From the NCBI RefSeq assembly GCF_050320075.1, contig NZ_CP190022.1: DNA of 64,000 nucleotides; one strand, given 5' to 3'. The notes beneath the pieces were generated by a model. It made no database searches and was not told where the DNA came from. It saw only the letters and a program-made list of their open reading frames with translations. Positions 1 to 64,000 of the stretch are shown piece by piece. The translations under genes and the position numbers were made by a program. How positions within the stretch are numbered: position 1 is the first letter of the stretch; the number at the start of each line of letters is the position of its first letter. Origin of the DNA: Escherichia coli. GTDB taxonomy: Bacteria > Pseudomonadota > Gammaproteobacteria > Enterobacterales > Enterobacteriaceae.

Positions 1-873
1 GTGGCGGCCCTGAACCAGACCTCATTTACTGAAAGCACATACCGTCAGGTAAAGAACCCGAATCCGGTATTCACACCCCGTGAAGGTGCCGGGACGCTGA
101 AGTTCTGCGAAAAACTGATGGAAAAGGCCGTGGGCTTCACCTCCCGTTTTGATTTTGCCGCGCATGTGGCGTATGCCCGTTCGCGCGGCCTGCGCCGGCG
201 TATGCCGCCGGTGCTGCGCCGCCGGGCGATTGATGCGCTGCTGCAGGGGCTGTGTTTCCACTATGACCCGCTGGCCAACCGCGTGCAGTGCTCCATCACC
301 ACGCTGGCCATTGAGTGCGGACTGGCGACGGAGTCTGAGGCCGGGAAACTCTCCATCACCCGTGCCACCCGTGCCCTGAAGTTCCTGGCTGAGCTGGGGC
401 TGATAACCTACCAGACGGAATACGACCCGACAATTGGCTGTAATATCCCGACCGACATCACGTTCACGCCGGCACTGTTTGCCTCACTCGATATCTCAGA
501 AGAGGCAGTGGCTTCCGCACGCCGCAGCCGCGTGGAATGGGAAAACAGGCTGCGCAAAAAGCAGGGGCTGGATGCGCTGGGTATGGATGAACTGATAGCG
601 AAAGCCTGGCGTTTTGTGCGCGAGCGTTTCCGCAGTTATCAGGCAGAGCTTAAGTCCCACGGCATGAAACGTGCCCGTGCGCGCCGCGATGCAGGCAGGA
701 CCCGTCAGGACATTGTCACCCTGGTGAAACGGCAGCTGACACGTGAAATCGCGGAAGGGCGTTTCCGGGGAAGCCTGGAGGCCGTGAAGCGCGAAATCGA
801 CCGTCGCGTGAAGGAACGCATGATAATGTCGCGGAACAACAACTACACACGGCTGGCCACAGCCTCACCCTGA
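1..873 (+). CDS. repA: Replication initiator RepA (IncFII-family RepA1/RepZ type), 5'-partial at window edge
   Basis: ORF runs from window start to TGA at 871-873; translation ([33 protein letters not shown]...[13 protein letters not shown]) matches the IncFII RepA family as I remember it; true start lies upstream of the window. Confidence 0.9.
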
Positions 874-949
874 GTTTGACCTCATCTGAATAATCCGGCC
901 TTCGCCGGAGGCTTCCGCACGTCTGAAGCCCGGTGACGCACAAAAAAGC

Positions 950-1300
950 AGCACAGCACACAAAAAACAGCCTCATTATCTGCCTTCCGGCTCGCCTTGC
1001 TCCCCCTGTTTTTCACGCAAAACAGGTATCACAGACGGGGAATTCTGTTTATCCACATTTAACTGCAAGGGACTTCTCCGTAAGGTTACAACCGTTCATG
1101 CTATAAAGCGCCAGCCGCAGGCGTTACAGGGTGCAATGTTTCTTTTAAACCCCAGTAATGTATTTCCTTTAAACTACTTAATTACTTCCATTTAAAAAAA
1201 AGACCTATTCAGTGCCTGTCCTGTGGACAGACAAATATGCACCTCCCACGCTAACGCGCGGGCCCCGAACCTCACCGTTCTGGAACCACAAAAAAAAGAC
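950..1300. other. Putative vegetative origin (oriR) downstream of repA
   Basis: Non-coding stretch after repA with a consensus DnaA box TTATCCACA at 1049-1057 followed by an AT-rich segment (about 1140-1200); position matches IncFII-type ori; boundaries approximate. Confidence 0.45.
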
Positions 1301-1776
1301 ATCAGGAATAAAAACACCACACAAACGCAGCACCGTGCCCACCCCTCATAACTGAAAAGCGAGGCCGCCCCCGCCCGAAGGGCGGGAACAACATCGCTTT
1401 TAATTATGAATGTTGTAACTAAACATCTTCATCGCTGTTAGTCTTCTGGCTGGAAGTCCTCAGTACACGCTCGTAAGCGGCCCTCACGGCCCGCTAACGC
1501 GGAGATACGCCCCGACTTCGGGTAAACCCTCGTCAGGACCACTCCGACCGCGCACAGAAGCTCTCTCATGGCTGAAAGCGGGTATGGTCTGGCAGGGCTG
1601 GGGATGGGTAAGGTGAAATCTATCAATCCGTACCGGCTGACGCCGGGCTTCGGCGGTTTTACTCCGTATATCATATGAAACAACGGAGTGCCGCCTTCCA
1701 TGCCGCTGACGCGGCATTAAAAAGATGCTAAAATTGCAACATTTTCTATATAAATTCAATTAATTACCTAAGCAAG

Positions 1777-2262
1777 GTGAGACTTTTGGAAGAAATGGGC
1801 GCGGAACCCCTTTATCTGACAAATATAATTGAAGCAATAAGTAGGCTAATTATCGTCGTTAACAACAAAGTTATTTTCTCTTTAGATTTCAACATAACGA
1901 TAAAATTCAAAATAGCGAGAGCCACCACCCCCCACTCAAAAAAATTATCTGTTATCAGTTCCACATTAAATCCCTTCTATAATCAAATAAACTTCACAAT
2001 CACCGCACATCAGATTAGCGCCCCATATAACGATTACGTAAAAATATTTATCATTCCAACAGCCAGCATAATGGGGTTCCAAGCCGGAAACCTAGATTTT
2101 TCCGCGACCAGTAACGGCGTGGGTTGTCACATAAAGGGCTGCGTTTGGGAAACGTACAATATTGTACGGTTGCGCTATTGCGGTAGGGTATACTCTATTG
2201 CGATAGGCAATCCTGTTCAAAAAATAGGCTTGCCGTACAATAATTATCTATATCCAAACTGA
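1777..2262 (+). CDS. Hypothetical protein (AT-rich, Ile/Asn-rich; GTG start in track, ATG at 1795)
   Basis: 161-codon ORF in an AT-rich block with no competing ORF on the other strand; no recognisable family; weak RBS. Confidence 0.3.
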   Translation: MRLLEEMGAEPLYLTNIIEAISRLIIVVNNKVIFSLDFNITIKFKIARATTPHSKKLSVISSTLNPFYNQINFTITAHQISAPYNDYVKIFIIPTASIMGFQAGNLDFSATSNGVGCHIKGCVWETYNIVRLRYCGRVYSIAIGNPVQKIGLPYNNYLYPN

Positions 2263-2272
2263 CCCCTTTATA

Positions 2273-2569
2273 TCAATTTCCTCCCCCCTGGATGAGCGTG
2301 ACGATTACTGACGGACCCTTGACGCTCCAGCAAATTCCCCTGTTCCACATAGGTTTCCAGATATGACCGGTTATTTTCACATTCGGTGTACGAGTTACAG
2401 ATGCAAATAATACAGGTGCATTATCAATATCATCAGGGATGAAATGGTAAGATCGTGGAAAATGTTTATTCATAGCCCGGATGATGGCTGTCTGTGCATC
2501 CTTTGTTCGGGCGCGGTGTGTCCATTCACGCCAGCTATTCATCTCAGAAATAATAACAGTAATCATCAA
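2273..2569 (-). CDS. Hypothetical protein, 98 aa; second gene of a two-gene minus-strand operon
   Basis: ORF with GAGG about 7 nt upstream of the ATG at 2569; starts 26 bp after the stop of the upstream ORF (2596); no family recognised. Confidence 0.5.
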   Translation of the reverse strand: MMITVIISEMNSWREWTHRARTKDAQTAIIRAMNKHFPRSYHFIPDDIDNAPVLFASVTRTPNVKITGHIWKPMWNRGICWSVKGPSVIVTLIQGGGN

Positions 2570-2595
2570 AACCTCGTGCCGTTACCGGGGTCAGT

Positions 2596-3210
2596 CTATC
2601 GATGGTTGATTGCGGCGAGCACATCCTCTGTCTCTTTCATCCTGGCGTTATAACGCTGCGTGTGTTTTTCAAGTTTTGCCTGCGCATGCAGCGCTTCTTC
2701 TTCCGTTACAGTTCCATGAACTTTGCCATCCAGACCATAACGCGGCGTACCTGCGACTGATATACGCTGCAGATATTTGTAACCGCCAGTAATCATTCTT
2801 ACAGCACAATTCCATTCTTTTACAGTTAGTCCACACTCAGGACTGGCCGAAATAAAAGCCATGACATCCTTTGAGATGCCTATTTTAAATGCATGATATC
2901 CCCCCTCTTCAGCCCGTAACTGAGGGAATGTTTTTTTAACACAGTCCAGACTGTGTCGGATAAACTCATGATTCCATCTATTGTTCTTCTTTTTTTTCTT
3001 CTTCTTACGTCCTGTTTTTTTCTGTTGTTCCGGGGAACCGGCCACTGTGGCTGGTATTTCAGGAGGTAATGAGTCGGTTTTAAATTCCATTACTGGCGCT
3101 GGTTTTATATCATCAGGAACAGCCTGTACGGCATCATCCTGGTGAAAAAGAATTCGTCTTTTTTTCTTAATAATAACAACAGGTGACGGTTTCTTTGTGA
3201 CACTGCCCAT
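2596..3210 (-). CDS. Hypothetical protein with an internal poly-lysine tract (about 204 aa from ATG at 3210; track ORF extends to GTG at 3246)
   Basis: ORF 2596-3246 in track; ATG at 3210 preferred because GAGGTG sits 6-7 nt upstream; product has a K-rich run encoded by a poly-purine tract and a C-terminal globular part I cannot place. Confidence 0.5.
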   Translation of the reverse strand: MGSVTKKPSPVVIIKKKRRILFHQDDAVQAVPDDIKPAPVMEFKTDSLPPEIPATVAGSPEQQKKTGRKKKKKKKNNRWNHEFIRHSLDCVKKTFPQLRAEEGGYHAFKIGISKDVMAFISASPECGLTVKEWNCAVRMITGGYKYLQRISVAGTPRYGLDGKVHGTVTEEEALHAQAKLEKHTQRYNARMKETEDVLAAINHR

Positions 3211-3309
3211 ATACACACCTCTGCGTATCGTTAATCTGTAATTCACGACATACAGATAGTATATATCTAAGTCAGCAAAGTCACCAACAGAATAATGATG
3301 ATATTTATT

Positions 3310-4020
3310 TCATGACTGTTCACGAATTATCACTCTGGATTCCTTCCTGGTGACATAAGTACAGTTATCAGGTACATCTTCCATAATAAAAGACATGGCT
3401 CCAATTTTTACATTACTGCCTATTTTTACGTTAAGCCCGATAATACACGTATGGGCACCTACATCGACATTATCACCAATAACGATATAATTCTCTCTGC
3501 TGTCAGATTCCTTTTCGCCAATGGTCGTATTCTGCCGTATAATCACATTCTCACCGATCTTTACATTTCCGTGAATGACGACACCTGAATGGTGGGGCAG
3601 CACGAGGCCTTTACCAATCTGCGCCCCCAAACCAATATCACATCCATACTTTGCCATAAGCGCATTTTTTATCTTGATCGCACATTTTCGTTGTTTTTTA
3701 TTCCCCGATATATACATTTCATTAGCCAGACGCCACCACAGAAGAAAACCTCTCTGCCTCTGCATACCGTTCCTGATAAGCCGGTGAAAAACAATCTTAT
3801 CCCGCATGATAACTTCTGCTTTCCAGTATTCCAGAAGATGACGTTTTTTTCCTGATAATAAAAATGTGCCAATATGGAAATAAGAAATAGGATTTTTTAT
3901 CAGCATACGCAAATTTTCAGATAACAATGAATACAGATGTATTTTATATACACAGATAAAACCGCGCAACAGACATAAATATGACAGTAGCCATGAAAAA
4001 GCAGAGTGTCCTTGACCCAC
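3310..4020 (-). CDS. Hexapeptide-repeat acyl/acetyltransferase (serine O-acetyltransferase-like left-handed beta-helix); start uncertain (internal ATG at 3906 would give about 198 aa)
   Basis: C-terminal half is a classic hexapeptide repeat run (GCDIGLGAQIGKGLVLPHHSGVVIHGNVKIGENVIIRQNTTIG...IGDNVDVGAHTCIIGLNVKIGSNVKIG); track ORF start at 4020 abuts the miniature transposable element. Confidence 0.6.
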   Translation of the reverse strand: MGQGHSAFSWLLSYLCLLRGFICVYKIHLYSLLSENLRMLIKNPISYFHIGTFLLSGKKRHLLEYWKAEVIMRDKIVFHRLIRNGMQRQRGFLLWWRLANEMYISGNKKQRKCAIKIKNALMAKYGCDIGLGAQIGKGLVLPHHSGVVIHGNVKIGENVIIRQNTTIGEKESDSRENYIVIGDNVDVGAHTCIIGLNVKIGSNVKIGAMSFIMEDVPDNCTYVTRKESRVIIREQS

Positions 4021-4026
4021 GATATT

Positions 4027-4312
4027 GGGGTCCGCTTGGAATTCGGAAATTTTCCCACGCTAAGAGAATTGAGTTGAACGAGTGGTTACATCCAGGCCAG
4101 CTAACTCACTGAACGTAAAGGCTGTACGAAATGTTCTGACCGTCCGATAACCGTTTGGCTTACTTCCGTACATTCCCTTGCGTGGATGTACAGAATTGTA
4201 CGATTTCGGACACCAAAACCGCTGTTGTCCCGCCATTCTGGCGATTCCTGAAAGTTATTTGACTAAAAAACAGTCTTAACGTGGTTTATTTTCCGAATTC
4301 CAAGCGGACCCC
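4027..4312. mobile_element. Tn3-family-derived miniature inverted-repeat element (TIME-like), 286 bp, no transposase
   Basis: 38-bp terminal inverted repeats beginning GGGG and ending ACGCTAAG / ACGTTAAG (4027-4064 and 4275-4312, outer 23 bp identical), the hallmark of Tn3-family ends; interior too small to encode a protein; no 5-bp target duplication visible. Confidence 0.6.
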
Positions 4313-4675
4313 TGTACACGCCCCGATACTGAACTGGTCAACACTATGCTGGATAGCTCTGTCGAAACGTTAAATGCTGGCGAACGACCGGTGATACACA
4401 GTGACAGAGGTGGGCATTATCGCTGGCCAGGCTGGCTGGAAAGAGTGAATGCAGCAGGTCTTATTCGCTCAATGTCCCGTAAAGGATGTTCACCTGATAA
4501 TGCCGCATGCGAAGGCTTTTTCGGCAGACTGAAAACGGAAATGTATTATGGGCGTAAATGGTCGGGCATCACGCCAGAAAAGTTCATGCAGCAAGTGGAT
4601 GCTTACATCAGATGGTATAACGAGCGGCGTATAAAATTCTCGCTGGGTGCCGTCAGCCCCAAAATGTACCGCTAA
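4313..4675 (+). pseudogene. IS3-family transposase (OrfB) C-terminal fragment, 5'-truncated at the miniature element
   Basis: In-frame translation from 4313 (CTRPDTELVNTMLDSSVETLNAGERPVIHSDRGGHY...SMSRKGCSPDNAACEGFFGRLKTEMYYGRKW...YIRWYNERRIKFSLG) carries the DDE-domain C-terminal motifs of IS3/IS150-group transposases; the N-terminal two thirds are absent. Confidence 0.7.
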
Positions 4676-5139
4676 CAATGCGGGCTGGAATGATAAAGCA
4701 GTCCAGGAAATCGTCCGCATCCCCAAAACGGCCAATAATCTTGGCGTTGACACCACCGCCAGATCAGTGGCAGAAGTGCCGTCTGCGGGCAGACCTGCGG
4801 CCGGGACCAGCGGCAGTACGACGACTTCTGCCGCACGCTGTTCTGCCCGGAGGCGGTCCTGTTCTGCCAGCAGCAGAGGCTGTGCCACGGCCCGGCCGGC
4901 GTCCGTCAGCTCCACTGCCTGCTGCAGGTTCAGTTTTTTTCTGAATTTTAACTGTATTTGTCCTTTATTGTTCTTGTTTGTTCCCTGGTGTGCTATTTGA
5001 GTCGGTTTTTGTCTTCATTTTTCTTTATTTTTCTGTTTGTGGACGATATCAGGTCTTTACTGATGCGTGTTTTTAGGTGATAATCTTTTTCGGCGCCATA
5101 TTTTTCTAAAAAAATCCATTTTATTCTGTGAGGTTCTGG

Positions 5140-6120
5140 ATGCGTATCTTTGTAGATGACGGTTCTACCAACATCAAACTGGCCTGGGTTGAAGACGGTG
5201 CAGTGAAAACGTTAATTAGTCCGAATAGTTTTAAACCGGAATGGTCTATGACGCTGCAGGGACTGACTGATGCCACTATACCCGCTTCCGCAAACTATGA
5301 GATTGATGGAGAGAAATACAGCTTTGATCAATTGAGTCCGGATGCAGTGCGCACCACAGAAACGCGTTATCAGTACAGCGACGTTAATGTGGTTGCTATT
5401 CATCATGCGTTGATGCAGTCAGGTATTGCTCCGCAACCTGTTGATATTGTTGTGACTTTACCTTTAGGTGAGTATCTGGATGAGAACGATCAGCCAAATC
5501 TGGCTAATATCGAACGTAAGAAAAATAATGTCAGACGAGCTGTAACAGTTCAGGGGCGTGAAAACTTTACCATTCGTAAAGTCAGTGTCTTGCCTGAGTC
5601 CGTGCCTGCCGGTTTTGACGTGCTGAAAGATCTGAATGATCTGGAGTCGCTGTTGATCGTTGATATCGGTGGAACGACCCTTGATATTGCACATGTCCGC
5701 AGCAAAATGTCCGGTTTCACAAAAACTTATTGTGACCCCAAGACAGGCGTTTCCATCATTACTGAAGCAGTTAAGCATGCGATGGATGTGAATGTGAGTA
5801 CACGAACCAGTTCTTATTTTGCAGATCGTCTAATCCAGGGCCGGGATGACAATGAATTCCTGACTCGTTATATCCCGAATGCAGAACAGCGTGAGCAGAT
5901 CCTGACAGTATTATGTGACCGGGAAAAAAAACTGCAGCATCGTGTGGCGGATTCAGTAGGACGCTTTGCTGGTTTTACTCATGTTATGGTTGTTGGCGGT
6001 GGTGCCAGCCTTGTGGCTGGGGCAGTAAAAAAAGCGACAGGAGTGGGTGATAACCGTTTCTTTGTCAGTGACAATCCTCAGTTCGATCTGGTGTTGGGAA
6101 TGATGGCAATGAAGGGATGA
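5140..6120 (+). CDS. parM: Actin-like partition ATPase ParM/StbA
   Basis: Translation MRIFVDDGSTNIKL...DIGGTTLDI...VMVVGGGA matches ParM/StbA actin-fold motifs; GAGG RBS 8 nt upstream of ATG 5140 (track ORF begins at GTG 5128). Confidence 0.9.
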   Translation: MRIFVDDGSTNIKLAWVEDGAVKTLISPNSFKPEWSMTLQGLTDATIPASANYEIDGEKYSFDQLSPDAVRTTETRYQYSDVNVVAIHHALMQSGIAPQPVDIVVTLPLGEYLDENDQPNLANIERKKNNVRRAVTVQGRENFTIRKVSVLPESVPAGFDVLKDLNDLESLLIVDIGGTTLDIAHVRSKMSGFTKTYCDPKTGVSIITEAVKHAMDVNVSTRTSSYFADRLIQGRDDNEFLTRYIPNAEQREQILTVLCDREKKLQHRVADSVGRFAGFTHVMVVGGGASLVAGAVKKATGVGDNRFFVSDNPQFDLVLGMMAMKG

Positions 6121-6545
6121 GTATGGCTGATAATCGTAAGTGCTCTTTTTATATTTATCCGGAACGAAATGCAGCTGATCGGGTGGCTGACAGGTTTCTT
6201 GAAAAATTGCCTCAGAAAGAACGTGGTCGGGCAATGCGGGCCATGATGTTGTGTGGTGCTGCATTGATGAAACAGGATGAACGATTGCCGTTCCTGATAG
6301 CTGAATTCCTGACAGACAGCACGTCTATGCAGGATATTCAACGAATTATCAGTAGTACGCTACCACAACAGGAAAATGGTGAAGTTGTTCGTTTGCTGGA
6401 GGCATTTCTGCAGTCTGCCGGTAATAATGCAAAAACGATCCTGCCTGCGGTTGATTCTGCTTCGCAAGAAATATCTGCTCCAGTCGATCAGAATCTCCTG
6501 GAAACAAGAAACAACATTAAGAACTTGTTTCCGGATGATGAATAA
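6117..6545 (+). CDS. parR: Partition adaptor ParR/StbB (ribbon-helix-helix centromere-binding protein)
   Basis: ATG overlaps parM stop (ATGA at 6117-6120); product resembles ParR/StbB and sits in the expected position downstream of parM. Confidence 0.8.
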   Translation: MSMADNRKCSFYIYPERNAADRVADRFLEKLPQKERGRAMRAMMLCGAALMKQDERLPFLIAEFLTDSTSMQDIQRIISSTLPQQENGEVVRLLEAFLQSAGNNAKTILPAVDSASQEISAPVDQNLLETRNNIKNLFPDDE

Positions 6546-6560
6546 GAACTGAACTCTGTT

Positions 6561-6590
6561 AAAGGACGCTGTTGCGTCCTTTTTTCTTTT
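6561..6590 (+). terminator. Rho-independent terminator of the parMR operon
   Basis: GGACGC-TGTT-GCGTCC hairpin followed by a T-run immediately after the parR stop. Confidence 0.6.
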
Positions 6591-6944
6591 CCGACAAAGG
6601 ATGTCGCCGGGCTCCTCTTTTTACTGCGCCGGCTGACGCGGCGCGGCAGAAACGCTGCCTGTGGTCAGTGTCCCGCGTCCGGCGGGCACGGGACGGGCGC
6701 TTTTACCGCTCCCGGCTGGCGTCGGTGACAGTGTACGCCAGCCAGTCGCCCTTTTCTGATGAACGCCCTTCAAGCCGCTTTCGCGGCATAACCTTGCCGT
6801 CAAAAAGACGACGGCTGCGGTATTCCACGGTCGGCCTGACCCGTTACCGGACGCGGTGAACAGCCCACAGGCAGCGGGGAACGGGCGCTACAGGGGCGCC
6901 CTCCCGGTGCTCTCTGCTGAAGCAGAAGTGAGAGGAAAATTCCC

Positions 6945-7250
6945 ATGCCAAACTGGTGCTCGAATCGTATGTATTTTTCTGGTGAACCGGCACAGATCGC
7001 TGAGATTAAACGACTGGCCAGCGGCGCAGTCACACCGTTTTATCGCCGCGCCACAAATGAAGGTATTCAGCTGTTTCTGGCCGGAAGTGCCGGACTTCTG
7101 CAGACCACTGAAGATGTGCGGTTTGAACCATGTCCCGGACTGACGCCTGCCGGAAACGCGGGGTGCAGCGCCTGCGGCGCTGCCGGCCCGGCTTTCCGGT
7201 CAGAAGGTAGTGTATGGCTGTATGCCAGGAACAGGTGTGATATTCCGTGA
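6945..7250 (+). CDS. Hypothetical leading-region protein (about 100 aa), possibly 3'-truncated by the Frpo-like repeat
   Basis: AGAGGAAA RBS 8 nt upstream of ATG 6945; ORF runs to within about 40 bp of repeat copy 1 (7288). Confidence 0.35.
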   Translation: MPNWCSNRMYFSGEPAQIAEIKRLASGAVTPFYRRATNEGIQLFLAGSAGLLQTTEDVRFEPCPGLTPAGNAGCSACGAAGPAFRSEGSVWLYARNRCDIP

Positions 7251-7287
7251 CACTGTCACCGTTTCTGGCTGTTTTTTGTTGCGCCCA

Positions 7288-7790
7288 CTTCGGCTCCCGG
7301 CTGCCTGGCGGCATCCGGTCGTCAGGCCCGACTACGACAGGCAGCTGCTGGCGCACCCGCCAGTCTCCGCCGAACCCGCTGGCGCGGTTTCGGGCTGTCG
7401 CTACGGTCCGATGCGTGAAAACCCGGGCTTGCAGCGACCGTTCCGGTCGCGCCGCCCCTGTCGCGCCGTGACCTGCGCTCCCTGCACACCTGACGGTGTG
7501 TGAGGAAACTGCGCCTGATGGCGCAGCAGTCTTCCCTCCTGCCGCCACCTCTGCGGCCTGTTTCCCGCTGTGGACTTTCCGGGGGGCAGACGTAACCCCC
7601 TCCCGTTCCATCTGTCCAGGGTGAGATGCACCGGCCACAAAATTTTTAGCCATGAACCCGGCTAAAAATTTTGCGTCCGCCCCCGGACAGCTGTCCCGTG
7701 AGGCGGTAAACGGGCCCCCATCGGAAAGGTCCACTGCGGGGAGAAACCCCTGTGAAGTGGACGGCAGGAGGAGCTTTCGCTCCTCTGAAG
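7288..7790 (+). repeat. Frpo/ssi-like single-strand promoter repeat, copy 1 (upstream of ssb)
   Basis: About 500 bp GC-rich non-coding block shared near-identically with 13641-14140 and (3' half) 16717-17045; contains long imperfect palindromes; ends about 60 bp before the ssb RBS. Confidence 0.7.
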
Positions 7791-7854
7791 GGGCACATGA
7801 ACGTCCCGTCGCCGGTATCCGGTTTATCTCACATCTTTCAGTCAGGAGGTTCTT

Positions 7855-8382
7855 ATGAGTGCACGTGGTATCAACAAGGTCATCCTCGTCGGGCGTCTGG
7901 GCAATGATCCGGAAGTCCGTTACATCCCCAACGGGGGCGCAGTGGCAAACCTGCAGGTGGCCACGTCAGAAAGCTGGCGCGACAAACAGACGGGGGAGAT
8001 GCGGGAGCAGACGGAATGGCACCGCGTGGTGCTGTTCGGCAAGCTCGCGGAAGTGGCAGGTGAATATCTGCGCAAGGGCGCGCAGGTCTACATCGAGGGG
8101 CAACTCCGTACCCGTAGCTGGGAAGATAACGGTATCACCCGTTACGTCACTGAAATTCTTGTTAAGACCACGGGCACCATGCAGATGCTGGGGAGTGCAC
8201 CACAGCAGAACGCTCAGGCGCAACCGAAGCCTCAGCAGAATGGGCAGCCACAGAGTGCTGACGCGACGAAAAAAGGTGGCGCGAAAACGAAAGGCCGTGG
8301 ACGTAAGGCCGCGCAGCCCGAGTCTCAGCCGCAACCGCCGGAGGGGGAGGATTACGGGTTTTCAGACGATATCCCGTTCTGA
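7855..8382 (+). CDS. ssb: Plasmid single-stranded DNA-binding protein
   Basis: OB-fold SSB N-terminus ([24 protein letters not shown]), Gly/Gln/Pro-rich linker and acidic C-terminal tail DDIPF; AGGAGG RBS. Confidence 0.95.
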
Positions 8383-8400
8383 CTGGCCTGACTGTGATAA

Positions 8401-8673
<273 letters not shown>

Positions 8674-8736
8674 GAGAGGTGCCGGACGGGAACGCGTCCG
8701 GCAGACATACAACCATCCCGGTCAAAGGAGAAATAT

Positions 8737-10695
8737 ATGTCAGTTACAGAGTCTAAGACAAAAACGGAGCGTAAATCCAGCCGTAAACCTGCAAAAACGC
8801 AGGAAACTGCACTGTCTGCCCTGCTGGCGCAGACGGAGGAAGTGAGCGTGCCGCTGGATTCACTGATTAAATCACCGCTGAATGTGCGCACGGTGCCGTA
8901 TTCTGCGGAGTCCGTCAGTGAACTGGCTGATTCCATTAAGGGAGTCGGCCTGCTGCAGAATCTGGTTGTTCATGCCCTGCCAGGTGACCGTTACGGTGTC
9001 GCCGCAGGTGGTCGCCGACTGGCAGCACTCAACATGCTGGCAGAGCGTGACATCATTCAGGCTGACTGGCCTGTCCGCGTGAAAATTATTCCGCAGGAGC
9101 TGGCGACGGCTGCATCGATGACCGAGAACGGTCATCGTCGGGATATGCACCCTGCCGAACAGATTGCCGGATTCCGCGCAATGGCGCAGGAAGGCAAAAC
9201 ACCTGCGCAAATCGGTGATTTGCTGGGTTATTCGCCTCGCCACGTTCAGCGAATGCTGAAACTGGCAGACCTTGCGCCTGTCATTCTCGATGCGCTGGCA
9301 GAAGACCGCATCACCACCGAACACTGTCAGGCGCTGGCGCTGGAGAACGACACCGCGCGTCAGGTGCAGGTGTTTGAAGCCGCCTGCCAGTCAGGATGGG
9401 GCGGTAAACCGGATGTGCGGGTTATCCGCAACCTGATTACCGAAAGTGAAGTGGCGGTGGCGGGGAACAGTAAATTCCGCTTCGTGGGGGCTGATGCCTT
9501 CTCGCCAGACGAACTGCGCACCGATTTGTTCAGCGATGACGGGGACGGTTATGTCGACCGCGTGGCGCTCGATGCCGCCCTGCTGGAAAAACTCCAGGCT
9601 GTCGCTGAACACCTTCGGGAAGCCGAAGGCTGGGAATGGTGCACCGGACGTATGGAGCCTGTCGGTGAGTGCCGTGAGGATGCCGGAACATACCGCAGCC
9701 TGCCGGAGCCGGAAGCGGTGCTGACGGAGGCGGAAGAAGAACGCCTGAACGAACTGATGGCACGTTACGACGCGCCGGAAAATCAGTGTGAGGAATCCGA
9801 CCTGCTGGAAGCAGAAATGAAGCTGATGCGCTGCATGGCGAAGGTCAGGGCGTGGACGCCGGAGATGCGTGCCGGAAGTGGCGTGGTGGTGTCCTGGCGT
9901 TATGGAAACGTATGTGTCCAGCGTGGTGTGCAGTTGCGCAGTGAGGATGACGTGGCTGACGACGCTGACCGCACGGAACAGGTGCAGGAGAAAGCGTCAG
10001 TGGAGGAAATCAGTCTGCCACTGCTGACGAAAATGTCTTCCGAACGCACGCTGGCAGTCCAGGCGGCACTGATGCAGCAACCGGACAAATCCCTGACACT
10101 GCTGGCATGGACGCTCTGCCTGAATGTGTTTGGCAGCGGAGCGTACAGTAAACCAGCACAAATCAGCCTGGAATGTAAACATTATTCGCTGACCAGCGAT
10201 GCGCCGTCAGGGAAGGAAGGTGCCGCATTCATGGCGCTGATTGCAGAAAAAGCCCGTCTTGCGGCCCTGTTACCGGAGGGATGGTCACGGGACATGACGA
10301 CATTCCTTTCACTCAGTCAGGAGGTGCTGTTATCCCTGCTCAGTTTCTGCACCGCGTGCAGCATCCACGGCGTTCAGACCCGCGAGTGTGGTCACACGTC
10401 ACGCAGCCCGCTGGACACGCTGGAGAGCGCCATCGGTTTTCACATGCGCGACTGGTGGCAGCCGACAAAAGCAAACTTCTTCGGACACCTGAAAAAGCCG
10501 CAGATTATCGCAGCCCTGAATGAGGCAGGATTGTCCGGTGCCGCACGGGACGCGGAGAAGATGAAGAAAGGCGATGCGGCTGAACATGCAGAGTTCCATA
10601 TGAAAGACAACCGCTGGGTGCCTGGCTGGATGTGTGCACCACGTCCACAGACGGATACCACTGAACGCACTGATAACCTGGCTGATGCCGCCTGA
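8737..10695 (+). CDS. ParB-like nuclease-domain protein of the leading region (652 aa)
   Basis: N-terminal ParB/Srx-type domain (VPLDSLIKSPLNVRTV...LLQNLVVHALPGDRYGVAAGGRRLAAL) with a helix-turn-helix segment; AAAGGAGA RBS; conserved position between ssb and psiB. Confidence 0.8.
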   Translation: MSVTESKTKTERKSSRKPAKTQETALSALLAQTEEVSVPLDSLIKSPLNVRTVPYSAESVSELADSIKGVGLLQNLVVHALPGDRYGVAAGGRRLAALNMLAERDIIQADWPVRVKIIPQELATAASMTENGHRRDMHPAEQIAGFRAMAQEGKTPAQIGDLLGYSPRHVQRMLKLADLAPVILDALAEDRITTEHCQALALENDTARQVQVFEAACQSGWGGKPDVRVIRNLITESEVAVAGNSKFRFVGADAFSPDELRTDLFSDDGDGYVDRVALDAALLEKLQAVAEHLREAEGWEWCTGRMEPVGECREDAGTYRSLPEPEAVLTEAEEERLNELMARYDAPENQCEESDLLEAEMKLMRCMAKVRAWTPEMRAGSGVVVSWRYGNVCVQRGVQLRSEDDVADDADRTEQVQEKASVEEISLPLLTKMSSERTLAVQAALMQQPDKSLTLLAWTLCLNVFGSGAYSKPAQISLECKHYSLTSDAPSGKEGAAFMALIAEKARLAALLPEGWSRDMTTFLSLSQEVLLSLLSFCTACSIHGVQTRECGHTSRSPLDTLESAIGFHMRDWWQPTKANFFGHLKKPQIIAALNEAGLSGAARDAEKMKKGDAAEHAEFHMKDNRWVPGWMCAPRPQTDTTERTDNLADAA

Positions 10696-10749
10696 TGAAC
10701 AACCACACCGCCCCGCCGGAGACGGGGCGGCAGCAAGGGAGATACCGTG

Positions 10750-11184
10750 ATGAAAACTGAACTGACCCTGAATGTCCTGCAGACCATGAACGCACAGGAA
10801 TATGAAGATATCCGTGCTGCGGGAAGCGATATGCGCCGTAATCTCACTCACGAGGTGATGCGTAAAGTGGACGCACCGGCTAACTGGATGATGAATGGCG
10901 AGTATGGCAGTGAGTTCGGGGGCTTTTTCCCCGTCCAGGTTCGTTTCACGCCAGCCCACGAACGTTTCCACCTGGCATTATGTTCGCCGGGAGACGTCTC
11001 TCAGCTCTGGATGCTGGTTCTGGTGAATGCCGGTGGTGAGCCGTTTGCGGTGGTTCAGGTACAGCGGCGGTTTGCACCGGAAGCCGTCAGCCATTCACTG
11101 GCACTGGCGGCGTCACTGGATACGCAGGGGTACAGCGTTAACGACATCATCCATATCCTGATGGCGGAAGGAGGTCAGGCATGA
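10750..11184 (+). CDS. psiB: Plasmid SOS-inhibition protein PsiB
   Basis: Translation [25 protein letters not shown]...[14 protein letters not shown] is PsiB as I remember it; AAGGGAGA RBS; track ORF starts at the adjacent GTG 10747. Confidence 0.9.
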
Positions 11185-11900
11185 GCGCACGTTCACGGGC
11201 ACTGATCCCCCTCAGCGCAGAGCAACAGGCCGCCATGCAGGCTGTGGCTGTCACCGAACAACGTCGTCGTCAGGGACGCACACTTTCAGCATGGCCTTAT
11301 GCCAGCGCTTTCTTTCGCTGCCTGAATGGCAGTCGCCGGATTTCGCTGACCGATCTCCGCTTTTTTGCCCCTGCGCTGACGAAGGAGGAATTTCATGGCA
11401 ACCGTCTCCTGTGGCTGGCTGCCGTGGATAAACTGATTGAAAGTTTTGGTGAAGTCTGTGTTCTTCCCCTGCCATCCGATGCGGGGCATCGTCTGTTCCC
11501 GTCCGTTCCTTTTCGTGAAGGTGAGCGTCGTCGTCAGAAAACCACGCTGACAGAGCAGAAATACAGCCGCCAGCGGGAACGTGAGGCAGAACGACGGGAA
11601 CTGGAATACCAGACATGTTTTGCTCAGGCGCAGATTGACCTTGCGTTTCATACTCCCGCCACGGTCGGAAGCTGGTTGTCCCGCTGGTCTGGTGTTGTTG
11701 AGGAGCATGATCTGGAAACGATTTTCTGGGGGTGGTGCGGGCGTTTTCCGTCACTGTCATCATTTGACCGGTTTTTCTGGCAGGAGGAACCACTCTGGCG
11801 GCTGATTTTTGAAGCCGGTGAGGCCGGTCGTGGTGCACCGGTACAGGTACGTGCACTTGAGCAGTGGATGATCCCGAACAAGCTGGAGAACGTAATATGA
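11181..11900 (+). CDS. psiA: Plasmid SOS-inhibition protein PsiA
   Basis: 239-aa product immediately downstream of and overlapping psiB stop (ATGA); sequence and position typical of PsiA. Confidence 0.85.
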
Positions 11901-12493
11901 TGAAATCAGACGAAAAATATCAGGTTCCCGTGTGGATGCGACCTCTGTTGCCGTTGCTCTGCAACACCGGGGGGAACGATCCGGAAGAACTGCTGAATGA
12001 TACAGCAACCACTGTCAGTGCGAATGTTGTCCGTTATGTTCTGATAGTTGCTGTGCGGTCGCAGGTTGATCTGCTGCAGATTCTGTACAGGAAAGGGCTG
12101 TTGCGCACAGAGATACCAGGTGGCTTTTCACCGGAAGAAGCGCAGGCACTCCTGGATAATCTGGTGCGCAGCCATATCAGCAGGGCGCTGTCGGGTGAGC
12201 GAATGGCAGCCCGTGACAGAAATGCCGATCTGGCCTGGATTCGACAGCAACTGGTCGATGCCGCCTGGTTTGTCCGTGCCACACTGGAGGCGCATGGGAT
12301 GGGCGTCGGAAATGAGAGTCCCCCTGCTCAGCCGGAGACAATGCCGGACATACAGACACGGGAACTGGTGATGTTGATCAAGCGACTGGCATCATCGCTG
12401 AAAGCGGTGAAACCGGACAGTTGTGTGGTGCGTGAAGCGCAGGACTGGCTGCGCGACAGAAAACTTGTGGGCATCACGGATGTTCTTCGGTGA
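11897..12493 (+). CDS. Hypothetical leading-region protein (198 aa), translationally coupled to psiA
   Basis: ATG 11897 overlaps the psiA stop (ATGA) with GGAGAA RBS inside psiA; no family recognised. Confidence 0.55.
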   Translation: MMKSDEKYQVPVWMRPLLPLLCNTGGNDPEELLNDTATTVSANVVRYVLIVAVRSQVDLLQILYRKGLLRTEIPGGFSPEEAQALLDNLVRSHISRALSGERMAARDRNADLAWIRQQLVDAAWFVRATLEAHGMGVGNESPPAQPETMPDIQTRELVMLIKRLASSLKAVKPDSCVVREAQDWLRDRKLVGITDVLR

Positions 12494-12957
12494 ACCAGTG
12501 GAGGTATGCTTGAGGGGCAGGGACATGCCGGTCATGATCGTTTCGTTCCAGGGGTGGTCTGGAGATCATGCGGCGTGTCCTCTGCTCTCGCCGGAATAAG
12601 GACGTCGCCGGCGGCTCCGCTTTTACCCGGCCATGCGGGGCATGGCCTTGTGGGTTTTCAGGTATGAAGCCATCGTGTCGTGTGCGGGCTGTGCCGTGCC
12701 TCCATCGTAGCCGGGCTTCTGTGGGCGGGATGCAAGGTAAGATGAACCGCTGCGGTCACCCGGTCCCTCCTTCCCGTCTGCCGTGATTTTCCGGTCGTTC
12801 ACCCGCTCAGATTTCGCGGTCTCACCCTCCAACTCCCGTCAGCCGTGCGCGTCGGGCTGCGGCTTTCCTTGCGCCCTTGCATCCCTGCAGGCCCGGCAAA
12901 GATGGAGGCACGGCACCGCCCGGTGTCGCAGAACATGTGACTATGGAGGATTCGGGA

Positions 12958-13458
12958 ATGTCTGTTGTTGCACCTGCTGTATACGTTGGAACCTGGCACA
13001 AATATAACTGCGGAAGCATCGCCGGCCGCTGGTTTGACCTGACCACGTTTGATGATGAACGCGATTTTTTCGCCGCCTGCCGTGCCCTTCACCAGGATGA
13101 AACCGATCCGGAACTGATGTTTCAGGATTATGAGGGATTCCCGGGGAATATGGCCTCTGAATGTCATATCAACTGGGCCTGGGTTGAAGGCTTCCGCCGG
13201 GCACGGGATGAAGGCTGCGAAGAGGCTTATCGTCTCTGGGTGGATGATACCGGTGAGACGGATTTTGACAGCTTCCGCGATGCCTGGTGGGGCGAGGCTG
13301 ACAGTGAGGAGGCTTTTGCGGTTGAGTTCGTCAGTGATACCGGCCTGCTGGCTGACGTGCCGGAGACGGTGGCGCTCTATTTTGACTATGAGGCGTATGC
13401 GCGGGATTTATTCCTGGACTCCTTCACCTTTATTGACGGTCATGTGTTCCGTCGGTGA
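12958..13458 (+). CDS. ardA: Antirestriction protein ArdA (DNA mimic inhibiting type I restriction-modification)
   Basis: Translation MSVVAPAVYVGTWHKYNCGSIAGRWFDLTTFDDERDFFAACRALHQDE...DSFTFIDGHVFRR matches ArdA; very acidic; GGAGG RBS; track ORF extends upstream to 12877. Confidence 0.9.
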   Translation: MSVVAPAVYVGTWHKYNCGSIAGRWFDLTTFDDERDFFAACRALHQDETDPELMFQDYEGFPGNMASECHINWAWVEGFRRARDEGCEEAYRLWVDDTGETDFDSFRDAWWGEADSEEAFAVEFVSDTGLLADVPETVALYFDYEAYARDLFLDSFTFIDGHVFRR

Positions 13459-13640
13459 TTTACTCCCCCGCTCCGGCGGGGGTATGGCCTGCCGGGCCGC
13501 CGGAAAACCCTGGCAGGCTTACGCCTGCCTGAAATACAGGAGGGCCGCGCCTGCGGCGCTGCCCTTCCTGCCCGTCATGGTGTGAGGCATTTTTCTGTTT
13601 TGTCGTTTCTGTTGTTCTGATGCCCGGAGGCGGGGACACC

Positions 13641-14140
13641 CTTCGGCTCCCGGCTGCCTGGCGGCATCCGGTCGTCGGCCCGACTCCGACAGGCAGCTGC
13701 TGGCGCACCCGCCAGTCTCCGCCGAACCCGCTGGCGCGGTTTCGGGCTGCCGCTACGGTCCGATGTCTGAAAAACCAGGCCTGCAGCGACCGTTCCGGTC
13801 GCGCCGCCCCTGTCGCGCCGGAAACGGCGCTCCCTGCACACCTGACGGTGTGTAAGGCCACTGCGCCTGATGGCGCAGTTGTCTGCCCTTCCGCCGCCAC
13901 CCCTGCGGCCTGTTTCCCGCTGTGGACTTTCCGGGGGCTGAAGCGGCCACAACACGTCTCAGCCGTCCAGGGGAAGATGTACCAGCCACAAAACTTTTTG
14001 CCGCAGGCGTCAAAAACTTTTGCGTCTGCCCCCGGACAACTGCCCCGTGCCGTGGCAGTCGCTGCCCCATCGGAAAGGTCCACTGCGGGGAGAAACCCCG
14101 AAGAAGTGGACGGCAGAAGGGGCTTTCGCCCCTCCGGGGA
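13641..14140 (+). repeat. Frpo/ssi-like single-strand promoter repeat, copy 2 (upstream of the 14188 ORF)
   Basis: Near-identical to copy 1 over about 500 bp; ends about 50 bp before ATG 14188. Confidence 0.7.
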
Positions 14141-14187
14141 ATAACCGGTCGGCCCGGCGACCTGATTCAGCAGAAGGAGACGTTTTC

Positions 14188-14622
14188 ATGACAGTCAGCA
14201 GCACGATTTCCGTTTTTTGCCGAGACGGGGTGTTCCGTACCGTTTACTGCCACCTGCACGGTGAGCCGACCTGGAACGGTCGCATCCTGCATACCCACTA
14301 TGCCACCGGTCAGCTGGCCGAAGCCCTGGTTGAACACGGAGATATCCGTTGCCTCGGTCCCCGTTGCGACAAACCCGCCGGGCATACGCTTCAGAACCCG
14401 GTGGACGGTGTGACGGCTTATTACGGACGTGACAGTGGTTTCCGGATGGACAGTGAAGCGCGTGAGTACCGCTCTTTCAGGGAGGCTATTGCCACTGAAA
14501 GCACAGAAGAGGTGCGCTTCCATTATGTGTTCATCGACGGCTACTGGAAGGTGATGTACCGCACGCCGGAAGGCTGGAAGATGAAAGCGCTCGCGCTGGC
14601 ACTGCGTCGCTGTCCGGAATGA
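14188..14622 (+). CDS. Hypothetical leading-region protein (144 aa), first gene after repeat copy 2
   Basis: GAAGGAGA RBS 7 nt upstream of ATG 14188; Cys/His-rich (CHLHGEP...CLGPRCDKPAGH); no family recognised. Confidence 0.6.
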   Translation: MTVSSTISVFCRDGVFRTVYCHLHGEPTWNGRILHTHYATGQLAEALVEHGDIRCLGPRCDKPAGHTLQNPVDGVTAYYGRDSGFRMDSEAREYRSFREAIATESTEEVRFHYVFIDGYWKVMYRTPEGWKMKALALALRRCPE

Positions 14623-14625
14623 AAA

Positions 14626-14653
14626 AAAGCAGGGCGATAAACCCTGCCTTTCT
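14626..14653 (+). terminator. Hairpin terminator between the 14188 and 14715 ORFs
   Basis: GCAGGGC-GATAAA-CCCTGC stem-loop followed by CTTTCT. Confidence 0.4.
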
Positions 14654-14714
14654 CCGCCGGCGCTTCCCCGTACGGAAGTCCGGCATCTCATTCACTAACT
14701 ATGGAGATTATGCT

Positions 14715-14981
14715 ATGAGGCCATCAATTATCTTCGCAACCGCCGAGTATGTAAAGCGTCTGCGTGAAGAGTGCCGGCGGGAGAACAAACCCCTGCACCG
14801 CCATACCCGCTTCAGACGCCAGGAACTGGCACCGGATGAGATTAACCCGGACGTCCTGGCGATGGGCGGTCATATCGCCAGACGCTGCAGTGAGCGGAAG
14901 CGGGTGCGTATCCCCGCCATGAAAGTCAGCGAATGGGGCCACCTGCTCCGCGCGCTTGAAATTGAGCGGGTCTGCCACTGA
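14715..14981 (+). CDS. Hypothetical small basic protein (88 aa)
   Basis: ATG 14715 with GGAG 8 nt upstream (track ORF 14619-14981 includes an unlikely upstream extension); Arg/Lys-rich. Confidence 0.45.
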   Translation: MRPSIIFATAEYVKRLREECRRENKPLHRHTRFRRQELAPDEINPDVLAMGGHIARRCSERKRVRIPAMKVSEWGHLLRALEIERVCH

Positions 14982-15045
14982 TTAACCCTTGCCGTCTGCC
15001 TGTGCAGGCGGCAGGATACGTTCAGACATCTCACCAGGAGGAACC

Positions 15046-15984
15046 GTGAGTAAGAAGAAAACCACCACGACGCCCACGCCGCATGATGCCGCGTTCCGGT
15101 CGTTCCTGGCGAACCCCGACGTCGCCAGAGATTTTCTGGAACTGCATCTTCCGGCGGAGTACCGGCAGTTGTGCGACCTGTCCACGCTGAAGCTGGAACC
15201 CGCCACCTTTGTTGAGCCGGACCTGCATCAGTACGCCAGCGATATCCTCTGGAGTGTGAAAACCACCGGGGGTGAAGACGGCTATATTTATACGCTCATC
15301 GAGCACCAGAGCACCGAAAATCTGTACATGCCTTTCCGCATGTTACGTTACAGTGTGGCGGCGATGCAGAGACATCTGGAGCAGCACAAAACATTGCCAC
15401 TGGTGATTCCGGTGCTGTTCTATCATGGTGAGCGCAGCCCGTACCCGTACAGCATGAACTGGCTGGACTGTTTTGAGGATCCGGCGCTTGCGGCTAAAAT
15501 ATACACAAAGCCGTTTCCGCTGGTTGATATCACTGTCGTTGATGACAATGAAATCATGAACCATCGCCGGATGGCCGCACTGACGCTGCTGATGAAGCAT
15601 ATCCGCCATCGTGACATGATGGAGCTGCTGGACAAACTCCCGCAGGTCATGGTGGAAATTTCAGACGAGCAGGTGCGTGTTCTGATTCATTACATCGTTA
15701 ACGCAGGGGACTCTGTATCACCGGAATTTATGCGGGCGCTGGCTGAGCGTCTGCCGCAGCATGAGGATAAACTGATGACTATTGCCGAACGTCTTGAGCA
15801 GCAAGGAATACAGAAAGGAATACAGCAGGGAATACAGCAGGGAATACAGCAGGGAATACAGAAAGGCCGCATGGAGGAGAAGCAGGATATTGCGCGTCAG
15901 CTTCAGAAAACGGGAATGCCATCTGCACAAATCTGTCAGATCACCGGACTTTCCGAAGCTGAACTGAAGAACATCACTCACTGA
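15046..15984 (+). CDS. Rpn-family (YhgA-like, PD-(D/E)xK) recombination-promoting nuclease with C-terminal QGIQ-repeat tail
   Basis: N-terminal TPTPHDAAFRSFLANPDVARDFLELHLP...YIYTLIEHQS is the Rpn/YhgA signature; AGGAGG RBS 6 nt upstream of GTG 15046 (track ORF starts at 14989). Confidence 0.8.
   Translation: MSKKKTTTTPTPHDAAFRSFLANPDVARDFLELHLPAEYRQLCDLSTLKLEPATFVEPDLHQYASDILWSVKTTGGEDGYIYTLIEHQSTENLYMPFRMLRYSVAAMQRHLEQHKTLPLVIPVLFYHGERSPYPYSMNWLDCFEDPALAAKIYTKPFPLVDITVVDDNEIMNHRRMAALTLLMKHIRHRDMMELLDKLPQVMVEISDEQVRVLIHYIVNAGDSVSPEFMRALAERLPQHEDKLMTIAERLEQQGIQKGIQQGIQQGIQQGIQKGRMEEKQDIARQLQKTGMPSAQICQITGLSEAELKNITH
15805..15864 (+). repeat. Five tandem 12-bp units (GGAATACAG + AAA/CAG) inside rpn encoding (QGIQ)n
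   Basis: Perfect tandem 12-mers 15805-15816, 15817-15828, 15829-15840, 15841-15852, 15853-15864. Confidence 0.9.
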
Positions 15985-15993
15985 TGAGAACCA

Positions 15994-16023
15994 CAAAGCC
16001 CGGCAAAATGCCGGGTTTTTTTG
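15994..16023 (+). terminator. Rho-independent terminator after rpn
   Basis: AAAGCCCGGCA-AAA-TGCCGGGTTTTTTTT hairpin plus T-run right after the rpn stop (15982-15984). Confidence 0.65.
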
Positions 16024-16046
16024 TCAGCAGGAGCAGAGCAAACAGC

Positions 16047-16229
16047 ATGACGATTGCAGAACGTCTTATACAGAAAGGTTTCGACGAAGGTTTTAAGAAA
16101 GGTGCGCTTGAAGTGGCGCGGGAAATAGCCTGCCGGCTTCGGGATATAGGCTGGTCGCCGGAACGGATTCAGGAGGTCACGGGACTTTCCGGTGAAGAAC
16201 TGAAAAAACTGTTTCCTGATGAGCTGTAG
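16047..16229 (+). CDS. Small stand-alone protein (60 aa) paralogous to the Rpn C-terminal tail
   Basis: Own AGGAG RBS after the rpn terminator; MTIAERLIQKGFDEGFKKG...EVTGLSGEELKKL parallels the tail of the upstream Rpn (MTIAERLEQQGIQKG...QITGLSEAELKNI). Confidence 0.55.
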   Translation: MTIAERLIQKGFDEGFKKGALEVAREIACRLRDIGWSPERIQEVTGLSGEELKKLFPDEL

Positions 16230-16259
16230 CCTGGCATTCTGCCAGGCTGTGAATCACGC

Positions 16260-16511
16260 TCACACATCCTCTGCCGTTTCCCCCAGTTCATTTTCCAGTC
16301 GCCTGATGATATCTGCCTTACGCATCCCCTGCATGTGAGGCAGCAGGTCACGGACTGAAAGAGCCTGGGTGGTCCTCCAGACGGTGACGTCCACCTGTTC
16401 CGCATTTTCCCAGGCGTGCCATGTTCTCTGCGTCACGCCAAATTCTCTGGCCGCTTTTTCGCGTGACCAGAGCATGCTTTTTCGCCAGATTCGCAGTTCC
16501 CAGCCGGTCAT
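16260..16511 (-). CDS. Small helix-turn-helix transcriptional regulator (83 aa)
   Basis: Product contains an HTH-like segment (AAREFGVTQRTWHAWEN); sits directly next to two palindromic operator-like sites. Confidence 0.55.
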   Translation of the reverse strand: MTGWELRIWRKSMLWSREKAAREFGVTQRTWHAWENAEQVDVTVWRTTQALSVRDLLPHMQGMRKADIIRRLENELGETAEDV

Positions 16512-16527
16512 AAAACACCTTTGAAAA

Positions 16528-16611
16528 AGTGAAAAAACTTCACTTTATTTTATCATCATAATCATCAAATCAGCGCGATAAATAAGTGTGAAAAAGTGAA
16601 GAAATTTCACT
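16528..16611. promoter_or_regulatory. Two operator-like palindromes (AGTGAA-N5-TTCACT) in an AT-rich promoter region
   Basis: AGTGAAAAAACTTCACT at 16528-16544 and AGTGAAGAAATTTCACT at 16595-16611, each embedded in AAAAGTGAA...TTCACTTTT; immediately upstream of the minus-strand HTH gene start (16511). Confidence 0.45.
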
Positions 16612-16716
16612 TTTTTTTGATTGTGGGTGTCGTGCTGTTTTCTCTGTTTTCACCTGTGCGGGAGTGGTGTGCCAGTGACCACCACATGCCATTGTTGTGC
16701 CGTCGTTTTTCTTCAG

Positions 16717-17045
16717 TCGCGCCGGATGCGGCGCTCCCTGCACACCTGACGGTGTGTAAGGCCACTGCGCCTGATGGCGCAGCTGTCTCTGCCTGTCTGC
16801 CGCCGCACTGCGGCCCGTTTTCCGCAGACGGACTTTCCGGGGGTACATACACGACCACATCCCGTTTCAGTCGTCCAGGGGAGAGATGTACCAGCCACAA
16901 AACTTTTTGCCGCAGGCGTCAAAAACTTTTGCGTCTGCCCCCGGACAACTGCCCCGTGACGTGGTGAGCGTCCCCCGTCGGAAAGGTCCACTGCGGGGAA
17001 ATCCCCGAAGACCCGGACGGCAGAAGGAGCTTCGCTCCTCCGGGA
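16717..17045 (+). repeat. Frpo/ssi-like single-strand promoter repeat, copy 3 (5'-truncated; upstream of the 17089 ORF)
   Basis: Matches the 3' 330 bp of copies 1 and 2; ends about 45 bp before the 17089 start. Confidence 0.7.
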
Positions 17046-17088
17046 AATGACCTGGCTGACCCGGCAGTCGTGACGATGAGGAGACAAT

Positions 17089-17940
17089 GTGATGAATCAG
17101 ACTTTACCCACTGCTGACCTGAATACTGCCGGCACGACAGATGTTATTCCGTCTGTGGCTATCGACCGCATCATCGCGCAGCGTAACGAAGGTATTGCAC
17201 TGTTCATGCAGGCGATGGAATGCCTGGCGACAGCGCGCAGGATTCTGCTCGATGCTTCCGGTGACATTTTTCTCTACGGGTTTGAAGACTGCGTGACTGA
17301 TTCCGTTCGTCGCATGGATAAACCGGAAGAAGCGAAAAGGAATATCACCCGTCTTGCCGACCGGAAAATCTGGGACCGCCTGATGACAGATACGGGCATG
17401 TACACCTTCATGAGTTCATGCCAGCGTGATGAGTGGAACAGCCAGCTGATGAGCGACACCTGTCCTGAAATCATCCTGGACAATGTACTGGCAACATTCC
17501 GCCATCTGAATGCCAGCAAAATGCAGACATTTGAACAGGGACTGATTGATGTCTACCGGAAATTGTCATGGGATTACAGAACCAATAATCCCTGCCGTCT
17601 GGGCAAGAGAATCATTATTGAAAACCTGCTGTACCGCTGGAGTAACGGGCGTGTGACGCTGGACTGCAGCGGGCGGGAGGCACTGGATGACCTGGTACGT
17701 CCGTTTTATCTGCTGGATGGGCGCAACATTCCTGACTTCCGGAGCAGCATCGGGGCGCAGTATGGTGAATTTCTCGGGAACGGCGACAATGTCGGTAAGC
17801 TGTTAGAAGGGGAATATTTTACGGTGCGTGGCTACCAGAAAGGGACCGTACACATTGTCTTTAAGCGTTCTGACCTTGTTGAAAAACTGAATGATATTAT
17901 TGCACGGCATTATCCTGGTGCATTGCCGCCACGAGTCTGA
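17089..17940 (+). CDS. Hypothetical leading-region protein (283 aa)
   Basis: GAGGAG RBS; followed by a clean terminator; no family recognised. Confidence 0.6.
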   Translation: MMNQTLPTADLNTAGTTDVIPSVAIDRIIAQRNEGIALFMQAMECLATARRILLDASGDIFLYGFEDCVTDSVRRMDKPEEAKRNITRLADRKIWDRLMTDTGMYTFMSSCQRDEWNSQLMSDTCPEIILDNVLATFRHLNASKMQTFEQGLIDVYRKLSWDYRTNNPCRLGKRIIIENLLYRWSNGRVTLDCSGREALDDLVRPFYLLDGRNIPDFRSSIGAQYGEFLGNGDNVGKLLEGEYFTVRGYQKGTVHIVFKRSDLVEKLNDIIARHYPGALPPRV

Positions 17941-17948
17941 TTAAAAAG

Positions 17949-17984
17949 AAAAGCCCTGGTATTTATGCCGGGGCTTTTTTTTCT
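17949..17984 (+). terminator. Rho-independent terminator after the 17089 ORF
   Basis: AAAAGCCCTGG...CCGGGGCTTTTTTTT hairpin with T-run. Confidence 0.6.
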
Positions 17985-18025
17985 GTAATCATCATAATCT
18001 CAGAACATGATGTGACATTGTCACA

Positions 18026-18361
18026 TCAATTGTTGTTCATATCGATGCCATCTTTTCTGCCTGAATCTGTCTTTTTAGGTGCTGTTTTAGAGGAAGAACG
18101 GCGGGATGGTTTTTTCGATTCTGCTTCCCGAATAATGTCACGAAGTGCCTTCTCTCCTACTTCATACCCTGCATTTTTGAGCGTGTCACGAACATCTGCC
18201 AGTGTATAACCCTTTGTCCTTACCAGGACAATGATGTCATCACGAATGGCATCAAGAAAATCACGCAATGTTTTCCGTTGAGCGGTGAGGTCCGGCAATT
18301 CCGATAAGGCAGATTTTGCCAGCTGGATGTCATCATCTGAGTAAAATTTTTTAGAAGCCAT
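18026..18361 (-). CDS. Hypothetical small protein with basic C-terminal tail (111 aa), divergent from oriT
   Basis: ATG at 18361 with GGAGAG about 10 nt upstream (track ORF starts at GTG 18367); C-terminus KKPSRRSSSKTAPKKTDSGRK suggests nucleic-acid binding. Confidence 0.5.
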   Translation of the reverse strand: MASKKFYSDDDIQLAKSALSELPDLTAQRKTLRDFLDAIRDDIIVLVRTKGYTLADVRDTLKNAGYEVGEKALRDIIREAESKKPSRRSSSKTAPKKTDSGRKDGIDMNNN

Positions 18362-18399
18362 TAGCACTTTCTCTCCGTTTCATGTTGAAGTCTGATTTT

Positions 18400-18590
18400 A
18401 TCATCAAAAACTGACTCCTGGCAGGGCTGCGCCCTGCCTCTGCCGTCTGCATAAGACTATGATGCACAAAAATAACAGGCTATAATGGCCTGAAAAACGG
18501 GACAGGATGTGGGAATGTCGGACCGCGCACGCGCACTCAGACATTCCCCACCTGGTCAGGGCTTTGCCCCGACACCCCGGTAAGGAGCAG
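18400..18590 (-). other. Origin of transfer (oriT), IncI/IncP-like, with predicted nick core on the minus strand
   Basis: Immediately upstream of nikA; minus-strand reads ...GGGGAATGTCTGAGTGCGCGTGCGCGGTCCGACATTCCCACATCCTG/TCCCG with the ATCCTG nick-core motif (plus 18503-18508) and a 12-bp-arm inverted repeat (18511-18522 / 18537-18548). Confidence 0.75.
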
Positions 18591-18593
18591 ACC

Positions 18594-18926
18594 ATGAGTG
18601 AGAAGAAAACCCGAACGGGCAGTGAGAACAGGAAGAGAATTGTAAAATTCACGGCGAGATTCACGGAGGATGAGGCTGAAATCGTAAGAGAAAAAGCGGA
18701 GTCAAGTGGACAGACGGTTTCAACATTTATACGAAGCTCTTCACTGGATAAGGTGGTTAACTGCCGTACTGACGACCGTATGATTGATGAGATTATGCGT
18801 CTTGGCCGCCTTCAGAAGCATCTGTTTGTGGAGGGAAAACGCACTGGTGATAAGGAGTATGCAGAGGTTCTTGTTGCCATTACTGAATATGTCAATGCTC
18901 TGCGAAGAGACTTAATGGGACGCTGA
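18594..18926 (+). CDS. nikA: Relaxosome accessory protein NikA (ribbon-helix-helix, oriT-binding)
   Basis: AAGGAG RBS; product (MSEKKTRTGSENRKRIVKFTARFTEDEAEIVREKAESSGQTVSTFIRSS...RLGRLQKHLFVEGKRTGDKEYAEVLVAITEY) matches NikA. Confidence 0.85.
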   Translation: MSEKKTRTGSENRKRIVKFTARFTEDEAEIVREKAESSGQTVSTFIRSSSLDKVVNCRTDDRMIDEIMRLGRLQKHLFVEGKRTGDKEYAEVLVAITEYVNALRRDLMGR

Positions 18927-18937
18927 GATAACTGCTG

Positions 18938-21658
18938 ATGAATGCCATTATTCCGCACAAAAGACGTGACGGCAGGTCTTCCTTTGAAGACCTGATTGCG
19001 TACACGTCTGTGCGGGATGATGTGCAGGAAAATGAGCTCACAGAAGACAGCGAAATCAAGAGTGATGTCCCTCACCGCAACCGTTTCAGACGGCTTGTTG
19101 ATTATGCAACACGCCTGCGTAACGAAAAATTTGTCTCCCTGATTGATGTGATGAAAGACGGCAGTCAGTGGGTAAATTTCTATGGCGTAACCTGTTTCCA
19201 TAACTGCAATTCACTGGAAACAGCTGCTGAAGAGATGCAGTACAAGGCGGACAAAGCTGTTTTTTCCCGTAATGATACAGACCCCGTTTTCCACTACATT
19301 CTTTCCTGGCCTGCGCATGAAAGCCCGCGTCCTGAGCAGCTTTTTGACTGTGTGCGTCACACACTGAAATCTCTTGAACTCTCAAAACATCAGTACGTGG
19401 CTGCCGTTCATACGGACACGGATAATCTGCATGTGCATGTTGCCGTGAATCGTGTACATCCTGAAACTGGTTATATTAACTGGCTTTCCTGGAGCCAGGA
19501 AAAACTCAGTCGTGCATGCCGTGAACTTGAACTTAAGCACGGATTTGCGCCGGATAATGGCTGCTTTGTGCATGCACCCGGCAACCGTATTGTGCGCAAA
19601 ACAGCGCTGGTACGTGAGCGCCGTAATGCCTGGCGACGCGGGAAAAAGCAGACGTTCAGGGAATATATTGCGCAGATGTCGATTGCCGGGCTGCGTGAAG
19701 AGCCCGCACAGGACTGGTTATCTTTGCATAAACGGCTGGCCAGTGATGGTCTGTATATCACGATGCAGGAAGGGGAACTGGTGGTGAAGGATGGCTGGGA
19801 CAGAGCGCGGGAAGGTGTTGCACTCAGTTCGTTCGGACCGTCATGGACAGCTGAAAAACTGGGGCGGAAACTGGGGGAATATCAGCCTGTACCGACAGAT
19901 ATTTTCAGTCAGGTGGGGACACCCGGTCGTTATGATCCGGAAGCCATAAACGTGGATATCCGGCCGGAAAAAGTGGCAGAAACGGAGAGTCTGAAACAGT
20001 ACGCCTGTCGTCACTTTGCTGAACGCTTACCGGAAATGGCGCGAAATGGTGAACTGAAAAGTTGCCTGGCTGTACACCGTACTCTGGCAGAGGCGGGATT
20101 ATGGATGGGGATTCAGCACGGGCATCTGGTACTGCATGATGGATTTGATAAACAACAGACACCAGTACGTGCAGACAGTGTGTGGCCGTTAATGACGCTG
20201 GATTATATGCAGGATCTGGATGGTGGATGGCACTCTGTACCGAAGGATATTTTTACTCAGGTTATACCCGAAGAACGATTCCGGGGACACAGTATTGGCA
20301 CTCAGGCTGTCAGCGATTACGAATGGTATCGCATGAGGATGGGCACTGGTCCACAGGGTGCCATAAAGCGTGAACTGTTTTCCGATAAGGAAAGTCTGTG
20401 GGGATACGCTCTTATTCAGTGCAGGAGCCAGATTGAAGAGATGATAGCTGGCGGGGATTTCAGCTGGCAGGCATGTCATGAGATGTTTGCGCGTAAAGGG
20501 CTTATGCTGCAGAAACAGCATCATGGTCTCGTGATTGTGGATGCGTTTAATCATGAACTGACACCGGTGAAGGCCAGCAGTATCCACCCGGATTTGACGT
20601 TATCCCGGGCCGAGCCTCAGGCCGGGCCATTTGAAATTGCGGCTGCAGATATTTTCGAACGGGTGAAGCCTGAATGTCGCTACAATCCGGAACTTGCTGC
20701 CAGTGATGAAGTGGAGCCCGGCTTCCGGCGCGATCCTGAGCTGCGTCGTGAGCGCCGTGAAGCCCGTGCAGCTGCGCGGGAAGATTTGCGTGCGCGTTAT
20801 CTTGCATGGAAGGAACACTGGCGTAAACCCGATTTACGTTACGGCGAACGGTTGCGGGAAATTCATGCTGCCTGCCGTCGTCGCAAGGCTCATATCCGCG
20901 TGCAGTTCCGGGATCCACAATTGCGTAAACTGCATTACCATATTGCAGAAGTGCAACGTATGCAGGCGCTGATCAGACTGAAGGAAAATGTCAGGGAAGA
21001 GCGACTGGCGCTGATGGCGGAGGGTAAGTGGTATCCGTTGTCCTACCGGCAGTGGGTGGAACAACAGGCGGCGCAAGGCGACAGAGCTGCAGTGTCACAG
21101 CTCCGAGGCTGGGATTATCGCGATCGTCGCTCGCGTAATAAGGATAAAAGACGCACAACTAATGCTGATCGTTGTGTCGTTCTCTGCGAACCCGGAGGAA
21201 CGCCACTTTTTAATAATGTTGCAAAACTTGAAGCTCGTCTTCAGAAAAATGGAAGTGTTCATTTCAGGGATACGCGGACAGGAAAAAATGTCTGTACGGA
21301 TTACGGAGATCGGGTTGTGTTCTACCATCACACGGACCGAAATGAACTGGCAGAGAAGCTTGATTTAATTGCGCCAGTTCTGTTCAGCCGCAACGGAAAG
21401 CTTGGTTTTGAGCCGGAAGGTTCATACCAGCAGTTTAATGATGTGTTTGCAGAAATGGTGGCCTGGCACAATGCAGCGGGAATAACCGGAAACGGACACT
21501 TCACCATTACTCGTCCGGACGTGGATTTGCACCGTCAACGCAGTGAGCAGTATTACCGGGAATATATCAGACAGCAGACCCGTTTATCGGAGAGCCATGA
21601 TGATAATTATACGTTACGGCAGGAGAAAACATGGGAGCCACCATCACCTGGAATGTAA
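18938..21658 (+). CDS. nikB: Relaxase NikB (MOBP family)
   Basis: 906-aa product with the MOBP metal-binding motif HTDTDNLHVHVAVNRVH near the N-terminus; directly downstream of nikA. Confidence 0.9.
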   Translation: MNAIIPHKRRDGRSSFEDLIAYTSVRDDVQENELTEDSEIKSDVPHRNRFRRLVDYATRLRNEKFVSLIDVMKDGSQWVNFYGVTCFHNCNSLETAAEEMQYKADKAVFSRNDTDPVFHYILSWPAHESPRPEQLFDCVRHTLKSLELSKHQYVAAVHTDTDNLHVHVAVNRVHPETGYINWLSWSQEKLSRACRELELKHGFAPDNGCFVHAPGNRIVRKTALVRERRNAWRRGKKQTFREYIAQMSIAGLREEPAQDWLSLHKRLASDGLYITMQEGELVVKDGWDRAREGVALSSFGPSWTAEKLGRKLGEYQPVPTDIFSQVGTPGRYDPEAINVDIRPEKVAETESLKQYACRHFAERLPEMARNGELKSCLAVHRTLAEAGLWMGIQHGHLVLHDGFDKQQTPVRADSVWPLMTLDYMQDLDGGWHSVPKDIFTQVIPEERFRGHSIGTQAVSDYEWYRMRMGTGPQGAIKRELFSDKESLWGYALIQCRSQIEEMIAGGDFSWQACHEMFARKGLMLQKQHHGLVIVDAFNHELTPVKASSIHPDLTLSRAEPQAGPFEIAAADIFERVKPECRYNPELAASDEVEPGFRRDPELRRERREARAAAREDLRARYLAWKEHWRKPDLRYGERLREIHAACRRRKAHIRVQFRDPQLRKLHYHIAEVQRMQALIRLKENVREERLALMAEGKWYPLSYRQWVEQQAAQGDRAAVSQLRGWDYRDRRSRNKDKRRTTNADRCVVLCEPGGTPLFNNVAKLEARLQKNGSVHFRDTRTGKNVCTDYGDRVVFYHHTDRNELAEKLDLIAPVLFSRNGKLGFEPEGSYQQFNDVFAEMVAWHNAAGITGNGHFTITRPDVDLHRQRSEQYYREYIRQQTRLSESHDDNYTLRQEKTWEPPSPGM

Positions 21659-21877
21659 GCCCGGATAAGTGATGGTGCAAAGATTCAGCCCAAAAACGGC
21701 AGGAACCTTCGTCAATAAGGGCGGGAGTAGTCACTGAATTGAGTTTATACCCGGTTAACTCTGAATTAAGGGCCGTGTCTGCGGCCCTTATCCAGTGCGC
21801 CGTAAACCCCGGACTTAGTGAACAGGGTTTTACAGTCTGATTGACAGATATGGTCACCAGAAAATATTTGTATTCCT

Positions 21878-24178
21878 TCAGTATTTTTCGTCAGTTGTTG
21901 GTTGTGCTCCACATGATTTCTGGGGATGATCATTATTTATTGTCTGCGATTTATTATTTTCAGCGACCGGTAACAGTATCTCCAGGGGGAGCAGGGTATT
22001 CAGAATCGCCTTCACTGAAGGTATATCTTCAGGACCGGAGTGTTCCTCTTCCGGACGATTCAGTGTGATATAACATACCCGGCGTTCTTCCCTGGTTGTG
22101 TTATTGATAGTGTGCACAGCCTTTTTCCACAGTTCGTTTGCCCGGGATTCGATATCTGTATCATATTGCGGAAGCAGATCCAGTGATGTCTGCGCTGTTG
22201 CCAACCGGCGCTGGAATGTATCAATGATACGGTAAGGCTCTGTACGGTTTTTACGACGTTTACGGGATGGTTTTGCTGTCAGTACACCAATAATGCTGCT
22301 GACATGCTCCGGTGTGGGAAAACGGCGCTGCACTGTCCTGGGGACAAGACGGCGGAGACGTTCCAGTCGGGGGGCTTCAACAGAGATATAACGGTTGATG
22401 ACCACTGGATCACTGTCGCAACTTTTTTCGCTGTCCGGAATATACACAGAGGCTGACGGCACCACATCCCCCTGGAAAACGGTAAAGAATTCACCGGCAT
22501 TCAGTTTGATTAAATCCTGCACGTTGATTTTGCTTTCCATCTGGATTGTGATCTGGTTACCGTCCACCCAGGACTCTCCCATCACACCATCGTGGCGCTG
22601 CAGGCTGCCCATTCTGGCGCGGGCCTCTTCACCGGCGGCATTTTTCACCGTCCTTGCTGTTTTGTCGTCACTGACAATGCGTCCGGCGAATTTGGTGCCG
22701 GCGTTCTGCATCAGCGTGGCGGTGTTGGTGGCAGAAGTCTGCCCTTCGATTCGCTCCTGATCCTGCGCCGTCATTATCAGGGAGAACTCCAGTGAACGTA
22801 CCTGGGTGGCCTCCACTGCAATGCGGTCCGTGTAGTAGGCACCGACTTCGTCAAGGATACAGATATAGGGGAAGCGGCCTTTGTATTTTTTGACTTCCAG
22901 GGTCTGTGCATCTGTGCCTTCCAGGCGGTAGCCCAGGTCACGGGCGAGGATCATGCTCTGCTGGGTGATGAACATACGACCGAGTGCCGACGTGGTATGG
23001 GCTGATGTGTCCAGTGCGGGGATCATCACAATCAGAATTCGGTCGCTGTGGATACTGTCGCGAATATCGATGTCGCCGGCATCTGCCGCAAAGACGTCCC
23101 CGAAGGTTTCGGCAAAGGTTGTGAACGTTTCCGAGAACTGACCGGAGAGATAAGCATGCTGTTTACGGGGCTCCTCAGTCCAGGCTGACGGCGTTCTCAC
23201 CAGTGACATATCGAATCCCGGGACATCCTGCAGGTAGTTTCGCAGTGGTGCGATAGCTTCTTCCGGCCACTGGTCATCAAGGCCACGGCAATAGAGTTTT
23301 GCCATCCCTTCCAGCGTCATATGTTCCCGTAACATATGCAGGGACATGGTTTTACCTTCCCGGACGCACCAGAATTTTGTGCCAAAGACCAGGGCCTTGT
23401 TCATGGCTATCGCCCGTGACTGCCATTCTCCCCCCTGAACGTTCTGGGGCAGCATGGACTGCATGGTTTCGGCGGTGAAGGCTTCGGTGCTGAATGCGAA
23501 CGGGTTCCAGGTGTTTGACTGTGGGCGGGATTTATCGCCACTCTGAATGACTTCACTGCGGGATTTTCCGCCGTTCATGAAGTTGATGACCTCGATATCA
23601 TCCTCCCGGCCAAAACGTCGGGAGAGATACCAGATTGTCCTCGTGGTATCGTTCTGTGCCTTTCCGTCAACAAAGGTAAAGCCTCTTCCCCAGCAGAGCG
23701 GGTTGAGCAGCCAGGCAAAGGTGGTTTCTGTTTTACCGCCACCGGTGGTGGAAAAAAATATGATATGCCGGGTGAGGTCATCCATGCTCAGCCAGAGCTC
23801 ACGACCGATATCGTTGATACGGCGGTAACCGACATAAAAAATCCCCCGTGCGGGGGATGTTTCATCTGCTTCATACTGAAACAGGGTAGGCCAGAAGCTG
23901 AAGAGGCTTCGCCTGACCTTTCTGTCCTGGGAGGGGTCATCAAGGCTGAGCGTCATGGGCATACGCAGGGGGCATCGCCAGCGTTGCAGCGTGAATATCA
24001 CGGAGGTGACCAGGGTGAACAGCAGACAGACAGGAAGGGCCAGTGGCCATATCAGGGCCGTAATGATACTGCCAGCCAGACACAGACCAATGATGTTCAG
24101 GTTGTGCAGTGCATTCCACAGCGGGTTTCCCCAGGCCGTGCGGTGTATGAGGTCAGGATTAACGTGATGCTGGCTCAT
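21878..24178 (-). CDS. trbC: Type IV coupling protein (DotL/IcmO-like; TrbC of IncI-type systems)
   Basis: 766-aa product with N-terminal transmembrane segments and Walker A FFSTTGGGKTE; convergent with nikB; last gene of a three-gene minus-strand operon. Confidence 0.7.
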   Translation of the reverse strand: MSQHHVNPDLIHRTAWGNPLWNALHNLNIIGLCLAGSIITALIWPLALPVCLLFTLVTSVIFTLQRWRCPLRMPMTLSLDDPSQDRKVRRSLFSFWPTLFQYEADETSPARGIFYVGYRRINDIGRELWLSMDDLTRHIIFFSTTGGGKTETTFAWLLNPLCWGRGFTFVDGKAQNDTTRTIWYLSRRFGREDDIEVINFMNGGKSRSEVIQSGDKSRPQSNTWNPFAFSTEAFTAETMQSMLPQNVQGGEWQSRAIAMNKALVFGTKFWCVREGKTMSLHMLREHMTLEGMAKLYCRGLDDQWPEEAIAPLRNYLQDVPGFDMSLVRTPSAWTEEPRKQHAYLSGQFSETFTTFAETFGDVFAADAGDIDIRDSIHSDRILIVMIPALDTSAHTTSALGRMFITQQSMILARDLGYRLEGTDAQTLEVKKYKGRFPYICILDEVGAYYTDRIAVEATQVRSLEFSLIMTAQDQERIEGQTSATNTATLMQNAGTKFAGRIVSDDKTARTVKNAAGEEARARMGSLQRHDGVMGESWVDGNQITIQMESKINVQDLIKLNAGEFFTVFQGDVVPSASVYIPDSEKSCDSDPVVINRYISVEAPRLERLRRLVPRTVQRRFPTPEHVSSIIGVLTAKPSRKRRKNRTEPYRIIDTFQRRLATAQTSLDLLPQYDTDIESRANELWKKAVHTINNTTREERRVCYITLNRPEEEHSGPEDIPSVKAILNTLLPLEILLPVAENNKSQTINNDHPQKSCGAQPTTDEKY

Positions 24179-25283
24179 TGTGATTATCCTCGGTATCTGT
24201 GGCTTTCAGGAACAGGCTGACGGTAGTGGCGTCTTTCAGGATGCCGGACGGCAGGTGCCAGCCGGTATCGGATAACACCCATGGGGTACCGCCAAAACCG
24301 AACTGGCGGAAAGCCTGGTTATTGACATCGATGGCAGCACGAGCAGCGGTCAGACACTTTTCATCCGGTGCAGCCGGTGCATCGACGGTGGGTGCCATAC
24401 CACCGTCTGCGGAATACAGCTGATGCCATCCGGTCGCCCGTTTTTGTGCGTCCGGTTCACACAGCAGTGGCGCAGTCCGGTTTGTGCTGGCCTCTCCGCC
24501 GATTACGGAGACCGGATAAATCACCACGCTGAATTCCCGGGCCAGTTGCTTAAGCGCGGGCTCCAGAAGACGGCAGTTGATGCATGCGGGGTCAAGGAAG
24601 GCGTAGAGTGTGCGTTCATGACCAGTGGAGAGATTAATGGTGAACATACCCCGGTCCGCGTTGCGTTTAAGTACTGTGGACAGATTACGGCGGGCCTCAG
24701 CGGCCTGAACGTGTTGTTCTTCCGTCACTGCCGTCGGGGCGGGGGCAGAAGAAGGTTCCTGCTGTGTGGGAGCCGGGCGGGCCGGGATGCTGTTAACATG
24801 ATGTTCCGTATGTGGGCGTGGTGTCTCTGTGTCGGTTACTGGTTCAGCTCTCCATTCCTGAGATGTAGGGTAAGCCAGCGTGGAAGGGGGCTCTGCCTTC
24901 ATCCAGTGGTAACCTGCAACTGTCGCCGGCAGAGCAATTCCGGCGATAAAGCCACACATCAGTGTCCGCCAGAAGCCATATTTCCGGGAGGGATGTTTTC
25001 CTTTTCCGGCATATTCGGCATCCAGGCAGGCATCAATCGCTGAGAGCATTCTGCCGATGTGATGTCCGGGACGTTCTGCATCAACGGTATCAACAAGCAC
25101 CGTTTCGGTTATTTCGCGAAAAGGGGAACTGAAGGACAGGTGCATCAGCCTGTTATTACGGTTAATCAGTGCGCCCAGTTCTGTTACCGGCAGGATGGCA
25201 ATCACCTCCCGATTACCGTCAGGGTACAGGGCGGTCAGGGACAGGTGTTTATTATTCAGGGTTGCAGTGTAGCGGATGGTCAT
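24159..25283 (-). CDS. trbB: TrbB-like membrane-anchored thioredoxin-fold protein (CxxC motif)
   Basis: Product has a TM segment and a C-terminal thioredoxin-like region with C-I-N-C; sits between trbA and trbC with overlapping stops and starts. Confidence 0.5.
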   Translation of the reverse strand: MTIRYTATLNNKHLSLTALYPDGNREVIAILPVTELGALINRNNRLMHLSFSSPFREITETVLVDTVDAERPGHHIGRMLSAIDACLDAEYAGKGKHPSRKYGFWRTLMCGFIAGIALPATVAGYHWMKAEPPSTLAYPTSQEWRAEPVTDTETPRPHTEHHVNSIPARPAPTQQEPSSAPAPTAVTEEQHVQAAEARRNLSTVLKRNADRGMFTINLSTGHERTLYAFLDPACINCRLLEPALKQLAREFSVVIYPVSVIGGEASTNRTAPLLCEPDAQKRATGWHQLYSADGGMAPTVDAPAAPDEKCLTAARAAIDVNNQAFRQFGFGGTPWVLSDTGWHLPSGILKDATTVSLFLKATDTEDNHNEPASR

Positions 25284-26542
25284 TGTGCTTTTTCCTTGTC
25301 TGCGGGATGCCGGGTTTCGGTGGTTTCACCAGTGTCAGTGTCTTCGTCGTTATCATGGCGGCGGGGTATCACGTCATCCGTGAGTGACCAGCGGGTCCTG
25401 ATCTGACGTTTACGATCGCGATCTGGCTGAGGTTCGTCCCATATCAGGCCCAGCCCCAGCATGTCCCGTCGAAGCCCTTCAATGGCCTCTTCCACACAGG
25501 GTTCCGGGCAGGGGAGGCCGAGACGGCTGGCTTCATTTTCTGCCCGGGCAACGGCCACCACGCCGGCCCCTTCGATGAAGCCTTTTGTGGTGTTTGCCCG
25601 GTGAAGGGCATAGAAGAGCGTCCGGTCAACGCCCTTGAGCCACAGCCAGTTCGGAGGCGTCAGGCGCAAATCATGTGCGTAAAGCCAGACCAGACCGCTG
25701 CGAACGTAACGGTGCTGCCTGAGCCACTTTTGTGCGCCTTCTGTTTTGATGACCCGGATAAAGGCGTTTCTGGCCAGTGAATACACCGGCGTGCTGAAAC
25801 GCCCCTGGTCCCGTTTACTTTTGAGCCTGCAGGAGAGATTGAGGTTGTTCATCAGGGCTACCGCTGCTTTCCGGTCACCGAGGAAGAACTGCAGGCCAAA
25901 GATGGCAAAGAGCGCTTTTTCATGTGGGGCCATGTCTTTCCAGCTGGTCAGTGGTTGCCCCAGTTGCGCCATGAAGCACTGGCGTGTGGACGCAACATCG
26001 AGCTGCATGTTGCGGATAAGGTTGTTCTGCTCCACAAAGGCTTCGGGGGTTAGTGCGACACGGCGCTCGGGACGTTTTTGTCCGTGGAAGAGTCTGTTGT
26101 TGTCTCCATCAGCCAGAACGGGGGCGATCGCCGGTGACAGAGCTGAAAAAATATGGGGCAGTGTGTGGATATTCAGTGGCCTGCGGGTAAAACGGGGCTG
26201 GGCCGGATGGTGAAACCACATCCACAGAAAGCCGAATGTCATGGGAAGCAGAATCAACCAGAGGATCCCCACTGTCCGGGACATAACATCCAGCCACTGG
26301 CTGAAAGTGATGGTTGCCGCGTTGTTAGCAGTGATGGCCAGCAGGTTGTAACGGGGGGCGGCAAAGTTGTGAAAGGGCCCCCAGTCAATCATGCCCCACA
26401 GTGTGTGCAGGATCAGGCAGGAGGCGAAGACGATTTCAGGTAAAAAGCGCCAGATGATAATCGCAAAGAGCAGGCATATGGCACCGACGATATACCATAT
26501 AGCCATTGGATCTTCGGCGGCAGACGTCTGTTGGTAAGACAC
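25280..26542 (-). CDS. trbA: TrbA-like inner-membrane protein (DotM/IcmP-like partner of the coupling protein)
   Basis: 420-aa product with several N-terminal TM helices; first gene of the trbABC-like operon. Confidence 0.5.
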   Translation of the reverse strand: MSYQQTSAAEDPMAIWYIVGAICLLFAIIIWRFLPEIVFASCLILHTLWGMIDWGPFHNFAAPRYNLLAITANNAATITFSQWLDVMSRTVGILWLILLPMTFGFLWMWFHHPAQPRFTRRPLNIHTLPHIFSALSPAIAPVLADGDNNRLFHGQKRPERRVALTPEAFVEQNNLIRNMQLDVASTRQCFMAQLGQPLTSWKDMAPHEKALFAIFGLQFFLGDRKAAVALMNNLNLSCRLKSKRDQGRFSTPVYSLARNAFIRVIKTEGAQKWLRQHRYVRSGLVWLYAHDLRLTPPNWLWLKGVDRTLFYALHRANTTKGFIEGAGVVAVARAENEASRLGLPCPEPCVEEAIEGLRRDMLGLGLIWDEPQPDRDRKRQIRTRWSLTDDVIPRRHDNDEDTDTGETTETRHPADKEKAQ

Positions 26543-26734
26543 GGGGATTCCTCCATAGATGAATGGATAAATTTCGGGATTAAGTCGGGTGGCATGAATG
26601 CGAATCAGCGCCGGTAATAACCGGACAGGAATGAGTTCAACAGGACATTTTCACAGAGAAGAGCGTGGGAGACAGGTACAAAAAAACCGACTGGTGAGGC
26701 CGGTTTTTTTGCGATTCCGGGGTGGAGTTGGTGG

Positions 26735-26766
26735 CTCTGACCGGAGGAAGTCTCTTTTCAACTAAC
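26735..26766 (+). repeat. Direct repeat A (about 32 bp, CTCTG-CCGGAGGAAGTCTCTTTTCA-CTAAC)
   Basis: Repeated with two mismatches at 26969-27000, 234 bp downstream. Confidence 0.8.
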
Positions 26767-26968
26767 GTTACCAGAATAGCGTTATATTCACCTGATCGCA
26801 ATCTGTCAGTTACAATCTATTATTCTGGGAGTAGCGATATCGCCTGAAACAAGTATAATCAGTAAGTTAGCCTTGTCTGGAGACTTACCTTCGCATCAAT
26901 CCATCGGGACTATGGATCTGTGCTATTCAAAGACCTGGCCGGACAAACAGGTGGTGCTGTGTCTGGTG

Positions 26969-27000
26969 CTCTGGCCGGAGGAAGTCTCTTTTCAGCTAAC
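26969..27000 (+). repeat. Direct repeat B (copy of 26735-26766), 70 bp upstream of the small toxin-like ORF
   Basis: See repeat A. Confidence 0.8.
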
Positions 27001-27071
27001 AATGAGAGAGCTGTTGTGACAGGCAATGTAAGAGTAAGCAGCAGTGATTTCCTCCATTGACGGAGAAACGG

Positions 27072-27167
27072 ATGATTAACCTGTTAATCATCGTTCTCAG
27101 GGCAGTTGTTGCTGTGGTCAATGCAGTGATAGCAATCCTGGAACTGATCCGGGAGCTTATTGACTGA
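27072..27167 (+). CDS. Small hydrophobic peptide (31 aa, MINLLIIVLRAVVAVVNAVIAILELIRELID), TisB/DinQ/ZorO-like type I toxin candidate
   Basis: Not in the 60-aa ORF track; found by reading the intergenic DNA: GGAG 6 nt upstream of ATG 27072, single predicted TM helix, C-terminal ELIR motif as in DinQ; an upstream TTTCCTCC (27048-27055) can pair with the SD. Confidence 0.4.
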   Translation: MINLLIIVLRAVVAVVNAVIAILELIRELID

Positions 27168-27556
27168 TAATCCCGGAAACGTACTTAAGGGCAGCGGGTA
27201 ACCGCCCTCTGCCCTTTAACAAAATATGCTCAGGTTAAAAATCGAAAACCTTCCTGCACTTCCTGCGCCTGTTCCCGTGAGTCAAACATGAGCCGGCTTT
27301 TCCCCGGAACTCCCCAGGAAATATATTCTACATCCACCCACCATTTTCCGTATTCTTCATACGGTCCGGATATCACTTTAGTGACAAATGCATCAACCAG
27401 GTTCATTTTTACACCTTTCTGTTATTCTGCTTATTACGGCCAGCAAACAGCAAATATTAAAAATAACGCGGCGGTAAAAATGGCAATTTTTTCCCATACT
27501 GTATTTTTTCCATTTATTTGCTTTGAAATGTTTTTTTGCTTCATATCAGTAAATGA

Positions 27557-28024
27557 TTATTTTTTATTCTGTTTCCTCCAGGCCCATGGTGGCACCGGAT
27601 TTTCATCTGCCCATAATCCCCGTTTAAGGGCACGGGCATCGCGCTGGAGAGCCGGGAGAGTATAGTCCTTGTTGTAGTCCGGGTATACCCAGGCCGCTCC
27701 CTTCCTGATTTGCTCACGATTCGCTTCAGTGCCGTCAGCGGTATAGACTCTGCCGAGAATACGGTTATATCTGTCGGTCTGTAAGTATTGTACGGTTACA
27801 GGCTTACCGGCCACCAGGTCTTTTAACTGAGAGGCAGACCAGCGTCCAAAGGGCTGTTTCTTTTCCGGTGCATCAATATTTGCCAGGCGGACCCTGACAG
27901 TTTTTTTATCCTGTAATATTTCCAGTGTATCACCATCAAGAACGCGGATAACGTTTCCCTGAATCTGTGCAGCGCAGAGGGAACCTGAAAAAATAATAGC
28001 GAGAGAGAATATATATTTTATCAT
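27557..28024 (-). CDS. nuc: Secreted thermonuclease (staphylococcal-nuclease fold), plasmid Nuc
   Basis: Signal peptide then SNase motifs (VIRVLDGDTL...VRVRLANIDAPE...GRVYTADG...GLWAD). Confidence 0.85.
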   Translation of the reverse strand: MIKYIFSLAIIFSGSLCAAQIQGNVIRVLDGDTLEILQDKKTVRVRLANIDAPEKKQPFGRWSASQLKDLVAGKPVTVQYLQTDRYNRILGRVYTADGTEANREQIRKGAAWVYPDYNKDYTLPALQRDARALKRGLWADENPVPPWAWRKQNKK

Positions 28025-28187
28025 TTTATTACATCCTTTTTATTCATGAAAAACAGGCGGCGTTTATATTATGGAATAATATCGTTAAGTTGAGTTTATG
28101 TTTCCGGTAATGTAATGCTTCACGCAGCGCATGAATTCCAGTAGGCTAATATTCATGATGATATAGTAACAGATATCCGGTGACAGT

Positions 28188-28811
28188 ATGCAGGAACATA
28201 TTGATTATCAGATTGAGAAATATCAGTTCAGGGCCAGGAATGAGTCTCCGCGACTGATGCGCCAGTGGGCAGATGTCATGCGTGAATGCCGTGATACCGG
28301 AGCAGGAGCCAGGGAGCGGCTGCGGATTGCCTTACTTAATGTTGATTATGTGACCAGTTTTGAGCTGCCGTTTCGTCTGCTGTTAACCCGGACACCGCAG
28401 ATGATTGACAGCATGCGGCGGGAATGGCAGCTCAGCCAGAAAAAAGTCGTCTTCAATGAGCGGCAGCGGGGATGTGTATACAGTCTGCAGAATGACTTAT
28501 CCGGCGTGCCGGATAGCTTCAGTTACAGTCTTGCGACGCGAATACGGCGGATGGACTGCTATGGCATGACGACGCGTTGTTTTACTGATATCGCCGGGCA
28601 GGTTAAAGCCCCGACGGCACGGCTGAAACTAGCGCTGGAAAGCGGGTTGCTGGTAACGGCACTGGATGGCCTGTTCTGGCTGGGAACTCAGCGAATTGCA
28701 GCTGATGTGCAGAGACTGCGTCAGTCAGGTATGGTTATAGTCACCCGGGAAGTTGAGGTATCAGACTCCCTGACCGGAACCACCAGACTGGTTTCTGCCT
28801 ACACACTTTAA
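28188..28811 (+). CDS. Hypothetical protein (207 aa)
   Basis: First of three same-strand ORFs in an AT-rich block; no family recognised. Confidence 0.5.
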   Translation: MQEHIDYQIEKYQFRARNESPRLMRQWADVMRECRDTGAGARERLRIALLNVDYVTSFELPFRLLLTRTPQMIDSMRREWQLSQKKVVFNERQRGCVYSLQNDLSGVPDSFSYSLATRIRRMDCYGMTTRCFTDIAGQVKAPTARLKLALESGLLVTALDGLFWLGTQRIAADVQRLRQSGMVIVTREVEVSDSLTGTTRLVSAYTL

Positions 28812-28898
28812 AGCACAGGAGGAATCTTTGTTACCGTATTCGCACTGATTCTGAAATTTACCATTGTTTACCGGGACAGATTACAGACAGGATATTTT

Positions 28899-29354
28899 AT
28901 GCGAGATAAATCAGAAGTATTAACCGGAGCGCAGAAAAACAGATTTGGTCTGATTCTTTATATTATACTATTATCAGTTGTTTATATATTGATAACAAGA
29001 CTTAATCTCACAACCACATATTATTCGCTGTATTCATCTCTGGATGAGAATTCACAGGTGACGGAGTATTTTATAATATCCATAGCTACCTTTCTTTTTC
29101 TGGCGGCTTTATGTTTGTTCTTCATTTATTCTTTCTTTAAACGGAAAAGAGTTGTCGGGAAATTACTTCTGTGTATTTATATTCTTTATATATCACACTA
29201 TGCTATCACTTTTGTTTATTGTCTTTATGTTGTCGGTGCTGAGTGTATGGCAACCGGAAAGATTGAGCATATTTTGATTGATATTATTATAGCCATGCTT
29301 TCTCTTTCGTATGTTTGCCTTTCCGGGAGGGCAAGACATATTTTTGTTAACTAA
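28899..29354 (+). CDS. Hypothetical small integral membrane protein (151 aa, about 4 TM helices)
   Basis: Strongly hydrophobic, AT-rich codon usage; directly upstream of the transferase-like gene. Confidence 0.5.
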   Translation: MRDKSEVLTGAQKNRFGLILYIILLSVVYILITRLNLTTTYYSLYSSLDENSQVTEYFIISIATFLFLAALCLFFIYSFFKRKRVVGKLLLCIYILYISHYAITFVYCLYVVGAECMATGKIEHILIDIIIAMLSLSYVCLSGRARHIFVN

Positions 29355-29532
29355 ATGTATTCTGAGTGTTTTATGGTTATGAGGCCTTCATCGGGTTATG
29401 CGAATAATCTGGTTCGGGGAGCAGTTGCTGTAAGCACAGAACCTGATAATATGTAAATCCTGCTGGACAGGGTAGGGTATTTTTGTGAACTGTTTCATAT
29501 AAATATCCATGCGTTGAAATGATCGTCTGTGT

Positions 29533-31089
29533 TTGTACAGGAAAATGACTGGCGTGTCTTGTATTAAAGAAAAATCAAAATATACTTTTGAGAGAGCAAA
29601 ACAGTTTTATTTTATGTTGTGGTGTAAAGAGTCACTGATTTATCTGTTGTTTTCTGTGCTTGTTACATGGTGTTGCGGATATACAGTGAAAAACACCCTG
29701 GGGAATGTGCTTATATTGTTCCTGATGTTGTTGTTGGGGCGGCAGAATGTTATTTCAGCAACGTGTGTCTGTATCTTTCTTTTGTTAAGTGCATTCTATG
29801 CTCCGGTTGGGATGATTTACGGAAAAATAAACAACAGTTTTATTGCGTCTGTAATGCAGACAAATCTAAATGAGGCAGGTGAATTTATCACAGGCATACC
29901 TGTTCTTTATTTTATTGTTTCACTGATTATTGCTGCTTTTACATTCTGGTTCTGGCGTAAGCGTGATAAAAGCCACCAGGGATTTATCTTTCTGTTGTTC
30001 TTTATCGTATTGTCAGTAAATGCATGGCCAAAACGTATGGTTACGAATGTAATGACAGGGATAGCTGAAACCAGAGAAGAAATGATGCGATATGAATCGC
30101 TGAAACACAATCAGAAAGATTCATGGGATATTGTGAATGTGGAGAAGAAATATAAAACCATAATTATCGTAATTGGTGAAAGTGTCAGACGGGATTATCT
30201 TTCTGTTTATGGGTATCCTTTGCCGACAACACCATGGTTGAATTCTGCTCCGGGTATATTTATTAATGGGTATTTCTCCGCAGCTCCGAATACGATAGGT
30301 TCACTCAGCAGAACACTGACTCTTGATTACACTGAAACAGGTAATCCGGGTAATAATATTGTTACGCTTGCCAGAAAAGCCGGATATGAGACGTGGTGGA
30401 TATCAAATCAGGGCTCTTTAGGGCGACATGATACGCTGATTTCTGTCATCGCCGCCAATGCGGATAAGAAATATTTTCTTAAGGAAGGGAGCTCTTCTTC
30501 CCGTCGCATTGATGATGAAGATATGCTTCAGTATGTCAGGGAAGCTGTTAATTCGTCTTCTCCAAAAGTGATTTTCATTCATATGCTGGGGTCCCATCCT
30601 AATCCCTGTGACAGACTTTTTAATGATGCACAGCCGTTCAGGGAATTATTCGGAAATAAAGTATCCTGTTATTTATCAACATTGCTTAAGCTGGATCGGT
30701 TTCTTCAGGCAATTTATAACATGACGACAGAGCATGGCGATGATTTTGCCATGCTGTATTTTTCTGATCATGGGCAATCCGTCACTTCAGACAGCACCCC
30801 TGTGCATCATGCGCCAGGTTTGCGTTCGGGATACGATGTACCTCTCATGATGATGGCCAGTGATATTACTGAGCACCACCTCAATCATGTGCATATCAGT
30901 GCACGTCGTTTTCCCGAGATTTTTCAATGGATCACAGGGATACAAACCAAAAATCTGCCGTTAAGTTTTTCTTTGTTACAGAATGATTTCGCTGAAAGTG
31001 TTTCTGTATTCAATGGTGAACGTGACGTTCCGGTAATGTCTTTGCCAGAAGAGCCGATACTGACCGGAAATGCTGAATCAGAAAAATAA
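29533..31089 (+). CDS. Phosphoethanolamine-transferase-like membrane protein (N-terminal multi-TM domain + sulfatase/alkaline-phosphatase-type catalytic domain, EptA/MCR-like architecture)
   Basis: Five predicted N-terminal TM helices then sulfatase-type motifs (IIVIGESVRRDY, HMLGSHPNP, YFSDHGQS); alternative start at ATG 29545. Confidence 0.65.
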   Translation: MYRKMTGVSCIKEKSKYTFERAKQFYFMLWCKESLIYLLFSVLVTWCCGYTVKNTLGNVLILFLMLLLGRQNVISATCVCIFLLLSAFYAPVGMIYGKINNSFIASVMQTNLNEAGEFITGIPVLYFIVSLIIAAFTFWFWRKRDKSHQGFIFLLFFIVLSVNAWPKRMVTNVMTGIAETREEMMRYESLKHNQKDSWDIVNVEKKYKTIIIVIGESVRRDYLSVYGYPLPTTPWLNSAPGIFINGYFSAAPNTIGSLSRTLTLDYTETGNPGNNIVTLARKAGYETWWISNQGSLGRHDTLISVIAANADKKYFLKEGSSSSRRIDDEDMLQYVREAVNSSSPKVIFIHMLGSHPNPCDRLFNDAQPFRELFGNKVSCYLSTLLKLDRFLQAIYNMTTEHGDDFAMLYFSDHGQSVTSDSTPVHHAPGLRSGYDVPLMMMASDITEHHLNHVHISARRFPEIFQWITGIQTKNLPLSFSLLQNDFAESVSVFNGERDVPVMSLPEEPILTGNAESEK

Positions 31090-31110
31090 TAAAGATTATT
31101 TATGACCGAG

Positions 31111-31140
31111 CTCAATGCCTCATGTGTATGAGGCATTGAG
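31111..31140. terminator. Bidirectional hairpin terminator between the transferase-like gene and the convergent 80-aa ORF
   Basis: Perfect 13-bp stem CTCAATGCCTCAT-GTGT-ATGAGGCATTGAG followed by CGTTTATTT. Confidence 0.6.
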
Positions 31141-31181
31141 CGTTTATTTCAGGCTGACACTGTTTTCAGCCCATACCTGGA

Positions 31182-31424
31182 TCAGTGAATATGCTGACCT
31201 GTTTTTTCGCGAATATCAGCCCCCTGTAATTGTATCAATATACCCTCTCCGTTGAGCATCAGGCTGTCCAGTGAATGGATCCCACTCCTCCTCATCAGTT
31301 CGTAGCAGAGTGTACTCAGCATGGCAAGTGCAGCTTCTGATGATTTACAGTGTGTATTCAGGAGGGTAAAAAATTGTTCAAAAACATCCGGGTTTATACT
31401 GGTGCTTTGATATTCGTTACTCAT
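31182..31424 (-). CDS. Hypothetical small protein (80 aa from ATG 31424)
   Basis: GGAAGGAAA RBS 7 nt upstream of ATG 31424 (track ORF 31182-31544 has an unlikely N-terminal extension); no family recognised. Confidence 0.45.
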   Translation of the reverse strand: MSNEYQSTSINPDVFEQFFTLLNTHCKSSEAALAMLSTLCYELMRRSGIHSLDSLMLNGEGILIQLQGADIREKTGQHIH

Positions 31425-31608
31425 AGTATTTCCTTCCAGGTCATTATTACTTCCAGATTTAACATGATGTCTGTAACCATAAAATAATGAACGTGTTCCG
31501 GGAATCCTTGCCGTGTAGTTTCCCGTAAAAATACTGTTGTGCATTACATGTCATTAGGTGGAAACCGATTGTGGCAGACTGAAAATCGATTAGAATAGCG
31601 GCGGGCGC

Positions 31609-31902
31609 TTGAGGCTGTATGCTGAAAGCGTTTTGTGGACGGCATGCAGCAGAAAGCCCCAGGCGATTTTTTTATCAATCAACCCAGGGCCCACTGTAAT
31701 GCCTCAACAACATTATAGTAGCCCGATGACGGCCGAAAGGCAATGGAGGGGCTGCGATGCCACAACGAACGTTTTTAATAATGTTAATCGTCGTCTGTGT
31801 GACGATACTGTGTTTTGTCTGGATGGTGAGGGATTCGCTTTGCGGATTTCGTATCGAGCAGGGAAATACAGTGCTTGTGGCAACGTTAGCCTACGAAGTT
31901 AA
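31609..31902 (+). CDS. pndC: Overlapping translational-coupling reading frame of the hok-family module (mok/PndC-like)
   Basis: 97-codon ORF overlapping the toxin ORF in another frame, as in hok/mok and pndA/pndC. Confidence 0.55.
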   Translation: MRLYAESVLWTACSRKPQAIFLSINPGPTVMPQQHYSSPMTAERQWRGCDATTNVFNNVNRRLCDDTVFCLDGEGFALRISYRAGKYSACGNVSLRS

Positions 31903-31909
31903 ACGTTAA
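31757..31909 (+). CDS. pndA: Hok/Gef-family type I membrane toxin (50 aa, MPQRTFLIMLIVVCVTILCFVWMVRDSLCGFRIEQGNTVLVATLAYEVKR)
   Basis: Not in the 60-aa track; found by reading: GGAGGGG RBS, ATG 31757, TM helix followed by the conserved hok-family C-terminal segment; downstream GGCGGCAGG-AAAT-CTGCCGCC hairpin. Confidence 0.85.
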   Translation: MPQRTFLIMLIVVCVTILCFVWMVRDSLCGFRIEQGNTVLVATLAYEVKR

Positions 31910-32067
31910 CGGGCAACATGGCGGCAGGAAATCTGCCGCCGGATTGTTGCGAAAGCAAACCTCAATGCGCCCTTTTTTACCTGGATTTCTGCAGCGCGTT
32001 TCAGCATAGCATGCAGTTCTGTGCTGATCCTTGCTTCCAGTCGGGCAGTTTGTGTTGCTGATGGCAT
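31906..32067 (-). CDS. Small ORF (53 aa, MPSATQTARLEARISTELHAMLKRAAEIQ...), ribbon-helix-helix-like N-terminus
   Basis: Not in track; AGGAAG 9 nt upstream of ATG 32067; stop overlaps the pndA stop on the opposite strand; downstream of the excA terminator; N-terminus resembles RHH / DUF1778-type antitoxins but no partner gene present. Confidence 0.3.
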   Translation of the reverse strand: MPSATQTARLEARISTELHAMLKRAAEIQVKKGALRFAFATIRRQISCRHVAR

Positions 32068-32222
32068 GATTTGTACTTCCTGAATACACTGAACGTCAAA
32101 TTGCCGTATTGTGCTAATTACAGTCTGATACAGGGACGGCAGACAGGCATTCTGCCTGAAAAGAAAAAGCCGGTTCAGAGAAAACCGGCTGACGGATTAT
32201 CGTCTAACAGTTGGTCGCTACC

Positions 32223-32873
32223 TTAAAATACTTCTGCAACAGGAACACCGGCAACTTTTTCCCACTCTTTAACCCGATACCGAATCATCTGCGGGAAACG
32301 TTCCTTGTACTCATATCCACGTGCAGCCATGGTGTGCATGGTGTTGGCCAGCGTCCTTGATGAGATGCCGGAGATTTCCAGTGGGATCATCGGCAGACTC
32401 ACATATGTAGTGTGGATTTCCAGCTTGCCGTCTTCAGCAACCGTGCGGGTAAAGTTGTGAATATCCAGACCAATCACATCCATCACATTGTTTGGGTAAA
32501 TGCGCACATACAGCATGGTGCCGTTTTTAATGTCGATCCCGAAATAACAACTCTTCGAGAATGACAGTTGCTCGTAATCGCTGGTCGGCGCAAAGAGACA
32601 GCTTTCTTTTATCTGCTTAACAACCTGCTGGATTTTCTTTTTCTTCGCTCTGGTTCTCAGATATAGCCAGAGTGGGGGAATAAAAAGAAGAAAATAACAT
32701 CCATATGCCAGAATAAAAAGGCTTGTTGAATTCGTTAGTTTATCATCTAATAAATATGATGTATAAGCTGTTGCGTATAAAGCTAAGCACGGAATGCCTA
32801 ATAAAAAATAAGCGTTGCGGGCCAAGTGGTAATATGCCCACCAGGAAGGATATCTGCTTTTTGTTTTGTTCAT
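32223..32873 (-). CDS. excA: Inner-membrane protein in the entry-exclusion position (ExcA-like)
   Basis: 216-aa protein with two N-terminal TM helices immediately downstream of traY; followed by a hairpin terminator (about 32165-32200). Confidence 0.5.
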   Translation of the reverse strand: MNKTKSRYPSWWAYYHLARNAYFLLGIPCLALYATAYTSYLLDDKLTNSTSLFILAYGCYFLLFIPPLWLYLRTRAKKKKIQQVVKQIKESCLFAPTSDYEQLSFSKSCYFGIDIKNGTMLYVRIYPNNVMDVIGLDIHNFTRTVAEDGKLEIHTTYVSLPMIPLEISGISSRTLANTMHTMAARGYEYKERFPQMIRYRVKEWEKVAGVPVAEVF

Positions 32874-32961
32874 AATAAACCTCCATATTCACCTGAATAT
32901 ATTTTAAACTCTTCAGGTGAATATGGCAATGCTGTTTTATTGGTTTTTCTATGTTTTCATT

Positions 32962-35127
32962 TTATTGTTTTATTCCGTCTTTATCATCTCTATTAATATT
33001 TTTCAGTTTTTCTTCACGAACGCCAGGTGTTCTGCGCATATTGGTATTACCTCCGGCAATAATATCTTTGACTGAAGAAACCATATTCCCCAGCATATTA
33101 ACACCGTCACGCCCGCCCAGAAAATTAATTACATGGTCAGGCAGATAAGCCTGAAGTGCAAAAATGGCCGCAACCAGCGTGGTACAGGCTCGGGCATAAA
33201 TCATCAAAAATCCCGCCATGCTGAACACGCCCGTCACAGAATTTATCTGGACATTCATCAGCGCAGCAGCAAACAGCGCATTCAGGATTGTGCCGCCGGC
33301 CACGATGGCGACCGATGCAAAAAAGAATCCGAACACCATCAGCAGCGGTCTGATCATGCTGTCTATCAGGTAGATGTAACCGTAAGCGGCCCGGCTTCCC
33401 CGGTCCTGACTTGTTCCCAGATGGGTGGCGGCCCACAGGGGGCCAGCAGCACATCCAATCAGTACGCTGAGTATCCAGTTGCCGATGCCGGTCATCCAGA
33501 AGATAAACGGAATAAACGGCAGGTAAATGGATAACGAAAAACCGGCACAGAACAGCAAAAACAGCAGGAAGTAGAGCGGTGGTGCGGATGCTTCCAGAAA
33601 AGCCTTTGCGGCGTCAGATAAGCCGCTGACGGCATTGACCAGTCGGCCAAAAACGGAGTTGCTGCCGGCAGTTGAAAGCACCCTGACGGTGGTATAACCC
33701 GCCCAGATGGTTTCGGTTGTGACCATGGTGTAATCACCAATGTTTTTCATTTTTATTAGCGGATTTAGTTGGTCCGAGGTGGTTCCAGTTCCTGAATGTA
33801 TGGTTGCAATTTGATTGGTAAATAACGTCAGGTCATTCCCTAGGAGTTTTAACAGGGCTGATTGAGGATTCTGTGTATTAGATGCCTGGTATTCACTGGC
33901 TGAGGTGGCTGTTCCCAGTGCAGGTGTATATGGTGAGTTTTGCAACTGTGCCTGGTAAGCCCCCTTGACTTCCTTCAGGAACTCCGTATCCCCGGCTTCG
34001 CCCAGTGACGAGACGCCACTCACAGTAGGAGCGCGGTTGGCCAGGTCTTCCAGTCGCTGGTTGGCGGTGGCAAAGGTCTGGTACCAGGCGCCCAGGGCAA
34101 CCCAGCCGTAGGTGGTCAGGTAGGATTTCAGCTGCTCCCTGCGCTCAGTTTCTGCGTTATCTGCCGGCAACGCCTTCTGCACCGTTTCTTCATACCGGTT
34201 GGCAGCCTTCTGAATACGGCTTTCAATATCCGGCAGGTTGCCGTTACCCGTGTCGCGTCGGGTCCGGTACGCTGACACAAATTCCTGCGCCGCGCTGTCC
34301 AGGTCACGGAGCATGGTATCCATGGCGGAGCGCTGTGCCGTCAGAACCCCCTGATATTCCGTTTCAATGAAGGGATTGAAAAAATGGGCCAGCGCGGACT
34401 GCTTGTTACTGCCGTTTCCTTTCACGGAGAGACTCACACTCCCGCAGGTGGCGCTGCCATTTGAGACGGTGACGGTATATCTGCCATTCTCTGTCCGTGA
34501 GGATTCGCTCATGGGCGGCGTTGATGAACGTGCGGTACGGTTAAAGTCATCGAGGCCCGTATTCATGGCGTGTTTGCACAGTTCCATCTCCAGTATTCCC
34601 CGTGCTGCCGTGCGGGTGGAGACATGTACTGGCTGTACGGTCATTGAATAGCCTTCAGCGATGTTTTCTGCCGCTGTCTGAACCATGATATTGGCGGAAC
34701 CGATGCCCATGATGGATGCGCCCCACAGCATGACCAGTTGTGCCAGACTCCAGCCGGAAGCGGTGGGCACAATCATCATAAAACCGCTCACAATACTGAG
34801 CATTCCGACGACGTCCCGTCCGTTGTTAAAGACATTGCCCTGGTGTCCCGTGCGGACAGCATGACGGATACCAATAAACAGAAACCAGACTATCCCCATC
34901 GTGGCGATAATTGCGTTAAACACCATGAACAGGTTGCCAATGATGGTGTTGCTGCTGGCTGTCAGGGGATTTGTGACCACATCACCAAAAATGGTGACCA
35001 GTGCCTGGCGCGACAGGTCATCCGGATTGGTGGCGGCACTCACAATGTCCTGATAGGTGACGAAAGCCTGTGCAGGTACGGCAGCCAGCGCCAGACCTGC
35101 ACTCAGTGCTCTGGGTATGATTTTCAC
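32962..35127 (-). CDS. traY: Polytopic inner-membrane transfer protein TraY (DotA-like)
   Basis: 721-aa protein with signal-like N-terminus, central soluble region and many C-terminal TM helices; position before excA as in IncI-type transfer regions. Confidence 0.7.
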   Translation of the reverse strand: MKIIPRALSAGLALAAVPAQAFVTYQDIVSAATNPDDLSRQALVTIFGDVVTNPLTASSNTIIGNLFMVFNAIIATMGIVWFLFIGIRHAVRTGHQGNVFNNGRDVVGMLSIVSGFMMIVPTASGWSLAQLVMLWGASIMGIGSANIMVQTAAENIAEGYSMTVQPVHVSTRTAARGILEMELCKHAMNTGLDDFNRTARSSTPPMSESSRTENGRYTVTVSNGSATCGSVSLSVKGNGSNKQSALAHFFNPFIETEYQGVLTAQRSAMDTMLRDLDSAAQEFVSAYRTRRDTGNGNLPDIESRIQKAANRYEETVQKALPADNAETERREQLKSYLTTYGWVALGAWYQTFATANQRLEDLANRAPTVSGVSSLGEAGDTEFLKEVKGAYQAQLQNSPYTPALGTATSASEYQASNTQNPQSALLKLLGNDLTLFTNQIATIHSGTGTTSDQLNPLIKMKNIGDYTMVTTETIWAGYTTVRVLSTAGSNSVFGRLVNAVSGLSDAAKAFLEASAPPLYFLLFLLFCAGFSLSIYLPFIPFIFWMTGIGNWILSVLIGCAAGPLWAATHLGTSQDRGSRAAYGYIYLIDSMIRPLLMVFGFFFASVAIVAGGTILNALFAAALMNVQINSVTGVFSMAGFLMIYARACTTLVAAIFALQAYLPDHVINFLGGRDGVNMLGNMVSSVKDIIAGGNTNMRRTPGVREEKLKNINRDDKDGIKQ

Positions 35128-35199
35128 GATAACTCCGGAACCGAAGGGATGCAGGGCATCAGCCTCCGGAATGAGGAAAAGAAATTGCAGACCGGACGG

Positions 35200-35769
35200 T
35201 CAGTACTGCCGGTGGGTAATGGCCAGCCATGTGGCCTGTTTCCAGCCGTGCCGGGCCTGCAGGTAATCGGGGAAGGTGCCCTGTTCGTCCTCGCTGACCC
35301 GCCGTTCATTCAGTTGCCAGAGGCGGTATGACACAATCAGGGTTTTTGAGGCACACAGTGCTGCAATGGCACTCATCAGTAACAGGCAGGCCAGTATACG
35401 TATCAGGGTGATGGCCGGAAGCGCTGTGGCAGCAAGGGCCATGCCGCACAGCAGAAGTACCGGTATCATCATCAGCCAGAATCCTGTCCGCCAGAACATC
35501 CTGCGACGTCGCAGACGCCGATCCAGTTCGTTGACCGTAAGGCCGCTGGCCCTGACGGCTTCTTCCCAGGTCATACAGACCGGAATCTCCGGTTGCCGGT
35601 CGGGCATGAGGCGCTTCAGGCGCGTTTTATGCTGGCCCAGCATATGGCGGCAGCTGCGCAGCATCCACCGGGTTTCGGCCAGTGGTGCGAACAGGTTTAT
35701 CCCGATGTCACCGATGCGGCGGAGACGGGGGGCCGGTTTTTTTTTGTCGGTGCTGTTGTCGTCTTTCAT
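35200..35769 (-). CDS. Transfer-region membrane protein (position of traX)
   Basis: 189-aa, two TM segments; gene order only. Confidence 0.5.
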   Translation of the reverse strand: MKDDNSTDKKKPAPRLRRIGDIGINLFAPLAETRWMLRSCRHMLGQHKTRLKRLMPDRQPEIPVCMTWEEAVRASGLTVNELDRRLRRRRMFWRTGFWLMMIPVLLLCGMALAATALPAITLIRILACLLLMSAIAALCASKTLIVSYRLWQLNERRVSEDEQGTFPDYLQARHGWKQATWLAITHRQY

Positions 35770-36971
35770 CTTACGCTCCCCTGGCTCATGGCCTGTGACA
35801 GTTCACCGAGACGCTGTCCGTAATACTGTCGTGCCGCCAGTGCCAGCTGCTGCCCGGCGATAACATTACCCTGGCGTATCTGCTCTTTCAGGTCGTTCAT
35901 CTGCCAGTTCAGCAGGGCGGTAGTGCGCAGCAGTTCACGGAGAAGGTTATCGCCTTCCATGCCCTGCAGATCCTGCTGCCAGTCGGTGTTTGCATAGCGT
36001 CTGCCGGCTTCAAAGGCCTCAAACTCCCGCTGGCTCATGTGACCACGGGTGCGGGCCTCTGATGATGCGGTCCGGTCAAAATATGCCGCAGCGGATGGTG
36101 ACTGCAGGGCTTCAGTCAGTGCTCCACGGGTGGCCTCATTAGGGGTACTGTCAGCTATCAGTGACAGTTGCGGATGAGAGGCGGCATCGATGATGCCGTT
36201 GTATTCATTCTGCAGGCCCACATACGTGCGCCCGGTCTGTGTTCCCACTTCACCTTTCCCCGGGGCACGACCCGCTGACGGTCTGGCGGTGTTTTTCATG
36301 TAAGCCGTGGCAGCATCAATCTGTTTCTGATCCCAGGTGAGGGCGGCAGGGGTATCAGCTGTGCCTGCACCCTGATAGAGCGATCGCACCTGGCTGTCTC
36401 CGCCCGGCAGCTCGCCCACGGCAGGGCAGACATCGGTTCCGCCAAAGCGGGCATATTCAGCTTCCGTGCAGTAACCGGCATGAATGCCTGCACTGTCATA
36501 TGCCTCGCGGGTTGGTGAGTCTGCTGCCCGGGAGAGACGTTCACGGATGGGTTTACTGCTGACGCCTCCTCCCTGACTCAGACGTGCAGCCGCAGACGCT
36601 GCTGCACGGCGACTTTCAGCTGCAACTCCGGAGGCGGATTCACTGCAGATGGAGTCCGGCACGCTGAAGCTTTTCCTGGCCTCCTCAAGCCGGCGGGTTT
36701 CATTACTGAATATCATCTGCTGACGGGTGGCCTGCCCGTCCTGTGCGATGACAGAGGCCAGCTTCTCTGAACTCTGGTTGATGGCTGTGCCGGTGGCTGT
36801 CTGCATACGGACCATCTCTGCCATCACGCCCTGAATGGCGGCCAGCTCCGGCATGATTTGTGTGGTGACAGGCTGGCTGGCCACTACGGTCACAGAATAG
36901 GCATGGGTGGCAGGAATAACCGCACAGCCTATCAGGAGTGCAAGCAGTGTGGTTGCAGATTGTCTTTGCAT
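35766..36971 (-). CDS. Transfer-region exported protein (position of traW); start at ATG 36971
   Basis: GGAGAAAA RBS before ATG 36971 gives a signal-peptide N-terminus (MQRQSATTLLALLIGCAVIPATHA); track ORF extends to 37076. Confidence 0.5.
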   Translation of the reverse strand: MQRQSATTLLALLIGCAVIPATHAYSVTVVASQPVTTQIMPELAAIQGVMAEMVRMQTATGTAINQSSEKLASVIAQDGQATRQQMIFSNETRRLEEARKSFSVPDSICSESASGVAAESRRAAASAAARLSQGGGVSSKPIRERLSRAADSPTREAYDSAGIHAGYCTEAEYARFGGTDVCPAVGELPGGDSQVRSLYQGAGTADTPAALTWDQKQIDAATAYMKNTARPSAGRAPGKGEVGTQTGRTYVGLQNEYNGIIDAASHPQLSLIADSTPNEATRGALTEALQSPSAAAYFDRTASSEARTRGHMSQREFEAFEAGRRYANTDWQQDLQGMEGDNLLRELLRTTALLNWQMNDLKEQIRQGNVIAGQQLALAARQYYGQRLGELSQAMSQGSVR

Positions 36972-37549
36972 TCTTTTTTCTCCGTTTTCGGGGGATACAG
37001 GATGTCTGGTACGCGATGACTGAGTGATTCCGGCAGCGGAGCCAGCGGGAAACACTGGAAGCGGCGCGTGATCCATCCCTGACGGTTACGGTTATCGATG
37101 AGCGTGAAGGTACGACGCTTCACGCGTTTCAGTGTCGGGGTGTCGCTTTCCATGACCGGCCAGTCTCCGGCTGTGAGTGCCGGTGTGCCGGGGACATCCG
37201 GCCACAGCCAGGTGTTGTCAGACATCAGCGCCGTGAGAGGCGAGGGCAGAAGCCAGTGAATGACATGCTGTATATCAAAAGGCGGTCGCTCCGGCACGTT
37301 AACCTGCCAGGTGGCCGTTGTTATCAGCGTGCCTGTCTCTCCGGGCAGGGCCAGGCGAATACCACTCATCTCCCCGTCAGCCCGTCTGTCACTGGCAAAA
37401 ATGACCCGGGGATTGGGGGACGGTCGCAGTGTGAAGCAGGCGGACGGCAGGGTGAAGCTGAAACTGTCACCGTCCACGCGCAGCGTTTTCAGGAAGACCT
37501 GTCCCCGTGCAGGACGCCGGCAGCGGGGAGTGATGTGTATGCTGTACAT
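36932..37549 (-). CDS. Transfer-region protein (position of traV)
   Basis: 205-aa ORF between the traU-like and traW-like genes; gene order only. Confidence 0.45.
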   Translation of the reverse strand: MYSIHITPRCRRPARGQVFLKTLRVDGDSFSFTLPSACFTLRPSPNPRVIFASDRRADGEMSGIRLALPGETGTLITTATWQVNVPERPPFDIQHVIHWLLPSPLTALMSDNTWLWPDVPGTPALTAGDWPVMESDTPTLKRVKRRTFTLIDNRNRQGWITRRFQCFPLAPLPESLSHRVPDILYPPKTEKKECKDNLQPHCLHS

Positions 37550-40500
37550 CAGAGGTGATATCCCTGCTTACGGATGAGTTCCGCAGCCAGATCATGGATG
37601 ACGTTTTCACTGTCATGTGTACGGGCGCGGTGTTCTATCAGTGAGGTGGCTGAACCACGGGGAAAGTTTTCTGCCAGGATCTGGCGTGCCCGCAGTGACC
37701 CGAGCTCCTGCGTCAGCGCACGTCTCAGGGCGCTGTCTTTGGGTGAGGAATTCAGAGCCCACAGCTCCAGTGGACCGAGAGTGAATTTCAGGATCCGGGC
37801 CAGCGTACCGTTTTTTACACGGAACACAGCCAGTACCGGGACACCGCTGCCATCCGGTGCAGCCCCTTCCGGCATTTTCAGAAAGCGCCGCAGGGTGACT
37901 TCAGGGACACCAAAATTATCCCGCAGAAACGGAATTTCGTCAGGGCGGTAACGCAGCAACCAGAGGGTGTTGGCGGATTTGAGAACTGCCGGTGGATAGT
38001 CCTGCAGTAGCTGGGTGCTCAGCACTGTGCGTATCCCGAACTTACGCTGCTCCAGCTCCTGGGTGTCCAGGGCTTCCCAGATGAAGTTGATCCCTTTTGC
38101 ATTGTGCAGTTCGTCATAGACTTTGGTCTTGACCTCCTGATCAAGCTGTTCAATGCGGCGGAAAATCACCTCATGGTAGCGTGGGTCGAGATTTTTCCGT
38201 ATTTCCTCCTGATACTGCGGCAGGACAAAATCCCCGCCGGCGATTTGTCCTGCCAGCAGGTACATGATGCCGGTGCGCAGACGCCCGGCAGGTGTCTTGT
38301 CACCGGCCACATTGTTCAGATCAACGGCCACAACGCGGGTGTCGGGGCTGAGCATAAACCGGGTACAGCCGGACATCATCGGGTAGTCACTGTGTCCCTG
38401 ATCGAGGGCACGGCGGATGTAGTCCAGTAACAATTCTGCTGAGTTATCGCGCTGAACTGTGCCGAACACATCCCGGATGGATGGCTGTCCCAGCAGGGCG
38501 GACATTTCAGCCAGCAGGGGCATGGCCTGGTAGTGTGCCCGCTGGGCTGCGGGGATATTGCCAGCCATATGCAGCATGTCCCTGATTTCAAACCAGGTGG
38601 CAGCATTCCACCATCCAGCGTCATGTTGTTCTGCGATGCCACTCTCTTCCAGGGCGAGATCCACAAGGGGCTCTGTTCCTGCACGGTACAGTCTGGGGTT
38701 GTTTTCGCCATACTCCCTGAAGGCCAGATCCACCAGGTTGCTTATGATTTGCCGGGTGTCACCGGGATTACAGGGCTGACCGGTGCCGGTATCCACGCAC
38801 AGTGCGCAGAGTACAGATACCATGAAGTTCTTTTCCGGGGTGGCGGGTTTTTTAGCACCGTACATCACATCAAACAGGTTACGGGTGTGTTCCGGATCAT
38901 TGCTCAGAATGATCCCCACGGCTTCGTCCTTTCTCTGCTCCGGCAGGCTGTCACGGATAAGCTGTACCAGTCCCTGTGCACTGAATCCCTTGTCGATATA
39001 GGCAATGAAAGGCAGGTTCTTCTGGGCTGAGGCTATCTGGATCTCCGACAGTGCGTTGATGAGTACCGATTTGCCCAGACCGGGTGCGCCGGGCGTCAGT
39101 TCCGTGTGCTTGTTCTGTTGTGACGATGCCAGTGCGACCTCCCATGCAGAGCCGTCCTCGGTGTGCATCATCAGATTTCCCTGTCCCCGCCAGACAGAGC
39201 CTGCCCTGTTCAGGGGAAACAGGGAAAGGGCGTGTGAAAGGGGCGGGTAAAGGGGGACTGGACCGGAACCGTGGGAGGCTGCCAGAACCGTGTTCACCCA
39301 GGCACGTCTCGGATCACCGAAGGTGGTGGTGGTGCCGCATACCCCCCAGCCTTCCAGCGCAGATTTCAGGAGAGCCTGGTTACGGGTACAGACTTCCCGG
39401 CTGTTTCCCCATGTGGTGGCAACAATGGTCATGATACAGACCGGATCATGTTTGTTGATGTCATTCAGCATCATCACCGAGTCATACATGGGCCGGAGAG
39501 GGGAAATAAAGCTGCTGTAGGTCAGCAGGGTTTTCTTGACCCCAAGCGCCTTCATGCCGCCGGGCATCAGATCCATCCGGATACGCCAGGGGATTGCGCG
39601 GGGCACATCCCTGACCAGCTGGTTGAATGTCCGCAGATTCTGGGGGGGCAGGGTAATGGCGACCATACCGTGCCAGAGGTCACCGGCCTTTATCAGGCTG
39701 CCGTGTGTTTCAGGCTGTGTGGTGAATAACTGCAGATTCAGCGACGGTGCGTGGAATACAGAGGTATCCTCGCCCTGTCGCCAGCCGGCAGGACGGGCAT
39801 CTTCAGGCAGATGAGGCTGCCATACTGCAGGTGTGCTGTTGCGCTCCAGTTGACGGCGGATTTCCCGTCCCACTTCATGAATATCTATCAGGCGAACCAG
39901 CAGACCATCAGAATCATGTGTCAGGGCCTGCTCCAGCGTGTCCAGAAAGGCGTCATGCCGTATTTTGAGTGCGGAAAGTGTCCAGCGCCATGGATCCTGC
40001 GCAAATCGGGCTGGCGGAGCGTGTTCAGCGAGTTTCCTGATACGGGTCTGGTGGTCCTTGCGATCGGTCCGGCTCAGCAGTTCTTCAGAGCTCCAGACGG
40101 TCAGCCAGCAGCGTTCCCGGACAAGCCAGGGGGTGAGCGTGGTGACTTTTTCATCCAGAACGTCCTGAAGCAGGATCCCCGTGCGTGCGATGGATTTTCG
40201 CTGGGGTAAGAGCATGGCTTCGATTTCATCCCTTCCACGCTCCGGATCGCGTTCGAAAACAAAACTGATTTTGTGACCGATGTTTTTCCAGGCAGTGTTC
40301 ATTCGCTCTGCCAGCGCTGTAATCAGTGATTCCAGTGTGCCGGGGGCTGTCAGGTCCGGGTTTTCATCCATTTCTTTCAGGGCACCGCTGATTTCAAAGA
40401 CGGAAAGGTAATACCCCTGTTTGGTGGTGGCAATGTAGGGGGCTTTCAGCCAGGGGCGGCGTTCGCGGTCCTGCTGGTCCAGACCGATGACGGTGTGCAG

Positions 40501-40605
40501 ATCACAGTAATCGGGGAAGAATGCGGAAACGGAATACCGTGACAGGGTACTGATACAGTCTTCAATGGCAAAAATAATGCGGTTGATATTCATGGCATGG
40601 AGCAC
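37549..40605 (-). CDS. traU: Large transfer ATPase TraU (DotO/IcmB-like, VirB4-class)
   Basis: 1018-aa product with Walker A GAPGLGKS and size/position typical of the IncI-type TraU / DotO ATPase. Confidence 0.75.
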   Translation of the reverse strand: MLHAMNINRIIFAIEDCISTLSRYSVSAFFPDYCDLHTVIGLDQQDRERRPWLKAPYIATTKQGYYLSVFEISGALKEMDENPDLTAPGTLESLITALAERMNTAWKNIGHKISFVFERDPERGRDEIEAMLLPQRKSIARTGILLQDVLDEKVTTLTPWLVRERCWLTVWSSEELLSRTDRKDHQTRIRKLAEHAPPARFAQDPWRWTLSALKIRHDAFLDTLEQALTHDSDGLLVRLIDIHEVGREIRRQLERNSTPAVWQPHLPEDARPAGWRQGEDTSVFHAPSLNLQLFTTQPETHGSLIKAGDLWHGMVAITLPPQNLRTFNQLVRDVPRAIPWRIRMDLMPGGMKALGVKKTLLTYSSFISPLRPMYDSVMMLNDINKHDPVCIMTIVATTWGNSREVCTRNQALLKSALEGWGVCGTTTTFGDPRRAWVNTVLAASHGSGPVPLYPPLSHALSLFPLNRAGSVWRGQGNLMMHTEDGSAWEVALASSQQNKHTELTPGAPGLGKSVLINALSEIQIASAQKNLPFIAYIDKGFSAQGLVQLIRDSLPEQRKDEAVGIILSNDPEHTRNLFDVMYGAKKPATPEKNFMVSVLCALCVDTGTGQPCNPGDTRQIISNLVDLAFREYGENNPRLYRAGTEPLVDLALEESGIAEQHDAGWWNAATWFEIRDMLHMAGNIPAAQRAHYQAMPLLAEMSALLGQPSIRDVFGTVQRDNSAELLLDYIRRALDQGHSDYPMMSGCTRFMLSPDTRVVAVDLNNVAGDKTPAGRLRTGIMYLLAGQIAGGDFVLPQYQEEIRKNLDPRYHEVIFRRIEQLDQEVKTKVYDELHNAKGINFIWEALDTQELEQRKFGIRTVLSTQLLQDYPPAVLKSANTLWLLRYRPDEIPFLRDNFGVPEVTLRRFLKMPEGAAPDGSGVPVLAVFRVKNGTLARILKFTLGPLELWALNSSPKDSALRRALTQELGSLRARQILAENFPRGSATSLIEHRARTHDSENVIHDLAAELIRKQGYHL

Positions 40606-40768
40606 TCCGGTAAGGATGAATCATCACGGTCTGATATTTTTTGATGCCACAGCAGGGGATGTGGCATGAAAAAACAGCAGAGAAAATAAATAATCTGTTG
40701 AGGGGCAGGTGCGTATTTCTGTGTGATTACAGTAAATAATAAAAATGTAATAAGGTGGAAACACGCTG

Positions 40769-41152
40769 TCAGCGTAGTGAATTTACTGGCGGATAAGTGA
40801 TTTTATTAATATGTACAACAATAGATTTTCTTCTTTTATTTTGTATAAATACCGGTGGGACATAAAAGAAACGGAGACTGCAGAGACAGAGATGCAGTTG
40901 TTTTCCCCGTTTCCTTAATGAAAATTCAGTCAGGGGTGTGGCCGGATAATTATGCCGGGCGCTTAATTCCCTGTTGAACTGAAGTATTCCGGCAATATTC
41001 AGCAGTATGCCGGCCAGCCTGCCGTCATCATCCCGAAGGAACCGACGGAGTAGCCGGTGCTCTTCTTTGGCGGTACTGTCAGCTTTTCCGGCCAGGTGTG
41101 CGAGGATGAGTGTTATAAGCGTCTCCGGGGATATGCGGTGAATTTTCATCAT
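40769..41152 (-). CDS. Transfer-region small protein (127 aa)
   Basis: ORF with overlapping stop/start to the upstream gene; no family recognised. Confidence 0.4.
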   Translation of the reverse strand: MMKIHRISPETLITLILAHLAGKADSTAKEEHRLLRRFLRDDDGRLAGILLNIAGILQFNRELSARHNYPATPLTEFSLRKRGKQLHLCLCSLRFFYVPPVFIQNKRRKSIVVHINKITYPPVNSLR

Positions 41153-41508
41153 TCTTCTCCTGATTTTGTCGGGGGTACACCCGGATAAATAAACTGCTGG
41201 CGGCGAATGAAAAAATCACAGAAGGGCATATCCGGTAATTCCGGGAGACCGGATACGGCAATATCCATCCATGAGAGATAGTTATCGACACTCACTGTGA
41301 CGGTGATGCTGTTATGGGTACGGGATCTTTCATGAATTTCTGCAGCCAGAAAGAGCAGCCAGCCGCCGTTAAATGCCGGGTGGCGGAGAATGAACCGGGC
41401 AATTTCTTTTTCATCTCCGTCAGGCGGAATATTGTCAGTCAGCGTCCGTATAATAAAACGCCGGAATGAATCTGCAGTGAACTGATATCCGGCAGAGTGT
41501 GTATCCAT
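41149..41508 (-). CDS. Transfer-region small protein (119 aa)
   Basis: ORF in operon context. Confidence 0.4.
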   Translation of the reverse strand: MDTHSAGYQFTADSFRRFIIRTLTDNIPPDGDEKEIARFILRHPAFNGGWLLFLAAEIHERSRTHNSITVTVSVDNYLSWMDIAVSGLPELPDMPFCDFFIRRQQFIYPGVPPTKSGEE

Positions 41509-41575
41509 TTTTGTTCCTCTGTAAGTTGAATGTGTGCCGGCAGAATGTCATCGGTACCGGTGTGGGAGGGCTGCA

Positions 41576-42394
41576 TCACCAGACGAACTCCCTGTCAGGA
41601 AACGAATCCGGCAGCAGAATGAGCGCCACCCCGTCCATTTTCTCCCTCAACGTTTTACGCTGTGCCGGCGGCCAGCGGCGCAGTGCATCAGCAAAATCCG
41701 CCGGACGCCAGGTGCGAAATTTCTCCTCAACGGCCAGGCGGTTCTGTACCAGGGCATTCAGTACGGCCCGTCCCTGTCTGACTCGCTTACGCTCATCGCT
41801 GAAAATTTCCTTCAGTGCCCGTGCATTGAGAGCAACTACCGAGGCCGGATGCAAATCAGGGAGCCAGACCATCACCCCCTGTGCGGCAGCGTAGCCGTTC
41901 AGGCAGTGCCAGGCGTGGCAGAAGACACAGAGATGAAAGGGCGGGCCTTCCGGCTGCAGCAGTTCACTTTCATTTTCGCTGAGTGCATCTGTTGTGACGA
42001 TTTGTGACTTTTCCACATGACGCAGGGCCAGTCGCCTGGCCGACAGGCGGGCCTGTGCCAGGGACCGCTCCGCATCCTGCAGGGTTCGGGTGTGTTTCTT
42101 TTTTTCGTCAGCGTTTTCCGGTACCGGATGTTTTTTCAGGCGCATCACCCGGGTGAGGTTTTTTTCCAGCAGGACGACCGTATCCCGGCAGGTGTCAGCC
42201 ATCTGCTGTAATGGCCATGAATCCTCCAGAATGAAGCGGTGAGTGACGGTCCTGCGACAGCAGGGACAGCGTCCGGGTGTTGAGAGCACGGGTGGTGGCA
42301 GCAGGGATTCACCGCTGAATACCGTGTCCGGTTGCGGGAGCGGGAAAAGCCAGCGTTCCCGGGCCGGGGCGATGAGTGGCGGTGTTTTGTTCAT
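41576..42394 (-). CDS. Transfer-region protein (272 aa, Cys-rich)
   Basis: ORF in operon context; several CxxC-like pairs. Confidence 0.45.
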   Translation of the reverse strand: MNKTPPLIAPARERWLFPLPQPDTVFSGESLLPPPVLSTPGRCPCCRRTVTHRFILEDSWPLQQMADTCRDTVVLLEKNLTRVMRLKKHPVPENADEKKKHTRTLQDAERSLAQARLSARRLALRHVEKSQIVTTDALSENESELLQPEGPPFHLCVFCHAWHCLNGYAAAQGVMVWLPDLHPASVVALNARALKEIFSDERKRVRQGRAVLNALVQNRLAVEEKFRTWRPADFADALRRWPPAQRKTLREKMDGVALILLPDSFPDREFVW

Positions 42395-42616
42395 ACGTTT
42401 TTCTCTCTGTATACAGGGTGACGGCAGCCAGAATCAGTGCTGCGATGGCGGTGGAATAACATTCTGCAAACACAAACTCCTGATTATCCCGGTTGTCGCG
42501 GGCAATCACGTTGCCGTGCTCTGTTCTGAGCAGGGTGAAAGGGGGCAGCTCACAGGACATGGTCTGGTCCTCTTCATTGTGTGAAGACGGCACCGGGAAA
42601 CCGGTGCCGTTGTGGA

Positions 42617-43015
42617 TTAACTGATGGAGACCGGAGAAAGACCGAGCGTTTTCTGTCCACTGCTCATCATTTCCGGTACGACGGCAAGACAGGCACCGAC
42701 CACAATGGACAGTATGCAGGCCACCCCTGCTCCGGGTTTTTTACCGATTTGTTTGAGGCCAAGCAGGCCGGCAATAAAGAGCACCAGACCAATAACCTGA
42801 GCGATGGTCACAAATGAACTGCTGGAGCCTTTTGCACCATCGCCAACGGTTTTGATCATATCGAATAGGGTGTTTGCCATCGCTGTGTGGGGCAGCAGTA
42901 TCACGGGAAGCAGAAGTAACAGGCGTATCAGCCGATCACGGCAGGCCACCAGGCATAACTGAACATAAATAAATGCAGCGCACAGACGCGCCGCCATGGC
43001 ACGGAATCGTGACAT
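42617..43015 (-). CDS. Small polytopic membrane protein (position of traR)
   Basis: Hydrophobic 132-aa ORF; likely start at internal ATG (MANTLFDMIK...). Confidence 0.45.
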   Translation of the reverse strand: MSRFRAMAARLCAAFIYVQLCLVACRDRLIRLLLLLPVILLPHTAMANTLFDMIKTVGDGAKGSSSSFVTIAQVIGLVLFIAGLLGLKQIGKKPGAGVACILSIVVGACLAVVPEMMSSGQKTLGLSPVSIS

Positions 43016-43061
43016 ATAGTCTCCTTAACTAACAGACTGAATTACTGAAAATGAATGTGGA

Positions 43062-43592
43062 TCAGAAGGCGAGACCAAGACTCGCCAGAGAGGCATCGAT
43101 GACGCGATCGATAAAAACCAGCAGAACGCCGGCAACAAACTTGACGTTTCCTTTGCTGATGGACTCACTGCTGCTCAGGGCGGTATGCCCGTCCAGCAGG
43201 GATTTACGCCAGATGGAAATGCCGTTCATGGCAAACCCCACTCCGGCCAGTTTTACCAGTGAGAGCATGGCATTGGCGGCACCGGCAGCGGCACCAAAGG
43301 TGGTTGGTTGTACATAAGCGATAGGGCCGAAGGAATCTGCCCTGAATCCCATCTGGGTACCCCCGGCATTGATGAAGGATGGCAGGGCGACCAGCATGCC
43401 GCAGATGACGATACCGGCGATAAATTTTCCCGGTCCCATACTGTGACGCCCTTCAGCCCGGGCACGCATCAGATGACCAATCAGGCCGATAATCCCCAGC
43501 AGCTCTCCCCAGGTGAAGAGAAACTCCATGCCTGCACTGAATATACCGCTGGCAAAGTTCTCTATGGCTGTCAGGGCATCAATGCTCATCAT
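43062..43592 (-). CDS. Polytopic inner-membrane protein (position of traQ)
   Basis: 176-aa, 4-5 TM helices. Confidence 0.5.
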   Translation of the reverse strand: MMSIDALTAIENFASGIFSAGMEFLFTWGELLGIIGLIGHLMRARAEGRHSMGPGKFIAGIVICGMLVALPSFINAGGTQMGFRADSFGPIAYVQPTTFGAAAGAANAMLSLVKLAGVGFAMNGISIWRKSLLDGHTALSSSESISKGNVKFVAGVLLVFIDRVIDASLASLGLAF

Positions 43593-44302
43593 CGTAATGT
43601 ACCGGCAGAGGTGATGACTGAGCGGCTGGACGGTTCAATCCGGGTGATGGTGATATTCCCCAGCCTGTCACCTTCCCGTACTGCCCAGGCGCTACCCTGC
43701 CAGCGGATCCAGGCCATTCCTTTTTCCACCGACATGATTTGCATGCCCTGCAGGCGGGAAGGCGGGGTTTTCGTTGACTGGCCGTTATTCCCGGTCGGGA
43801 TTTGCAGTGGTCCCTGCATCTGCAGGGCATGCACCTGCTTACGGGTTTCATCAAGCAACTGACGGGTTTCCTGTGCCCAGGCCTCATCTTTCCGTATGGT
43901 GTCGCCAAGGGTTGTGATGCTCTCTTTCAGCATGGTCAGGGTACGTCGGATTTCCTCATCCCGCCTGTCCAGCTCTGCTTTCAGGTCACGGGCAAGCTGC
44001 TGCATGTCTGCCTGTGGGGTGACAGGAGGCGCGGACATGGTGTTTCCGCTCCCGGTCTCCGTTATGGGCATGGGCTCTGCCCAGCTTTCGGCTGCGGGCG
44101 GTGTGACATCGAAGCCTGCATCTGCAGGGGGCTCTGAGGGTGTCCGCAGAAACTTGTACCAGATGGCGGCCAGGATGATGAGGGCACAGCCGGCCCAGAC
44201 CGGCAGGCTGTATCCCATATACTGGCGTTTCAGGAAGGATTTGCCGGATGCCGGTGCCGGCGTTTCGCCAAAGCTGCCGGGATCTTCATGTTCGTTTTTC
44301 AT
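43589..44302 (-). CDS. Bitopic membrane protein with coiled-coil periplasmic part (position of traP, DotF-like)
   Basis: 237-aa, one TM helix then helical region; overlapping stop/start with neighbours. Confidence 0.5.
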   Translation of the reverse strand: MKNEHEDPGSFGETPAPASGKSFLKRQYMGYSLPVWAGCALIILAAIWYKFLRTPSEPPADAGFDVTPPAAESWAEPMPITETGSGNTMSAPPVTPQADMQQLARDLKAELDRRDEEIRRTLTMLKESITTLGDTIRKDEAWAQETRQLLDETRKQVHALQMQGPLQIPTGNNGQSTKTPPSRLQGMQIMSVEKGMAWIRWQGSAWAVREGDRLGNITITRIEPSSRSVITSAGTLR

Positions 44303-45630
44303 GGATAACTTTCCTGTTGTATGCCGTAGCGTTGCCGCATTTCATTCTGTTTACGGAGGACAGCTGCCTGGATTCTGTCAGAGGCCTGGTGCTCGGCCTC
44401 CGCCTGGGTGAGCGGACGTCCTGAGGATGGTGGCACTGAAGGGATACTCCCGGAGGAGGTGGGACTGATATCGTTGCTCATGACCGGCTCAACAAACAGA
44501 ATTGAGACGACCTCGCCCCGTGATACTGTCACCTGACGGTAAGGTTCGCTCTCCGCCTGGCGGGTCAGCAGCTCGCTGCCCCGTTCGGCCATGCCGCCTG
44601 CCATGACGCCGGCCAGCGCCCTGCCATCAGGCATTCCCACCCTGCCGGTAAGACTGCCGTAGTTTCCCTGAAGGATCTGTGTGTTGGCGTCTTTGTAAAG
44701 ACTCCCTCCCTTTCCCGCACCGCCAAGTATGGACGGCAGAACAATGTGCTTAAACCAGCGGTGGTTCACGTCGCTGGCCACGGTTGACATTCCTGTTCGT
44801 TCATTCAGGGCATATGCATTGACCTTCAGAAACATGCCCCGCCACATCATCCGGTCAAAGTGGATATCCATTCCCTTGCCGGCGAGTCTGGCGTCCTGGC
44901 TGTAGAGAACGGCTCCGGCCCATGGCCCGGCAGGTACGGAGGCCACCACGCGGGAGACAGCATTGTCAGAGTCCACTTCCGTATCAATGAAGGCAGGTAC
45001 GCGGGTCAGTGCCGGTATCAGCTGGATCCCCTGACGTGTAGCCGGTGTTGCCAGACTCGTCTCCTGCAGACGGGGATGCTGTGATGTAACGGTACCGGAC
45101 GGTGACGCATGAGGGGCTGTCCCGGGCGCGCCGGTGGTGCTCCACATGGCAGCTGCCACTACCGGTGGCCGGGCATCCTGATGCTGTGTGTTGATACGGG
45201 CAAGCAGTTTCTGTAATGCCTCACGCCGTTTTTCCCGGGCCGTCTGATCTTCCTGAGGAGGGGATGCGTTTTGCCCGGAAGTGCCTGACTGATCATCGGG
45301 GGGATTATCCCTTTTCTGATCGTTTCCGGTATCGGTATCCAGTCCCCGGGGCAGACTGGCGATAAACGTCTCGTTATTACGTAACGCTTCTGCAGCACCA
45401 CGTTCATTGTCAGCCCGCAGTAAATCCCGGTAGTGCTGTGTCTCCATCACGGTCCGCCCGCTGCCTGTTGTCGTGCTGTTGATATTGACTGACGAGAGCG
45501 ATGCGCTGTTTTCGGGGGAAAGCCAGGTGAGCAGCAGGTATCCGCCCCCGATGATAATCACGCCCCCGAGAACCAGCAGGGCTGACAGTTTTTTGCCGGA
45601 CTTTGCGGCTGTGTCCTGTTCTGCGCTCAT
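44299..45630 (-). CDS. traO: Core-complex inner-membrane protein TraO (DotG/IcmE-like)
   Basis: 443-aa, single N-terminal TM helix, Pro/Gln-rich linker, conserved C-terminal domain; GGAG RBS; gene order. Confidence 0.55.
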   Translation of the reverse strand: MSAEQDTAAKSGKKLSALLVLGGVIIIGGGYLLLTWLSPENSASLSSVNINSTTTGSGRTVMETQHYRDLLRADNERGAAEALRNNETFIASLPRGLDTDTGNDQKRDNPPDDQSGTSGQNASPPQEDQTAREKRREALQKLLARINTQHQDARPPVVAAAMWSTTGAPGTAPHASPSGTVTSQHPRLQETSLATPATRQGIQLIPALTRVPAFIDTEVDSDNAVSRVVASVPAGPWAGAVLYSQDARLAGKGMDIHFDRMMWRGMFLKVNAYALNERTGMSTVASDVNHRWFKHIVLPSILGGAGKGGSLYKDANTQILQGNYGSLTGRVGMPDGRALAGVMAGGMAERGSELLTRQAESEPYRQVTVSRGEVVSILFVEPVMSNDISPTSSGSIPSVPPSSGRPLTQAEAEHQASDRIQAAVLRKQNEMRQRYGIQQESYP

Positions 45631-45633
45631 GAT

Positions 45634-46608
45634 TTACTCCAGTTCAGGGGTGACGTGAATGGACTGACCATTCACGGAGAAGGTGAGTAAGGGAGTCACC
45701 GGCAGTTTCCACAGACGCGTACCGTCAGCAGATGCCAGCGTCTGTTCAAATTCATCCCGCAGCATGGCCCGCGATCGCACGAGCAGATCATCGCCGTGCT
45801 GCCAGATGGTGGTGTCCGGAACATTTCCGGAGAATTTCAGCCGACGCACGGTGGGATCATCGGGAGGAACACCGTCCAGAAAGGCCTGCAGGGTGGCATC
45901 ATGCAGGGCAATCTTCTCTGATGGTACGGCTACCACAGGACTGGCAGGTCCCTGACGGGGAATGCGCAGATCCAGACGGCTGTCGATCTCCTGACTCAGG
46001 GTATTGGTGTCGGTTTCACCACTGGTGATATTCAGAATGACCGGTACAGACAGTCCTTTGAGGTAGACCGTTACATTCCCTGCAGCCCAGGCGCGCAGGG
46101 GGGTGACGGAGACCATATTGCCGTTGAACTGCACATCAAAGTGACCGGGTGCCGCGTTATAAGGCGGATCCGACTGAGGCCACGGGGAGCCGTTGATGTC
46201 CGTGAACGTTACCACGCTGACGTTATGCAGTGCGGTTCGGACAAGCGGCAGACTGGCCCCGGGTGACAGATTTACCGTGAGGGAGCTGATACGGGGCACC
46301 ACACTGGTGACAGGTGCGCTGATGGCCCGTTCGTTATCGGCCATTCGTCCCCGCAGTTCCCGAATTTCACCTGCATTCAGGGGGGAATCCAGTGATGCGG
46401 CTTCCTGAACAAGAGGAGAGGCAGGTGGCGGCAGGGGGCCTGTGAGTTGTGTGGCTGGCGGGGGGCCGCCTGCGGGGGCGCTCCCGGGAGTCTGTCCTGT
46501 CTTTCCGCCAGCCTGTGGGGTTCGTGCGTTCTGCCAGCCCGGGTTATCTGCAGCCGTGACAGTGCCGCACACAATAAGCAGTGCGCCAAGAAGATGATGT
46601 ATTTGCAT
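45634..46608 (-). CDS. traN: Outer-membrane core protein TraN (DotH/IcmK-like); start at ATG 46608
   Basis: From ATG 46608 the product begins with a signal peptide (MQIHHLLGALLIVCGTVTAADNPGW); track ORF extends to 46713 across the upstream gene stop. Confidence 0.55.
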   Translation of the reverse strand: MQIHHLLGALLIVCGTVTAADNPGWQNARTPQAGGKTGQTPGSAPAGGPPPATQLTGPLPPPASPLVQEAASLDSPLNAGEIRELRGRMADNERAISAPVTSVVPRISSLTVNLSPGASLPLVRTALHNVSVVTFTDINGSPWPQSDPPYNAAPGHFDVQFNGNMVSVTPLRAWAAGNVTVYLKGLSVPVILNITSGETDTNTLSQEIDSRLDLRIPRQGPASPVVAVPSEKIALHDATLQAFLDGVPPDDPTVRRLKFSGNVPDTTIWQHGDDLLVRSRAMLRDEFEQTLASADGTRLWKLPVTPLLTFSVNGQSIHVTPELE

Positions 46609-46618
46609 GATATGAGTC

Positions 46619-47314
46619 TCAGATTCCTGCTGCGGCGTTACGGGAAACCATCTGGCTGATTTCCATGCCGCCGGGTTTGATTCGTGGGTCCACGCGCCGG
46701 ACAGTGATTTCAAAGGTGAAGGCCTGCTCGGGGCGGGTGCTGGTCTGACCGACCAGACGCATCCTGACCGGATACTGGAATTTCCAGAACCAGATGCCGT
46801 TTTCCATCTGCCCCTGATTCACCAGCGTGCCGGCCCCGATAGTGGTTGTGAGGTTAAATTTCTCCTTTTTAATGGTGTCCAGAATGTTGGAGGCCTGAAG
46901 AGCATTCACATAGCCGGCAAAACCGGCTTCGGAAAAGCGTGGAGCCAGTGTCGTGATTTGTTTCCTGTAGTGGACAAAATCCAGATTAAAAGCTTCGCTC
47001 AGCGTCATGCTGCCAAACGTCATGACGTCGCTCTGACTCCAGGCTGGCTGACTGGTGGGGGCCAGGCGGACCAGCCGGCCATTGTCGGTGGCAAAGTATT
47101 CGCGCGTCACGTCGGTGGCATGCCAGTACTGTATGATATTGCCGGTCAGACTGATGACGAGAGCTGCGCTGCTACACAGCAAGGCCCTGACCAGTCCGGG
47201 AACCAGTGCGGCCCGTTGTTCTGACTGTGCGATGGTTCTGAGCACGGGGTTATAAATATCTCCGCTGTTATCCGCTTCCGGTGAGACAGGGGAGGTGGGT
47301 TGTGCTTCGCTCAT
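46619..47314 (-). CDS. traM: Bitopic inner-membrane protein TraM (DotI/IcmL-like)
   Basis: 231-aa, one TM helix then periplasmic domain; AGGAG RBS. Confidence 0.55.
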   Translation of the reverse strand: MSEAQPTSPVSPEADNSGDIYNPVLRTIAQSEQRAALVPGLVRALLCSSAALVISLTGNIIQYWHATDVTREYFATDNGRLVRLAPTSQPAWSQSDVMTFGSMTLSEAFNLDFVHYRKQITTLAPRFSEAGFAGYVNALQASNILDTIKKEKFNLTTTIGAGTLVNQGQMENGIWFWKFQYPVRMRLVGQTSTRPEQAFTFEITVRRVDPRIKPGGMEISQMVSRNAAAGI

Positions 47315-47325
47315 GGTGCTCCTGT

Positions 47326-47676
47326 TCAGAGGTTATAGTCTTTCCAGGGGTCGATATTCCCCGGCAGATGTTCATTCACCCGATCCACGACGGCATCACA
47401 GACCTGGTTTTCCAGGTCGCGGAGGAGTTTGTCCAGGCTGGGGAACTGCGGAAGAGTGATGCTGACGTCCTTGATGCGGGACAGGCAGGACTGCAGGGAA
47501 GAGGCGACGTCATTCTCCCGCTGTGACCATGCCTGGCTGGCTGTGCGCGCCCGCTCCCAGGCGGCTCTGCTGCCGGCTTCGGCAGCGGCCCCCGCCCGGC
47601 AGGTGGCGGCACCTGCCACCGGTGATGCCAGGGTGATGCCGGTCAGTATGACCAGCAGCGTTTTTTTCATGTTCAT
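47326..47676 (-). CDS. Small secreted/lipoprotein-like protein (position of traL); start at ATG 47676
   Basis: AAGGA RBS; signal peptide MNMKKTLLVILTGITLASPVAGAA; track ORF 47326-47847 overlaps the end of the primase gene. Confidence 0.5.
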   Translation of the reverse strand: MNMKKTLLVILTGITLASPVAGAATCRAGAAAEAGSRAAWERARTASQAWSQRENDVASSLQSCLSRIKDVSITLPQFPSLDKLLRDLENQVCDAVVDRVNEHLPGNIDPWKDYNL

Positions 47677-47692
47677 GGTCGTCCTTACCGGC

Positions 47693-50600
47693 TCATCGGC
47701 CGGGGCTGTGAGATTGTGCCTGTTGCAGAGTTTTTTCCTGCCTGTCCTCCGCCTTTTGGCTGTCAGACCACTCTTTCCAGGTCTGCTCAAAACCCAGAGA
47801 GCGGAAAAGCTTGTCCGGCTGCTCTTCCGGTTTATGGATGGCGGCAAACAACGGCGTATCCTGTTGCTTCAGGTGAAACTGCATCATTTGTGGGGCCGGA
47901 CGCTGATGAGTATTCTCATCGTGGTTGACAGCTTCACCGTAGCCGGCAAACTGCAGACCGTTATCCGTCAGTGCATTGATGACCAGCTGACGGTTGTTTG
48001 TTGTCGGGGTGGCCAGTGCCGGGTAGAGGGTGCCGTTCAGACGGACCACTCCCTGCAGATGCTCATCTGCGCTGTGGACCAGCAGAAGATTCAACTGACG
48101 ATTGTCCTTATCGGCGGAGGCGACGGCAGGAATCAGTTCATCGGGGGCTTTACCAGCGAGGGGGAGTCGCATTGATTGATCCTGAGGTTCTGATGCCGGT
48201 TGTCTGTCCTCACCAATGTACAGATTATTGGGAGGATTTTTGGGGGAACGAACTTCCTGCATTATCTGTGGCCAGTGTTGCTGCATTTGTGACATTACCT
48301 GACTGAATGTTTTCATCGGAAATTCCAGGATATGCTGACCAGCATGAGGAAGGTCATTATCGACGGTAATGCCGTTACTGACAGGAGTCATGGCCCAGAT
48401 ATTTCGCACCCATTCCGGTTTGCCCGGTGATGAAGGTAATCTCTCCCGGGCCTGCAATGTCAGCGTGACGGGGTCGCCTTTCTGGTGGTTTTTGACCAGT
48501 TCTTCCAGGCCTTTTCCCCAGTATTCCCGTTTGCCACTGCGGTTGGTGAGCTCCACAAAAAAGCAGCGCCCTTTTCCGGGCGCATACTCTTTTTCTCCGT
48601 AGTTTGTCAGGACGGCAGTCACACTTTCACCGGGGCTGAGCTTGCCGGGCGGCTCTTCCTCCGGTGTGTCGGGTTGCTGCGGCTGTGCACTGACAGGGGC
48701 TTTTTCTGGCGCTGACGACGGGGCGGCTGGTTGTTCCGGTCTGTCGGCCCGGGGGGCTTCAGCTTTTGCCGTGACCGGCGCTTCCGGATGCGGTGTTTCA
48801 GCCGTACTGCCTGCTGTTTGTTCAGCCTCTGCCTTCGGTGACACAGGGGGTTCCGGTTGTGCCATTGTTGTTTCTTCCGGTGACTGGCGGTTGAGTTCCG
48901 GCGTGGGTCTGTGGGTGACAATGGCATCATGCACCATCTCTTTTTCCTTGCGGAGTTTTTCCAGTGCTGCCCTCTGGGCCGGGAGTTTCATGCGAACCTT
49001 GATGTCGTATTCGACAATCAGCTGCATGGCTTTTTGTTTAAAGGCATCACTGCCGGTCAGCTCGATAACGCCGCCATAGAAGTTGGTGGCCACAGCAAGG
49101 GCAGCCAGAACCTTTTTGTCATCCGCGCTGGCACCATCCACCATTTCGAGACAATAGAGTCTGTCCAGGAAGGCTGGTTCGCCGTCAACACGGAAGAGCG
49201 CTGTCCTGTCGGGAAACTCTTCGTGCTCAAGATTTTTAATAATCTCGTCCAGGTTGTGCCGCTGCGGACTGTCGGGACGGCGGGGCGCAAAGATAATCGT
49301 GTCCGGTTCCGCTGACGATGTGTCTTCCGGGCTGTTTTCCGGTGGTGATGGTGGTGCGACCTCCTCTGTTGCTGTTTCAGCCTCCGTGGGCTTTTTCTCC
49401 TGAATAACGGAAGGTTCTGAGGTACGTGATTTCCCACCGGTCAGAAAACGGCGCAGACGGCTGAAAAGCGATGGCGTTTCAGGGTGGGCTGCTTCATTCG
49501 CTGTGCTGGTCTCAGTGGCAGACACAGGACGCTCTTCCTGCAGTTTATCTTCAGCCGTCGGTTCAGCGGTGGCCTGCCGGACTGGCTGAGTTTCTGCAGG
49601 TTCAGAAGGTGAGGCTGTTTCTGCTGTGCCGGTGTTGTGAACAGCAACCGTGGCATCGGCATTGAGCTCCTCAGCGGGTGCGTTCCTGTTGTCATCGGTG
49701 ATGTCAGAGGAGTTCTCTGCGCCGGTCTCAGCGGCAGACGCAACGCTCTTTTCCTGTGCTTTATCTTCTGCCGTCAGTTCAGTGGTCACCTGCTGAACTG
49801 GCCGCATCCCGGCCGGTTCAGAAACTGTGTTTGTCTCCGCGTTGTCGGTGTTGTGAACAGTGGGGGCCCCCGGAGTGTCAGCGTTGAGATCTTCCGCAAA
49901 TGCGCTCCAGTCGTCAGCGGTGGCCATGGAGACCTGCACTTGTTCTTCAGACTGCGTTGTGGTGGAGTGCTGTATCCCGGCCGCGTCGGAGAGGGAGGTT
50001 TCCGGTGTGTCTTCACTCCGGGGATGTTCTTCTGCCTGCGTGCTCTGGTTGTCAGCGGTGGTGGCAGAGGCTTTTTCTTCACCGGTATCAGCGGTAGCCA
50101 CAGAGGCATTTTCTTCCCTGGTATCGGCAGCGGAAACAACGTTCTCGTGTGGTTTATCTTCTGCGGTCGGTTCAGTGGTTGCCTGCTGCACGGACTGCAT
50201 CCCGGCAGGTTCAGGAAGCGTTCCTGTTTCTGCTGTGTTGGTGTTGTGAGCGGTGTCTGTACCTGTGGCGTCTGTATTGAGGTCTTCCTGGTCGCCAGCG
50301 GTAGCCGCAGAGGTATTCTCTGTGCCGGTATCAGCGGCAGACGCAATATTCTCCAGTGGTTTATCCGGGGATAACGTCTCCGTAGTTACTGACTGCAGGG
50401 ATGCATAGGCGGCATAGTCATCTTCATATGCCTGGTTTTCTGTCTCTTCAGTGTGGATGTCATAAGGCGTATCCGGTGTCGCCAGCACCGTTTCCGGGGC
50501 TGTGCTCTGTTTGTTTTCAGGGGACATTTGTGGCTTCTCATCTTTTACCGGTGTGAATATCAGGTTGCCGATCACGACAGCTTCACGGTGGTCGGCAGTG

Positions 50601-51754
50601 TCACTGTTGGGTGTGGGGATACCGATATGTTTTAACTGTGCGTTCATGACATGCTGAAAGTCGTCCCGTCCCCGGCTGGCGTCCAGGTCATTGAAATCGG
50701 TCAGTCCCTGTGCTTTTTCCTCCTCCGTAAAGGCCGGAATAATGACTTCGCCATTCGTGACTTCTGCGGCTTTTGTTGCACTAAAAACCCCCTTGTTAAT
50801 TTCCCGTTGATGATCGTTGTCGGCACAGAAGACAAAGGGGCTGTCAGTCCAGATTTGGCGGGCATTTTCTGCCACGGCAATCATATTGCCGGCATCAACT
50901 GTCATCAGAACCGGAAGGCCGGTGGCTTCGTGCAGGGAGGCGGCAGTAGCGTAACCTTCCGCAAATAACAGGGGACGGCCATTTTCCGGGGTTCCGAAGG
51001 TGAACCAGTTGCCGGTTTTCTCGGAGTCTTTCAGAATGCGGGCATCCTTCCCGCCGGTGACCGGAATACGCTGGTACGAACGTATTTCCCCCCGGCCGTT
51101 GCTGAAGGGAATAACCAGCTCATTTTTATTGTTCAGCCGCACGCCAGGCGCGGCCCGGATGCCCTTGCGCGTCAGGTATTCATGTGCTGTTGCCTGTGGC
51201 AACCCGTTAATATAGGAGCGGGCATACCGGGCCTGTTTGTTGTACTGTTGCTGCAGTTTACGTGCGTTATCATCGCGCTGTTGCTGAGCGAATGCCCGCA
51301 GATGCAGTCTGGCCAGAGGATCGTGTTGTTCTCCGCCGGAAAATACCCAGTTTGTGGGACTGTCATCGGCGCTCCGGTAGTCGCGGTACCAGCCAGCGGG
51401 GCGCCCATCAAGATAGGCTTTGTATGCGCCACTTTTGGCCCCTTTTTTGTCATCCCGGGTGGCGACTCTGTGTATGGCGCCATCCATCTGTGGCAATCCC
51501 TGAATAACCAGCCCGGCGTTTTCCAGGACCTGAGCAAATTCGGTGACCGGATCGCCGGCATCCATCGACAGTTCCTGCGGCCGGGGTAACCAGCGCTCCA
51601 GCAGAGAAAGTTCGGTACCTGCCCGGGCATACCAGAGTTTTTTTTCTGGATCCCATGCGACAGCTTTGCGGCCATTTAACGGGGGTACTGCATTTTTTAC
51701 GGCTTCTGTCTCCTCAGGCGGGACAGCAAGCCAGGTACGATATCTGGACTTCAT
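47693..51754 (-). CDS. sog: Conjugative DNA primase Sog (Toprim-type primase N-domain, repetitive acidic linker, C-terminal domain)
   Basis: 1353-aa product; N-terminal region has primase/Toprim motifs (EGYATAASL ... FCADNDH); lies between the traK-like and traL-like genes as in IncI-type systems. Confidence 0.75.
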   Translation of the reverse strand: MKSRYRTWLAVPPEETEAVKNAVPPLNGRKAVAWDPEKKLWYARAGTELSLLERWLPRPQELSMDAGDPVTEFAQVLENAGLVIQGLPQMDGAIHRVATRDDKKGAKSGAYKAYLDGRPAGWYRDYRSADDSPTNWVFSGGEQHDPLARLHLRAFAQQQRDDNARKLQQQYNKQARYARSYINGLPQATAHEYLTRKGIRAAPGVRLNNKNELVIPFSNGRGEIRSYQRIPVTGGKDARILKDSEKTGNWFTFGTPENGRPLLFAEGYATAASLHEATGLPVLMTVDAGNMIAVAENARQIWTDSPFVFCADNDHQREINKGVFSATKAAEVTNGEVIIPAFTEEEKAQGLTDFNDLDASRGRDDFQHVMNAQLKHIGIPTPNSDTADHREAVVIGNLIFTPVKDEKPQMSPENKQSTAPETVLATPDTPYDIHTEETENQAYEDDYAAYASLQSVTTETLSPDKPLENIASAADTGTENTSAATAGDQEDLNTDATGTDTAHNTNTAETGTLPEPAGMQSVQQATTEPTAEDKPHENVVSAADTREENASVATADTGEEKASATTADNQSTQAEEHPRSEDTPETSLSDAAGIQHSTTTQSEEQVQVSMATADDWSAFAEDLNADTPGAPTVHNTDNAETNTVSEPAGMRPVQQVTTELTAEDKAQEKSVASAAETGAENSSDITDDNRNAPAEELNADATVAVHNTGTAETASPSEPAETQPVRQATAEPTAEDKLQEERPVSATETSTANEAAHPETPSLFSRLRRFLTGGKSRTSEPSVIQEKKPTEAETATEEVAPPSPPENSPEDTSSAEPDTIIFAPRRPDSPQRHNLDEIIKNLEHEEFPDRTALFRVDGEPAFLDRLYCLEMVDGASADDKKVLAALAVATNFYGGVIELTGSDAFKQKAMQLIVEYDIKVRMKLPAQRAALEKLRKEKEMVHDAIVTHRPTPELNRQSPEETTMAQPEPPVSPKAEAEQTAGSTAETPHPEAPVTAKAEAPRADRPEQPAAPSSAPEKAPVSAQPQQPDTPEEEPPGKLSPGESVTAVLTNYGEKEYAPGKGRCFFVELTNRSGKREYWGKGLEELVKNHQKGDPVTLTLQARERLPSSPGKPEWVRNIWAMTPVSNGITVDNDLPHAGQHILEFPMKTFSQVMSQMQQHWPQIMQEVRSPKNPPNNLYIGEDRQPASEPQDQSMRLPLAGKAPDELIPAVASADKDNRQLNLLLVHSADEHLQGVVRLNGTLYPALATPTTNNRQLVINALTDNGLQFAGYGEAVNHDENTHQRPAPQMMQFHLKQQDTPLFAAIHKPEEQPDKLFRSLGFEQTWKEWSDSQKAEDRQEKTLQQAQSHSPGR
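49480..50390 (-). repeat. Imperfect long tandem repeats inside sog (acidic Thr/Ala/Glu-rich linker)
   Basis: At least three copies of a block encoding AETxTxxEPAxxxPVxQxTTEPTAEDKxxE visible in DNA and protein; boundaries approximate. Confidence 0.6.
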
Positions 51755-51817
51755 GTCGTTCTCCGGGGATTAAAGATGAGGGCGTTGTGATACGCCGGGA
51801 TGATGGACAAAAGAGGG

Positions 51818-52108
51818 CTATTCTGGTCCGTGCCATTCACGGGGTAATTCTGTGCGGTGTCGGTACCACCAGGGACGTCCTGATGCCTGCTTACCCTGAA
51901 GCAGGCTGTACAGACGTATACAGAGGGTGCGGACTGTCCAGCCGGAATATCCCAGGAGCATAAAAAACAGCAGAATGCCGCTGCACACCCAGAATGTCGT
52001 TTTTGACGGATACGGAAACAACAGCAGGTAAATCATGGTAAACGGCAGGGGGACACCATAAATGTTGAGCGGTGGAGTTACATCCCGCCAGAAGCCTTCG
52101 CGTTTCAT
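51818..52108 (-). CDS. Small membrane protein (position of traK, IcmT-like)
   Basis: 96-aa hydrophobic ORF downstream of the ATPase gene. Confidence 0.5.
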   Translation of the reverse strand: MKREGFWRDVTPPLNIYGVPLPFTMIYLLLFPYPSKTTFWVCSGILLFFMLLGYSGWTVRTLCIRLYSLLQGKQASGRPWWYRHRTELPREWHGPE

Positions 52109-53253
52109 CGGGGGAACTCTCCGGCCGGGATGAAGAGCGCTGCTTCTGATTTCTCAATGCGGTCGTTCTGATACATGGTCAGAACCTGATCCCTTATCCG
52201 CCGTTTTTCCTGACGAATGATTTCGTCAATGTAATGTCCCCATGTTGCATGGGATTGTCCGGAGAGCGTATTGCGCAGTTCGTCAGTCATGACGATGTAT
52301 TCCCGGACAGCCTGCCTGCCGCCGTCATTTGTTCTGACCAGTACCTGCACCAGAATGAACTGTACGAGGGAAAGCGTGGCTGCAGCCATCGAATCCCTGA
52401 TTTCAGGAGGAAACAATCCCAGCAGGCGGGCAAAGGTTTCTCCGGGTGATTTTGTGTGCATGGTGCCGATACAAAAGTGTCCGGTATTACCCGCCTGGAC
52501 TGCGGCATCTGCTGTTTCATAATCCCTGATTTCACCGATACCAATGATGTCCGGATTACGGCGAACGGCAGAGCGAAGTCCTGCAGCAAAACTTTCCACA
52601 TCGCGCCCGATTTCGGCCTGATGGGGAGGCAGAAGGTCATTCTCTCCGCCCAGAATGTATTCCACCGGATCTTCATAGGTCACTATTTTGCGATCGTGGA
52701 AATTTTTCAGAATGTGGCGATACAGTGCCGCCGCCAGTGTGGATTTCCCGGAGCCGGTTTCTCCGCAGATGAATCCCAGGCCGGTTTTTCTGAGCATGGC
52801 ATCCAGCAGATCCGGTTCAATATTCATAGTGAGGATGTCCGGAATATCTGACGGGATCACCCGCATGGTGACGGAAATGGCTTTTTCTTCTGTTGCCGAT
52901 GTTCCCTGTATCAGGTGGCAGCGCAGGCGAACACGCTGACCTCGTTGCAGGCCATAGCGACCGGAGGCATCTCCGCTGACCTGAATGGTACGATCCACGG
53001 GATGACCTGACAGAACCCGGGGAAGAACCTCCCGCCCAAACAGCTCATCACTCAGTGCCATCATGATGGAGGACGGAAGGGGATTTACGGATGAGCGAAC
53101 CCGCCGTCCAAAGCGACTGACGGATACCGGTGAACCGCCGGTCAGATCAATATCACTGACGCGGTGGCGGGCACACCAGGCAAAAAAATGGCGAAACTCT
53201 TCTGCCGTAAAACGGGAGAAGGGGAAGGTACCGAAGTCATCTGGTGATATCAT
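52105..53253 (-). CDS. traJ: Secretion ATPase TraJ (DotB / PilT / VirB11 family)
   Basis: Walker A GETGSGKST plus downstream Asp/His boxes; ATG 53253 (MISPDDF...) preferred over track start 53316. Confidence 0.8.
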   Translation of the reverse strand: MISPDDFGTFPFSRFTAEEFRHFFAWCARHRVSDIDLTGGSPVSVSRFGRRVRSSVNPLPSSIMMALSDELFGREVLPRVLSGHPVDRTIQVSGDASGRYGLQRGQRVRLRCHLIQGTSATEEKAISVTMRVIPSDIPDILTMNIEPDLLDAMLRKTGLGFICGETGSGKSTLAAALYRHILKNFHDRKIVTYEDPVEYILGGENDLLPPHQAEIGRDVESFAAGLRSAVRRNPDIIGIGEIRDYETADAAVQAGNTGHFCIGTMHTKSPGETFARLLGLFPPEIRDSMAAATLSLVQFILVQVLVRTNDGGRQAVREYIVMTDELRNTLSGQSHATWGHYIDEIIRQEKRRIRDQVLTMYQNDRIEKSEAALFIPAGEFPR

Positions 53254-54073
53254 TTTTCTCTCCTTCGGTGCTGACAAGAGGGCGCCAGCGCGATTTCTGC
53301 AGCGTAAATTCAGCATGTGTTTTCAGGCGGCGGACGCGATCGCCAGTGATGAGTTTTTGCCCGTTGCCGGTAACCGTCTGCATCTGCTCTGTGACATCTG
53401 GACGTGTGATCATGCCCTGACGCCACAGAAGGGCGTAAAGCATCATGCCCCGGTAATCACGGGTCAGGCGCTTCTGATTAGCTTCCAGTGTGAGATCTGC
53501 GTTGAGGCGCCCTTCCTGCCATCCCTGACGTAAGGCGTTTTCCCATAGTCTGCGTTGTGCCCGGTCTTCCGGCACAACCCGGCCTTCAGTGCCTGGTGTG
53601 GCGGTGGTTGAGAGTCCTTTCAGCAGCCAGTCACGCCATCCAGGAGGATTACTGACAAAGCGTTCCGGGCGGAGGATAGTCCAGACACGGGAGGCTGTTC
53701 TTATCTGGTCCGGTCTGATGTGTGCAACATCCTGCGCTTCATCGATAACAGGAGGCAGCCAGCCTTCCTTGCTGATGAGAGGCCGGAAATCATACAGGGC
53801 ATTCAGGGTACTTTCCCGGGCATTCAGTGCCTGAATCAGTTCCCATGAGCGCTGTGCTTTTCCACCACGGAATCCCAGCGTTCTGCCGGCATCCGTGAGC
53901 ATCTGACGACGGGTATCTGAAATACCATCATCCTGGTTGCCGGAGGGCGTCAGCCATGCACGGATATCCGGGGGCGGTGCGTTTTCTGTCATGACGGCAG
54001 AAGAACGGTGATGCTGTCCGGCACAGCCTGTAAGCAGGAGAGCAGACAGCAGGAGACACAGGTGTGTTTTCAT
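53237..54073 (-). CDS. traI: Outer-membrane lipoprotein TraI (DotC-like)
   Basis: Lipoprotein signal MKTHLCLLLSALLLTGC; size and position as DotC-like TraI. Confidence 0.65.
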   Translation of the reverse strand: MKTHLCLLLSALLLTGCAGQHHRSSAVMTENAPPPDIRAWLTPSGNQDDGISDTRRQMLTDAGRTLGFRGGKAQRSWELIQALNARESTLNALYDFRPLISKEGWLPPVIDEAQDVAHIRPDQIRTASRVWTILRPERFVSNPPGWRDWLLKGLSTTATPGTEGRVVPEDRAQRRLWENALRQGWQEGRLNADLTLEANQKRLTRDYRGMMLYALLWRQGMITRPDVTEQMQTVTGNGQKLITGDRVRRLKTHAEFTLQKSRWRPLVSTEGEKNDITR

Positions 54074-54522
54074 TTTTTCTCCGGCGTCATAAAAGACAGA
54101 TGTAAACGCCCGGCTGACTGCGAGAGTGTTGCCCGCCAGGCAGTCTGGGCTTCAGTGAGACGAAGGACATCAGCAAAGGTCATGTCGCGGACGTGCAGTG
54201 AGACGGGTAAGGGGAGACGGACGCCGCTGTAGCTGAACTGCTGGCCGCGCAGACGGGCCAGTTCGTTGAGCAATTCCAGGGCATCGCCTTCCCAGTCAAA
54301 GGAAACACGGTCGCTGTGAGCCTTCAGACTGCCGCCGGACTGACGCTCCGGAAGGGCTGCAGAGTAAATTCCCTGCCCCCATAGCTGATACTGCGCATGC
54401 CGGGCGACGGCGACATCAGAGGCAGCACCATACTTTCTGGTCGGAGCTGTATTATCCGGGGGGAGATGGCAGCCGTTCAGGCAGAGTACGGCGAGACATC
54501 CCGCAGGTATCATACGGTTCAT
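54070..54522 (-). CDS. traH: Lipoprotein TraH (DotD-like)
   Basis: Lipoprotein signal (LAVLCLNGC), 150 aa, overlapping stop/start with the downstream gene. Confidence 0.6.
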   Translation of the reverse strand: MNRMIPAGCLAVLCLNGCHLPPDNTAPTRKYGAASDVAVARHAQYQLWGQGIYSAALPERQSGGSLKAHSDRVSFDWEGDALELLNELARLRGQQFSYSGVRLPLPVSLHVRDMTFADVLRLTEAQTAWRATLSQSAGRLHLSFMTPEKK

Positions 54523-54880
54523 GGTGTATTTTTCCTGAGCAGTGAAAGAAGAAAGCGTTGTGGGGAGGATTTACTGGTTCGTGTTTTTGCTGAATGGCTG
54601 GAACACCTCAGAGGGTGACAGTGCTACCCGGATACAAATATCGTTTGCTATCACGATATTACATTCGTTAGCTGTCGGATCCCGGAACGGTTCCACCATA
54701 AAGGCTTTGTTTTCGATATGCGTTTTATTTTTGTTAAACATGCATTTCCTCATGCGAAAATGATATGTCAGATAACAGCCAGATCAGAGGCAGCACTACA
54801 GGTCTGGCTGTGTCGTTTGATGGTCGGAAAACGCGAGGATGCAGGTCTGGATACCCCGGTCAGTACCGGGGCAGAGATGA

Positions 54881-56083
54881 TCAGAATGTGAACTGCAGTT
54901 GTGCAACGGCACCGTAGTTGTTGTCTGTGCCTGCTATACCCGCCACATCAATATGGACGACATCAAATGGTGAGATACCCAGCCCGGCGGTGAACGCACT
55001 GTCATCATTGCTGGCCAGATTCTGGCGGTAGCCTGCACGTAACTGTGCCCATTTCCAGGCATTAAATTCAGCACCAATGGCAGCAAACTGACGTTTACTG
55101 TCTGATGTGAAGCCACTGGCCGGGGTCAGGTCAACATCCAGTGCTGTAGTGAACATGTCGTTGTGCCAGGAGACACCGGCAGTCACCTGCGGGCGGATCC
55201 TGAAAGTTTCAGTGACACCATGTACCTCTTTGGTCTCAATGCTGCGTGGGATCAGGTTCTGTGCGACCAGACCCAGCGTCCAGTTGTCATCCAGGTCCAT
55301 GCTGGCACCGATATCAGCGTTAATACCGTTTTGGGTGTTGTGGTAACGGTTACCTTTGAATGCGCTGCTGTCATAGTTTTTGATCAGCGTATTGTAGTTA
55401 AACAGGTCAACACGCTGGAATTTTGGTGTGAAGCCCAGTGACCATTTTTGTCCGGCCGTTTCCAGTTCAGTGGCCAGCGCAACGCCCACATCGGTGATCA
55501 GTGCGGCACGGGCAAAAGCCTGTGAGGTCAGTCTGTTTTTATCCACATCCTGGCTGCCACTGTCTGCAATGCTTTCCAGATAGTTCAGGTCGGCATCGCT
55601 GACTTTACCGTCGACGCTGACAGTCCCGAACGTTTTCAGCATCAGTGCAGCAGCGAGGGTATCACCGGGAAGGGCCGCCACAGCAGATGTTCCCACCTGT
55701 GCGTCAGCATGCGTGTGACGGAAGTCCTGAAGTCGCGTCTTCAGACGTGCAGCAGTCTGCGACACGTTGCTCTGACTGTCGATGGCACGATCAAAGGCTT
55801 TCCAGTCATCGCTGATTTTGTCGGCGTTGTCGGCGATATTACCCGGATCGGACAGCTGCGCACCCACGGACGGAAGCAGAAGACTGAAGTCATCTTTTGC
55901 ACCGGATTTTGTCAGCAGTGCCGGGTTTGCCAGTGGGGCCACACCATAGTGAGAGGAGGCTACCCCGGTTCCCCCCATTGCATCATTGCGGGCTTCAAAA
56001 TATGAAGTTGCGGCTGTTGAATTAAAGGAAAATAAAACAGCAGATGCGATGAGAGTTCGGGTAATGTGCATATTCATCATCAT
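54881..56083 (-). CDS. Secreted outer-membrane beta-barrel-like protein of the transfer region (start at ATG 56083)
   Basis: AGGAAA RBS; signal peptide MMMNMHITRTLIASAVLFSFNSTAA; Gly/Ala/Thr-rich with C-terminal aromatic residue (QLQFTF) typical of OMPs; hairpin terminator just downstream (about 54853-54875). Confidence 0.55.
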   Translation of the reverse strand: MMMNMHITRTLIASAVLFSFNSTAATSYFEARNDAMGGTGVASSHYGVAPLANPALLTKSGAKDDFSLLLPSVGAQLSDPGNIADNADKISDDWKAFDRAIDSQSNVSQTAARLKTRLQDFRHTHADAQVGTSAVAALPGDTLAAALMLKTFGTVSVDGKVSDADLNYLESIADSGSQDVDKNRLTSQAFARAALITDVGVALATELETAGQKWSLGFTPKFQRVDLFNYNTLIKNYDSSAFKGNRYHNTQNGINADIGASMDLDDNWTLGLVAQNLIPRSIETKEVHGVTETFRIRPQVTAGVSWHNDMFTTALDVDLTPASGFTSDSKRQFAAIGAEFNAWKWAQLRAGYRQNLASNDDSAFTAGLGISPFDVVHIDVAGIAGTDNNYGAVAQLQFTF

Positions 56084-56172
56084 TTCAGTTTCCTGGTTTG
56101 AGGTGTTTTGGGTACAGCAACGGTATGACACGACTGTGCCATTAAAAATTTACTGGTTTTTTCTCTGCGTTA

Positions 56173-56994
56173 TTACCAGGGTAATAACGGTATACTGAAT
56201 AACTCAGCAGGTAATATTTTTCCTGTCATCAGATATTCTGCCTGTGCCGGACGAAGCGTTACGGTCCGGACGGATGTCTTTGCATATAAATTGCGGGCAG
56301 TGTGAAACCAGTTTTCTTTTTCCTTATTCATTCTTACAGGTGATAAAGAAAGTACAGGATAAATGATGGCTTTATTAATTTCTTTTTTCTTGCGGAACAG
56401 TACACCGCAATATTCCTGTGAATGAACACCGGCAAAAGGAAAACTGTGCCAGATAATAATATCCACATTATCGCTGGCTGAAATAAGCTGGCAGAACGCA
56501 TCCTGTGTTGCTGGCCACTCACCGGCACGGCTTAAAGGATAACGTACCCTGCCGTTCAGCCATTCCGGGTTGAGATAAAACCAGTCAGCCAGAGCAGTCA
56601 GAATCTCTCCTGTCAGATAATCTGCGAGTTTGTCCGGGTCACGGAAAACGGCAGGACGGATATTCCAGGGAGCCAGTAACGTTGTCATCGTTGTTACGCA
56701 GACATCATGTGCCTGCATGATGTGTTCTGTCCGGCAGATAAGACGGTGAACGATGTTTTCAGCCGGGAGAAACATTTCAGTTAATGCATCTTCGACCAGG
56801 ATACGCGTCAGGTCGGATACAGAAAGGGAGAGTTGCTCGCTCATTATTCCGAGTGCTTCTCTGACGCCCTGCGGATAACGGATCTGCAGGGGAGTGGACT
56901 GCAACTGGCGGTTATTGAGCAGAGCTTCGCTAATCCGGGCCCTGTCAATGGAGAGCATCATGCGGGCAGCAATGCCTGTGCTGTTTGGTTTCAT
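56173..56994 (-). CDS. Transfer-region protein of unknown function (273 aa)
   Basis: ORF in operon context between the rci side and the OMP gene. Confidence 0.45.
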   Translation of the reverse strand: MKPNSTGIAARMMLSIDRARISEALLNNRQLQSTPLQIRYPQGVREALGIMSEQLSLSVSDLTRILVEDALTEMFLPAENIVHRLICRTEHIMQAHDVCVTTMTTLLAPWNIRPAVFRDPDKLADYLTGEILTALADWFYLNPEWLNGRVRYPLSRAGEWPATQDAFCQLISASDNVDIIIWHSFPFAGVHSQEYCGVLFRKKKEINKAIIYPVLSLSPVRMNKEKENWFHTARNLYAKTSVRTVTLRPAQAEYLMTGKILPAELFSIPLLPW

Positions 56995-57244
56995 TTCACC
57001 TCCGTGCGGTTCATATGTTAAGTCTAAAGAGCGTGTTTACTGAACGGAAACGAGTTATTTCGATCGTTATGATCGAGTGTGTTTCAAGAGTGCTTTTAAC
57101 TCTGTTTTAAGCGTGAATGAAAAGGATTCGGACAGGACGTGATTTAGCATGCCGCTGGTCTGGCATTATGCTGCAGAGCAGACGGAGTCAGGAGATTGAA
57201 GGGCGGTACAGTCTGCGAAGACTGGACACGGGGTGTGTCGGGAA

Positions 57245-57790
57245 TTAACGCACGTGAGGCGTAATGAGAACGACGCGTTTTTCGCTAGCTCCACCTCCGG
57301 CGAATCCATTCATGACAAGGGACTGTTCCGGTCTGAGAGAAATGCTCTGCTCAACAGTCTGGTTTCGTTTCTGGTCTGTGGTCGAGAGTCGCAGAGTGAT
57401 ATTGCCCCCCTTAATATCCGGCGATATCTGCATTCTGACATCGGGGGATACATCAGCAGTAAAGGCATCCGGACCTACGGATGTTACCTGTGATTCAACA
57501 CAGGACGTATTCTGCATCATCCCGTGGAGCGTTTCAGGTGTCAGCGTCAGGCTGTCATTAAAAAAAGCACTGTGTGAAATGACCCCCTGAGCATCGGCAA
57601 ACAGGTCCGGATGGCGCTCATTAAGAAGGCTTCCGTATTTTTCCGCCAGGCAGATTGGGTTGCTGGCCGTTGTGTCTGTTCGCACGGTATCGACCGTGAA
57701 TGTCACCTGCGGGTGATGTTCCCTGTGGCCTGTGCAGCCGGACAGCAGTGCGGCGGCTATCGTCATCCAGAGTAGTGGTTGTTTTTTCAT
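57245..57790 (-). CDS. Lipoprotein of unknown function (181 aa)
   Basis: Lipobox MKKQPLLWMTIAAALLSGC. Confidence 0.5.
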   Translation of the reverse strand: MKKQPLLWMTIAAALLSGCTGHREHHPQVTFTVDTVRTDTTASNPICLAEKYGSLLNERHPDLFADAQGVISHSAFFNDSLTLTPETLHGMMQNTSCVESQVTSVGPDAFTADVSPDVRMQISPDIKGGNITLRLSTTDQKRNQTVEQSISLRPEQSLVMNGFAGGGASEKRVVLITPHVR

Positions 57791-57908
57791 GCTGTTAATT
57801 TCCTCTCAGGGTAAAAAGAAAGACTCGCACCGTCATGTCAATGGTAAGCGTACAGCCTGAACCGTCTGGTCAGAATCTGACGAATTAGACATAGGGGCAA
57901 ATCCATGT

Positions 57909-58190
57909 TTATTTTGCATCCATCATCTCGCCCATCAGCAGTCGGATACGCTGCCAGGTGTCATGATCCAGTACAGGTGATGGTATTACCATGCAAGCAC
58001 TGTGCCCGGTAGCGGCGGCAGAAAGCATGGCTTTAACTTCGTAGGCATTGCCAGTAAGGATAACCCTCCCCGTCAACCCCAACACTGAGTTGGCGTGAAT
58101 TGGTGGTGTGAATTCGATTTCGTTAATGTCCCGGCCAGTTAGGATGCGATTATTATCCGCATTGGCAGCACGGGAGGATACGTGTTTCAT
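57909..58190 (-). CDS. Hypothetical small protein (93 aa from ATG 58190)
   Basis: GAGG RBS 8 nt upstream of ATG 58190; no family recognised. Confidence 0.4.
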   Translation of the reverse strand: MKHVSSRAANADNNRILTGRDINEIEFTPPIHANSVLGLTGRVILTGNAYEVKAMLSAAATGHSACMVIPSPVLDHDTWQRIRLLMGEMMDAK

Positions 58191-58230
58191 AAAGAACCTC
58201 ATTGCGTTAATTTTGAACAAAATTGTTTGC

Positions 58231-59400
58231 TCAGCAAGGGGATGTGAGAATAGTGGTTGATTTTGTCATAAGCTGGTCGTTTGTTAACGGACAAATCATT
58301 ACCCGTTCATCAATGTTTGTAGGAAGTTCGCCAGGAGTTGGGACACGCTCTCCTCGCTGGGCGGCTTGTGCCAGTGTTCGTAGCAGCAACACGCTGGCAT
58401 GAAATATGGCCTGTTCTTTTGTGGCTGCGCTTGTTTCCAGGTCGAAATCACTCAGAGTCACAACGACTTGCCCGTTTCTGTTCTCGACCGTTGCCGGGTA
58501 GGGAACAAAATAGGGAGCGATTTTGCTGGTTTGCTTGCGTCGGGCATCGAGTTTACTGACAAGTTGATAAGCCCGAAGGTGTGTGTATCGTTTCAACATG
58601 TTCAGGGAGCGATGGCCTGAAATAGCGGCAACTTCAATGACGTTCAATGTACCAAGTTCGAAAAATCGGCTGATAGCCTCATGACGGAGGTCATGAAAAT
58701 GCAAGTTTTCTATATTCAGTTCCTGAAGTGCTGTTCGCCAGGCACTTTTGAATCCCGAAGATGTATAAGAAAAAATATTACCGTTAAGCTGTATTGGCAG
58801 CATTTGCAGGTAACTACGGGCTTTCCTGGATAGCGGAACATCGCGTGGAGCACCATTTTTGGTTGTTGGAAGATGAGCTACCCCATGTTGCAGATCGACG
58901 TGTTCCCAACGCAATGACAAGATTTCACCTTGTCGCATTGCTGTTTCCAGCGCCAGATGAAAAATGACGTAAAGAGCCTGATTTTTTTCTTTGAAATACC
59001 GCGAAAGTCGGCGTTCTTCTCCTGAAGTCAGGCGACGATCGCGCCCGCTACTGATTTTGGGTTTTCTGACCAGTTCGACAGGATTCATACGGCATGTTCC
59101 CCATTCCACACGGGCGATATTGAATAATGATGATAAAAGGGCAAGTTCAAGACGGACGGTATTTCCGGTGATTTGACGCCCTGTTCGTGGGTTAATTTGA
59201 GCTAAACGCTGATCCCGGTAACCGGCGATATCAATGGTAGTGATTTCATCCATATAGCGCTCGGCCATAGGGTGACGTTTAATCACATTGACGCGATAAA
59301 ACTCCTGCAGATGACCTTTTTTATGGACGGAAACGGTTTTCAGGTATTTGTCCAGCGCCCGGTTGAGAGTCATTTTGCGAATTTTGATTTTTCGAAACAT
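58231..59400 (-). CDS. rci: Shufflon-specific tyrosine recombinase Rci
   Basis: From ATG 59400: [34 protein letters not shown]... with integrase-family catalytic residues (R...HDLRH...Y); directly beside the shufflon repeats; track ORF has a 59-codon upstream extension. Confidence 0.9.
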
Positions 59401-59462
59401 ATCTGCCTTCCACGATAAAAACGGGGAAGGTAGGAATAGTGAAACGGAAATGCAATATCGCC

Positions 59463-61836
59463 GTGCCAATCCGGTATCTGGACAACGACAAAAATGAACT
59501 TCACTACCAGTACATACAATATCGGGAAAAATACCGTAATCTGAGCATTGGCGTACATGCGTACTGCTCGTGGACATACCTTAATGGCTCGCCTTTTGGT
59601 GGTTTTCAGCAGATATACGCCGACCAAAACAAGGTTTGGTATGTGAATAATTATGCGTGGGGAAATTATGAGTCCGGTGGCACAATTACAGTGACATGCC
59701 TCAACCTTCCTGGTGCCGGAATCTAACCAAAAGGGCAACAGTAAGCATCGACGTGCTCTTCATCAACACCATCTCCGATGCCGTACATTCTTGTACCTGT
59801 CATGACGTACCCGGCAGGGCACTGAATCGGCTTGTAATAAATAGAACCTCCACTTCTGCCACCGATAAAATGTGCGGAGGTCGCTTCATACCATTTACAG
59901 GCAGAATAGTTCACTTTATTGCCTCCAAGCCACAAACCGGATTGGCACTGGCCTCCGTGCCAATCCGGTTCGTGGACAAGTAGCCAAAAGAAAGAACGTT
60001 TCACGGTATACGGAATAAGTGGATGTGGGCATACACCGTCCTATGCGGTATGTCCTGATGGCAGTGATTTAGTTTCTGGTGGGTATCAGTTAACGGCTTG
60101 GTCCCAGGATAACCGGAACCCGTTTAACTCACCAGACTCAAGTTACCCAGACTGGAATAATAAACGTTGGGTTGTCGGAGGTACCGGAACTATCACGAGC
60201 TGTTTCCGCTCAGTAGCTGTATGTGCCAGATAATGTGCGACAGAGCTTTCAACGGAAACAGTGAACAGTGATGTAATAGCTGCTATACAATGTGCCATTG
60301 TACGCACTCCAATTCATCTCGCCGTTTACATCTGGATTATCTGTCGGCCAGACTCTTGTCATTGCAGTTTCCTTTCCGTCTATACGATATGTATTAACGC
60401 AAAGTTTGAATTTTCCCAGAGCCTTCGTTGTGGTTGGGTACAAGGTGAAGGATGTTACTGATGTCCACGGCGCAGCAGAACCGATTGATTTCCACGAACC
60501 GGATTGGCACTGGCCTCCGTGCCAATCCGGTTCGTGGAAAAATGCAGGAAAAGGCGATATTGAAATCGTCAAAGTAACAGCATCAAAACTCCGCTGGCCT
60601 GGTGCTACTGCCACCTGCCCAATGGGTAAGAAGGTGATCGGGGGTGGTGCAGAATGCAGCTCTGGAATTGGCTTTATCTGGCTTGTCCGTTCAATACCTG
60701 TAAACAATAATGCCTGGTATGGCTATTGCGATACGACAGAACACATCATTGGAAAAATAACTGTACATGCCATTTGCCAATGACAAAGTGATTTACTGGC
60801 AAACCACAATGTAACTACATTTCCCCGTCAGGTCGTTCCTGTTTGTACCGCCGTGAAAATTGTATTCATCGTAGTAACCACACTTCACAATCCTGTTCGA
60901 ATCATATGTCGCAACAGAACCTGCGAAGTAATTTGGCTTCCAGCCATGCGGGTTTTCAGCATTGCTGACGCTCCAGGTACACTGGCTGGCAGAAAAACCA
61001 GACGGCAAAGGTAGTCGTTCTCCATTTGCGATTTTTCCTGTCAGAACAGTGCTACCTGATACCCTAATCCACGAACCGGATTGGCACTGGCCTCCGTGCC
61101 AATCCGGTGTGTGGGTTGGCTTTGAATCGGACCCTGTGGGAAGCCCTATCCCGTGGCCATCTGCCACTCCTCCACAAGGCTATCTGTTGATGAACGGCCA
61201 GTCGTTTTCCTGTTCCCGGTATCCTCAGCTTGCCCGTGCTTATCCTGGCTGTAAATTGCCCGATCTGCGCGGTGTTTTTATCCGTGGCTGGGATAACGGG
61301 AAGGGACTTGCATGGTGATCCACAGACAACTCCTGGTTATCAGGCCGATCAATCAGGCGTCTATCACGAACGTGGCGGATGGCTGAAAGGGCATCATAGT
61401 TATGCCATACTGGGCACAGGGGAGTACCACATGTGAAATGCGTCCCAAAAATATTGCATTCAACTACATTGTTAAAGCCAGCTAGGGACTCACATCTGAT
61501 AGGCATACACAGATAACACCGTTACCACAGGCGTAAATTTTGTGTTGGTCTGGAGATGATTTGATATGACGCTCCCACTGGCACGGCAAATGAAATAAAT
61601 GCTGTCTTTCCGTAGGAGGGGTTATTGCTGGCATTCATACCAATGAAAGCGCCGTTCACATAGCCCTGAAGATTTGATGTGTTGGCGCAATCACCGCCAC
61701 CGGCACCATTTCCACCGGAAGCGTACACAAACAAAGCCTGCCGTTATTTCTCCCGTTAAATGTTCCCCGGTGAGAACCCAGATTGCTGTAACTTCCGTCA
61801 GGTGCACCAATCGTTCGCCACACACCGGATTGGCAC
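59463..61836. other. Shufflon: four invertible segments bounded by 19-bp sfx repeats, carrying alternative pilV C-terminal exons on both strands
   Basis: Repeat GTGCCAATCCGGT(a/t)(t/c)(c/g)TGG at 59463-59481, 59957-59975, 60519-60537, 61096-61114 and inverse copies at 59931-59948, 60493-60510, 61070-61087, 61821-61836; inner pairs separated by TGGCCTCC; eight short ORFs start at repeats and converge within segments. Confidence 0.85.
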
Positions 61837-62819
61837 GAAAGTATTGCCCCTTTACTGTCGCGGCCTACAAGTCCGTCCGGTGAGCAGGAAGTACCTGCGG
61901 TGGCTGTTTTTTCCAGCTGTAAATACTCACCTGTGGAAAGACGACCGTCAGACCGGACAGTTCCACCACTGACTTTTCCTCCTTTGAGCTCTCCTTCGGT
62001 TGTGATCCCTTTGTTGTTAACAGCACGTATCCATTCGCTGTCCGTCATGGTGAAACCGCCTCCGTGCGTCGTGTTCATCCACCCCTTGTTGTTTCTGGTG
62101 ATAAACCAGCCGTCTTCGCTGGTTATATCGCCTTTCACCGTGGCTTTCTGACCATTGAGGTTACCGGCGTTATTGATGTCATTTCCGCCCATGTTGATAG
62201 CTGTGTGCATCTGGTTCAGCTCTGGTCTCTCCGGGACCTGGAAACGATACAACCTGTCGCTTTCCTGCAGATCATCACCCGTCATGACGACGGCAATGTG
62301 ACCTGCCGAACAGGTGAGTCCGTAATCCCCCGGTTTGTCTGTCCAGGCGCCGAATGCGCCGGTTGCTGTTCCGTTTTTACCAATATAACCACCCAGCCCG
62401 GGAAGCTGTCCTGCCACACTGCGCAGACCATCTTCTTTGATATTCTGCCCCCCTGTTGAGCAGGTCAGGGCTTCAAGACGTCCTGTAGTCTGGTTACGGC
62501 GGATACCCGTGATATAACTCTGCCCAAACGGAGAATGATTAAATCCCTGTTTCAGGTATCCCTTGCGAATCAAATCATCGGCTGTAAAGTTTGCCGGAAG
62601 GCTGCCGTTGTGCAGAGTGGCATTGTTATCGGCAATGTAATTTCTGGCTGCGGTATTGTAGGCATCTGCATGAGAAGCAGCACTCTGGTAAAGCTGTTCA
62701 TTCAGCCAGTTTTCTATTTCGGAATAAATCAGCGGCGTGGCGATACCAATCACTATCAGTCCCGCCAGTATTTCAAGCAGAATAAAACCTTTGTCGTCAT
62801 CGTGTCTGAACTTTTTCAC
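61656..62819 (-). CDS. pilV: Thin-pilus minor pilin/adhesin PilV (constant N-terminal region fused to the currently adjacent shufflon exon)
   Basis: Type IV prepilin-like N-terminus (MKKFRHDDDKGFILLEILAGLIVIGIA); ORF crosses the outermost sfx repeat (61821-61836) into the shufflon. Confidence 0.85.
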   Translation of the reverse strand: MKKFRHDDDKGFILLEILAGLIVIGIATPLIYSEIENWLNEQLYQSAASHADAYNTAARNYIADNNATLHNGSLPANFTADDLIRKGYLKQGFNHSPFGQSYITGIRRNQTTGRLEALTCSTGGQNIKEDGLRSVAGQLPGLGGYIGKNGTATGAFGAWTDKPGDYGLTCSAGHIAVVMTGDDLQESDRLYRFQVPERPELNQMHTAINMGGNDINNAGNLNGQKATVKGDITSEDGWFITRNNKGWMNTTHGGGFTMTDSEWIRAVNNKGITTEGELKGGKVSGGTVRSDGRLSTGEYLQLEKTATAGTSCSPDGLVGRDSKGAILSCQSGVWRTIGAPDGSYSNLGSHRGTFNGRNNGRLCLCTLPVEMVPVAVIAPTHQIFRAM

Positions 62820-63523
62820 GTGAATATCTCCGAAGTGCGGAAAACGGAATCAGGGAGGAGGGTTAGTGCATACAGTGATGCGCAGAGAAACGGGGCGAAC
62901 GGCAGTGCCTGCTGATGTCTGTGACGGCAGAAGAGGAGGATAAACAGAAATGCCCCGGAAGCTGCGGCGGTGATTAGCAGCGGCGTGTGTTGTGGCTGTG
63001 TCCACATTGCAATTCCTGCTATCAGGAATACATCACCAAGGCCGAGTGCTTCTGTTCCTTTTGCCGTTATGAAAAACTGCCGTAGCAGGTATGTCATGCC
63101 GAACCAGAGTGATGCGTTGAGGAGGCTGTATGTGAGCTCCTCCAGGCTGTACCTGAACGCTGCCCCCAGAACAATCAGTGAAAGCGTGAATATCCGGGGA
63201 AGCCGACAGACGGCGATGTCCGTCAGCGTCATTACAGTTAATAATCCCGTCAGAATGGAAAGGAATAACAGCCCCGTGGCTTCAACACCATATGCGCCGT
63301 TGAGGCTGACACTCACTATGGCCAGAAGGCAACACACGTACACCACCGGCCTGGGCGGCCGGGTGTCGTGTACTGCTGACAGGTAGAGAGCGGCGGTGAT
63401 GTATGCAAGATAAAGAATAACCGCCAGGATGATGATTATTATTGTCATGCTCAGTAATGCGCTCACCGTCACCTCGTATTTATTAATATTGTCTGAAATA
63501 CCGGTTGTGGATTTTTCGGGCAT
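62816..63523 (-). CDS. pilU: Prepilin peptidase PilU (A24 family)
   Basis: Polytopic membrane protein with prepilin-peptidase-like organisation; immediately upstream of pilV. Confidence 0.7.
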   Translation of the reverse strand: MPEKSTTGISDNINKYEVTVSALLSMTIIIIILAVILYLAYITAALYLSAVHDTRPPRPVVYVCCLLAIVSVSLNGAYGVEATGLLFLSILTGLLTVMTLTDIAVCRLPRIFTLSLIVLGAAFRYSLEELTYSLLNASLWFGMTYLLRQFFITAKGTEALGLGDVFLIAGIAMWTQPQHTPLLITAAASGAFLFILLFCRHRHQQALPFAPFLCASLYALTLLPDSVFRTSEIFT

Positions 63524-63959
63524 ATATCATGCGCCGGGCTGTGTTATTTTTGCTGAAACCGGCGTTATAGCTGCCCAGGCATTCCCAGTTAACGCCGCAG
63601 CGTTGAAAATGGCGGGCCAGTATCCAGGCACCGGTATGAATATTCAGGCAGGGCTTTTTAAGCAGTTCATCCTTGTTTTTAATGACGCCCAGTTTTTTCA
63701 GTTCAGGAATATGCACTGAATTAATCTGCATTATTCCGTAATCCGTACTGATGATTTTTCCGGATTTGTTTTTATTGTGATTTATCGCAGTGGCGACCAG
63801 GCCGCTTTCCTGCTGTGCAATGGTTTTCAGAAGCTCAGGGGCAATCAGGTAACGTTTTCCGGCCTGAATAAAACAGGAATCGAGATGATTATTATTCATC
63901 ACAGATGCGATTGATGTGTTACTGAATAAAAGCAGGACAGAGAGATATAACCATTTCAT
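63483..63959 (-). CDS. pilT: Lytic transglycosylase PilT (Slt-domain)
   Basis: Signal peptide plus transglycosylase motif region (ESGLVATAINHNKN...DYGIMQINS...AGAWIL...YNAG). Confidence 0.75.
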   Translation of the reverse strand: MKWLYLSVLLLFSNTSIASVMNNNHLDSCFIQAGKRYLIAPELLKTIAQQESGLVATAINHNKNKSGKIISTDYGIMQINSVHIPELKKLGVIKNKDELLKKPCLNIHTGAWILARHFQRCGVNWECLGSYNAGFSKNNTARRMIYARKIHNRYFRQY

Positions 63960-64000
63960 TATGATAATCCCGGCAGTGACAGCATCCTCTGGTATTTAAG

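Follow-up and report, generated by a model that had tools for sequence, protein, structure and literature searches.

A hairpin upstream of ardA in an IncI-complex plasmid as a predicted member of the class 2 single-stranded DNA promoter family

Single-strand promoters of leading regions and the gap before ardA

Several hairpins in the leading regions of conjugative plasmids have been described as promoters of the transferred strand. The class 1 elements—Frpo1 and Frpo2 of F, and ssi1-3 of ColIb-P9—are long hairpins of the transferred strand, each of which rebuilds a sigma-70 promoter whose activity is limited to the single-stranded state (Masai & Arai 1997; Bates et al. 1999; Couturier et al. 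2023, PMC9849209). In pESBL, six operons are zygotically induced, each of them placed after a large hairpin (Wen et al., NAR 2025, PMC12672017). Three of these hairpins are Frpo/ssi homologues and constitute class 1, the hairpins upstream of ardA and klcA are alike and constitute class 2, and class 3 is the hairpin that precedes the M.EcoGIX methylase; 5' RACE located the transcription starts of all six operons, in agreement with in-silico promoter predictions (PMC12672017). The class 2 copy of F is ssp2, which drives yfgB and halts synthesis of the complementary strand where its stem ends, a block that lasts until UvrD removes it and that prolongs expression from single-strand promoters (bioRxiv 10.64898/2026.01.09.698686). 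The same F element was found independently and named Frpo3 (bioRxiv 10.1101/2025.04.03.647016).

The window analyzed here, a stretch of 64,000 nucleotides from Escherichia coli, spans the leading region, oriT, and the transfer genes of a conjugative plasmid of the IncI complex. Its plus strand carries, in this order, ssb (7855-8382), a parB-like gene, psiB, psiA, a conserved ORF (11864/11897-12493, with its stop at 12493), an intergenic gap (12494-12957, defined by the ORF list and Pfam and belonging to neither strand), and ardA (12958-13458, ATG at 12958), the gene that the promoter would serve, which is identified by Pfam (PF07275, ArdA, E = 5e-30). Further on, from about 18.5 kb, lie nikA and nikB, towards which the leading genes point, and the gene order up to nikA/nikB is collinear with that of R64 and pESBL-EA11. 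Among the matches listed in a megablast search against plasmids, the closest is pEGY2, an IncK2/Z plasmid (98.3%). As a separate observation, pEGY2 has an IS21-family insertion (L001 4110-6417) in the ORF preceding the gap, with the class 2 cassette and ardA intact. The direction of transfer in the window is that established for the IncI1 oriT. In IncI1 plasmids, the leading region enters the recipient first, with its genes pointing to oriT (PMC11541004, PMC12672017). It follows that the transferred strand is the minus strand of the window, which also serves as the template for these genes.

The gap measures 464 nt and is 63.1% G+C, whereas the window as a whole has 52.6% and the genes on either side of the gap 55%, and the ORF list contains only mechanical ORFs of at most 74 aa within it. 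These figures bear out a first-pass annotation, made from the letters alone, that had described a GC-rich stretch of about 460 bp without a convincing ORF. Because the gap ORFs hold frame-breaking indels of 1, 4, and 5 nt among homologous copies, there is no conserved reading frame, and we rejected a protein-coding gap, since these indels separate copies in which base pairing is kept. The same annotation had stated that the gap is not a copy of the three Frpo-like repeats, and rightly so: within the window, blastn with a word size of 7 matched the gap only to itself and to its own inverted arms. Those repeats are the class 1 (Frpo/ssi) copies of the window (7288-7785, 13641-14134, and 16716-17006), which have no detectable sequence similarity to the element described here, although the principle appears to be the same. 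In pESBL, the corresponding ssi elements precede ssb, follow ardA, and precede the DUF4942 gene, with 86-92% identity to the window copies.

Within the gap, positions 12598-12950 (minus strand) form a cassette that is common to the klcA-linked copies of IncF and IncI plasmids, and that megablast against plasmids finds in at least 5000 plasmid records. Over its 353 nt, it aligns end to end with positions 56395-56747 of F (87.2%), and it aligns with pESBL-EA11 both upstream of ardA (88.7%) and upstream of klcA (85.6%). Its nhmmer E value is 6e-100. The gene that immediately follows F 56395-56747 encodes a protein sharing 93% identity with R64 ArdB, which is the same figure as that given for yfgB in the ssp2 preprint (bioRxiv 10.64898/2026.01.09.698686). 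More generally, the cassette directly precedes a klcA/ardB-type anti-restriction gene in IncF plasmids, and IncI1 plasmids carry it twice, ahead of klcA and again ahead of ardA. Because its homologues have been published as class 2, ssp2, or Frpo3, we assign the window element, on homology, to a described family of single-stranded DNA promoters, already known and published in 2025-2026 under these three names. Four traits of class 2 are found together here: homology, a position in the leading region upstream of an anti-restriction gene, a stable stem-loop of the transferred strand, and stem boxes oriented to ardA. The suggestion in the first-pass annotation that the gap might be a distinct single-strand promoter element thus agrees with its homology to hairpins whose operons have 5' RACE-mapped starts, and with the conservation of structure and boxes, with covariation, that is described below. 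A scan of contigs with the 15-mer GTGCCGTGCCTCCAT gave, among the matches listed, mostly chance hits, the true copies (L065, L067, and L073) being of a known close type.

The comparison with the two best-described members of the family reveals similarities and differences. As in the window, the class 2 hairpin of pESBL stands directly upstream of ardA, is a long transferred-strand hairpin with -35 and -10 boxes in its stem, and is surrounded by three class 1 repeats and one class 3 hairpin. However, pESBL has both an ardA-linked and a klcA-linked copy, whereas the window plasmid, which is IncK2/Z-like, has the ardA-linked copy only. The klcA and methylase operons are absent from the window, and blastn and nhmmer found no second class 2 copy in it besides 12598-12950, so that the ardA-linked copy is the sole one. 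F ssp2 has the same architecture as the window element and likewise drives an anti-restriction gene of the leading region, in that case yfgB (klcA/ardB). It is located upstream of ssb, psiB, and psiA, whose single-stranded state is prolonged by the roadblock, whereas the window copy is located downstream of ssb, psiB, and psiA.

A conserved hairpin with promoter-like boxes in its stem

The first-pass annotation had called the gap palindromic in places, which understates what is found. An inverted repeat with 32-nt arms that are 91% complementary (12685-12716 / 12891-12922) forms the base of a 238-nt hairpin on the minus, transferred strand (12685-12922), a feature defined by the inverted repeat, the fold, and covariation. 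Taken alone, the minus-strand hairpin reaches -72.5 kcal/mol (z = -6.52, 0 of 200 shuffles as good), and the whole gap folded as single-stranded DNA gives z = -4.75 for the plus strand and -4.96 for the minus strand (0 of 100 shuffles as good). The two strands of a hairpin-forming DNA fold almost alike, and the choice of strand rests on energy asymmetry, the orientation of the boxes, and gene context. Counts of G·T versus A·C mispairs do not discriminate the folding strand, and we used instead the energy difference between the strands, which favors the transferred strand over the plus strand by 5-12 kcal/mol in 12/12 copies.

In alignment A3, which contains 12 class 2 copies with hairpin identities as low as 52-63%, 97.2% of the stem cells are paired. 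Compensatory changes occur at 27 of the 73 pairs, including pairs of the apical helices; most of this covariation comes from one diverged clade of three sequences, so that fewer independent events lie behind it than a count of cells would imply. Column shuffles gave an expectation of 11.6 +/- 2.4 compensated pairs (0 of 500 reached 27), and sliding the partners by 1-3 columns left between 0 and 5. The apical extension past the -35 box (12736-12876, minus strand, with its apex loop near 12807-12815) is invariant at 136 of 152 columns among 8 close copies, and in its helices 9 and 10 the diverged clade shows compensatory changes at 10 pairs. The single-stranded DNA structure prediction and the comparison with related ardA upstream regions, both of which the first-pass annotation had proposed as checks, thus yielded a conserved hairpin and a cassette that is homologous in pESBL, R64, and pEGY2.

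The diverged copies were found upstream of distant ardA homologues (53-60% protein identity), with nhmmer E values from 1e-13 to 4e-83. They lie upstream of klcA-ardA in Klebsiella IncFII(K) plasmids, and upstream of ardA in MOBP plasmids of Enterobacter and Citrobacter; the region upstream of ardA in an IncN plasmid (L130) is not homologous. In the Enterobacter and Citrobacter MOBP plasmids we also observed a second diverged class 2-like hairpin (L132 1068-1328 and L131 972-1275; nhmmer E = 7e-52 and 2e-46), located one gene ahead of the ardA-linked copy, which makes these tandem class 2 elements.

Read on the transferred strand, the 3' arm of the hairpin contains TTGCAT, 20 nt, TACGAT, and then GGAGGCACGGCAC. 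We take TTGCAT (12735 down to 12730, minus strand), on the arm with the non-template role, as the putative -35 hexamer and TACGAT (12709 down to 12704, minus strand), on the same arm, as the putative -10 hexamer; this assignment, together with a start near 12910, is our own reading of sequence and pairing. In the 12 copies, TTGCA is invariant, with T as the sixth base in 11 of them and A (TTGCAA) in one IncFIA/IncFIC copy, and TAnnnT is invariant, the -10 box being TACGAT, TAAGAT, or TAAAGT. Both TTGCA and TAnnnT are kept even in the copies that are 52-63% identical. The -35 box is completely paired in the stem, a 7-bp GC clamp (GCCCGGC) lies ahead of the -10 box, and the 16 bp past the -10 box are perfectly paired. 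In the window, T(-12) and C(-10) of the -10 box face mismatches, and in F, R64, and the diverged copies there is a 3 x 3 bubble at -11 to -9; every copy has unpaired positions in the -10 box with solid duplex on either side. The spacer on the promoter-bearing arm is 20 nt in the window and 15 nt in F, R64, and the diverged clade. Neither length falls within the 16-18 nt optimum, and activity must therefore depend on the internal loop and its asymmetry.

The partner of these boxes on the template arm (12877-12903, plus strand) contains TTGCAT (12877-12882), 15 nt, and AAAGAT (12898-12903), an arrangement that as duplex would be a poor promoter, and a promoter scan of 12300-13100 found no sigma-70 consensus duplex promoter. 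From the geometry of the stem, the predicted transcription start is at about A12910 (12908-12912, plus strand), 7 nt after the -10 box and about 12 nt from the base of the hairpin. A Shine-Dalgarno sequence, GGAGGA (12945-12950, plus strand), is located 7 nt upstream of the ardA start codon. Because the boxes lie in the stem and the predicted start is so close to the hairpin base, the ardA leader would be about 48 nt long rather than 460.

A proposed burst of ardA expression and competing explanations

The homology, structure, covariation, conserved boxes, and genomic context observed in this plasmid point, with high probability, to a class 2 single-strand promoter that produces a burst of ardA expression on entry and is off after duplex conversion. 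The promoter activity that we infer would unfold in several steps. The minus strand would enter the recipient 5' end first, from oriT near 18.4 kb, and positions 12922 down to 12685 of the entering strand would fold into the 238-nt hairpin. In the lower stem, the 3' arm would provide TTGCAT and the partly unpaired TACGAT as non-template, and the 5' arm would be the template. Host sigma-70 RNA polymerase would initiate near 12910 and exit via the base of the hairpin, and a short-leader ardA mRNA would be made before the complementary strand exists. Duplex formation would remove the hairpin and leave TTGCAT-15 nt-AAAGAT, and the burst of expression would be transient because this duplex remnant is predicted to be a poor promoter. 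ArdA must block type I restriction within minutes of DNA entry, and a single-strand promoter would explain how this is achieved.

By analogy with F ssp2, the hairpin would probably also halt the growing complementary strand when it reaches about 12685 from the left, until the stem is unwound by UvrD, a roadblock activity that has been demonstrated for F ssp2 only (bioRxiv 10.64898/2026.01.09.698686). A more specific version, which we put forward tentatively and hold at less than an even chance, is that the ardA-linked copy acts as a UvrD-resolved roadblock that would hold only ardA and the 5.5 kb by oriT single-stranded, and that the bulge variant discussed below may modulate promoter strength or stalling. 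If this were true, the single-stranded 5.5 kb would include two class 1 promoters, and the timing logic would differ from that of F.

Some of the same features could be read differently. The first-pass annotation had offered, besides a promoter, a structured 5' leader: the whole gap would be transcribed from upstream—for example, from the Frpo/ssi element before ssb—and the hairpin would control translation or termination of ardA as RNA. The plus strand does fold well (z = -4.75), and read-through is possible since the upstream genes are all co-oriented. However, the plus-strand hairpin is the weaker one by 5-12 kcal/mol in 12/12 copies, the invariant TTGCA(T) and TAnnnT are on the minus-strand arm and face ardA, and a conserved small hairpin with a T-rich tail stands ahead of the main hairpin. 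Furthermore, Rfam gave no match (0 covariance-model matches at E <= 1 on both strands of 12300-13200), the same cassette serves the unrelated gene klcA, and the 5' RACE starts of homologues agree with promoter predictions within the hairpin (PMC12672017). With boxes in the stem, a predicted leader of about 48 nt, and a more stable transferred strand, this part of the annotation is not supported, and we consider a leader RNA very unlikely. An even smaller probability is given to a mobile-element remnant or terminal repeat (MITE-like), or a cruciform recombination site, with no role in expression. It would fit the sharp edges of the cassette, its occurrence before different genes, and the exchange between contexts that is suggested by a window hairpin 98% identical to an IncFIA klcA-linked copy and 86.5% identical to the ardA-linked copy of R64. 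Yet the orientation relative to the downstream gene and to the transferred strand is constant, no target duplications and no transposase were found nearby, compensatory changes extend up to the apex, the promoter-like boxes are invariant, and induction and start sites have been published for homologues (PMC12672017).

Slightly more probable than either of these, but still improbable, is that the element is mainly an ssi-type priming signal or a replication barrier, with ardA transcription as a by-product. Frpo-type transcripts can prime DNA synthesis, the homologous F ssp2 is a cis-acting roadblock resolved by UvrD, and conservation over the apical 140 nt exceeds what a promoter by itself would seem to require. 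On the other hand, the cassette is always directly upstream of an anti-restriction gene, with a Shine-Dalgarno sequence about 35 nt past the predicted start, and replacing ssp2 of F by ssp3, which has equal promoter strength and no roadblock, restored transfer against type II restriction (bioRxiv 10.64898/2026.01.09.698686). Because of this effect of the replacement in F, the promoter function is real and separable, and the priming or barrier function complements a promoter rather than excluding it.

Stem variants, cassette exchange, and neighboring elements

Two versions of the lower stem exist. In the window, pEGY2, and some IncFIA/IncFIC plasmids, the stem is of a "type A" with 5 extra nt on the promoter-bearing arm, and its spacers are 20 nt on that arm and 15 nt on the template arm. 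In F, R64, pESBL, and the diverged clade, by contrast, there are 4-5 extra nt on the template arm, and the spacers are 15 and 19 nt. The ardA-linked hairpin of the window is 97.9% identical to an IncFIA klcA-linked copy and 86.5% identical to the ardA-linked copy of R64, and the two copies of R64 are 99.6% alike. Judging from these identities, the cassette has evidently been exchanged between gene contexts and plasmid families, or homogenized within a plasmid. This bulge-flipped variant, which moves between ardA and klcA contexts as well as from one plasmid group (IncI-complex or IncF) to the other, could adjust promoter strength or stall time.

The window is a well-supported extra instance of published biology, to which the comparison makes modest additions. 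Judged against the main texts of the published papers, the new comparative elements are the covariation up to the apex, the near-invariant TTGCAT, the invariant TAnnnT, and a -10 box that always has unpaired bases. The diverged clade in Klebsiella, Enterobacter, and Citrobacter plasmids, the bulge on the opposite arm, and the exchange of the cassette between contexts are likewise additions of this kind. Recognition of the cassette lets annotators mark a functional non-coding feature in the at least 5000 plasmid records that contain it, in almost all of which it is unannotated.

Two smaller hairpins share the gap with the main one. On its upstream side, the cassette starts with a short motif followed by a small GC-rich hairpin, GGCCATGC-GGG-GCATGGCC (12629-12647, plus strand), which has an 8-bp stem and a T-rich tail, TTGTGGGTTTTC (12648-12659). 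The stem is invariant or compensated in the cassette copies, its form in Klebsiella IncFII(K) being GGCCCGG-AGG-CCGGGCC. This element (12629-12659) is possibly a terminator that insulates the promoter from upstream transcription; the terminator scan, with its rule of 5 T in 8 bases, which the tail misses, found nothing. A separate 70-nt hairpin (12517-12587, plus strand; z = -5.75 on the plus and -5.45 on the minus strand) lies outside the shared cassette. It is conserved in pEGY2, R64, and pESBL and absent from klcA-linked copies, and it occurs solely where the gap precedes ardA in IncI-complex plasmids. Its stem differs between the window and R64 by two substitutions that make G·T pairs when read on the plus strand, a hint that it may act in RNA, as a 3' structure of the operon upstream.

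Elsewhere in the window, positions 6583-6930 (arms 6653-6682 / 6847-6876) are 95-96% identical to the sequence upstream of the methylase in R64, pESBL-EA11, and F, and are on this homology identified as a class 3 single-stranded DNA promoter (ssp3). The inverted repeat at 6653-6876 was considered as a degenerate class 2 copy and rejected, as it is this class 3 element. What follows it here is a 101-aa DUF1281-like ORF (6945-7250), not a methylase. A weak partial match (E about 2e-6) to the class 2 arm with the -35 and -10 boxes was seen at L134 1279-1356, L003 5401-5478, and L007 5662-5739. In pESBL and R64 it sits upstream of the DUF1281 gene, its location in F is similar, and it could be a further related promoter remnant. 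Finally, two AT-rich direct repeats (16513-16551 / 16580-16618), 82% identical, 67 nt apart, and containing GTGAAAAAGTGAA-like motifs, are located between an Rpn-family gene and the third class 1 repeat, and may be operator or promoter repeats.

Follow-up and report, generated by a model that had tools for sequence, protein, structure and literature searches.

The window, i.e. the whole stretch of 64 000 nucleotides that was analysed, is the leading region of an IncI-complex conjugative resistance plasmid and has the same layout as R64. Two consecutive genes, called here ORF1 and ORF2, lie behind the second of three copies of a single-strand promoter repeat, and a predicted antisense RNA covers the start of ORF2 (Table 1). 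Genes for ArdA, PsiB, PsiA, SSB and a ParB-like protein are found alongside; the first four had been named in the preliminary description of this DNA and are present in the gene annotation. Both ORFs run towards oriT/nikA (at 18.5 kb), as do ssb, psiB and ardA, and the T-strand is their template. The Rpn-family gene directly 3' of ORF2 probably belongs to the same early transcription unit. At least 1954 plasmids of the PLSDB database carry 80% or more of the segment 13600-15000.

Table 1. Features of the ORF1-ORF2 region and of the related repeat copies (window coordinates).
Feature	Position	Strand	Basis or remark
ssi3 repeat copy	7288..7785	-	Upstream of ssb (7855-8382)
ssi2 (Frpo/ssi class-1 single-strand promoter repeat, copy 2)	13640..14158	-	Repeat families, blastn, ssDNA fold
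Shine-Dalgarno AAGGAG of ORF1	14174..14179	+	Read from sequence; 8 nt to ATG
ORF1 CDS, 144 aa	14188..14622	+	Conserved family, AF2 model, cassette behaviour
Predicted cis-antisense RNA, ~100 nt, three hairpins	14722-14622	-	8-locus comparison, covariance model, covariation
Antisense terminator (GC hairpin; T7 run)	14647-14629; 14628-14622	-	Abuts the ORF1 stop codon
Shine-Dalgarno GGAG of ORF2	14703..14706	+	Read from sequence; 8 nt to ATG
ORF2 CDS, 88 aa	14715..14981	+	tblastn family, leading-region homologues
Antisense sigma-70-type promoter	14727..14755	-	TTTACA, 17 nt, GATAAT; 10/12 match
Rpn-family (Transposase_31 / PD-(D/E)XK) gene	15046..15984	+	RefSeq annotation of near-identical plasmids, Pfam matches
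ssi1 repeat copy	16716..17065	-	Upstream of DUF4942 gene (17089-17940)

Judged by their conservation, ORF1 and ORF2 are real coding genes. The strong ribosome-binding site and the Cys/His-rich product described earlier for ORF1 were found as such (5 Cys, 7 His, pI 7.05), as were the basic character (pI 10.4) and the separate ribosome-binding site of ORF2. Many overlapping ORFs of similar length occur in this GC-rich stretch, and many frameshifted variants exist among the database entries of ORF2, as would be expected if one or both were chance reading frames. This reading is given almost no credence: the diverged homologues of ORF1, more than 1800 in number, show coherent conservation and its model reaches pLDDT 96, the ORF2 homologues keep their length, C-terminal motif and genomic position at 31-45% identity in at least six plasmid lineages, and a well-spaced Shine-Dalgarno sequence precedes each gene.

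The ssi2 repeat and early expression

The repeat in front of ORF1 was compared by blastn with its relatives. The segment 13640-14187 matched 7288-7785 at 86.5% over 498 nt and 16716-17065 at 85.9% over 354 nt. The R64 copy matched ssi2 at 92% over 551 nt, and both Frpo regions of plasmid F, located upstream of ssb and ygeA, were homologous to it (70-85% in segments). Similarity stopped at 14134 with the ssi3 copy or at 14158 with the ssi1 copy, which leaves 53 or 30 bp to the ATG of ORF1 and agrees with the earlier estimate of about 50 bp. The other copies had been placed upstream of ssb and of one further gene; the comparison located them there and the further gene is that of the DUF4942 protein.

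Folding of the minus (transferred) strand of ssi2 as DNA gave -173.6 kcal/mol (z = -8.2), and none of 100 shuffled sequences was equally stable. A promoter scan found no double-stranded, sigma-70-like plus-strand promoter between ardA and ORF1. When the three repeat copies were scanned on both strands for hexamers in a simple way, no convincing -35/-10 pair emerged; -35 and -10 boxes with mapped transcription start sites have been reported for ssi1-3 of pESBL (PMC12672017). From its sequence and fold, ssi2 is predicted to form, in the minus strand that is transferred, a hairpin from which plus-sense transcription is driven towards ORF1. Frpo1 and Frpo2 of F and ssi1-3 of ColIb-P9/pESBL are homologous in sequence and share the strong T-strand hairpin and the co-oriented genes right downstream (PMC9849209, PMC12672017); in the present plasmid, three copies are dispersed in the leading region. 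No material difference from the Frpo/ssi class was seen and the element corresponds to ssi2 of an IncI-complex plasmid.

In the IncI1 plasmid pESBL, RNA-seq and 5' RACE revealed an induction of up to ~500-fold, 15 min into mating, for the operons that follow ssi1-3 (PMC12672017). The proposal that ORF1 and ORF2 occupy an early-expressed slot behind a single-strand DNA promoter is supported by these data, by the class-1 identity of ssi2 and by the use of the T-strand as template. In F, Frpo deletions abolish early expression, and deletion of Frpo2 or ssb leaves mating efficiency unaffected (PMC9849209). Where the entire 9.7-kb stretch from one Frpo repeat to another had been lost naturally, the laboratory conjugation frequency was unchanged (PMC3817090), which fits a conditional role of this block and is not proof of it. 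Establishment of a plasmid is decided by expression in the first minutes inside the new host. Among the plasmids that carry ESBL and further resistance genes, IncI and IncF are major ones, and ORF1 and ORF2 are among the commonest of their early genes that have no known role.

ORF1, an exchangeable member of a phage and plasmid family

The two ORFs had been described as matching no nameable family and as undescribed. The first statement holds for Pfam, NCBIfam and PADLOC, where neither protein gave a match; it does not hold more widely, both belonging to large recognised families that are uncharacterised. The second has to be dropped: ORF1 and, most probably, ORF2 belong to families that Samuel et al. 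(2024) list as prevalent in leading regions, and R64 carries both genes. Membership of catalogued plasmid and phage families and the zygotic induction of ssi1-3 (PMC12672017) were thus already known.

ORF1 is a member of a very large uncharacterised phage and plasmid family. Homologues were represented by 1836 clusters at 50% identity (E<=1e-3) and include proteins of cyanophages, jumbo phages, Firmicutes and archaea; about 2000 PLSDB plasmids carry the gene. In the PHROG database, only phrog_1987 and phrog_23089 were matched (1e-20), both of unknown function. Relatives were found in phage arrays of small genes and, in one case, next to ArdC genes. Domain fusions among the relatives were limited to one with WYL_2 and one with gp32; the latter is probably a gene-call artefact and these fusions were uninformative. 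A match to Acb3 came from a single family member (E 0.05) and was taken as chance.

The AF2 model of ORF1 was of high confidence (pLDDT 96.3, pTM 0.90) and no solved structural neighbour was found for it in the PDB, which makes the protein a good target for structure determination. ORF1 may be a compact alpha/beta protein in which a His-x-(Asp/His)...His...Arg-Asp constellation, together with aromatic residues, is conserved. The constellation suggests a putative metal- or ligand-binding site, as in an enzyme or a sponge. The window protein departs from the consensus at 5 of the ~25 highly conserved positions (T3V, D24H, Y26E, S54R, R83S), and a catalytic reading may for this reason not hold for this allele.

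Comparison of alleles indicates that ORF1 is a sharply bounded cassette that is swapped between plasmids. An allele with only 52% identity to the window protein is flanked by an ArdA and an ORF2 that are 97.6% and 95.5% identical, and nucleotide identity drops to 43-63% solely between ~14190 and 14600. IncF plasmids lack ORF1; in them, the terminator hairpin and the homologue of ORF2 follow the Frpo copy directly. This cassette behaviour and the absence from IncF are new. Together with the occurrence of the family in early or accessory arrays of jumbo and T4-like phages, cassette exchange makes a pattern of the kind that an effector of counter-defence or host takeover would show. The cassette behaviour and the phage relatives make ORF1 a well-defined target for anti-defence screens.

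ORF1 has been labelled 'PndC', i.e. the translational-coupling frame of the Pnd killer system of the Hok/Sok type. The label is found in many database records, in a figure legend of PMC10104558 and in Supplementary Table 1 of Samuel et al. (2024), where family 23 (size 2203, median gene position 7 from oriT, with ArdA at 8) bears this name and is filed as Hok/Sok-related by database name. The size of this family agrees with the PLSDB counts for ORF1 and its median position with the place of ORF1 here; the filing is contradicted by the present analysis. The genuine pnd locus of the window lies 17 kb away, with the Rfam sok family at 31603-31759 (123.7 bits) and pndA at 31757-31909 with an overlapping upstream frame. 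The ORF list and Rfam gave no hok-like ORF or sok-like RNA adjoining ORF1 at 13.6-15 kb, the product is a 144-aa globular protein whose relatives extend to phages and archaea, and RefSeq currently names it hypothetical. The PndC reading is considered already refuted, with a negligible residual chance of being right, and ORF1 is regarded as unrelated to Hok/Sok. New here are the confident predicted fold, for which no neighbour has been solved, and this correction, by which a toxin-antitoxin assignment that is false and had spread to a Nature data set and to evolution studies is withdrawn.

ORF2 and the predicted antisense RNA over its start

ORF2 is hydrophilic (GRAVY -0.74) and has no membrane segment. 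Its AF2 model was of moderate confidence (pLDDT 69.8) and mostly helical. A search of PLSDB by tblastn showed a leading-region-specific family in at least 5000 plasmids, with the diverged homologues located in the leading regions of IncF, Morganella, Serratia, Erwinia, Klebsiella and Yersinia plasmids. The protein most likely belongs to family 1 of Samuel et al. (2024) (YdaB/YdfB/YgdA), an assignment for which the size of the family, the gene names and the median position were used, and not the sequence. That family (size 4739, median gene position 6, with RpnB at 4) is the largest uncharacterised leading-region family and was left uncharacterised by these authors. ORF2 would be a small, basic and helical protein that most likely binds nucleic acid.

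A relationship with HU was considered and rejected. Pfam PF14908 was matched by one of nine family members (E 7.3e-4) and not by the window protein, and hhalign against an alignment of HU/IHF gave a probability of 1.15%. One GenBank record annotates an ORF2 relative as HU-like. A longer, 120-aa version of ORF2 starting at ATG 14619, with an ATGA overlap with the ORF1 stop codon, was also rejected: the extension would cross the terminator and the second hairpin, and RefSeq and all distant homologues begin at the equivalent of 14715 instead. In IncF, the ATG equivalent to 14619 opens a 9-codon frame.

On the strand opposite ORF2, a sigma-70-type promoter was located inside codons 5-14 of the gene (SIIFATAEYVK). 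The RNA predicted to start from it would be complementary to the start codon (14715-14717) and to the Shine-Dalgarno sequence of ORF2. Its length was 103-109 nt in eight loci (the window and seven related ones), with fold z-scores of -3.4 to -6.3 and none of 200 shuffled sequences equally stable. Four further loci, fetched later as a test, again showed the features of the antisense unit. Promoter hexamers, spacing, codon position, the three hairpins and the terminator were kept in all 12 loci examined, which came from IncI, IncK, IncF, Morganella, Serratia, Erwinia, Klebsiella and Yersinia plasmids; wherever a homologue of ORF2 was present, the unit accompanied it.

Four IncF loci matched the Rfam family RF02875 (AS-pc01) with 89.7-98.9 bits, above its gathering score of 79. 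The window copy stayed below this score (14.4 bits at 14624-14715(-), E 4.3). A covariance model from which IncI sequences had been left out matched 14623-14732(-) with 27.7 bits (E 7.7e-4), and the copies of the window, R64, IncK and L003 were its top full-length matches. The structure was recovered in part with MAFFT and RNAalifold, since stems 1 and 2 misalign, and the covariance-model alignment was used instead. In this alignment, which is fitted to the model, pairing was kept in 93.1% of cells versus 77.3% in shuffled alignments, 8 of 15 pairs had changed on both sides and the covariation score was 0.469 versus 0.187. The window RNA is therefore predicted to be a divergent homologue of AS-pc01, and antisense transcription is predicted for IncI plasmids.

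AS-pc01 ('Antisense to pHK01_035', from the IncFII plasmid pHK01) is an experimentally detected sRNA family of IncF plasmids. It is antisense to the 5' end of the 76-aa IncF homologue of ORF2, as the window RNA is to ORF2, and the two agree in promoter position, in a length of ~100 nt, in three hairpins with the anti-Shine-Dalgarno sequence in the first, and in the terminator. They differ in the stems, which in the window have diverged with compensatory changes, and in the terminator of IncI plasmids, which abuts an extra upstream gene, ORF1. Among the papers searched, those that treat the leading region together with Frpo or zygotic expression do not use the phrase 'antisense RNA' for the ORF2 locus. 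A conserved antisense RNA over the start of ORF2, previously unlinked to this setting, is thus a new element, and an orphan Rfam sRNA family is tied to its biological setting. An antisense RNA gene opposite ORF2 was absent from the preliminary description.

FinP/traJ and Sok/mok-hok are likewise short structured antisense RNAs with a constitutive-type promoter that overlap the Shine-Dalgarno sequence and start codon of their target. No sequence or family relation to them was found in Rfam, and ORF2 is neither a transfer activator nor a membrane toxin. The sense RNA of ORF2 would moreover come from a single-strand promoter, which would give a temporal order that FinP and Sok lack.

This likeness raises a type I toxin-antitoxin system, post-segregational or abortive in the manner of hok/sok or flm, in which ORF2 would be the toxin and the RNA the antitoxin. 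The translation-initiation region is covered by a cis-antisense RNA whose promoter is strong and looks constitutive, the ORF2/antisense unit is kept across plasmid families, hok-type modules occupy nearby leading-region slots of F, and hok-mok has been reported to replace a gene of this block in some plasmids (PMC3817090). Against this, ORF2 is a hydrophilic, basic protein, lacks a membrane segment and exceeds classical type I toxins in length, and Pfam, NCBIfam and PADLOC gave no similarity to toxin-antitoxin families. The promoter scan found no double-stranded DNA promoter upstream for the sense mRNA, and hence there is no obvious stable pool of toxin mRNA in established cells. A toxin-antitoxin function is accordingly held to be unlikely.

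Possible functions and a proposed strandedness timer

ORF1 and ORF2 were compared with ArdA, ArdB/KlcA, ArdC, Acr, Ocr and sponges in Pfam, NCBIfam, PHROGs and the PDB, and no significant sequence, profile or fold match was obtained; PDB sequence searches with profiles of both proteins gave nothing. With ArdA, KlcA/ArdB, ArdC and PsiB they share the compartment, the orientation and the early promoter logic, and they differ from them in sequence, profile and fold. Homology to a housekeeping or structural family, which had been named as an outcome that would speak against an anti-defence role, was searched for and not found; the objection raised in the preliminary description thus does not apply. 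An anti-defence function of ORF1 or ORF2 is plausible. A lead to 'ccgAII', an antirestriction orf reported in this block (PMC3817090), was rejected: CcgAII, CcgAI, CcgC and CcgD of the IncN plasmid R46 are dissimilar to ORF1, to ORF2 and to the leading region.

The two genes might instead serve establishment of the plasmid, by handling of the incoming strand, by complementary-strand synthesis or by reprogramming of host physiology or gene expression. Their neighbours SSB, ParB-like and PsiB act on DNA processing and host responses, the leading-region protein YfjB is reported as a host-reprogramming factor in a 2026 preprint, and the basic ORF2, one relative of which has the weak HU-like domain match, could bind nucleic acid. 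However, the HU link fails in the profile-profile comparison, relatives of ORF1 lie in accessory arrays of phages, and IncF plasmids keep the Frpo-ORF2 unit without ORF1, which elsewhere is exchanged as a cassette. Such dispensability and exchange are atypical for a core establishment function, and this role is regarded as a doubtful, minority possibility.

The preferred reading, to which a probability of about 0.55 is given, is that the region is an ssi2-driven early (zygotic) transcription unit in which the antisense RNA gates ORF2 after establishment. When the T-strand enters the recipient, the ssi2 hairpin would serve as a promoter and the ORF1-ORF2 mRNA would be made. The antisense RNA is templated by the complementary plus strand and, as long as this strand is missing, would not be made. 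Synthesis of the complementary strand would then remove the hairpin promoter and activate the ordinary antisense promoter. The antisense RNA would pair with the translation-initiation region of ORF2, which would be silent in established cells and in donors and would therefore be a pulse-only product. The lack of an antisense template in the incoming DNA suggests a temporal gate, with the single-strand DNA promoter acting early and the antisense promoter late. Steady-state expression of ORF2 is probably harmful and it is proposed that the antisense RNA recasts ORF2 as a product that needs silencing once the plasmid is established. The conserved RNA offers a concrete and cheaply testable mechanism for the shut-off of an early gene after establishment.

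A wider reading, which joins two proposals and is held with low confidence, is that ORF1 represents a new-fold, metal- or ligand-binding counter-defence family of conjugative plasmids and of jumbo and T4-like phages, exchanged as an arms-race cassette, and that ORF2 with AS-pc01 forms a general two-promoter 'strandedness timer'. If true, this timer would let the leading-region protein that is most abundant among the uncharacterised ones be made just in the first minutes after the DNA has entered.

ssi2 and early expression

By its gene content, the leading region is that of an IncI-complex plasmid. The SSB, ParB-like, PsiB, PsiA, ArdA, Rpn, DUF4942 and NikB proteins share 88–99% amino acid identity with IncI-complex plasmid products, NikA (68% with the compared plasmid) being the exception. 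Among complete records, IncK2/Z and IncI1 plasmids come closest, and the gene order of R64 (classical IncI1) is identical (ardA, repeat, 144 aa, 88 aa, Rpn). The nikA/nikB genes begin at 18.5 kb. Leading-region genes are all on the plus strand and oriented towards nikA/nikB, which makes the minus strand their template. By the published account of how leading regions are expressed, this strand is also the transferred T-strand (PMC11541004, PMC9849209).

The Frpo-like repeat reported ahead of ORF1 (144 aa) in the preliminary description is real. The segment 13640–14187, containing single-strand promoter repeat copy 2 (ssi2), is 86.5% identical over 498 nt to ssi3, upstream of ssb, and 85.9% over 354 nt to ssi1; the gene behind ssi1, previously unnamed, encodes a DUF4942 protein. 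Both Frpo regions of plasmid F are also matched. As single-stranded DNA, the minus strand of ssi2 folds at −173.6 kcal/mol (z = −8.2). Repeat similarity stops at 14134 or 14158, ahead of the ORF1 AAGGAG. A promoter scan found no sigma-70-like plus-strand promoter between ardA and ORF1, and no −35/−10 boxes were identified within the ssi2 hairpin by a simple scan. In the IncI1 plasmid pESBL, ssi1–3 were mapped by 5′ RACE and leading-region operons are induced up to ~500-fold at 15 min of mating (PMC12672017). Repeat position and this induction bear out the early-expression slot proposed for ORF1 and ORF2 (88 aa), and the ribosome-binding site and ATG described for each ORF were recovered.

Features of the ORF1–ORF2 region and of the pnd locus
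Feature	Position	Strand	Remarks
ssi3	7288–7785		Frpo repeat
ssi2	13640–14158		Frpo repeat
ORF1 SD, AAGGAG	14174–14179	+	ATG at 14188; read from sequence
Antisense terminator	14647–14629, then 14628–14622	−	GC hairpin, then seven T; abuts ORF1 stop codon
ORF2 SD, GGAG	14703–14706	+	ATG at 14715; read from sequence
Antisense promoter, TTTACA-17 nt-GATAAT (10/12)	14755–14727	−	Promoter scan; within ORF2 codons 5–14
Rpn-family gene and the 81-aa ORF after it	15046–16229		Rpn gene YhgA-like, Transposase_31 + HTH_Rpn_C
83-aa helix-turn-helix gene	16260–16511	−	Between Rpn block and ssi1
ssi1	16716–17065		Frpo repeat
DUF4942 gene	17089–17940		Behind ssi1
AgrB match	26678–26765	−	Rfam RF02891
sok RNA	31603–31759	+	Genuine pnd locus; Rfam, 123.7 bits
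pndA toxin ORF, 50 aa	31757–31909		Overlapping upstream frame; genuine Pnd (Hok/Sok-type) killer locus

ORF1 family, exchange and the 'PndC' label

ORF1 is a real gene of a very large family. The earlier statement that it matches no family stood for Pfam, NCBIfam and PADLOC; it failed in that ORF1 belongs to large uncharacterised families. Two PHROG families of unknown function were matched (~1e-20), and an exhaustive HMMER search returned 1836 cluster representatives at E ≤ 1e-3. In a 70-sequence alignment, the N-terminus is fixed and the conserved residues are Y20, C21, H22, D24, G25, Y26, G31, L34, Y38, G51, S54, L56, H66, Y79, R81, D82, Y113 and W120. The invariant His, Asp, Arg and aromatic residues suggest a putative metal- or ligand-binding site. 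The window allele is off consensus at T3V, D24H, Y26E, S54R and R83S; H-x-H for H-x-D would be compatible with metal binding. The AlphaFold2 model is compact, alpha/beta and very confident (pLDDT 96.3, pTM 0.90). Its 156 AFDB50 neighbours, uncharacterised without exception, come from Proteobacteria, Firmicutes, Actinobacteria, Cyanobacteria, CPR bacteria and archaea. Phage relatives occur in jumbo phages (GAP32, BF, CBB), KVP40-like vibriophages and T4-like cyanophages, within long arrays of small unannotated genes. One Salmonella relative adjoins two ArdC genes.

A different ORF1 allele, only 52% identical, occupies this slot in related IncI-type plasmids (locus L003 and others), whose ArdA and ORF2 are 97.6% and 95.5% identical to those of the window. 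Nucleotide identity is at least 95% on either side of ORF1, falls to 43–63% only between ~14190 and 14600 and is back to 100% at 14626. IncF plasmids with an ORF2 homologue have a Frpo-like copy, an A-run/hairpin and the homologue, without ORF1. The divergent allele and these ORF1-less plasmids thus mark ORF1 as an exchangeable accessory gene, inserted behind the single-strand promoter and ahead of the ORF2 unit.

ORF1 is called 'PndC' in many GenBank and UniProt records and as family 23 in Supplementary Table 1 of Samuel et al. (2024). The genuine pnd locus lies 17 kb away, so this label is a database error. No hok- or sok-like feature adjoins ORF1. A mok-type coupling frame was ruled out, because the ORF1 product is globular, 144 aa long and related to cyanophage and archaeal proteins.

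ORF2 and its predicted antisense RNA

A word-based protein search with ORF2 returned nothing beyond close relatives, and many of these entries are frameshifted; tblastn found it in at least 5000 PLSDB records. Full-length homologues (31–45% identity) are carried by E. coli and Klebsiella IncF plasmids and by Morganella, Serratia, Erwinia and Yersinia plasmids. All the examined cases have the homologue in the leading region, and in the IncF plasmids checked it is downstream of a Frpo-like copy. The homologue often immediately precedes a methyltransferase-type gene (DUF3560 + MTase, N6-MTase or DUF4942). ORF2 thus belongs to a leading-region-specific family. Its conserved C-terminal motif is G-R-H-I-A...V-R-I-P-A-M-K..E-W-G-Q-x-L-R-x-L-E-L-x-R, its pI is 10.4 (basic) and its AF2 model has three helices at moderate confidence (pLDDT 69.8). 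ORF2 fits family 1 of Samuel et al. by size, UniProt names (YdaB/YdfB/YgdA) and median oriT position, not by sequence. In that survey, family 1 (4739 members) is the largest leading-region-enriched family and is listed as uncharacterised; median positions from oriT are 6 for family 1, 7 for 'PndC', 8 for ArdA and 4 for RpnB. The two ORFs, presented as undescribed, had therefore both been catalogued, one of them misnamed. Neither showed housekeeping homology.

On the minus strand, a promoter within ORF2 is followed ~100 nt downstream by a terminator. The predicted antisense RNA (~14722–14622) has three hairpins and is complementary to the ORF2 start codon and SD, with the anti-SD within the first hairpin. 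The promoter recurs in all eight loci first examined, at the same ORF2 codons (S-I-I ... Y-V-K), with a −35 of TTTACA or TGGACA, a 17-nt spacer and a −10 of GATAAT, AACAAT or AATGAT. The RNAs of these loci are 104–107 nt long with the same three-hairpin layout and terminator; stem sequences differ. Fold z-scores range from −3.4 to −6.3, and none of 200 shuffles was as stable. The unit was also present in 4/4 loci fetched afterwards as a test.

The IncF-locus RNA is Rfam AS-pc01 (RF02875, 'Antisense to pHK01_035'; 98.9 bits, gathering score 79). Three IncF-type test loci reach this threshold (89.7–97.7 bits); the Yersinia MOBP, IncI and IncK copies are below it, the window copy scoring only 14.4 bits. 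A covariance model built from non-IncI sequences alone finds the window copy (14623–14732, 27.7 bits, E 7.7e-4), and the R64, IncK and L003 copies are likewise best full-length hits. In the model-based alignment, whose being fitted to the model is a caveat on these counts, 93.1% of cells pair versus 77.3% when shuffled (0/500 shuffles reach 93.1%), both sides have changed in 8 of 15 pairs and the covariation score is 0.469 versus 0.187 (slid controls ≤0.169).

Among near-identical IncI, IncK and R64 sequences, the ORF1–ORF2 spacer (14626–14745) is the most variable part (73–85% vs 95–100% in the flanks), and its changes leave the second hairpin paired, e.g. GCCGGACTTCC...GGAAGCGCCGGC vs GCCGCTCTTCC...GGAAGCAGCGGC. 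An ATG overlapping the ORF1 stop (ATGA, 14619–14622) would lengthen ORF2 in frame to 120 aa; the ATGAAAAAA motif there recurs in IncF, where it opens a 9-codon frame only. What is conserved is the A-run (the terminator's T-run) rather than the ATG. In L016, a Serratia entomophila plasmid, a second model match (1458–1564, minus strand, 34.8 bits, E 2e-5) lies upstream of a ParB-like gene and overlaps the end of a 96-aa ORF annotated 'ribulokinase'. This record has two ORF2-like places by tblastn; some plasmids therefore carry two ORF2/antisense units.

In the literature searched, the recent leading-region studies (Samuel et al. 2024, Couturier 2023, the pESBL RNA-seq paper and preprints of 2025–26) all lack the phrase 'antisense RNA'; only three reviews and one plasmid-sequencing paper use it, the latter for replication-control RNA I.

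Predicted strand timing, possible roles and neighbouring genes

An ordinary sigma-70 promoter requires duplex DNA. The antisense RNA being minus-sense, its template is the plus (complementary) strand, which does not enter with the T-strand. The ssi2 promoter is active only before complementary-strand synthesis (PMC9849209, PMC12672017), so a strict expression order is predicted. From this strand logic we infer that sense ORF1–ORF2 mRNA would be made in the first minutes, with no antisense. After conversion, the sense promoter would be lost and the antisense RNA would appear, closing the ORF2 ribosome-binding site on any transcript made by read-through. This order agrees with the detection of AS-pc01 at steady state in cells with F-type plasmids (Rfam family description; PMC12370729). 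Such a gate would imply that ORF2 is wanted as a pulse only and is probably costly later. A type I toxin–antitoxin made of ORF2 and the antisense RNA is possible, although the hydrophilic, basic nature of ORF2 weighs against it. Additions to the preliminary description are the conserved AS-pc01-type antisense unit proposed as a gate on ORF2, the breadth and corrected identity of the ORF1 family, and the cassette behaviour of ORF1.

The anti-defence role proposed there remains a hypothesis, the general one put forward by Samuel et al., and is not itself a finding. For ORF1, the case for counter-defence or host takeover is circumstantial and draws on its early expression, a location shared with ArdA, PsiB and KlcA, relatives found next to ArdC and within accessory arrays of phages, exchange as a cassette and what looks like a ligand-binding site. 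A role in establishment or host reprogramming is a serious rival. An IncZ plasmid lacks the whole 9.7 kb between the outer Frpo copies, one hybrid repeat remaining, with unchanged laboratory mating frequency (PMC3817090); conditional function and dispensability fit this equally. The three window repeats (350–500 nt, ~86% identity) are long enough as recombination substrates.

The Rpn gene directly follows ORF2, so this early unit appears to include an Rpn nuclease. Next comes an 81-aa ORF; in related plasmids, its counterparts match HTH_Rpn_C faintly. The DUF4942 protein, a putative methyltransferase, is Samuel family 24 (YdiA/YgfB). In Serratia and Morganella, the gene immediately downstream of the ORF2 homologue encodes DUF4942 or an N6-methylase, a hint of an ancestral ORF2–methyltransferase pairing; as DUF4942 directly follows the homologue in Serratia, the Rpn block may have been inserted between ORF2 and DUF4942. 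The 83-aa helix-turn-helix gene is on the opposite strand and therefore cannot be transcribed from the incoming T-strand; a comparable family is listed by Samuel et al. as 'anti-CRISPR-associated gene 6'-like. Further along, Rfam AgrB ('ArsR-gov region gene B' antisense RNA) is matched at 52.8 bits (gathering score 40).

Follow-up and report, generated by a model that had tools for sequence, protein, structure and literature searches.

Among antiphage defences of the toxin-antitoxin type, the Rpn systems were recognised only recently, and IncI-complex plasmids are important vehicles of ESBL and AmpC genes. The closest described systems are those of Zhong et al., who reported in 2023 that the tails of Rpn nucleases are intragenic antitoxins and demonstrated experimentally the internal starts of E. 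coli rpn genes (PMC10400941). In that study the small product, RpnS, blocks the full-length nuclease, RpnL, only when the two match in type and unit number: RpnAS fails to block RpnBL, and in RpnC one extra unit abolishes neutralisation, the unit-matching rule having been measured only for RpnC and for a difference of one unit (PMC10400941). For the plasmid-borne RpnP2LS of E. coli ECOR13, RpnL was toxic without RpnS and the system protected against T-even phages (PMC10400941). The TAEL repeat of EcoR124I and EcoR124II was cited by the same authors as a precedent (PMC10400941).

Free-standing copies of RpnS located 3′ of rpn (RpnSs, e.g. YpaA) were also described on both chromosomes and plasmids, and the YpaA protein was detected experimentally (PMC10400941). 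The ypaA gene is flagged as a pseudogene in the K-12 record NC_000913.3. The K-12 RpnE tail and YpaA are one unit apart, are 79% identical and cluster together, which indicates a local duplication. Because Zhong et al. described such arrangements, the locus analysed here, an rpn gene followed by a free tail, is a further case of a kind already known. Searching the literature for follow-up studies of RpnS, RpnL or RpnP2 yielded only the 2023 paper and its commentary. The main text of that paper mentions neither conjugation nor the leading region nor an IncI context (PMC10400941), and a 2024 study of plasmid leading regions by Samuel et al. makes no mention of Rpn, YhgA or PF04754 (PMC11541004).

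The locus lies in a 64,000-nucleotide stretch of E. coli DNA (contig NZ_CP190022.1), hereafter called the window. Its features are collected in Table 1.

Table 1. Features of the rpn locus and its surroundings (positions are those of the window).
Feature	Position	Strand	Basis
ssi/Frpo-like single-strand promoter element, directly 5′ of the rpn-containing operon	13812..14098	+	repeat copies, fold; function putative
rpnL, full-length Rpn (YhgA-like PD-(D/E)xK) nuclease	15046..15984	+	PF04754, TIGR01784, catalytic residues
internal RBS and predicted RpnS start within rpnL	15763..15777	+	sequence reading, architecture as in E. coli rpn genes
five 12-bp units in the rpnL tail, helix 1, encoding GIQ(K/Q)	15805..15864	+	Tandem Repeats Finder and sequence reading
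intrinsic terminator (hairpin and T7 run) between rpnL and the small ORF	15995..16022	+	RNA fold
small-ORF leader, AGGAG plus 13 nt	16029..16046	+	kept among related loci
free-standing tail paralogue of rpnSs type, 60 aa	16047..16229	+	tail homology, Rpn profile, fold, pN/pS
hairpin 3′ of the small ORF	16226..16250	.	cassette DNA alignment, fold −17.9 kcal/mol
convergent helix-turn-helix regulator gene, 83 aa	16260..16511	−	HTH transcriptional regulator annotation in all related plasmids

Results

The nuclease gene and its internal start

A preliminary description of the region, made from its letters, had named an Rpn (YhgA-like) nuclease gene, and the profile searches agree. The gene, rpnL, is intact and runs from a GTG at 15046 to a TGA at 15984 (312 aa). 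PF04754 (Transposase_31) covers residues 11-207 of its product with E=1.2e-78 in a profile scan, and the Rpn family model TIGR01784 scores 186.6 bits against a cut-off of 52.1. Residues D14 (in PHD), D66 (SDILW), E86 and Q88 (IEHQS) and R98 (FRMLRY) correspond to D11, D63, E82, Q84 and R94 of RpnA, which are catalytic residues of that enzyme (PMC5350276). As judged from these matches, rpnL is a member of the Rpn family (PF04754 / TIGR01784 / COG5464); the scores for the RpnA and PRK09956 models, 324 and 334 bits, fall below the equivalog cut-off of 583. A PADLOC match of the tail region to 'C3a178 putative invertase' (E=1e-8) was set aside as uninformative, and NCBIfam FliH matches to the tail were ignored because its charged, glycine-rich repeat composition produces them.

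Within rpnL, a GAGGA sequence (15763-15767) is followed after a 7-nt spacer by an in-frame ATG at 15775, which is kept in 27/27 related loci. We predict that this is the start of the RpnS intragenic antitoxin, a protein of 69 aa (MTIAERL..., 15775-15984), which is also the published role that the preliminary description had given for Rpn tails. Downstream of this start lies a 12-bp array, detected by Tandem Repeats Finder at 15799-15866 (period 12, 5.7 copies, 91% matches). The array had been described as five perfect tandem units; there are indeed five, in the order GGAATACAGAAA, three copies of GGAATACAGCAG and GGAATACAGAAA again, but only three are identical, the other two differing from them at two bases. 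The protein reading is QGIQ-KGIQ-QGIQ-QGIQ-QGIQ-KG. The expected length variation was found when copy number was compared among related plasmids: the unit number within the same (QGIQ) tail allele is 5, 6 or 7, depending on the plasmid, and thus the array in tail helix 1 expands and contracts between plasmids. An internal RBS and start at the tail, together with strain-variable four-residue repeats in helix 1, are the marks of RpnLS given by Zhong et al. By architecture, then, rpnL would be an RpnLS 'gene within a gene', for which toxicity, neutralisation and phage defence are predicted.

The small ORF is related to the Rpn tail

The separate 60-aa ORF of the preliminary description, located after a terminator, was recovered as an ATG (16047) to TAG (16229) frame. 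The RefSeq annotation gives it 81 aa from an ATG at 15984; that start was rejected as the conserved one because the extension is out of frame or without ATG in 10/24 loci. The ORF was said to reproduce the Rpn tail, and it aligns with the resident tail at 39% identity over 67 columns (BLASTP, E=1e-12), with one 12-residue gap that equals three units. Its own units number two, both degenerate (16077-16100, GFDE GFKK). In addition, the C-terminal positions 219-273 (of 273) of TIGR01784 match it with E=1.6e-6. The Pfam scan gave nothing at E≤0.001 and no PF14261 match at E≤10, and PADLOC gave no match. A PDB sequence search returned repeat-driven matches to IcmE/DotG and designed repeat proteins, which were discarded because no individual stretch was significant.

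The AlphaFold2 model (pLDDT 89.9) has three helices, at residues 3-33, 38-45 and 49-55. The best of 350,542 PDB chains for this model was 7TH0, E. coli RpnA-S, with probability 0.91, 40% identity and a TM-score of 0.72 on target length; the E-value of 0.46 is high because the domain is tiny. On sequence grounds we regard the small ORF as a true paralogue of the Rpn tail. It has the tail homology, the same-strand position directly 3′ of rpn, the three-helix fold and the unit variation of its own that characterise RpnSs. It does not group with its own upstream rpn tail, as a local duplicate would, being closer to the GRME-type tail allele (56%) than to the resident tail (39%).

One could envision that the small protein is instead a DNA-binding regulator with an HTH-like fold, controlling the rpn operon or the convergent HTH gene. 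After RpnA-S, the fold search gives HTH and TetR-type DNA-binding domains, Zhong et al. noted an HHpred similarity of RpnS to HTH motifs (PMC10400941), and such a function would be independent of the resident tail type. All of those structural matches, however, have E>1, a helix that varies in length by 0-6 units would be odd in an operator-binding protein, and there is no operator-like repeat near the rpn start. We consider this explanation very improbable. The convergent gene itself has a pN/pS of 0.20; its PADLOC match to 'mad1' is weak and uninformative.

Signals around the small ORF and selection on its protein

The terminator between the two genes has the core stem CCCGGCA/TGCCGGG (15999-16015), followed by T7 at 16016-16022, and its RNA fold of −18 kcal/mol has z=-3.5; in some related plasmids the T-run is down to 4 T. 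As for the RBS that the small ORF was said to possess, an AGGAG at 16029-16033 lies in a well-kept leader, but its spacing of 13 nt to the ATG is long. The leader, GCAGGAGCAGAG(C/A)AAACAG(C/T)ATG, is kept in 20/24 loci; 3/24 have AGGGG with a shorter spacer, and it is absent in L020, where the N-domain is fused to the tail. In a DNA alignment of the cassettes described below, the leader is homologous to the sequence 5′ of the internal rpn start. The hairpin 3′ of the small ORF is likewise homologous to the terminator hairpin, without the T-run, and a compensatory change has turned the stem CCCGGCA/TGCCGGG into CCTGGCA/TGCCAGG. Between rpnL and the small ORF, no sigma-70-like promoter was found.

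These signals raise the question of whether tail replacement left the ORF behind as a retired tail that has no function of its own. The terminator upstream, the long Shine-Dalgarno spacing and the missing promoter would fit such a history, as would its C-terminus, which is frame-shifted relative to the fused tails, the piling up of tails in three-cassette plasmids and the pseudogene flag on K-12 ypaA. Against it, the coding sequence has not decayed: there are no stop codons or frameshifts in 27 copies (26 free ORFs and the fused L020 tail), despite a synonymous divergence (pS) of ~0.11, and the sole damage is one IS21 cut, in L018. Changes number 14 synonymous and 11 nonsynonymous (pN/pS ~0.25; binomial P=0.0009). 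The leader is conserved as well, and YpaA, the K-12 counterpart, has been detected as protein (PMC10400941). The small ORF is under purifying selection, and a retired tail is therefore quite unlikely. This selection shows that the protein matters and says nothing on its role.

Fused tails are swapped and the free tail is retained

The rpn locus, present on ~2,000 IncI-complex plasmids in PLSDB, consists of two, sometimes three, stacked homologous tail cassettes, each made of leader, ATG, three-helix tail ORF, CTGATGAG and hairpin; in the DNA alignment the homology reaches into both the leader and the 3′ hairpin. Three cassettes are found in plasmids L007, L025 and L026. In L020, from NZ_OP038281, the nuclease domain is joined directly to a tail of the free-ORF type that has 3 units, showing that cassette recombination can make this junction. 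In 27 sampled plasmids the fused tails belong to at least three alleles, which are swapped and have 0-7 units; only 38 plasmids carry the allele of the window, and the GRME-type tail has 0-6 units. Nuclease domains of QGIQ- and GRME-tailed plasmids are 98-99% identical (92-93% in comparison with the L016/L019 group), whereas identity between alleles is only 68-75% in the unique part of the fused tail. The small ORF is 90-98% identical between plasmids, with 0-5 units in the 27 loci and 0-6 in an even-step sample of the 2030 plasmids that have it. Thus, the nuclease-fused cassette is swapped between plasmids and the last, free cassette is retained. Fused and free unit numbers are uncorrelated (rho=-0.05) and are equal in 1/26 loci.

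This pattern bears on the possibility that the small ORF serves as a back-up, a second antitoxin that would bind the neighbouring RpnL at its tail or nuclease domain and buffer its toxicity upon induction of the operon in a new host. The ORF always adjoins rpn on the same strand (2030 against 2035 records), its predicted RpnS fold and the purifying selection are what such a role would call for, RpnS proteins block RpnL elsewhere in the family (PMC10400941), and the conserved nuclease domain could offer a common binding surface. Yet a single free type stands beside three fused types of 0-7 units, the ORF is three units shorter than a resident tail to which it is 39% identical, unit numbers do not follow one another, and both the RpnAS/RpnBL pair and the extra RpnC unit show blocking to be lost on such mismatches (PMC10400941). 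We think a back-up role rather unlikely. In its simplest form, that of an antitoxin of the neighbouring nuclease, the sequence data also make it unlikely, because of the 39% identity, the three-unit difference, equal unit numbers in 1/26 loci and the RpnC precedent for a single unit.

Leading-region setting

The gene order ssb, psiB, psiA, ardA, rpn, small ORF, oriT-nikAB is that of IncI1 plasmids; the small ORF lies ~2.5 kb from oriT and is oriented for transcription from the transferred strand. The ssi-like element upstream of the operon is ~290 nt long and ~95% identical to 16716-17006, and a third copy of its core is present at 7478. The minus (transferred) strand of 13790-14120 folds with −111 kcal/mol (z=-9.25). 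Zygotic operons of an IncI1 plasmid are ssi-driven, and by analogy with ssi1-3 of IncI1 plasmids the element would be a promoter (PMC12672017).

The setting recalls the anti-defence 'orphan antitoxins', which are reported to be enriched in leading regions and proposed to act against toxin-antitoxin systems of hosts or competitors (PMC11541004). If the small ORF were one of these, which is the strong form of the anti-Rpn protective factor suggested in the preliminary description, it would be made early from the transferred strand and neutralise an Rpn of the recipient, chromosomal or on a competing plasmid. Its position and orientation, the operon behind the ssi-like element and an extensive unit-number polymorphism that would fit an arms race all agree with this idea. 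Its distribution does not. In complete E. coli genomes only 29/2173 matching places are chromosomal, and among plasmid records the ORF was never found apart from the rpn locus. It shares only 36-38% identity with the RpnC and RpnE tails of K-12, and the terminator separates it from the operon. A search of 50,697 phage records gave no tblastn match at E≤1e-3, and so lends no support to a phage-borne mimic. We regard the orphan antitoxin as unlikely. That the ORF is never apart from rpn on plasmids and gave no phage homologue in this search also argues against a mobile stand-alone anti-defence gene.

Discussion

The reading that we favour, with moderate confidence, is that the region holds an RpnLS toxin-antitoxin and antiphage nuclease of IncI-complex plasmids together with a free RpnSs that is an alternative-specificity tail module. 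The resident nuclease would be restrained by its own internal RpnS, which, starting at ATG 15775, is always matched to it in sequence and length. The 60-aa free protein is presumably made, folds like RpnS and forms dimers via helix 1 with proteins that match it in type and length; if so, it would not be the antitoxin cognate to the adjacent nuclease. Most likely it would provide immunity against, and be a recombination donor for, Rpn variants with a GF(D/K)(E/K/Q)-type tail, which do occur in IncI-complex plasmids. In the leading region the rpn operon follows an ssi/Frpo-type element, and its expression therefore probably begins soon after arrival in a new host. Some observations speak against this view, namely the good terminator, the want of a sigma-70-like promoter and the 13-nt Shine-Dalgarno spacing; the free protein might also bind the conserved nuclease domain instead of the tail. 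Because GF-tailed Rpn is rare (1/60 in an even-step sample of ~2,000 plasmids), selection through such partners would be weak.

A bolder version would make the rpn locus a cassette-switching system, in which a conserved nuclease domain recombines with alternative tail cassettes stored 3′ of it. The free tail, produced from the ssDNA-promoter operon within minutes of transfer, would then confer trans-immunity against Rpn of rival plasmids that share its tail type and unit number. We hold this to be improbable; if it were true, the free tail would be an anti-Rpn factor that acts between plasmids, and not an antitoxin against the nuclease beside it.

The small ORF is present, on IncI-complex plasmids, in 1340 of 5426 complete E. 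coli genomes, or roughly one in four, and is among the first genes entering the recipient. Its plasmids offer a natural allelic series, comprising three fused-tail types (0-7 units), a constant free tail (0-6), three-cassette plasmids and fusions, that could be used to test the part of helix length in RpnL-RpnS specificity and the activity of a mismatched free tail. The conceptual advance over the 2023 work would be modest unless the free tail acts in trans on other Rpn nucleases.

Among known systems, EcoR124I and EcoR124II share with the rpn tail a four-residue helix repeat whose number sets specificity and a 12-bp unit subject to slippage. Their TAEL repeat, unlike that of the rpn tail, belongs to a type I restriction enzyme, in whose specificity subunit it sets the spacing of the DNA target and not toxin-antitoxin pairing. 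Free-standing DUF4351 (PF14261) proteins resemble the small ORF in being small and three-helical, with the consensus MTIAExL..G...G...G..E....IA..L...G...E.I...TGLS..EL (alignment A1), and many free-standing relatives of 55-110 aa exist. In contrast to DUF4351, the ORF of the window has no PF14261 match, and database representatives are tagged PF27070.1. With the orphan antitoxins of Samuel et al. (PMC11541004) it shares the leading region, the transferred-strand orientation, the proximity of ardA, psiB and ssb, and the ssDNA-promoter-like elements beside it. Unlike them, it always has its own toxin gene beside it and so is no orphan. RpnP2LS of ECOR13 is, like the resident gene, a plasmid-borne Rpn, and it has an internal RpnS such as is predicted for the resident gene.

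The closest parallels are the K-12 pairs rpnE-ypaA and rpnC-rpnCSs (PMC10400941). As in these, the small ORF follows rpn directly and in the same orientation, begins with the MTIAERL stretch equivalent to that at the internal RpnS start, and has its own four-residue units in a number unlike that of the fused tail. The IncI locus differs from the K-12 pairs in that its small ORF is 39% identical to the resident tail and 56% to another allele, and in that fused tails are exchanged from one plasmid to another next to a free ORF that stays conserved. It differs further in having an intrinsic terminator between the genes, a place in a plasmid leading region behind an ssi-like element, and up to three cassettes.

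The rpn gene and the repeat array of its tail

The gene preceding the small ORF had been described as an Rpn nuclease, and this assignment was borne out by Pfam, NCBIfam and its catalytic residues. PF04754 matched residues 11-207 of the product (E=1.2e-78), and TIGR01784, titled 'Rpn family recombination-promoting nuclease/putative transposase', was matched at 186.6 bits (cut-off 52.1). The RpnA residues required according to mutation, D11, D63, E82, Q84 and R94 (PMC5350276), have D14, D66, E86, Q88 and R98 as their equivalents, all of which are kept. The gene also carries an internal RBS and ATG of the kind shown experimentally in E. coli rpn genes to give a separately translated antitoxin, RpnS (PMC10400941). 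The gene directly 5′ of rpn (window 14619-15045) is polymorphic (sampled loci L003, L005, L008, L014, L015, L020, L024 and L027): some plasmids have a 267-bp ORF, others a 390-bp ORF overlapping the rpn start, and L024 and L027 have both. Identity of this segment to the window falls to 78% in L005 and L020.

Features of the rpn and small-ORF region (window coordinates)
Feature	Position	Strand	Basis or remark
rpn, Rpn/YhgA-like full-length protein, 312 aa	GTG 15046 to TGA 15984	+	PF04754, TIGR01784
Internal in-frame ATG, codon 244 of rpn	15775	+	GAGGA and 7-nt spacer 5′ of ATG
Terminator hairpin after rpn stop	15999-16015	 	Core stem CCCGGCA/TGCCGGG, then seven T; fold
Small ORF, 60 aa	ATG 16047 to 16229	+	Tail homology, Rpn profile, fold
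Hairpin after small ORF	16226-16250	 	Homologue of rpn terminator hairpin
ssi/Frpo-like element	7478-7526	 	Upstream of ssb
ssi/Frpo-like element	13812-14098	 	Upstream of rpn operon
ssi/Frpo-like element	16716-17006	 	Upstream of DUF4942 gene

Tandem Repeats Finder placed a 12-bp array of 5.7 copies (91% matches) at 15799-15866 in the fused tail. The preliminary description counted five perfect units; the number stands, but the units are not perfect, since those at 15805-15864 comprise GGAATACAGAAA, three copies of GGAATACAGCAG and a second GGAATACAGAAA, in that order. The protein across the array reads QGIQ KGIQ QGIQ QGIQ QGIQ KG. Length variation, predicted from slippage, was found within single tail types, with 5, 6 or 7 units in the window (QGIQ) type and 0-6 in the GRME type among the sampled loci.

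The small ORF encodes a tail homologue under purifying selection

The claim that the small ORF reproduces the Rpn tail held in a formal alignment with the 69-aa resident tail (39% identity, E=1e-12), which has one 12-residue gap, exactly three repeat units. Independently of the neighbouring gene, the ORF matched the Rpn family profile over the profile's final 55 positions (E=1.6e-6), and it agrees with the consensus shared by a broad family of small, free-standing proteins resembling RpnS. One rival explanation is that its product is an HTH-type regulator. In the AlphaFold2 model (pLDDT 89.9), a long helix 1 is followed by two short helices, and the best of 350,542 PDB chains was 7TH0, E. coli RpnA-S (probability 0.91, 40% identity); the very small size of the domain limits the E value to 0.46. 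Profile, family consensus and modelled fold, all neighbour-independent, confirm the ORF as a tail homologue. The pairing of rpn with a free tail is real and far beyond chance, and its identification is correct.

Some copies are named 'RpnC/YadD family protein' in newer RefSeq records, and many among the cluster representatives P0001-P0120 carry the precomputed Pfam tag PF27070.1. The proteins P0137, P0143, P0151 and P0153, from unrelated metagenomic or genomic sources, are built of three tandem RpnS-like three-helix modules, some of them without a recognisable nuclease domain.

RefSeq/PGAP annotates an 81-aa product (window 15984-16229) from an in-frame upstream ATG overlapping the rpn stop (TGATGA), and the extension spans the terminator hairpin. 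Of 24 related loci, 10 lack that ATG or have it in another frame, which rules it out as the conserved start, and the small-ORF leader is itself conserved (same pattern in 20/24); the start conserved across loci is therefore that of the 60-aa product.

DNA alignment showed that homology exceeds the coding part. Each cassette opens with a leader, CAGCAGGAGCAGAG...ATG, which is related to the CAGCATGAGGATAAACTGATG preceding the internal rpn start; the tail ORF, CTGATGAG and, last, a hairpin follow. Behind rpn, this hairpin folds at -18 kcal/mol (z=-3.5); its counterpart behind the small ORF carries two compensatory changes (CCCGGCA/TGCCGGG to CCTGGCA/TGCCAGG) and has lost its T-run. The C-termini, ...ELKKLFPDEL and ...ELKNITH, differ because of a 1-nt deletion near the 3′ end.

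Another rival explanation is that the small ORF is a decaying remnant. Its weak points as a real gene are the upstream terminator, whose T-run is down to 4 T in some plasmids, the lack of any sigma-70-like promoter between rpn and the ORF, and a Shine-Dalgarno spacing of 13 nt. Among 27 copies (20 distinct) no stop codon or frameshift was seen. With repeats excluded, there were 14 synonymous and 11 nonsynonymous segregating changes at 39 and 117 sites, respectively (ratio about 0.26, binomial P=0.0009). Pairwise pN/pS was 0.25; for comparison, the nuclease domain gave 0.16, the GRME tail 0.15 and the adjacent HTH gene 0.20. From these substitution patterns we conclude that the protein is under purifying selection.

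Fused tails are exchanged beside the free ORF

In PLSDB, 2035 of 72,556 plasmids hold the 2-kb region, mainly conjugative plasmids of Escherichia, Salmonella and Shigella. The small ORF is strictly linked to the rpn locus (2030 vs 2035 plasmids), and occurs in 1340 of 5426 complete E. coli genomes, at 2144 plasmid and 29 chromosomal sites. Twenty-seven loci were picked down the match ranking. The nuclease domain is 98-99% identical between QGIQ- and GRME-tail plasmids (92-93% against the L016/L019 group), the unique tail part only 68-75% between alleles, and identity returns to 90-100% in the 3′ end (TGLS..ELK), spacer and small ORF. Such conserved flanks around a divergent tail show the fused tail to be a sharply bordered cassette that is exchanged between plasmids. 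At least three types and mosaics were found: that of the window, QGIQ/RMEEKQDIARQLQKTG, present at ≥99% identity in only 38 plasmids; the commoner G-R-(Q/M)-E/ALEKALAIACQLQKMG; and another QGIQ type, whose linker has diverged.

The free ORF has GF(D/E/K)(E/K/Q) units, 0-5 in the 27 loci and 0-6 in an even-step sample of the 2030 plasmids, where unit number was estimated from matches 153-225 nt long. Fused and free arrays vary independently (Spearman rho -0.05, P=0.83; equal unit number in 1/26 loci). Three plasmids, L007 (NZ_CP080166), L025 (NZ_CP119733) and L026 (NZ_CP032880), carry three cassettes: Rpn with a QGIQ tail, a free GRME-type tail ORF (53-57 aa) and a free GF-type ORF, each cassette with its own leader and hairpin. 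In L020 (NZ_OP038281.1, 397-1320), which is a natural cassette-to-cassette deletion, the nuclease domain is fused straight to a GF-type tail of 3 units, without a free small ORF. In L018, an IS21 insertion cuts the last codons of the small ORF.

Position in the leading region

The window represents an IncI-complex plasmid's leading region, with the gene order ssb, parB-like gene, psiB, psiA, ardA, two small ORFs, rpn, small ORF, convergent HTH gene, DUF4942 gene and, last, nikA/nikB with oriT. The three ssi/Frpo-like elements share one orientation (core 49-mer at 7478, 13830 and 16734); the second and third show about 95% identity along some 290 nt, and the minus strand around the middle one (13790-14120) forms a very large hairpin (-111 kcal/mol, z=-9.25). 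Their placement resembles that of ssi1-3 of IncI1 plasmids. The three ssi elements of pESBL (IncI1) are ssDNA promoters of operons strongly induced ≤15 min after transfer (PMC12672017), and the middle element here should, by its position, drive the operon ending with rpn and the small ORF. The free protein could thus be an early-expressed anti-Rpn factor against recipient or competitor nucleases, a further rival explanation. A tblastn search of 50,697 phage records gave no small-ORF homologue at E≤1e-3. Two copies of a 39-nt repeat (16513-16551 and 16580-16618), each with a palindrome AAAGTGAA-N4/5-TTCACTTT, lie directly upstream of the start (16511, minus strand) of the 83-aa HTH gene and look like putative operator sites of that regulator.

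Possible role of the free tail

Zhong et al. (2023) showed that RpnS, made from internal starts, blocks the toxic full-length nuclease, RpnL (PMC10400941). RpnA-S is a dimeric three-helix bundle with four-residue repeats in its long first helix, the repeat number is highly variable within a species, and one repeat added to RpnC-S or RpnC-L abolishes neutralisation unless present in both partners (PMC10400941). By this mechanism, the resident nuclease would be restrained by its own internally encoded RpnS, which always matches the resident tail in type and length because the same DNA encodes both. Given the three-unit difference in helix length and the 61% sequence difference, pairing of the free protein with the resident tail should fail, by the RpnC precedent. 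Moreover, the fused tails beside the free ORF vary, and no single free protein can match all of them. We think, therefore, that the free protein is probably not the cognate antitoxin of its neighbour, and the anti-Rpn function proposed for it is not favoured in its simplest form. It might alternatively be a back-up antitoxin that acts via the conserved nuclease domain. The most likely reading is that the free protein would be an alternative-specificity tail module, a homodimeric RpnS-type protein pairing solely with length-matched GF-type tails. Such a module would give immunity against GF-tailed Rpn variants, roughly 1 in 60 in the IncI-complex plasmid family, and would serve as a recombination donor for them.

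Comparison with known Rpn systems

Free-standing downstream copies (RpnSs) are known from ypaA (RpnESs), 3′ of rpnE, and rpnCSs; they cluster with the tail of their own upstream gene, and the plasmid-encoded RpnP2LS protects against T-even phages (PMC10400941). Every element of the preliminary description thus belongs to a described kind. We found no later papers on RpnSs function after Zhong et al. (2023). The leading-region/ssi context of rpn is not discussed in the Rpn paper (PMC10400941) or in the leading-region survey (PMC11541004), which makes no mention of Rpn, YhgA or PF04754. In K-12 (L028, NC_000913.3 2356904-2358001), the RpnE tail shares 79% identity with YpaA and differs from it by exactly one four-residue unit; by the published specificity rule, even this textbook RpnSs would be off-register with its neighbour. 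The free ORF studied here, in contrast, is only 39% identical to the resident tail and closer (56%) to another tail allele. The locus is a new, well-populated example of the kind described in 2023, but differs from published RpnSs in that a constant, mismatched free tail stands beside exchanged fused tails, that up to three cassettes can be stacked, and that it lies in the leading region behind an ssi-like element.

Follow-up and report, generated by a model that had tools for sequence, protein, structure and literature searches.

A putative autoregulated XRE-type repressor with duplicated candidate operators, encoded antisense in the leading region of an IncI-complex plasmid

Among the leading-region genes of an IncI-complex plasmid of Escherichia coli, one small gene runs against the direction of its neighbours, and its product is probably an autoregulated XRE-type repressor, acting through two palindromes in its own promoter, silent while the plasmid is single-stranded and self-limiting thereafter. 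This reading is drawn from sequence comparison. The proximal palindrome lies over the predicted transcription start, the operators, -10 element and ribosome-binding site (RBS) are conserved, and the half-sites covary with the protein in homologues, a combination that gives strong support to the autoregulated switch proposed in an initial annotation of the window (the whole 64,000-nucleotide stretch of DNA analyzed here).

The plasmid record that best matches the window is typed as IncK2/Z, MOBP and MPF_I, and the window represents the leading region of an IncI-complex plasmid. Seven leading-region genes, ssb, a ParB-methylase gene, psiB, psiA, ardA, the Rpn gene and the DUF4942 gene, lie on the plus strand and read toward oriT (Table 1); the transferred strand is therefore the minus strand, which is their template. 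The ssi/Frpo-like element that precedes the DUF4942 gene is a repeat, with copies at 13812-14055 and 16716-16964 that are 96-97% identical, and it folds strongly on the transferred strand (z-score -7.4). As the initial annotation placed them, the two palindromes fall between the Rpn module, including the small ORF that follows it, and this repeat. Where the 3' ends of the small ORF and the helix-turn-helix (HTH) gene converge, a GC-rich hairpin has a folding energy of -21.5 kcal/mol (z-score -3.5) and a U-tract on neither strand.

Table 1. Positions of the features discussed, numbered from the first nucleotide of the window.
Feature	Position	Strand	Remarks
ardA	12877-13458	+	
Rpn gene (Rpn module)	14989-15984	+	
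Small Rpn-tail-like ORF	16047-16229		Follows the Rpn gene
GC-rich hairpin	16228-16250		Where the small Rpn-tail-like ORF and the HTH gene converge at their 3' ends
XRE-type HTH gene (ygeA), 83 aa	16260-16511	-	ORF; HTH_31 and HTH_3 matches
Whole promoter-operator module	16513-16618		Two direct-repeat units with a diverged spacer between them
RBS AAGGTG	16516-16521	-	4 nt before the ATG of the HTH gene
Candidate divergent promoter	TTGAAA 16521-16526; TATTTT 16546-16551	+	19-nt spacer; from PWM scan, speculative
Proximal operator (predicted), AGTGAA-AAAAC-TTCACT	16528-16544		AGTGAAAAAACTTCACT
Extended -10 TGaTAAAAT of the predicted ygeA promoter	16547-16555	-	TGATAAAAT
Distal (auxiliary) operator (predicted), AGTGAA-GAAAT-TTCACT	16595-16611		AGTGAAGAAATTTCACT
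ssi/Frpo-like single-strand promoter repeat	~16712-17065	+	Abuts the operator module and precedes the DUF4942 gene
DUF4942 gene	17089-17940	+	DUF4942 Pfam match
oriT	~18400-18500		Upstream of nikA/mobA and the relaxase gene
nikA/mobA	18507	+	
Relaxase gene	18938	+	

Some IncI1 annotations call the gene ygeA, and RefSeq lists it as 'helix-turn-helix transcriptional regulator'. Its description as a minus-strand HTH ORF encoding 83 aa is borne out by the ORF itself, by an AAGGTG RBS and by matches to HTH_31 and HTH_3, which for the window protein lie just under the Pfam thresholds (HTH_31, E 7e-5 and 23.5 bits with a gathering score of 27; HTH_3, E 0.007). At E <= 0.01, HTH_31 is matched by 34 of the 37 family members and HTH_3 by 31 of them. 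An AlphaFold2 model built on the alignment of the 37 sequences predicts a helical HTH fold (pLDDT 91) with helices at residues 3-12, 17-24, 28-35, 42-60 and 65-75, the third of which (residues 28-35) would be expected to serve as the recognition helix; profile match and predicted fold together place the protein among the XRE, or Cro/C1-type, regulators. The family is small, with 79 representatives at E <= 1e-3 among 1.84 billion proteins, and corresponds to PHROG 6962, annotated as 'unknown function'; a search of Pfam and NCBIfam found no dedicated model. Carriage extends to 1339 of 5426 complete E. coli genomes (about a quarter) and to more than 2000 sequenced plasmids of the IncI complex. 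Comparison with the L002 allele (homologous loci are given here as L numbers), which is 80% identical in nucleotide sequence, yields a dS of 1.43, a dN of 0.08 and a dN/dS of 0.06, and on these rates the gene is under strong purifying selection. It has no same-strand neighbour and is monocistronic, lying between one convergent and one divergent neighbour.

Both AGTGAA-N5-TTCACT palindromes reported upstream of the gene are exact at the positions in Table 1. These are the only two exact copies in the 64 kb, against none in 100 dinucleotide-preserving shuffles; allowing two mismatches adds one match in the window, which is the chance level, and a closely related plasmid has no further copy in its remaining 28 kb. 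Each palindrome extends beyond the arms first reported, the first as AAAGTGAA/TTCACTTT and the second as AAAAAGTGAA/TTCACTTTTT, to full arms of 8 and 10 nt. The sites are embedded in 39-nt direct-repeat units (16513-16551 and 16580-16618) that are 82% identical and stand 67 bp apart. Within the 17-bp palindrome the half-site centres are separated by 11 bp, about one helical turn, and both half-sites therefore lie on one face of the DNA.

The proximal operator begins 2 nt downstream of the extended -10 and contains the predicted transcription start (about 16540), whereas the centre of the distal operator lies about 63 bp upstream of that start and 67 bp from the proximal site. A TAAAAT box is found at -41/-40 from the ATG in the five non-window loci scanned (as TAGAAT in L010) and is the only promoter-like element common to all six diverged loci scanned. 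Because the -35 element is poor in every locus scanned, and the -35s are unrelated to each other, the assignment of the ygeA promoter rests on the -10. The proximal site follows the TAAAAT box by 1-2 nt in the window and in L002, L003, L004, L008, L010 and L019. The pattern of conservation across the module is uneven: between the window and the L002 allele, identity is 11/11 over the extended -10, 16/16 over the 5'UTR, 14/17 over the proximal site and 22/27 over the distal site with its flanks, and falls to 14/35 in the inter-operator spacer and 8/20 in the upstream flank. In a set of six close I-complex plasmids, the operators, -10 and UTR together have 2 variable columns out of 60, as against 21 out of 79 in the spacer and flank (Fisher p = 1.6e-4), with the 16-nt 5'UTR invariant and one of the 17 columns of the proximal operator variable. 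To judge from these substitution patterns, the -10, the operators and the RBS are under selection.

Comparison of more distant loci indicates that the sites change together with the protein encoded beside them. A site homologous to the proximal operator occupies the same position in nine loci (L002, L003, L004, L008, L010, L018, L019, L145 and L146). Beside proteins 33-57% identical to that of the window the sequence is AGTGCA-N5-TGCACT (L003, L004, L008, L018, L019, L145 and L146), beside a 36% identical protein of Providencia (L012) it is AGTGAC-N5-GTCACT, and beside a 32% identical protein of a phage-plasmid (L007) it is AGTGTC-N5-GACACT, such that the outer AGTG...CACT is constant among homologues and the inner two positions change with the protein. 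In most of the loci with a changed half-site the palindrome comes directly after a TAAAAT-like box; any one 60-nt stretch would contain such a site by chance with a probability of about 0.01. Position 5 differs between the two arms of every site in L002 and L010, with AGTG/CACT fixed, and inequality of the arms within a preserved frame fits recognition by a protein rather than hairpin pairing. In lying across the predicted start of the gene and in changing in step with the encoded protein, the proximal palindrome resembles the operators of autoregulated repressors. A second (distal) site is present in most homologous loci, is absent from L019, L012 and L007, and is joined by a third in L145. 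The operators stand 67-68 bp apart in I-complex plasmids, 54-57 bp apart in loci of the AGTGCA group and 37 bp apart in L011; the group spacings differ by about one turn, but the variation within groups and the 37 bp of L011 rule out strict helical phasing of the two operators. More distant homologues, from IncL/M plasmids (32-34% identity), have a different arrangement: they are found inside a co-directional operon, and they alone have an Mrr_cat gene as neighbour.

In every leading-region context examined (the window, pMS7163B, L003, L004, L008, L019, L145 and L146) the HTH gene is antisense to its neighbours, which are transcribed from the transferred strand, and its upstream side abuts a strongly structured element resembling a single-stranded DNA promoter. 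In the window, L003, L004 and L008 this element has DNA-fold z-scores of -5 to -7. Since the sense strand of ygeA is the transferred strand, the gene can be transcribed only after synthesis of the complementary strand. The reasoning in the initial annotation that the module belongs to the double-stranded phase is therefore sound, and the orientation on which it turns is the same in all of these contexts.

From the arrangement of sites we infer a simple course of events. In the recipient, the ygeA promoter would arise only once the complementary strand had been synthesized; expression would be silent in the single-stranded phase, burst upon conversion to double-stranded DNA and then settle at a self-limited, low steady state. 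An XRE-type dimer would bind both 17-bp palindromes upstream of its own gene, and protein on the proximal site would exclude or trap RNA polymerase at the predicted start. Repression would be sharpened by the distal site, serving as an auxiliary operator 67 bp upstream; because this site is missing from some homologues and stands at variable distances, its cooperative role is a guess, and the distal site may instead activate from about -63 rather than assist repression. The two operators are the only DNA targets detectable on the plasmid, and a role beyond self-control is therefore undemonstrated. It counts against a model confined to self-control that an autoregulator without another target has no obvious purpose.

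The initial annotation had gone further, suggesting that the regulator gates the expression of neighbouring leading-region genes, and this part of its proposal is unsupported: the plasmid carries no other operator, the candidate divergent promoter is weak, and insertions in the orthologue on the sister plasmid pMS7163B are neutral. The operators of that plasmid are identical to those of the window, and its HTH protein differs at two C-terminal residues. In a TraDIS study of pMS7163B, insertions in the orthologue (pMS7163B_00770, 71285..71536) were neutral for maintenance and conjugation, with a log2MPM of 13.07 and a log2FC after conjugation of +1.63, a value enclosed by the +0.8 to +2.0 range of neutral cargo genes (PMC10286972, S1 Table A). 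The HTH gene is thus dispensable for maintenance and for surface conjugation between laboratory strains. The same study found no conjugation repressor and reported a cost when some other leading-region genes were forcibly expressed (PMC10286972). If the HTH protein held toxic neighbours in check, its gene should have had a negative score in such a screen, which it did not. The position of the operators bears on the same question, since about 100 bp separate them from the ssi element, on its upstream side rather than between it and its DUF4942 gene, and so they could not block transcription that starts inside the element.

Gating might nevertheless operate in a bidirectional form, with a divergent plus-strand promoter (TTGAAA-N19-TATTTT, start about 16558) under repression by the same operators. 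Transcripts from this promoter would cross the distal operator and the ssi element to reach the DUF4942 gene, giving a second, double-stranded-phase pulse of DUF4942 that is shut off as repressor accumulates. Such an arrangement seems unlikely to us. The proximal operator forms the spacer of the candidate promoter, a consensus scan proposes an overlapping plus-strand alternative (GTGAAA-16-TATCAT, 16529-16556), the -35-like TTGAAA lies within the fully conserved UTR, the module always adjoins a unit driven by a single-stranded DNA promoter, and repressor-controlled transient expression of establishment genes has been demonstrated for Reg576 (PMC6294495). Nonetheless, the spacer of the candidate is 19 nt long and its -10 is weak, its conservation beyond the IncI group is poor (its -35 reads TAAATA, TAGAAA or TTAAAA in AGTGCA-type loci), and its conservation within the group is accounted for equally well by the RBS and the minus-strand -10, while insertions in the repressor orthologue incurred no fitness or conjugation cost even though forced expression of other leading-region genes did prove costly.

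A broader idea, which we regard as doubtful, is that the family is the leading-region counterpart of the Aca repressors and acts as a sensor of the second strand, being encoded so that it cannot be expressed from incoming single-stranded DNA, and always beside the unit with a single-stranded DNA promoter that enters first. The appearance of the protein would mark the completion of complementary-strand synthesis, after which it would shut down establishment or toxic genes next to it that are expressed in the double-stranded phase. Three routes would be open to it: a divergent promoter might be repressed, convergent transcription might run into the Rpn unit, or the protein might act on targets in the host.

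The second of these routes can also be framed without any further DNA target for the protein, which would merely set the level of its own promoter: self-limited transcription would pass across the small Rpn-tail-like ORF toward the 3' end of the Rpn unit and damp residual expression of that unit in the double-stranded phase. No intrinsic terminator follows the HTH stop codon, the next terminator-like site being at 16015-15999; the HTH gene is convergently paired with Rpn in several contexts; and in homologous loci its 3' end abuts or overlaps the convergent gene, with a gap of 8 bp in L012 and 19 bp in L003 and an overlap in L008 and L013, which leaves no space for a terminator. We nevertheless consider this output quite improbable, given that a dN/dS of 0.06 marks the protein as more than a promoter accessory and that the gene occurs without Rpn in L003, L004, L008, L019, L145 and L146. 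The TraDIS values, +2.8 to +3.2 for insertions in the Rpn unit as against +1.6 for the HTH gene, give no sign of harmful de-repression of the Rpn unit upon loss of the HTH gene. Finally, the palindromes can form hairpins in the transferred single strand and their GTGA/TCAC core resembles the CRP consensus (TGTGA-N6-TCACA), but it is most improbable that they are host-factor sites or DNA or RNA hairpins left unbound by the HTH protein, considering that GTGA and TCAC are 7 nt apart rather than the 6 of CRP, that the half-site shifts to AGTGCA, AGTGAC and AGTGTC track the divergence of the adjacent protein as a host-factor site would not, that the arms in L002 and L010 are no longer symmetrical although AGTG/CACT is retained, and that the operator folds weakly as RNA (-5 kcal/mol, z-score -1.1) and gave only chance-level matches in an Rfam search.

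A full-text literature search for plasmid 'ygeA' returned only a gene of the F plasmid whose deletion lowers conjugation (PMC9849209); it encodes an unrelated 95-aa protein downstream of Frpo1, and the link is a name collision only. Likewise, the essential XRE gene orf20 of pOXA-48 (PMC12365149) is a different gene, located after nuc at 27556-28035, while the homologue of the window protein is at 22391-22639. No description of AGTGAA-N5-TTCACT operators was found in the literature. In a GTDB scan for AAAGTGAA-N5-TTCACTTT, which yielded at least 120 matching stretches, the matches listed were all from unrelated taxa at approximately chance density, and none was enterobacterial. That a few genes are oriented against the transferred strand in leading regions has been noted and left unexplained (PMC11541004), and an early-conjugation RNA-seq study of pESBL states that not all leading genes are induced (PMC12672017).

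The IncI complex, which carries the HTH module, is a major vehicle of ESBL and AmpC resistance, and the leading region is now seen as an anti-defence island driven by single-stranded DNA promoters. Were the repressor to control its neighbours, it would constitute a missing off-switch of the establishment programme and provide a handle for perturbing plasmid establishment; a sensor of the second strand would add a protein-based off-switch to the single-stranded DNA promoter programme of the IncI complex. If it controls only itself, it is an ordinary small autoregulator; its second-strand-only placement and its kinship to Aca2 would make it more important only were a target other than its own gene to emerge. 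The putative operators, promoter and specificity variants of the family are now defined.

Among characterized regulators, the closest likeness is to Aca2. The nearest solved relatives by sequence profile are four Aca2 entries (best E 1.8e-6, residues 1-60), and Aca2, exemplified by that of phage ZF40 (PDB 7VJO, 7EZY and 7B5J), is also the top Foldseek match, with a TM score of 0.60-0.61 and 28-32% identity. XRE-type HTH proteins make up most of the top PDB matches, at the weak E-values to be expected of a protein of 83 aa; HipB, SinR, CapH and restriction-modification controller proteins follow Aca2, the controller proteins at ranks 24, 28, 37 and 49. Aca2 is an experimentally demonstrated autorepressor of anti-CRISPR operons that acts via two inverted repeats, TTCG-N6-CGAA and TTCG-N8-CGAA, located in the promoter and 5'UTR (PMC6765145). 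Both proteins have the N-terminal motif MTxxEL..RK......AA.E.G.S.R.W..WE., and Aca2, like the predicted repressor described here, is a small HTH autorepressor of a mobile element encoded among anti-defence genes. However, Aca2 comprises 115-125 aa with a C-terminal dimerization domain, whereas the 83-aa window protein lacks this domain, having one short helix only after helix 4, and the alignment ends at Aca2 residue 63. Its operators are AGTGAA-N5-TTCACT in place of TTCG-core repeats, and it is monocistronic and antisense to its neighbours, in contrast to aca2, which is co-transcribed downstream of the acr gene that it controls. The Pfam Aca2 model (DUF1870 / PF08965) matched neither the window protein (E <= 0.1) nor any of the 37 family members (E <= 0.01). 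Membership of the Aca2 family was rejected on the combined grounds of the missing PF08965 match and dimerization domain, the different repeats and the lack of an upstream anti-defence gene in the same operon.

The C proteins of restriction-modification systems (C.AhdI, C.Esp1396I and C.PvuII) are XRE HTH proteins of about 80 aa with two palindromic operators upstream of their own gene, and they create a delay after entry into a new host. Their C-boxes adjoin each other within about 35 bp and extend over the -35, whereas 67 bp separate the operators described here; the C gene shares a transcript with a restriction gene, while no restriction-modification gene adjoins the window HTH gene. With the Rpn module and the DUF4942 gene as neighbours on the other strand, and given the 67-bp spacing, assignment as a C protein was discarded. 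A type II XRE antitoxin (HipB, HigA or MqsA-like) was similarly set aside, as the gene has no same-strand neighbour and NCBIfam antitoxin models score far below their cut-offs; tolerance of insertions in the orthologue (log2MPM 13.07) is likewise unlike an essential antitoxin.

Plasmids encode other small autoregulating repressors, including KorC (IncP, IncU and IncL) and ArdK (IncN and IncW) (PMC12365149). These silence leading-region or anti-restriction genes such as klcA, resulting in zygotic induction, and they have operators at several promoters, forming a regulon, as opposed to the two sites at one locus found here. A tblastn search with the window protein against pOXA-48-type records gave a single place (22391), which is not korC, and a KorC-type global repressor was rejected in the absence of sequence similarity and with both operator copies at one locus. 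Reg576 of plasmid p576 (pLS20 family) is a self-regulating plasmid repressor of establishment genes, and its absence from a new recipient leads to a transient burst of expression until enough protein accumulates (PMC6294495). It differs in controlling four promoters via TTATCCC heptamers, where the only promoter identified for the window protein is its own, and in replacing single-stranded DNA promoters, with which the window protein coexists. The HTH module is thus a widespread, unstudied member of a familiar class, the autoregulated XRE repressors, and what distinguishes it is a conserved second-strand-only placement beside single-stranded DNA promoters, together with its kinship to Aca2.

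Transposon insertions in the counterparts of the Rpn unit were enriched after conjugation in the TraDIS data published for the sister plasmid pMS7163B, Rpn and its upstream ORF (pMS7163B_00790 and 00800) having log2FC values of +2.77 and +3.07, compared with about +1 for neutral cargo genes (PMC10286972, S1 Table A). This enrichment relative to neutral cargo suggests that the Rpn module reduces transconjugant yield in laboratory matings. Within the C-terminal region of Rpn, a short peptide is repeated in tandem, (QQGI)n / QKGIQQGIQQGIQQGIQKG (window 15750-15870, plus strand). The 60-aa ORF that resembles this nuclease's tail lies beyond the intrinsic terminator of Rpn, and the HTH transcript, if it reads through, would be fully antisense to it; insertions in its orthologue, pMS7163B_00780, gave a log2FC of +3.16 (PMC10286972, S1 Table A).

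Each member of the ssi/Frpo-like repeat pair is situated upstream of a plus-strand leading gene, the first preceding orf144 (14188) and the second a DUF4942 gene (17089). Incoming ssDNA provides no template for transcribing the MobC-like gene, which lies on the same strand as the HTH gene.

Coordinates of features in the window and in compared loci
Feature	Location	Strand	Remarks
ssi/Frpo-like repeat, first copy	window 13812-14055		96-97% identity within the pair
Rpn unit	window 14619-15984		pMS7163B_00790 and 00800
Intrinsic terminator of Rpn	window 15999-16022	+	upstream of 60-aa ORF
60-aa ORF	window 16047-16229	+	resembles C-terminal tail of adjacent Rpn nuclease (BLASTP E 2e-5)
ssi/Frpo-like repeat, second copy	window 16716-16964		96-97% identity within the pair
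113-aa MobC-like gene	window 18026-18367	-	adjoins oriT
F 'ygeA'	L021 (F plasmid) 4033-4320		95-aa protein; downstream of Frpo1
Region with IncL/M-type HTH homologue	L006 (pCTX-M3) 2501-3329		32-37% identity across the three
Region with IncL/M-type HTH homologue	L147 (pOXA-48 type) 6001-6829		as above
Region with IncL/M-type HTH homologue	L020 4001-5307		as above

Some IncI1 annotations name the HTH gene 'ygeA', and deletion of the F-plasmid gene of that name lowers conjugation about 25-fold (PMC9849209). Equivalence of the two was rejected, the F protein being unrelated; the shared name is a collision, and the F phenotype should not be carried over to IncI 'ygeA' annotations.

Among six close plasmids, the sole operator substitution is an A-to-G change at half-site position 6 of the proximal operator in p85 of E. 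coli 1943, giving AGTGAG-N5-TTCACT, a natural variant that offers a ready-made specificity test. Upstream of a diverged HTH homologue (GCA_001654865.1, about 2858-2985 of L145) are three tandem AGTGCA-type operators spaced 55-56 bp apart, and tandem duplication appears to be a way in which the promoter-operator unit expands. The IncL/M-type homologues belong to a co-directional operon with an Mrr_cat 'restriction endonuclease' among its genes, and they overlap the start of a gene downstream of them; this organisation recalls the layout of a controller protein or an antitoxin more than the IncI arrangement does.
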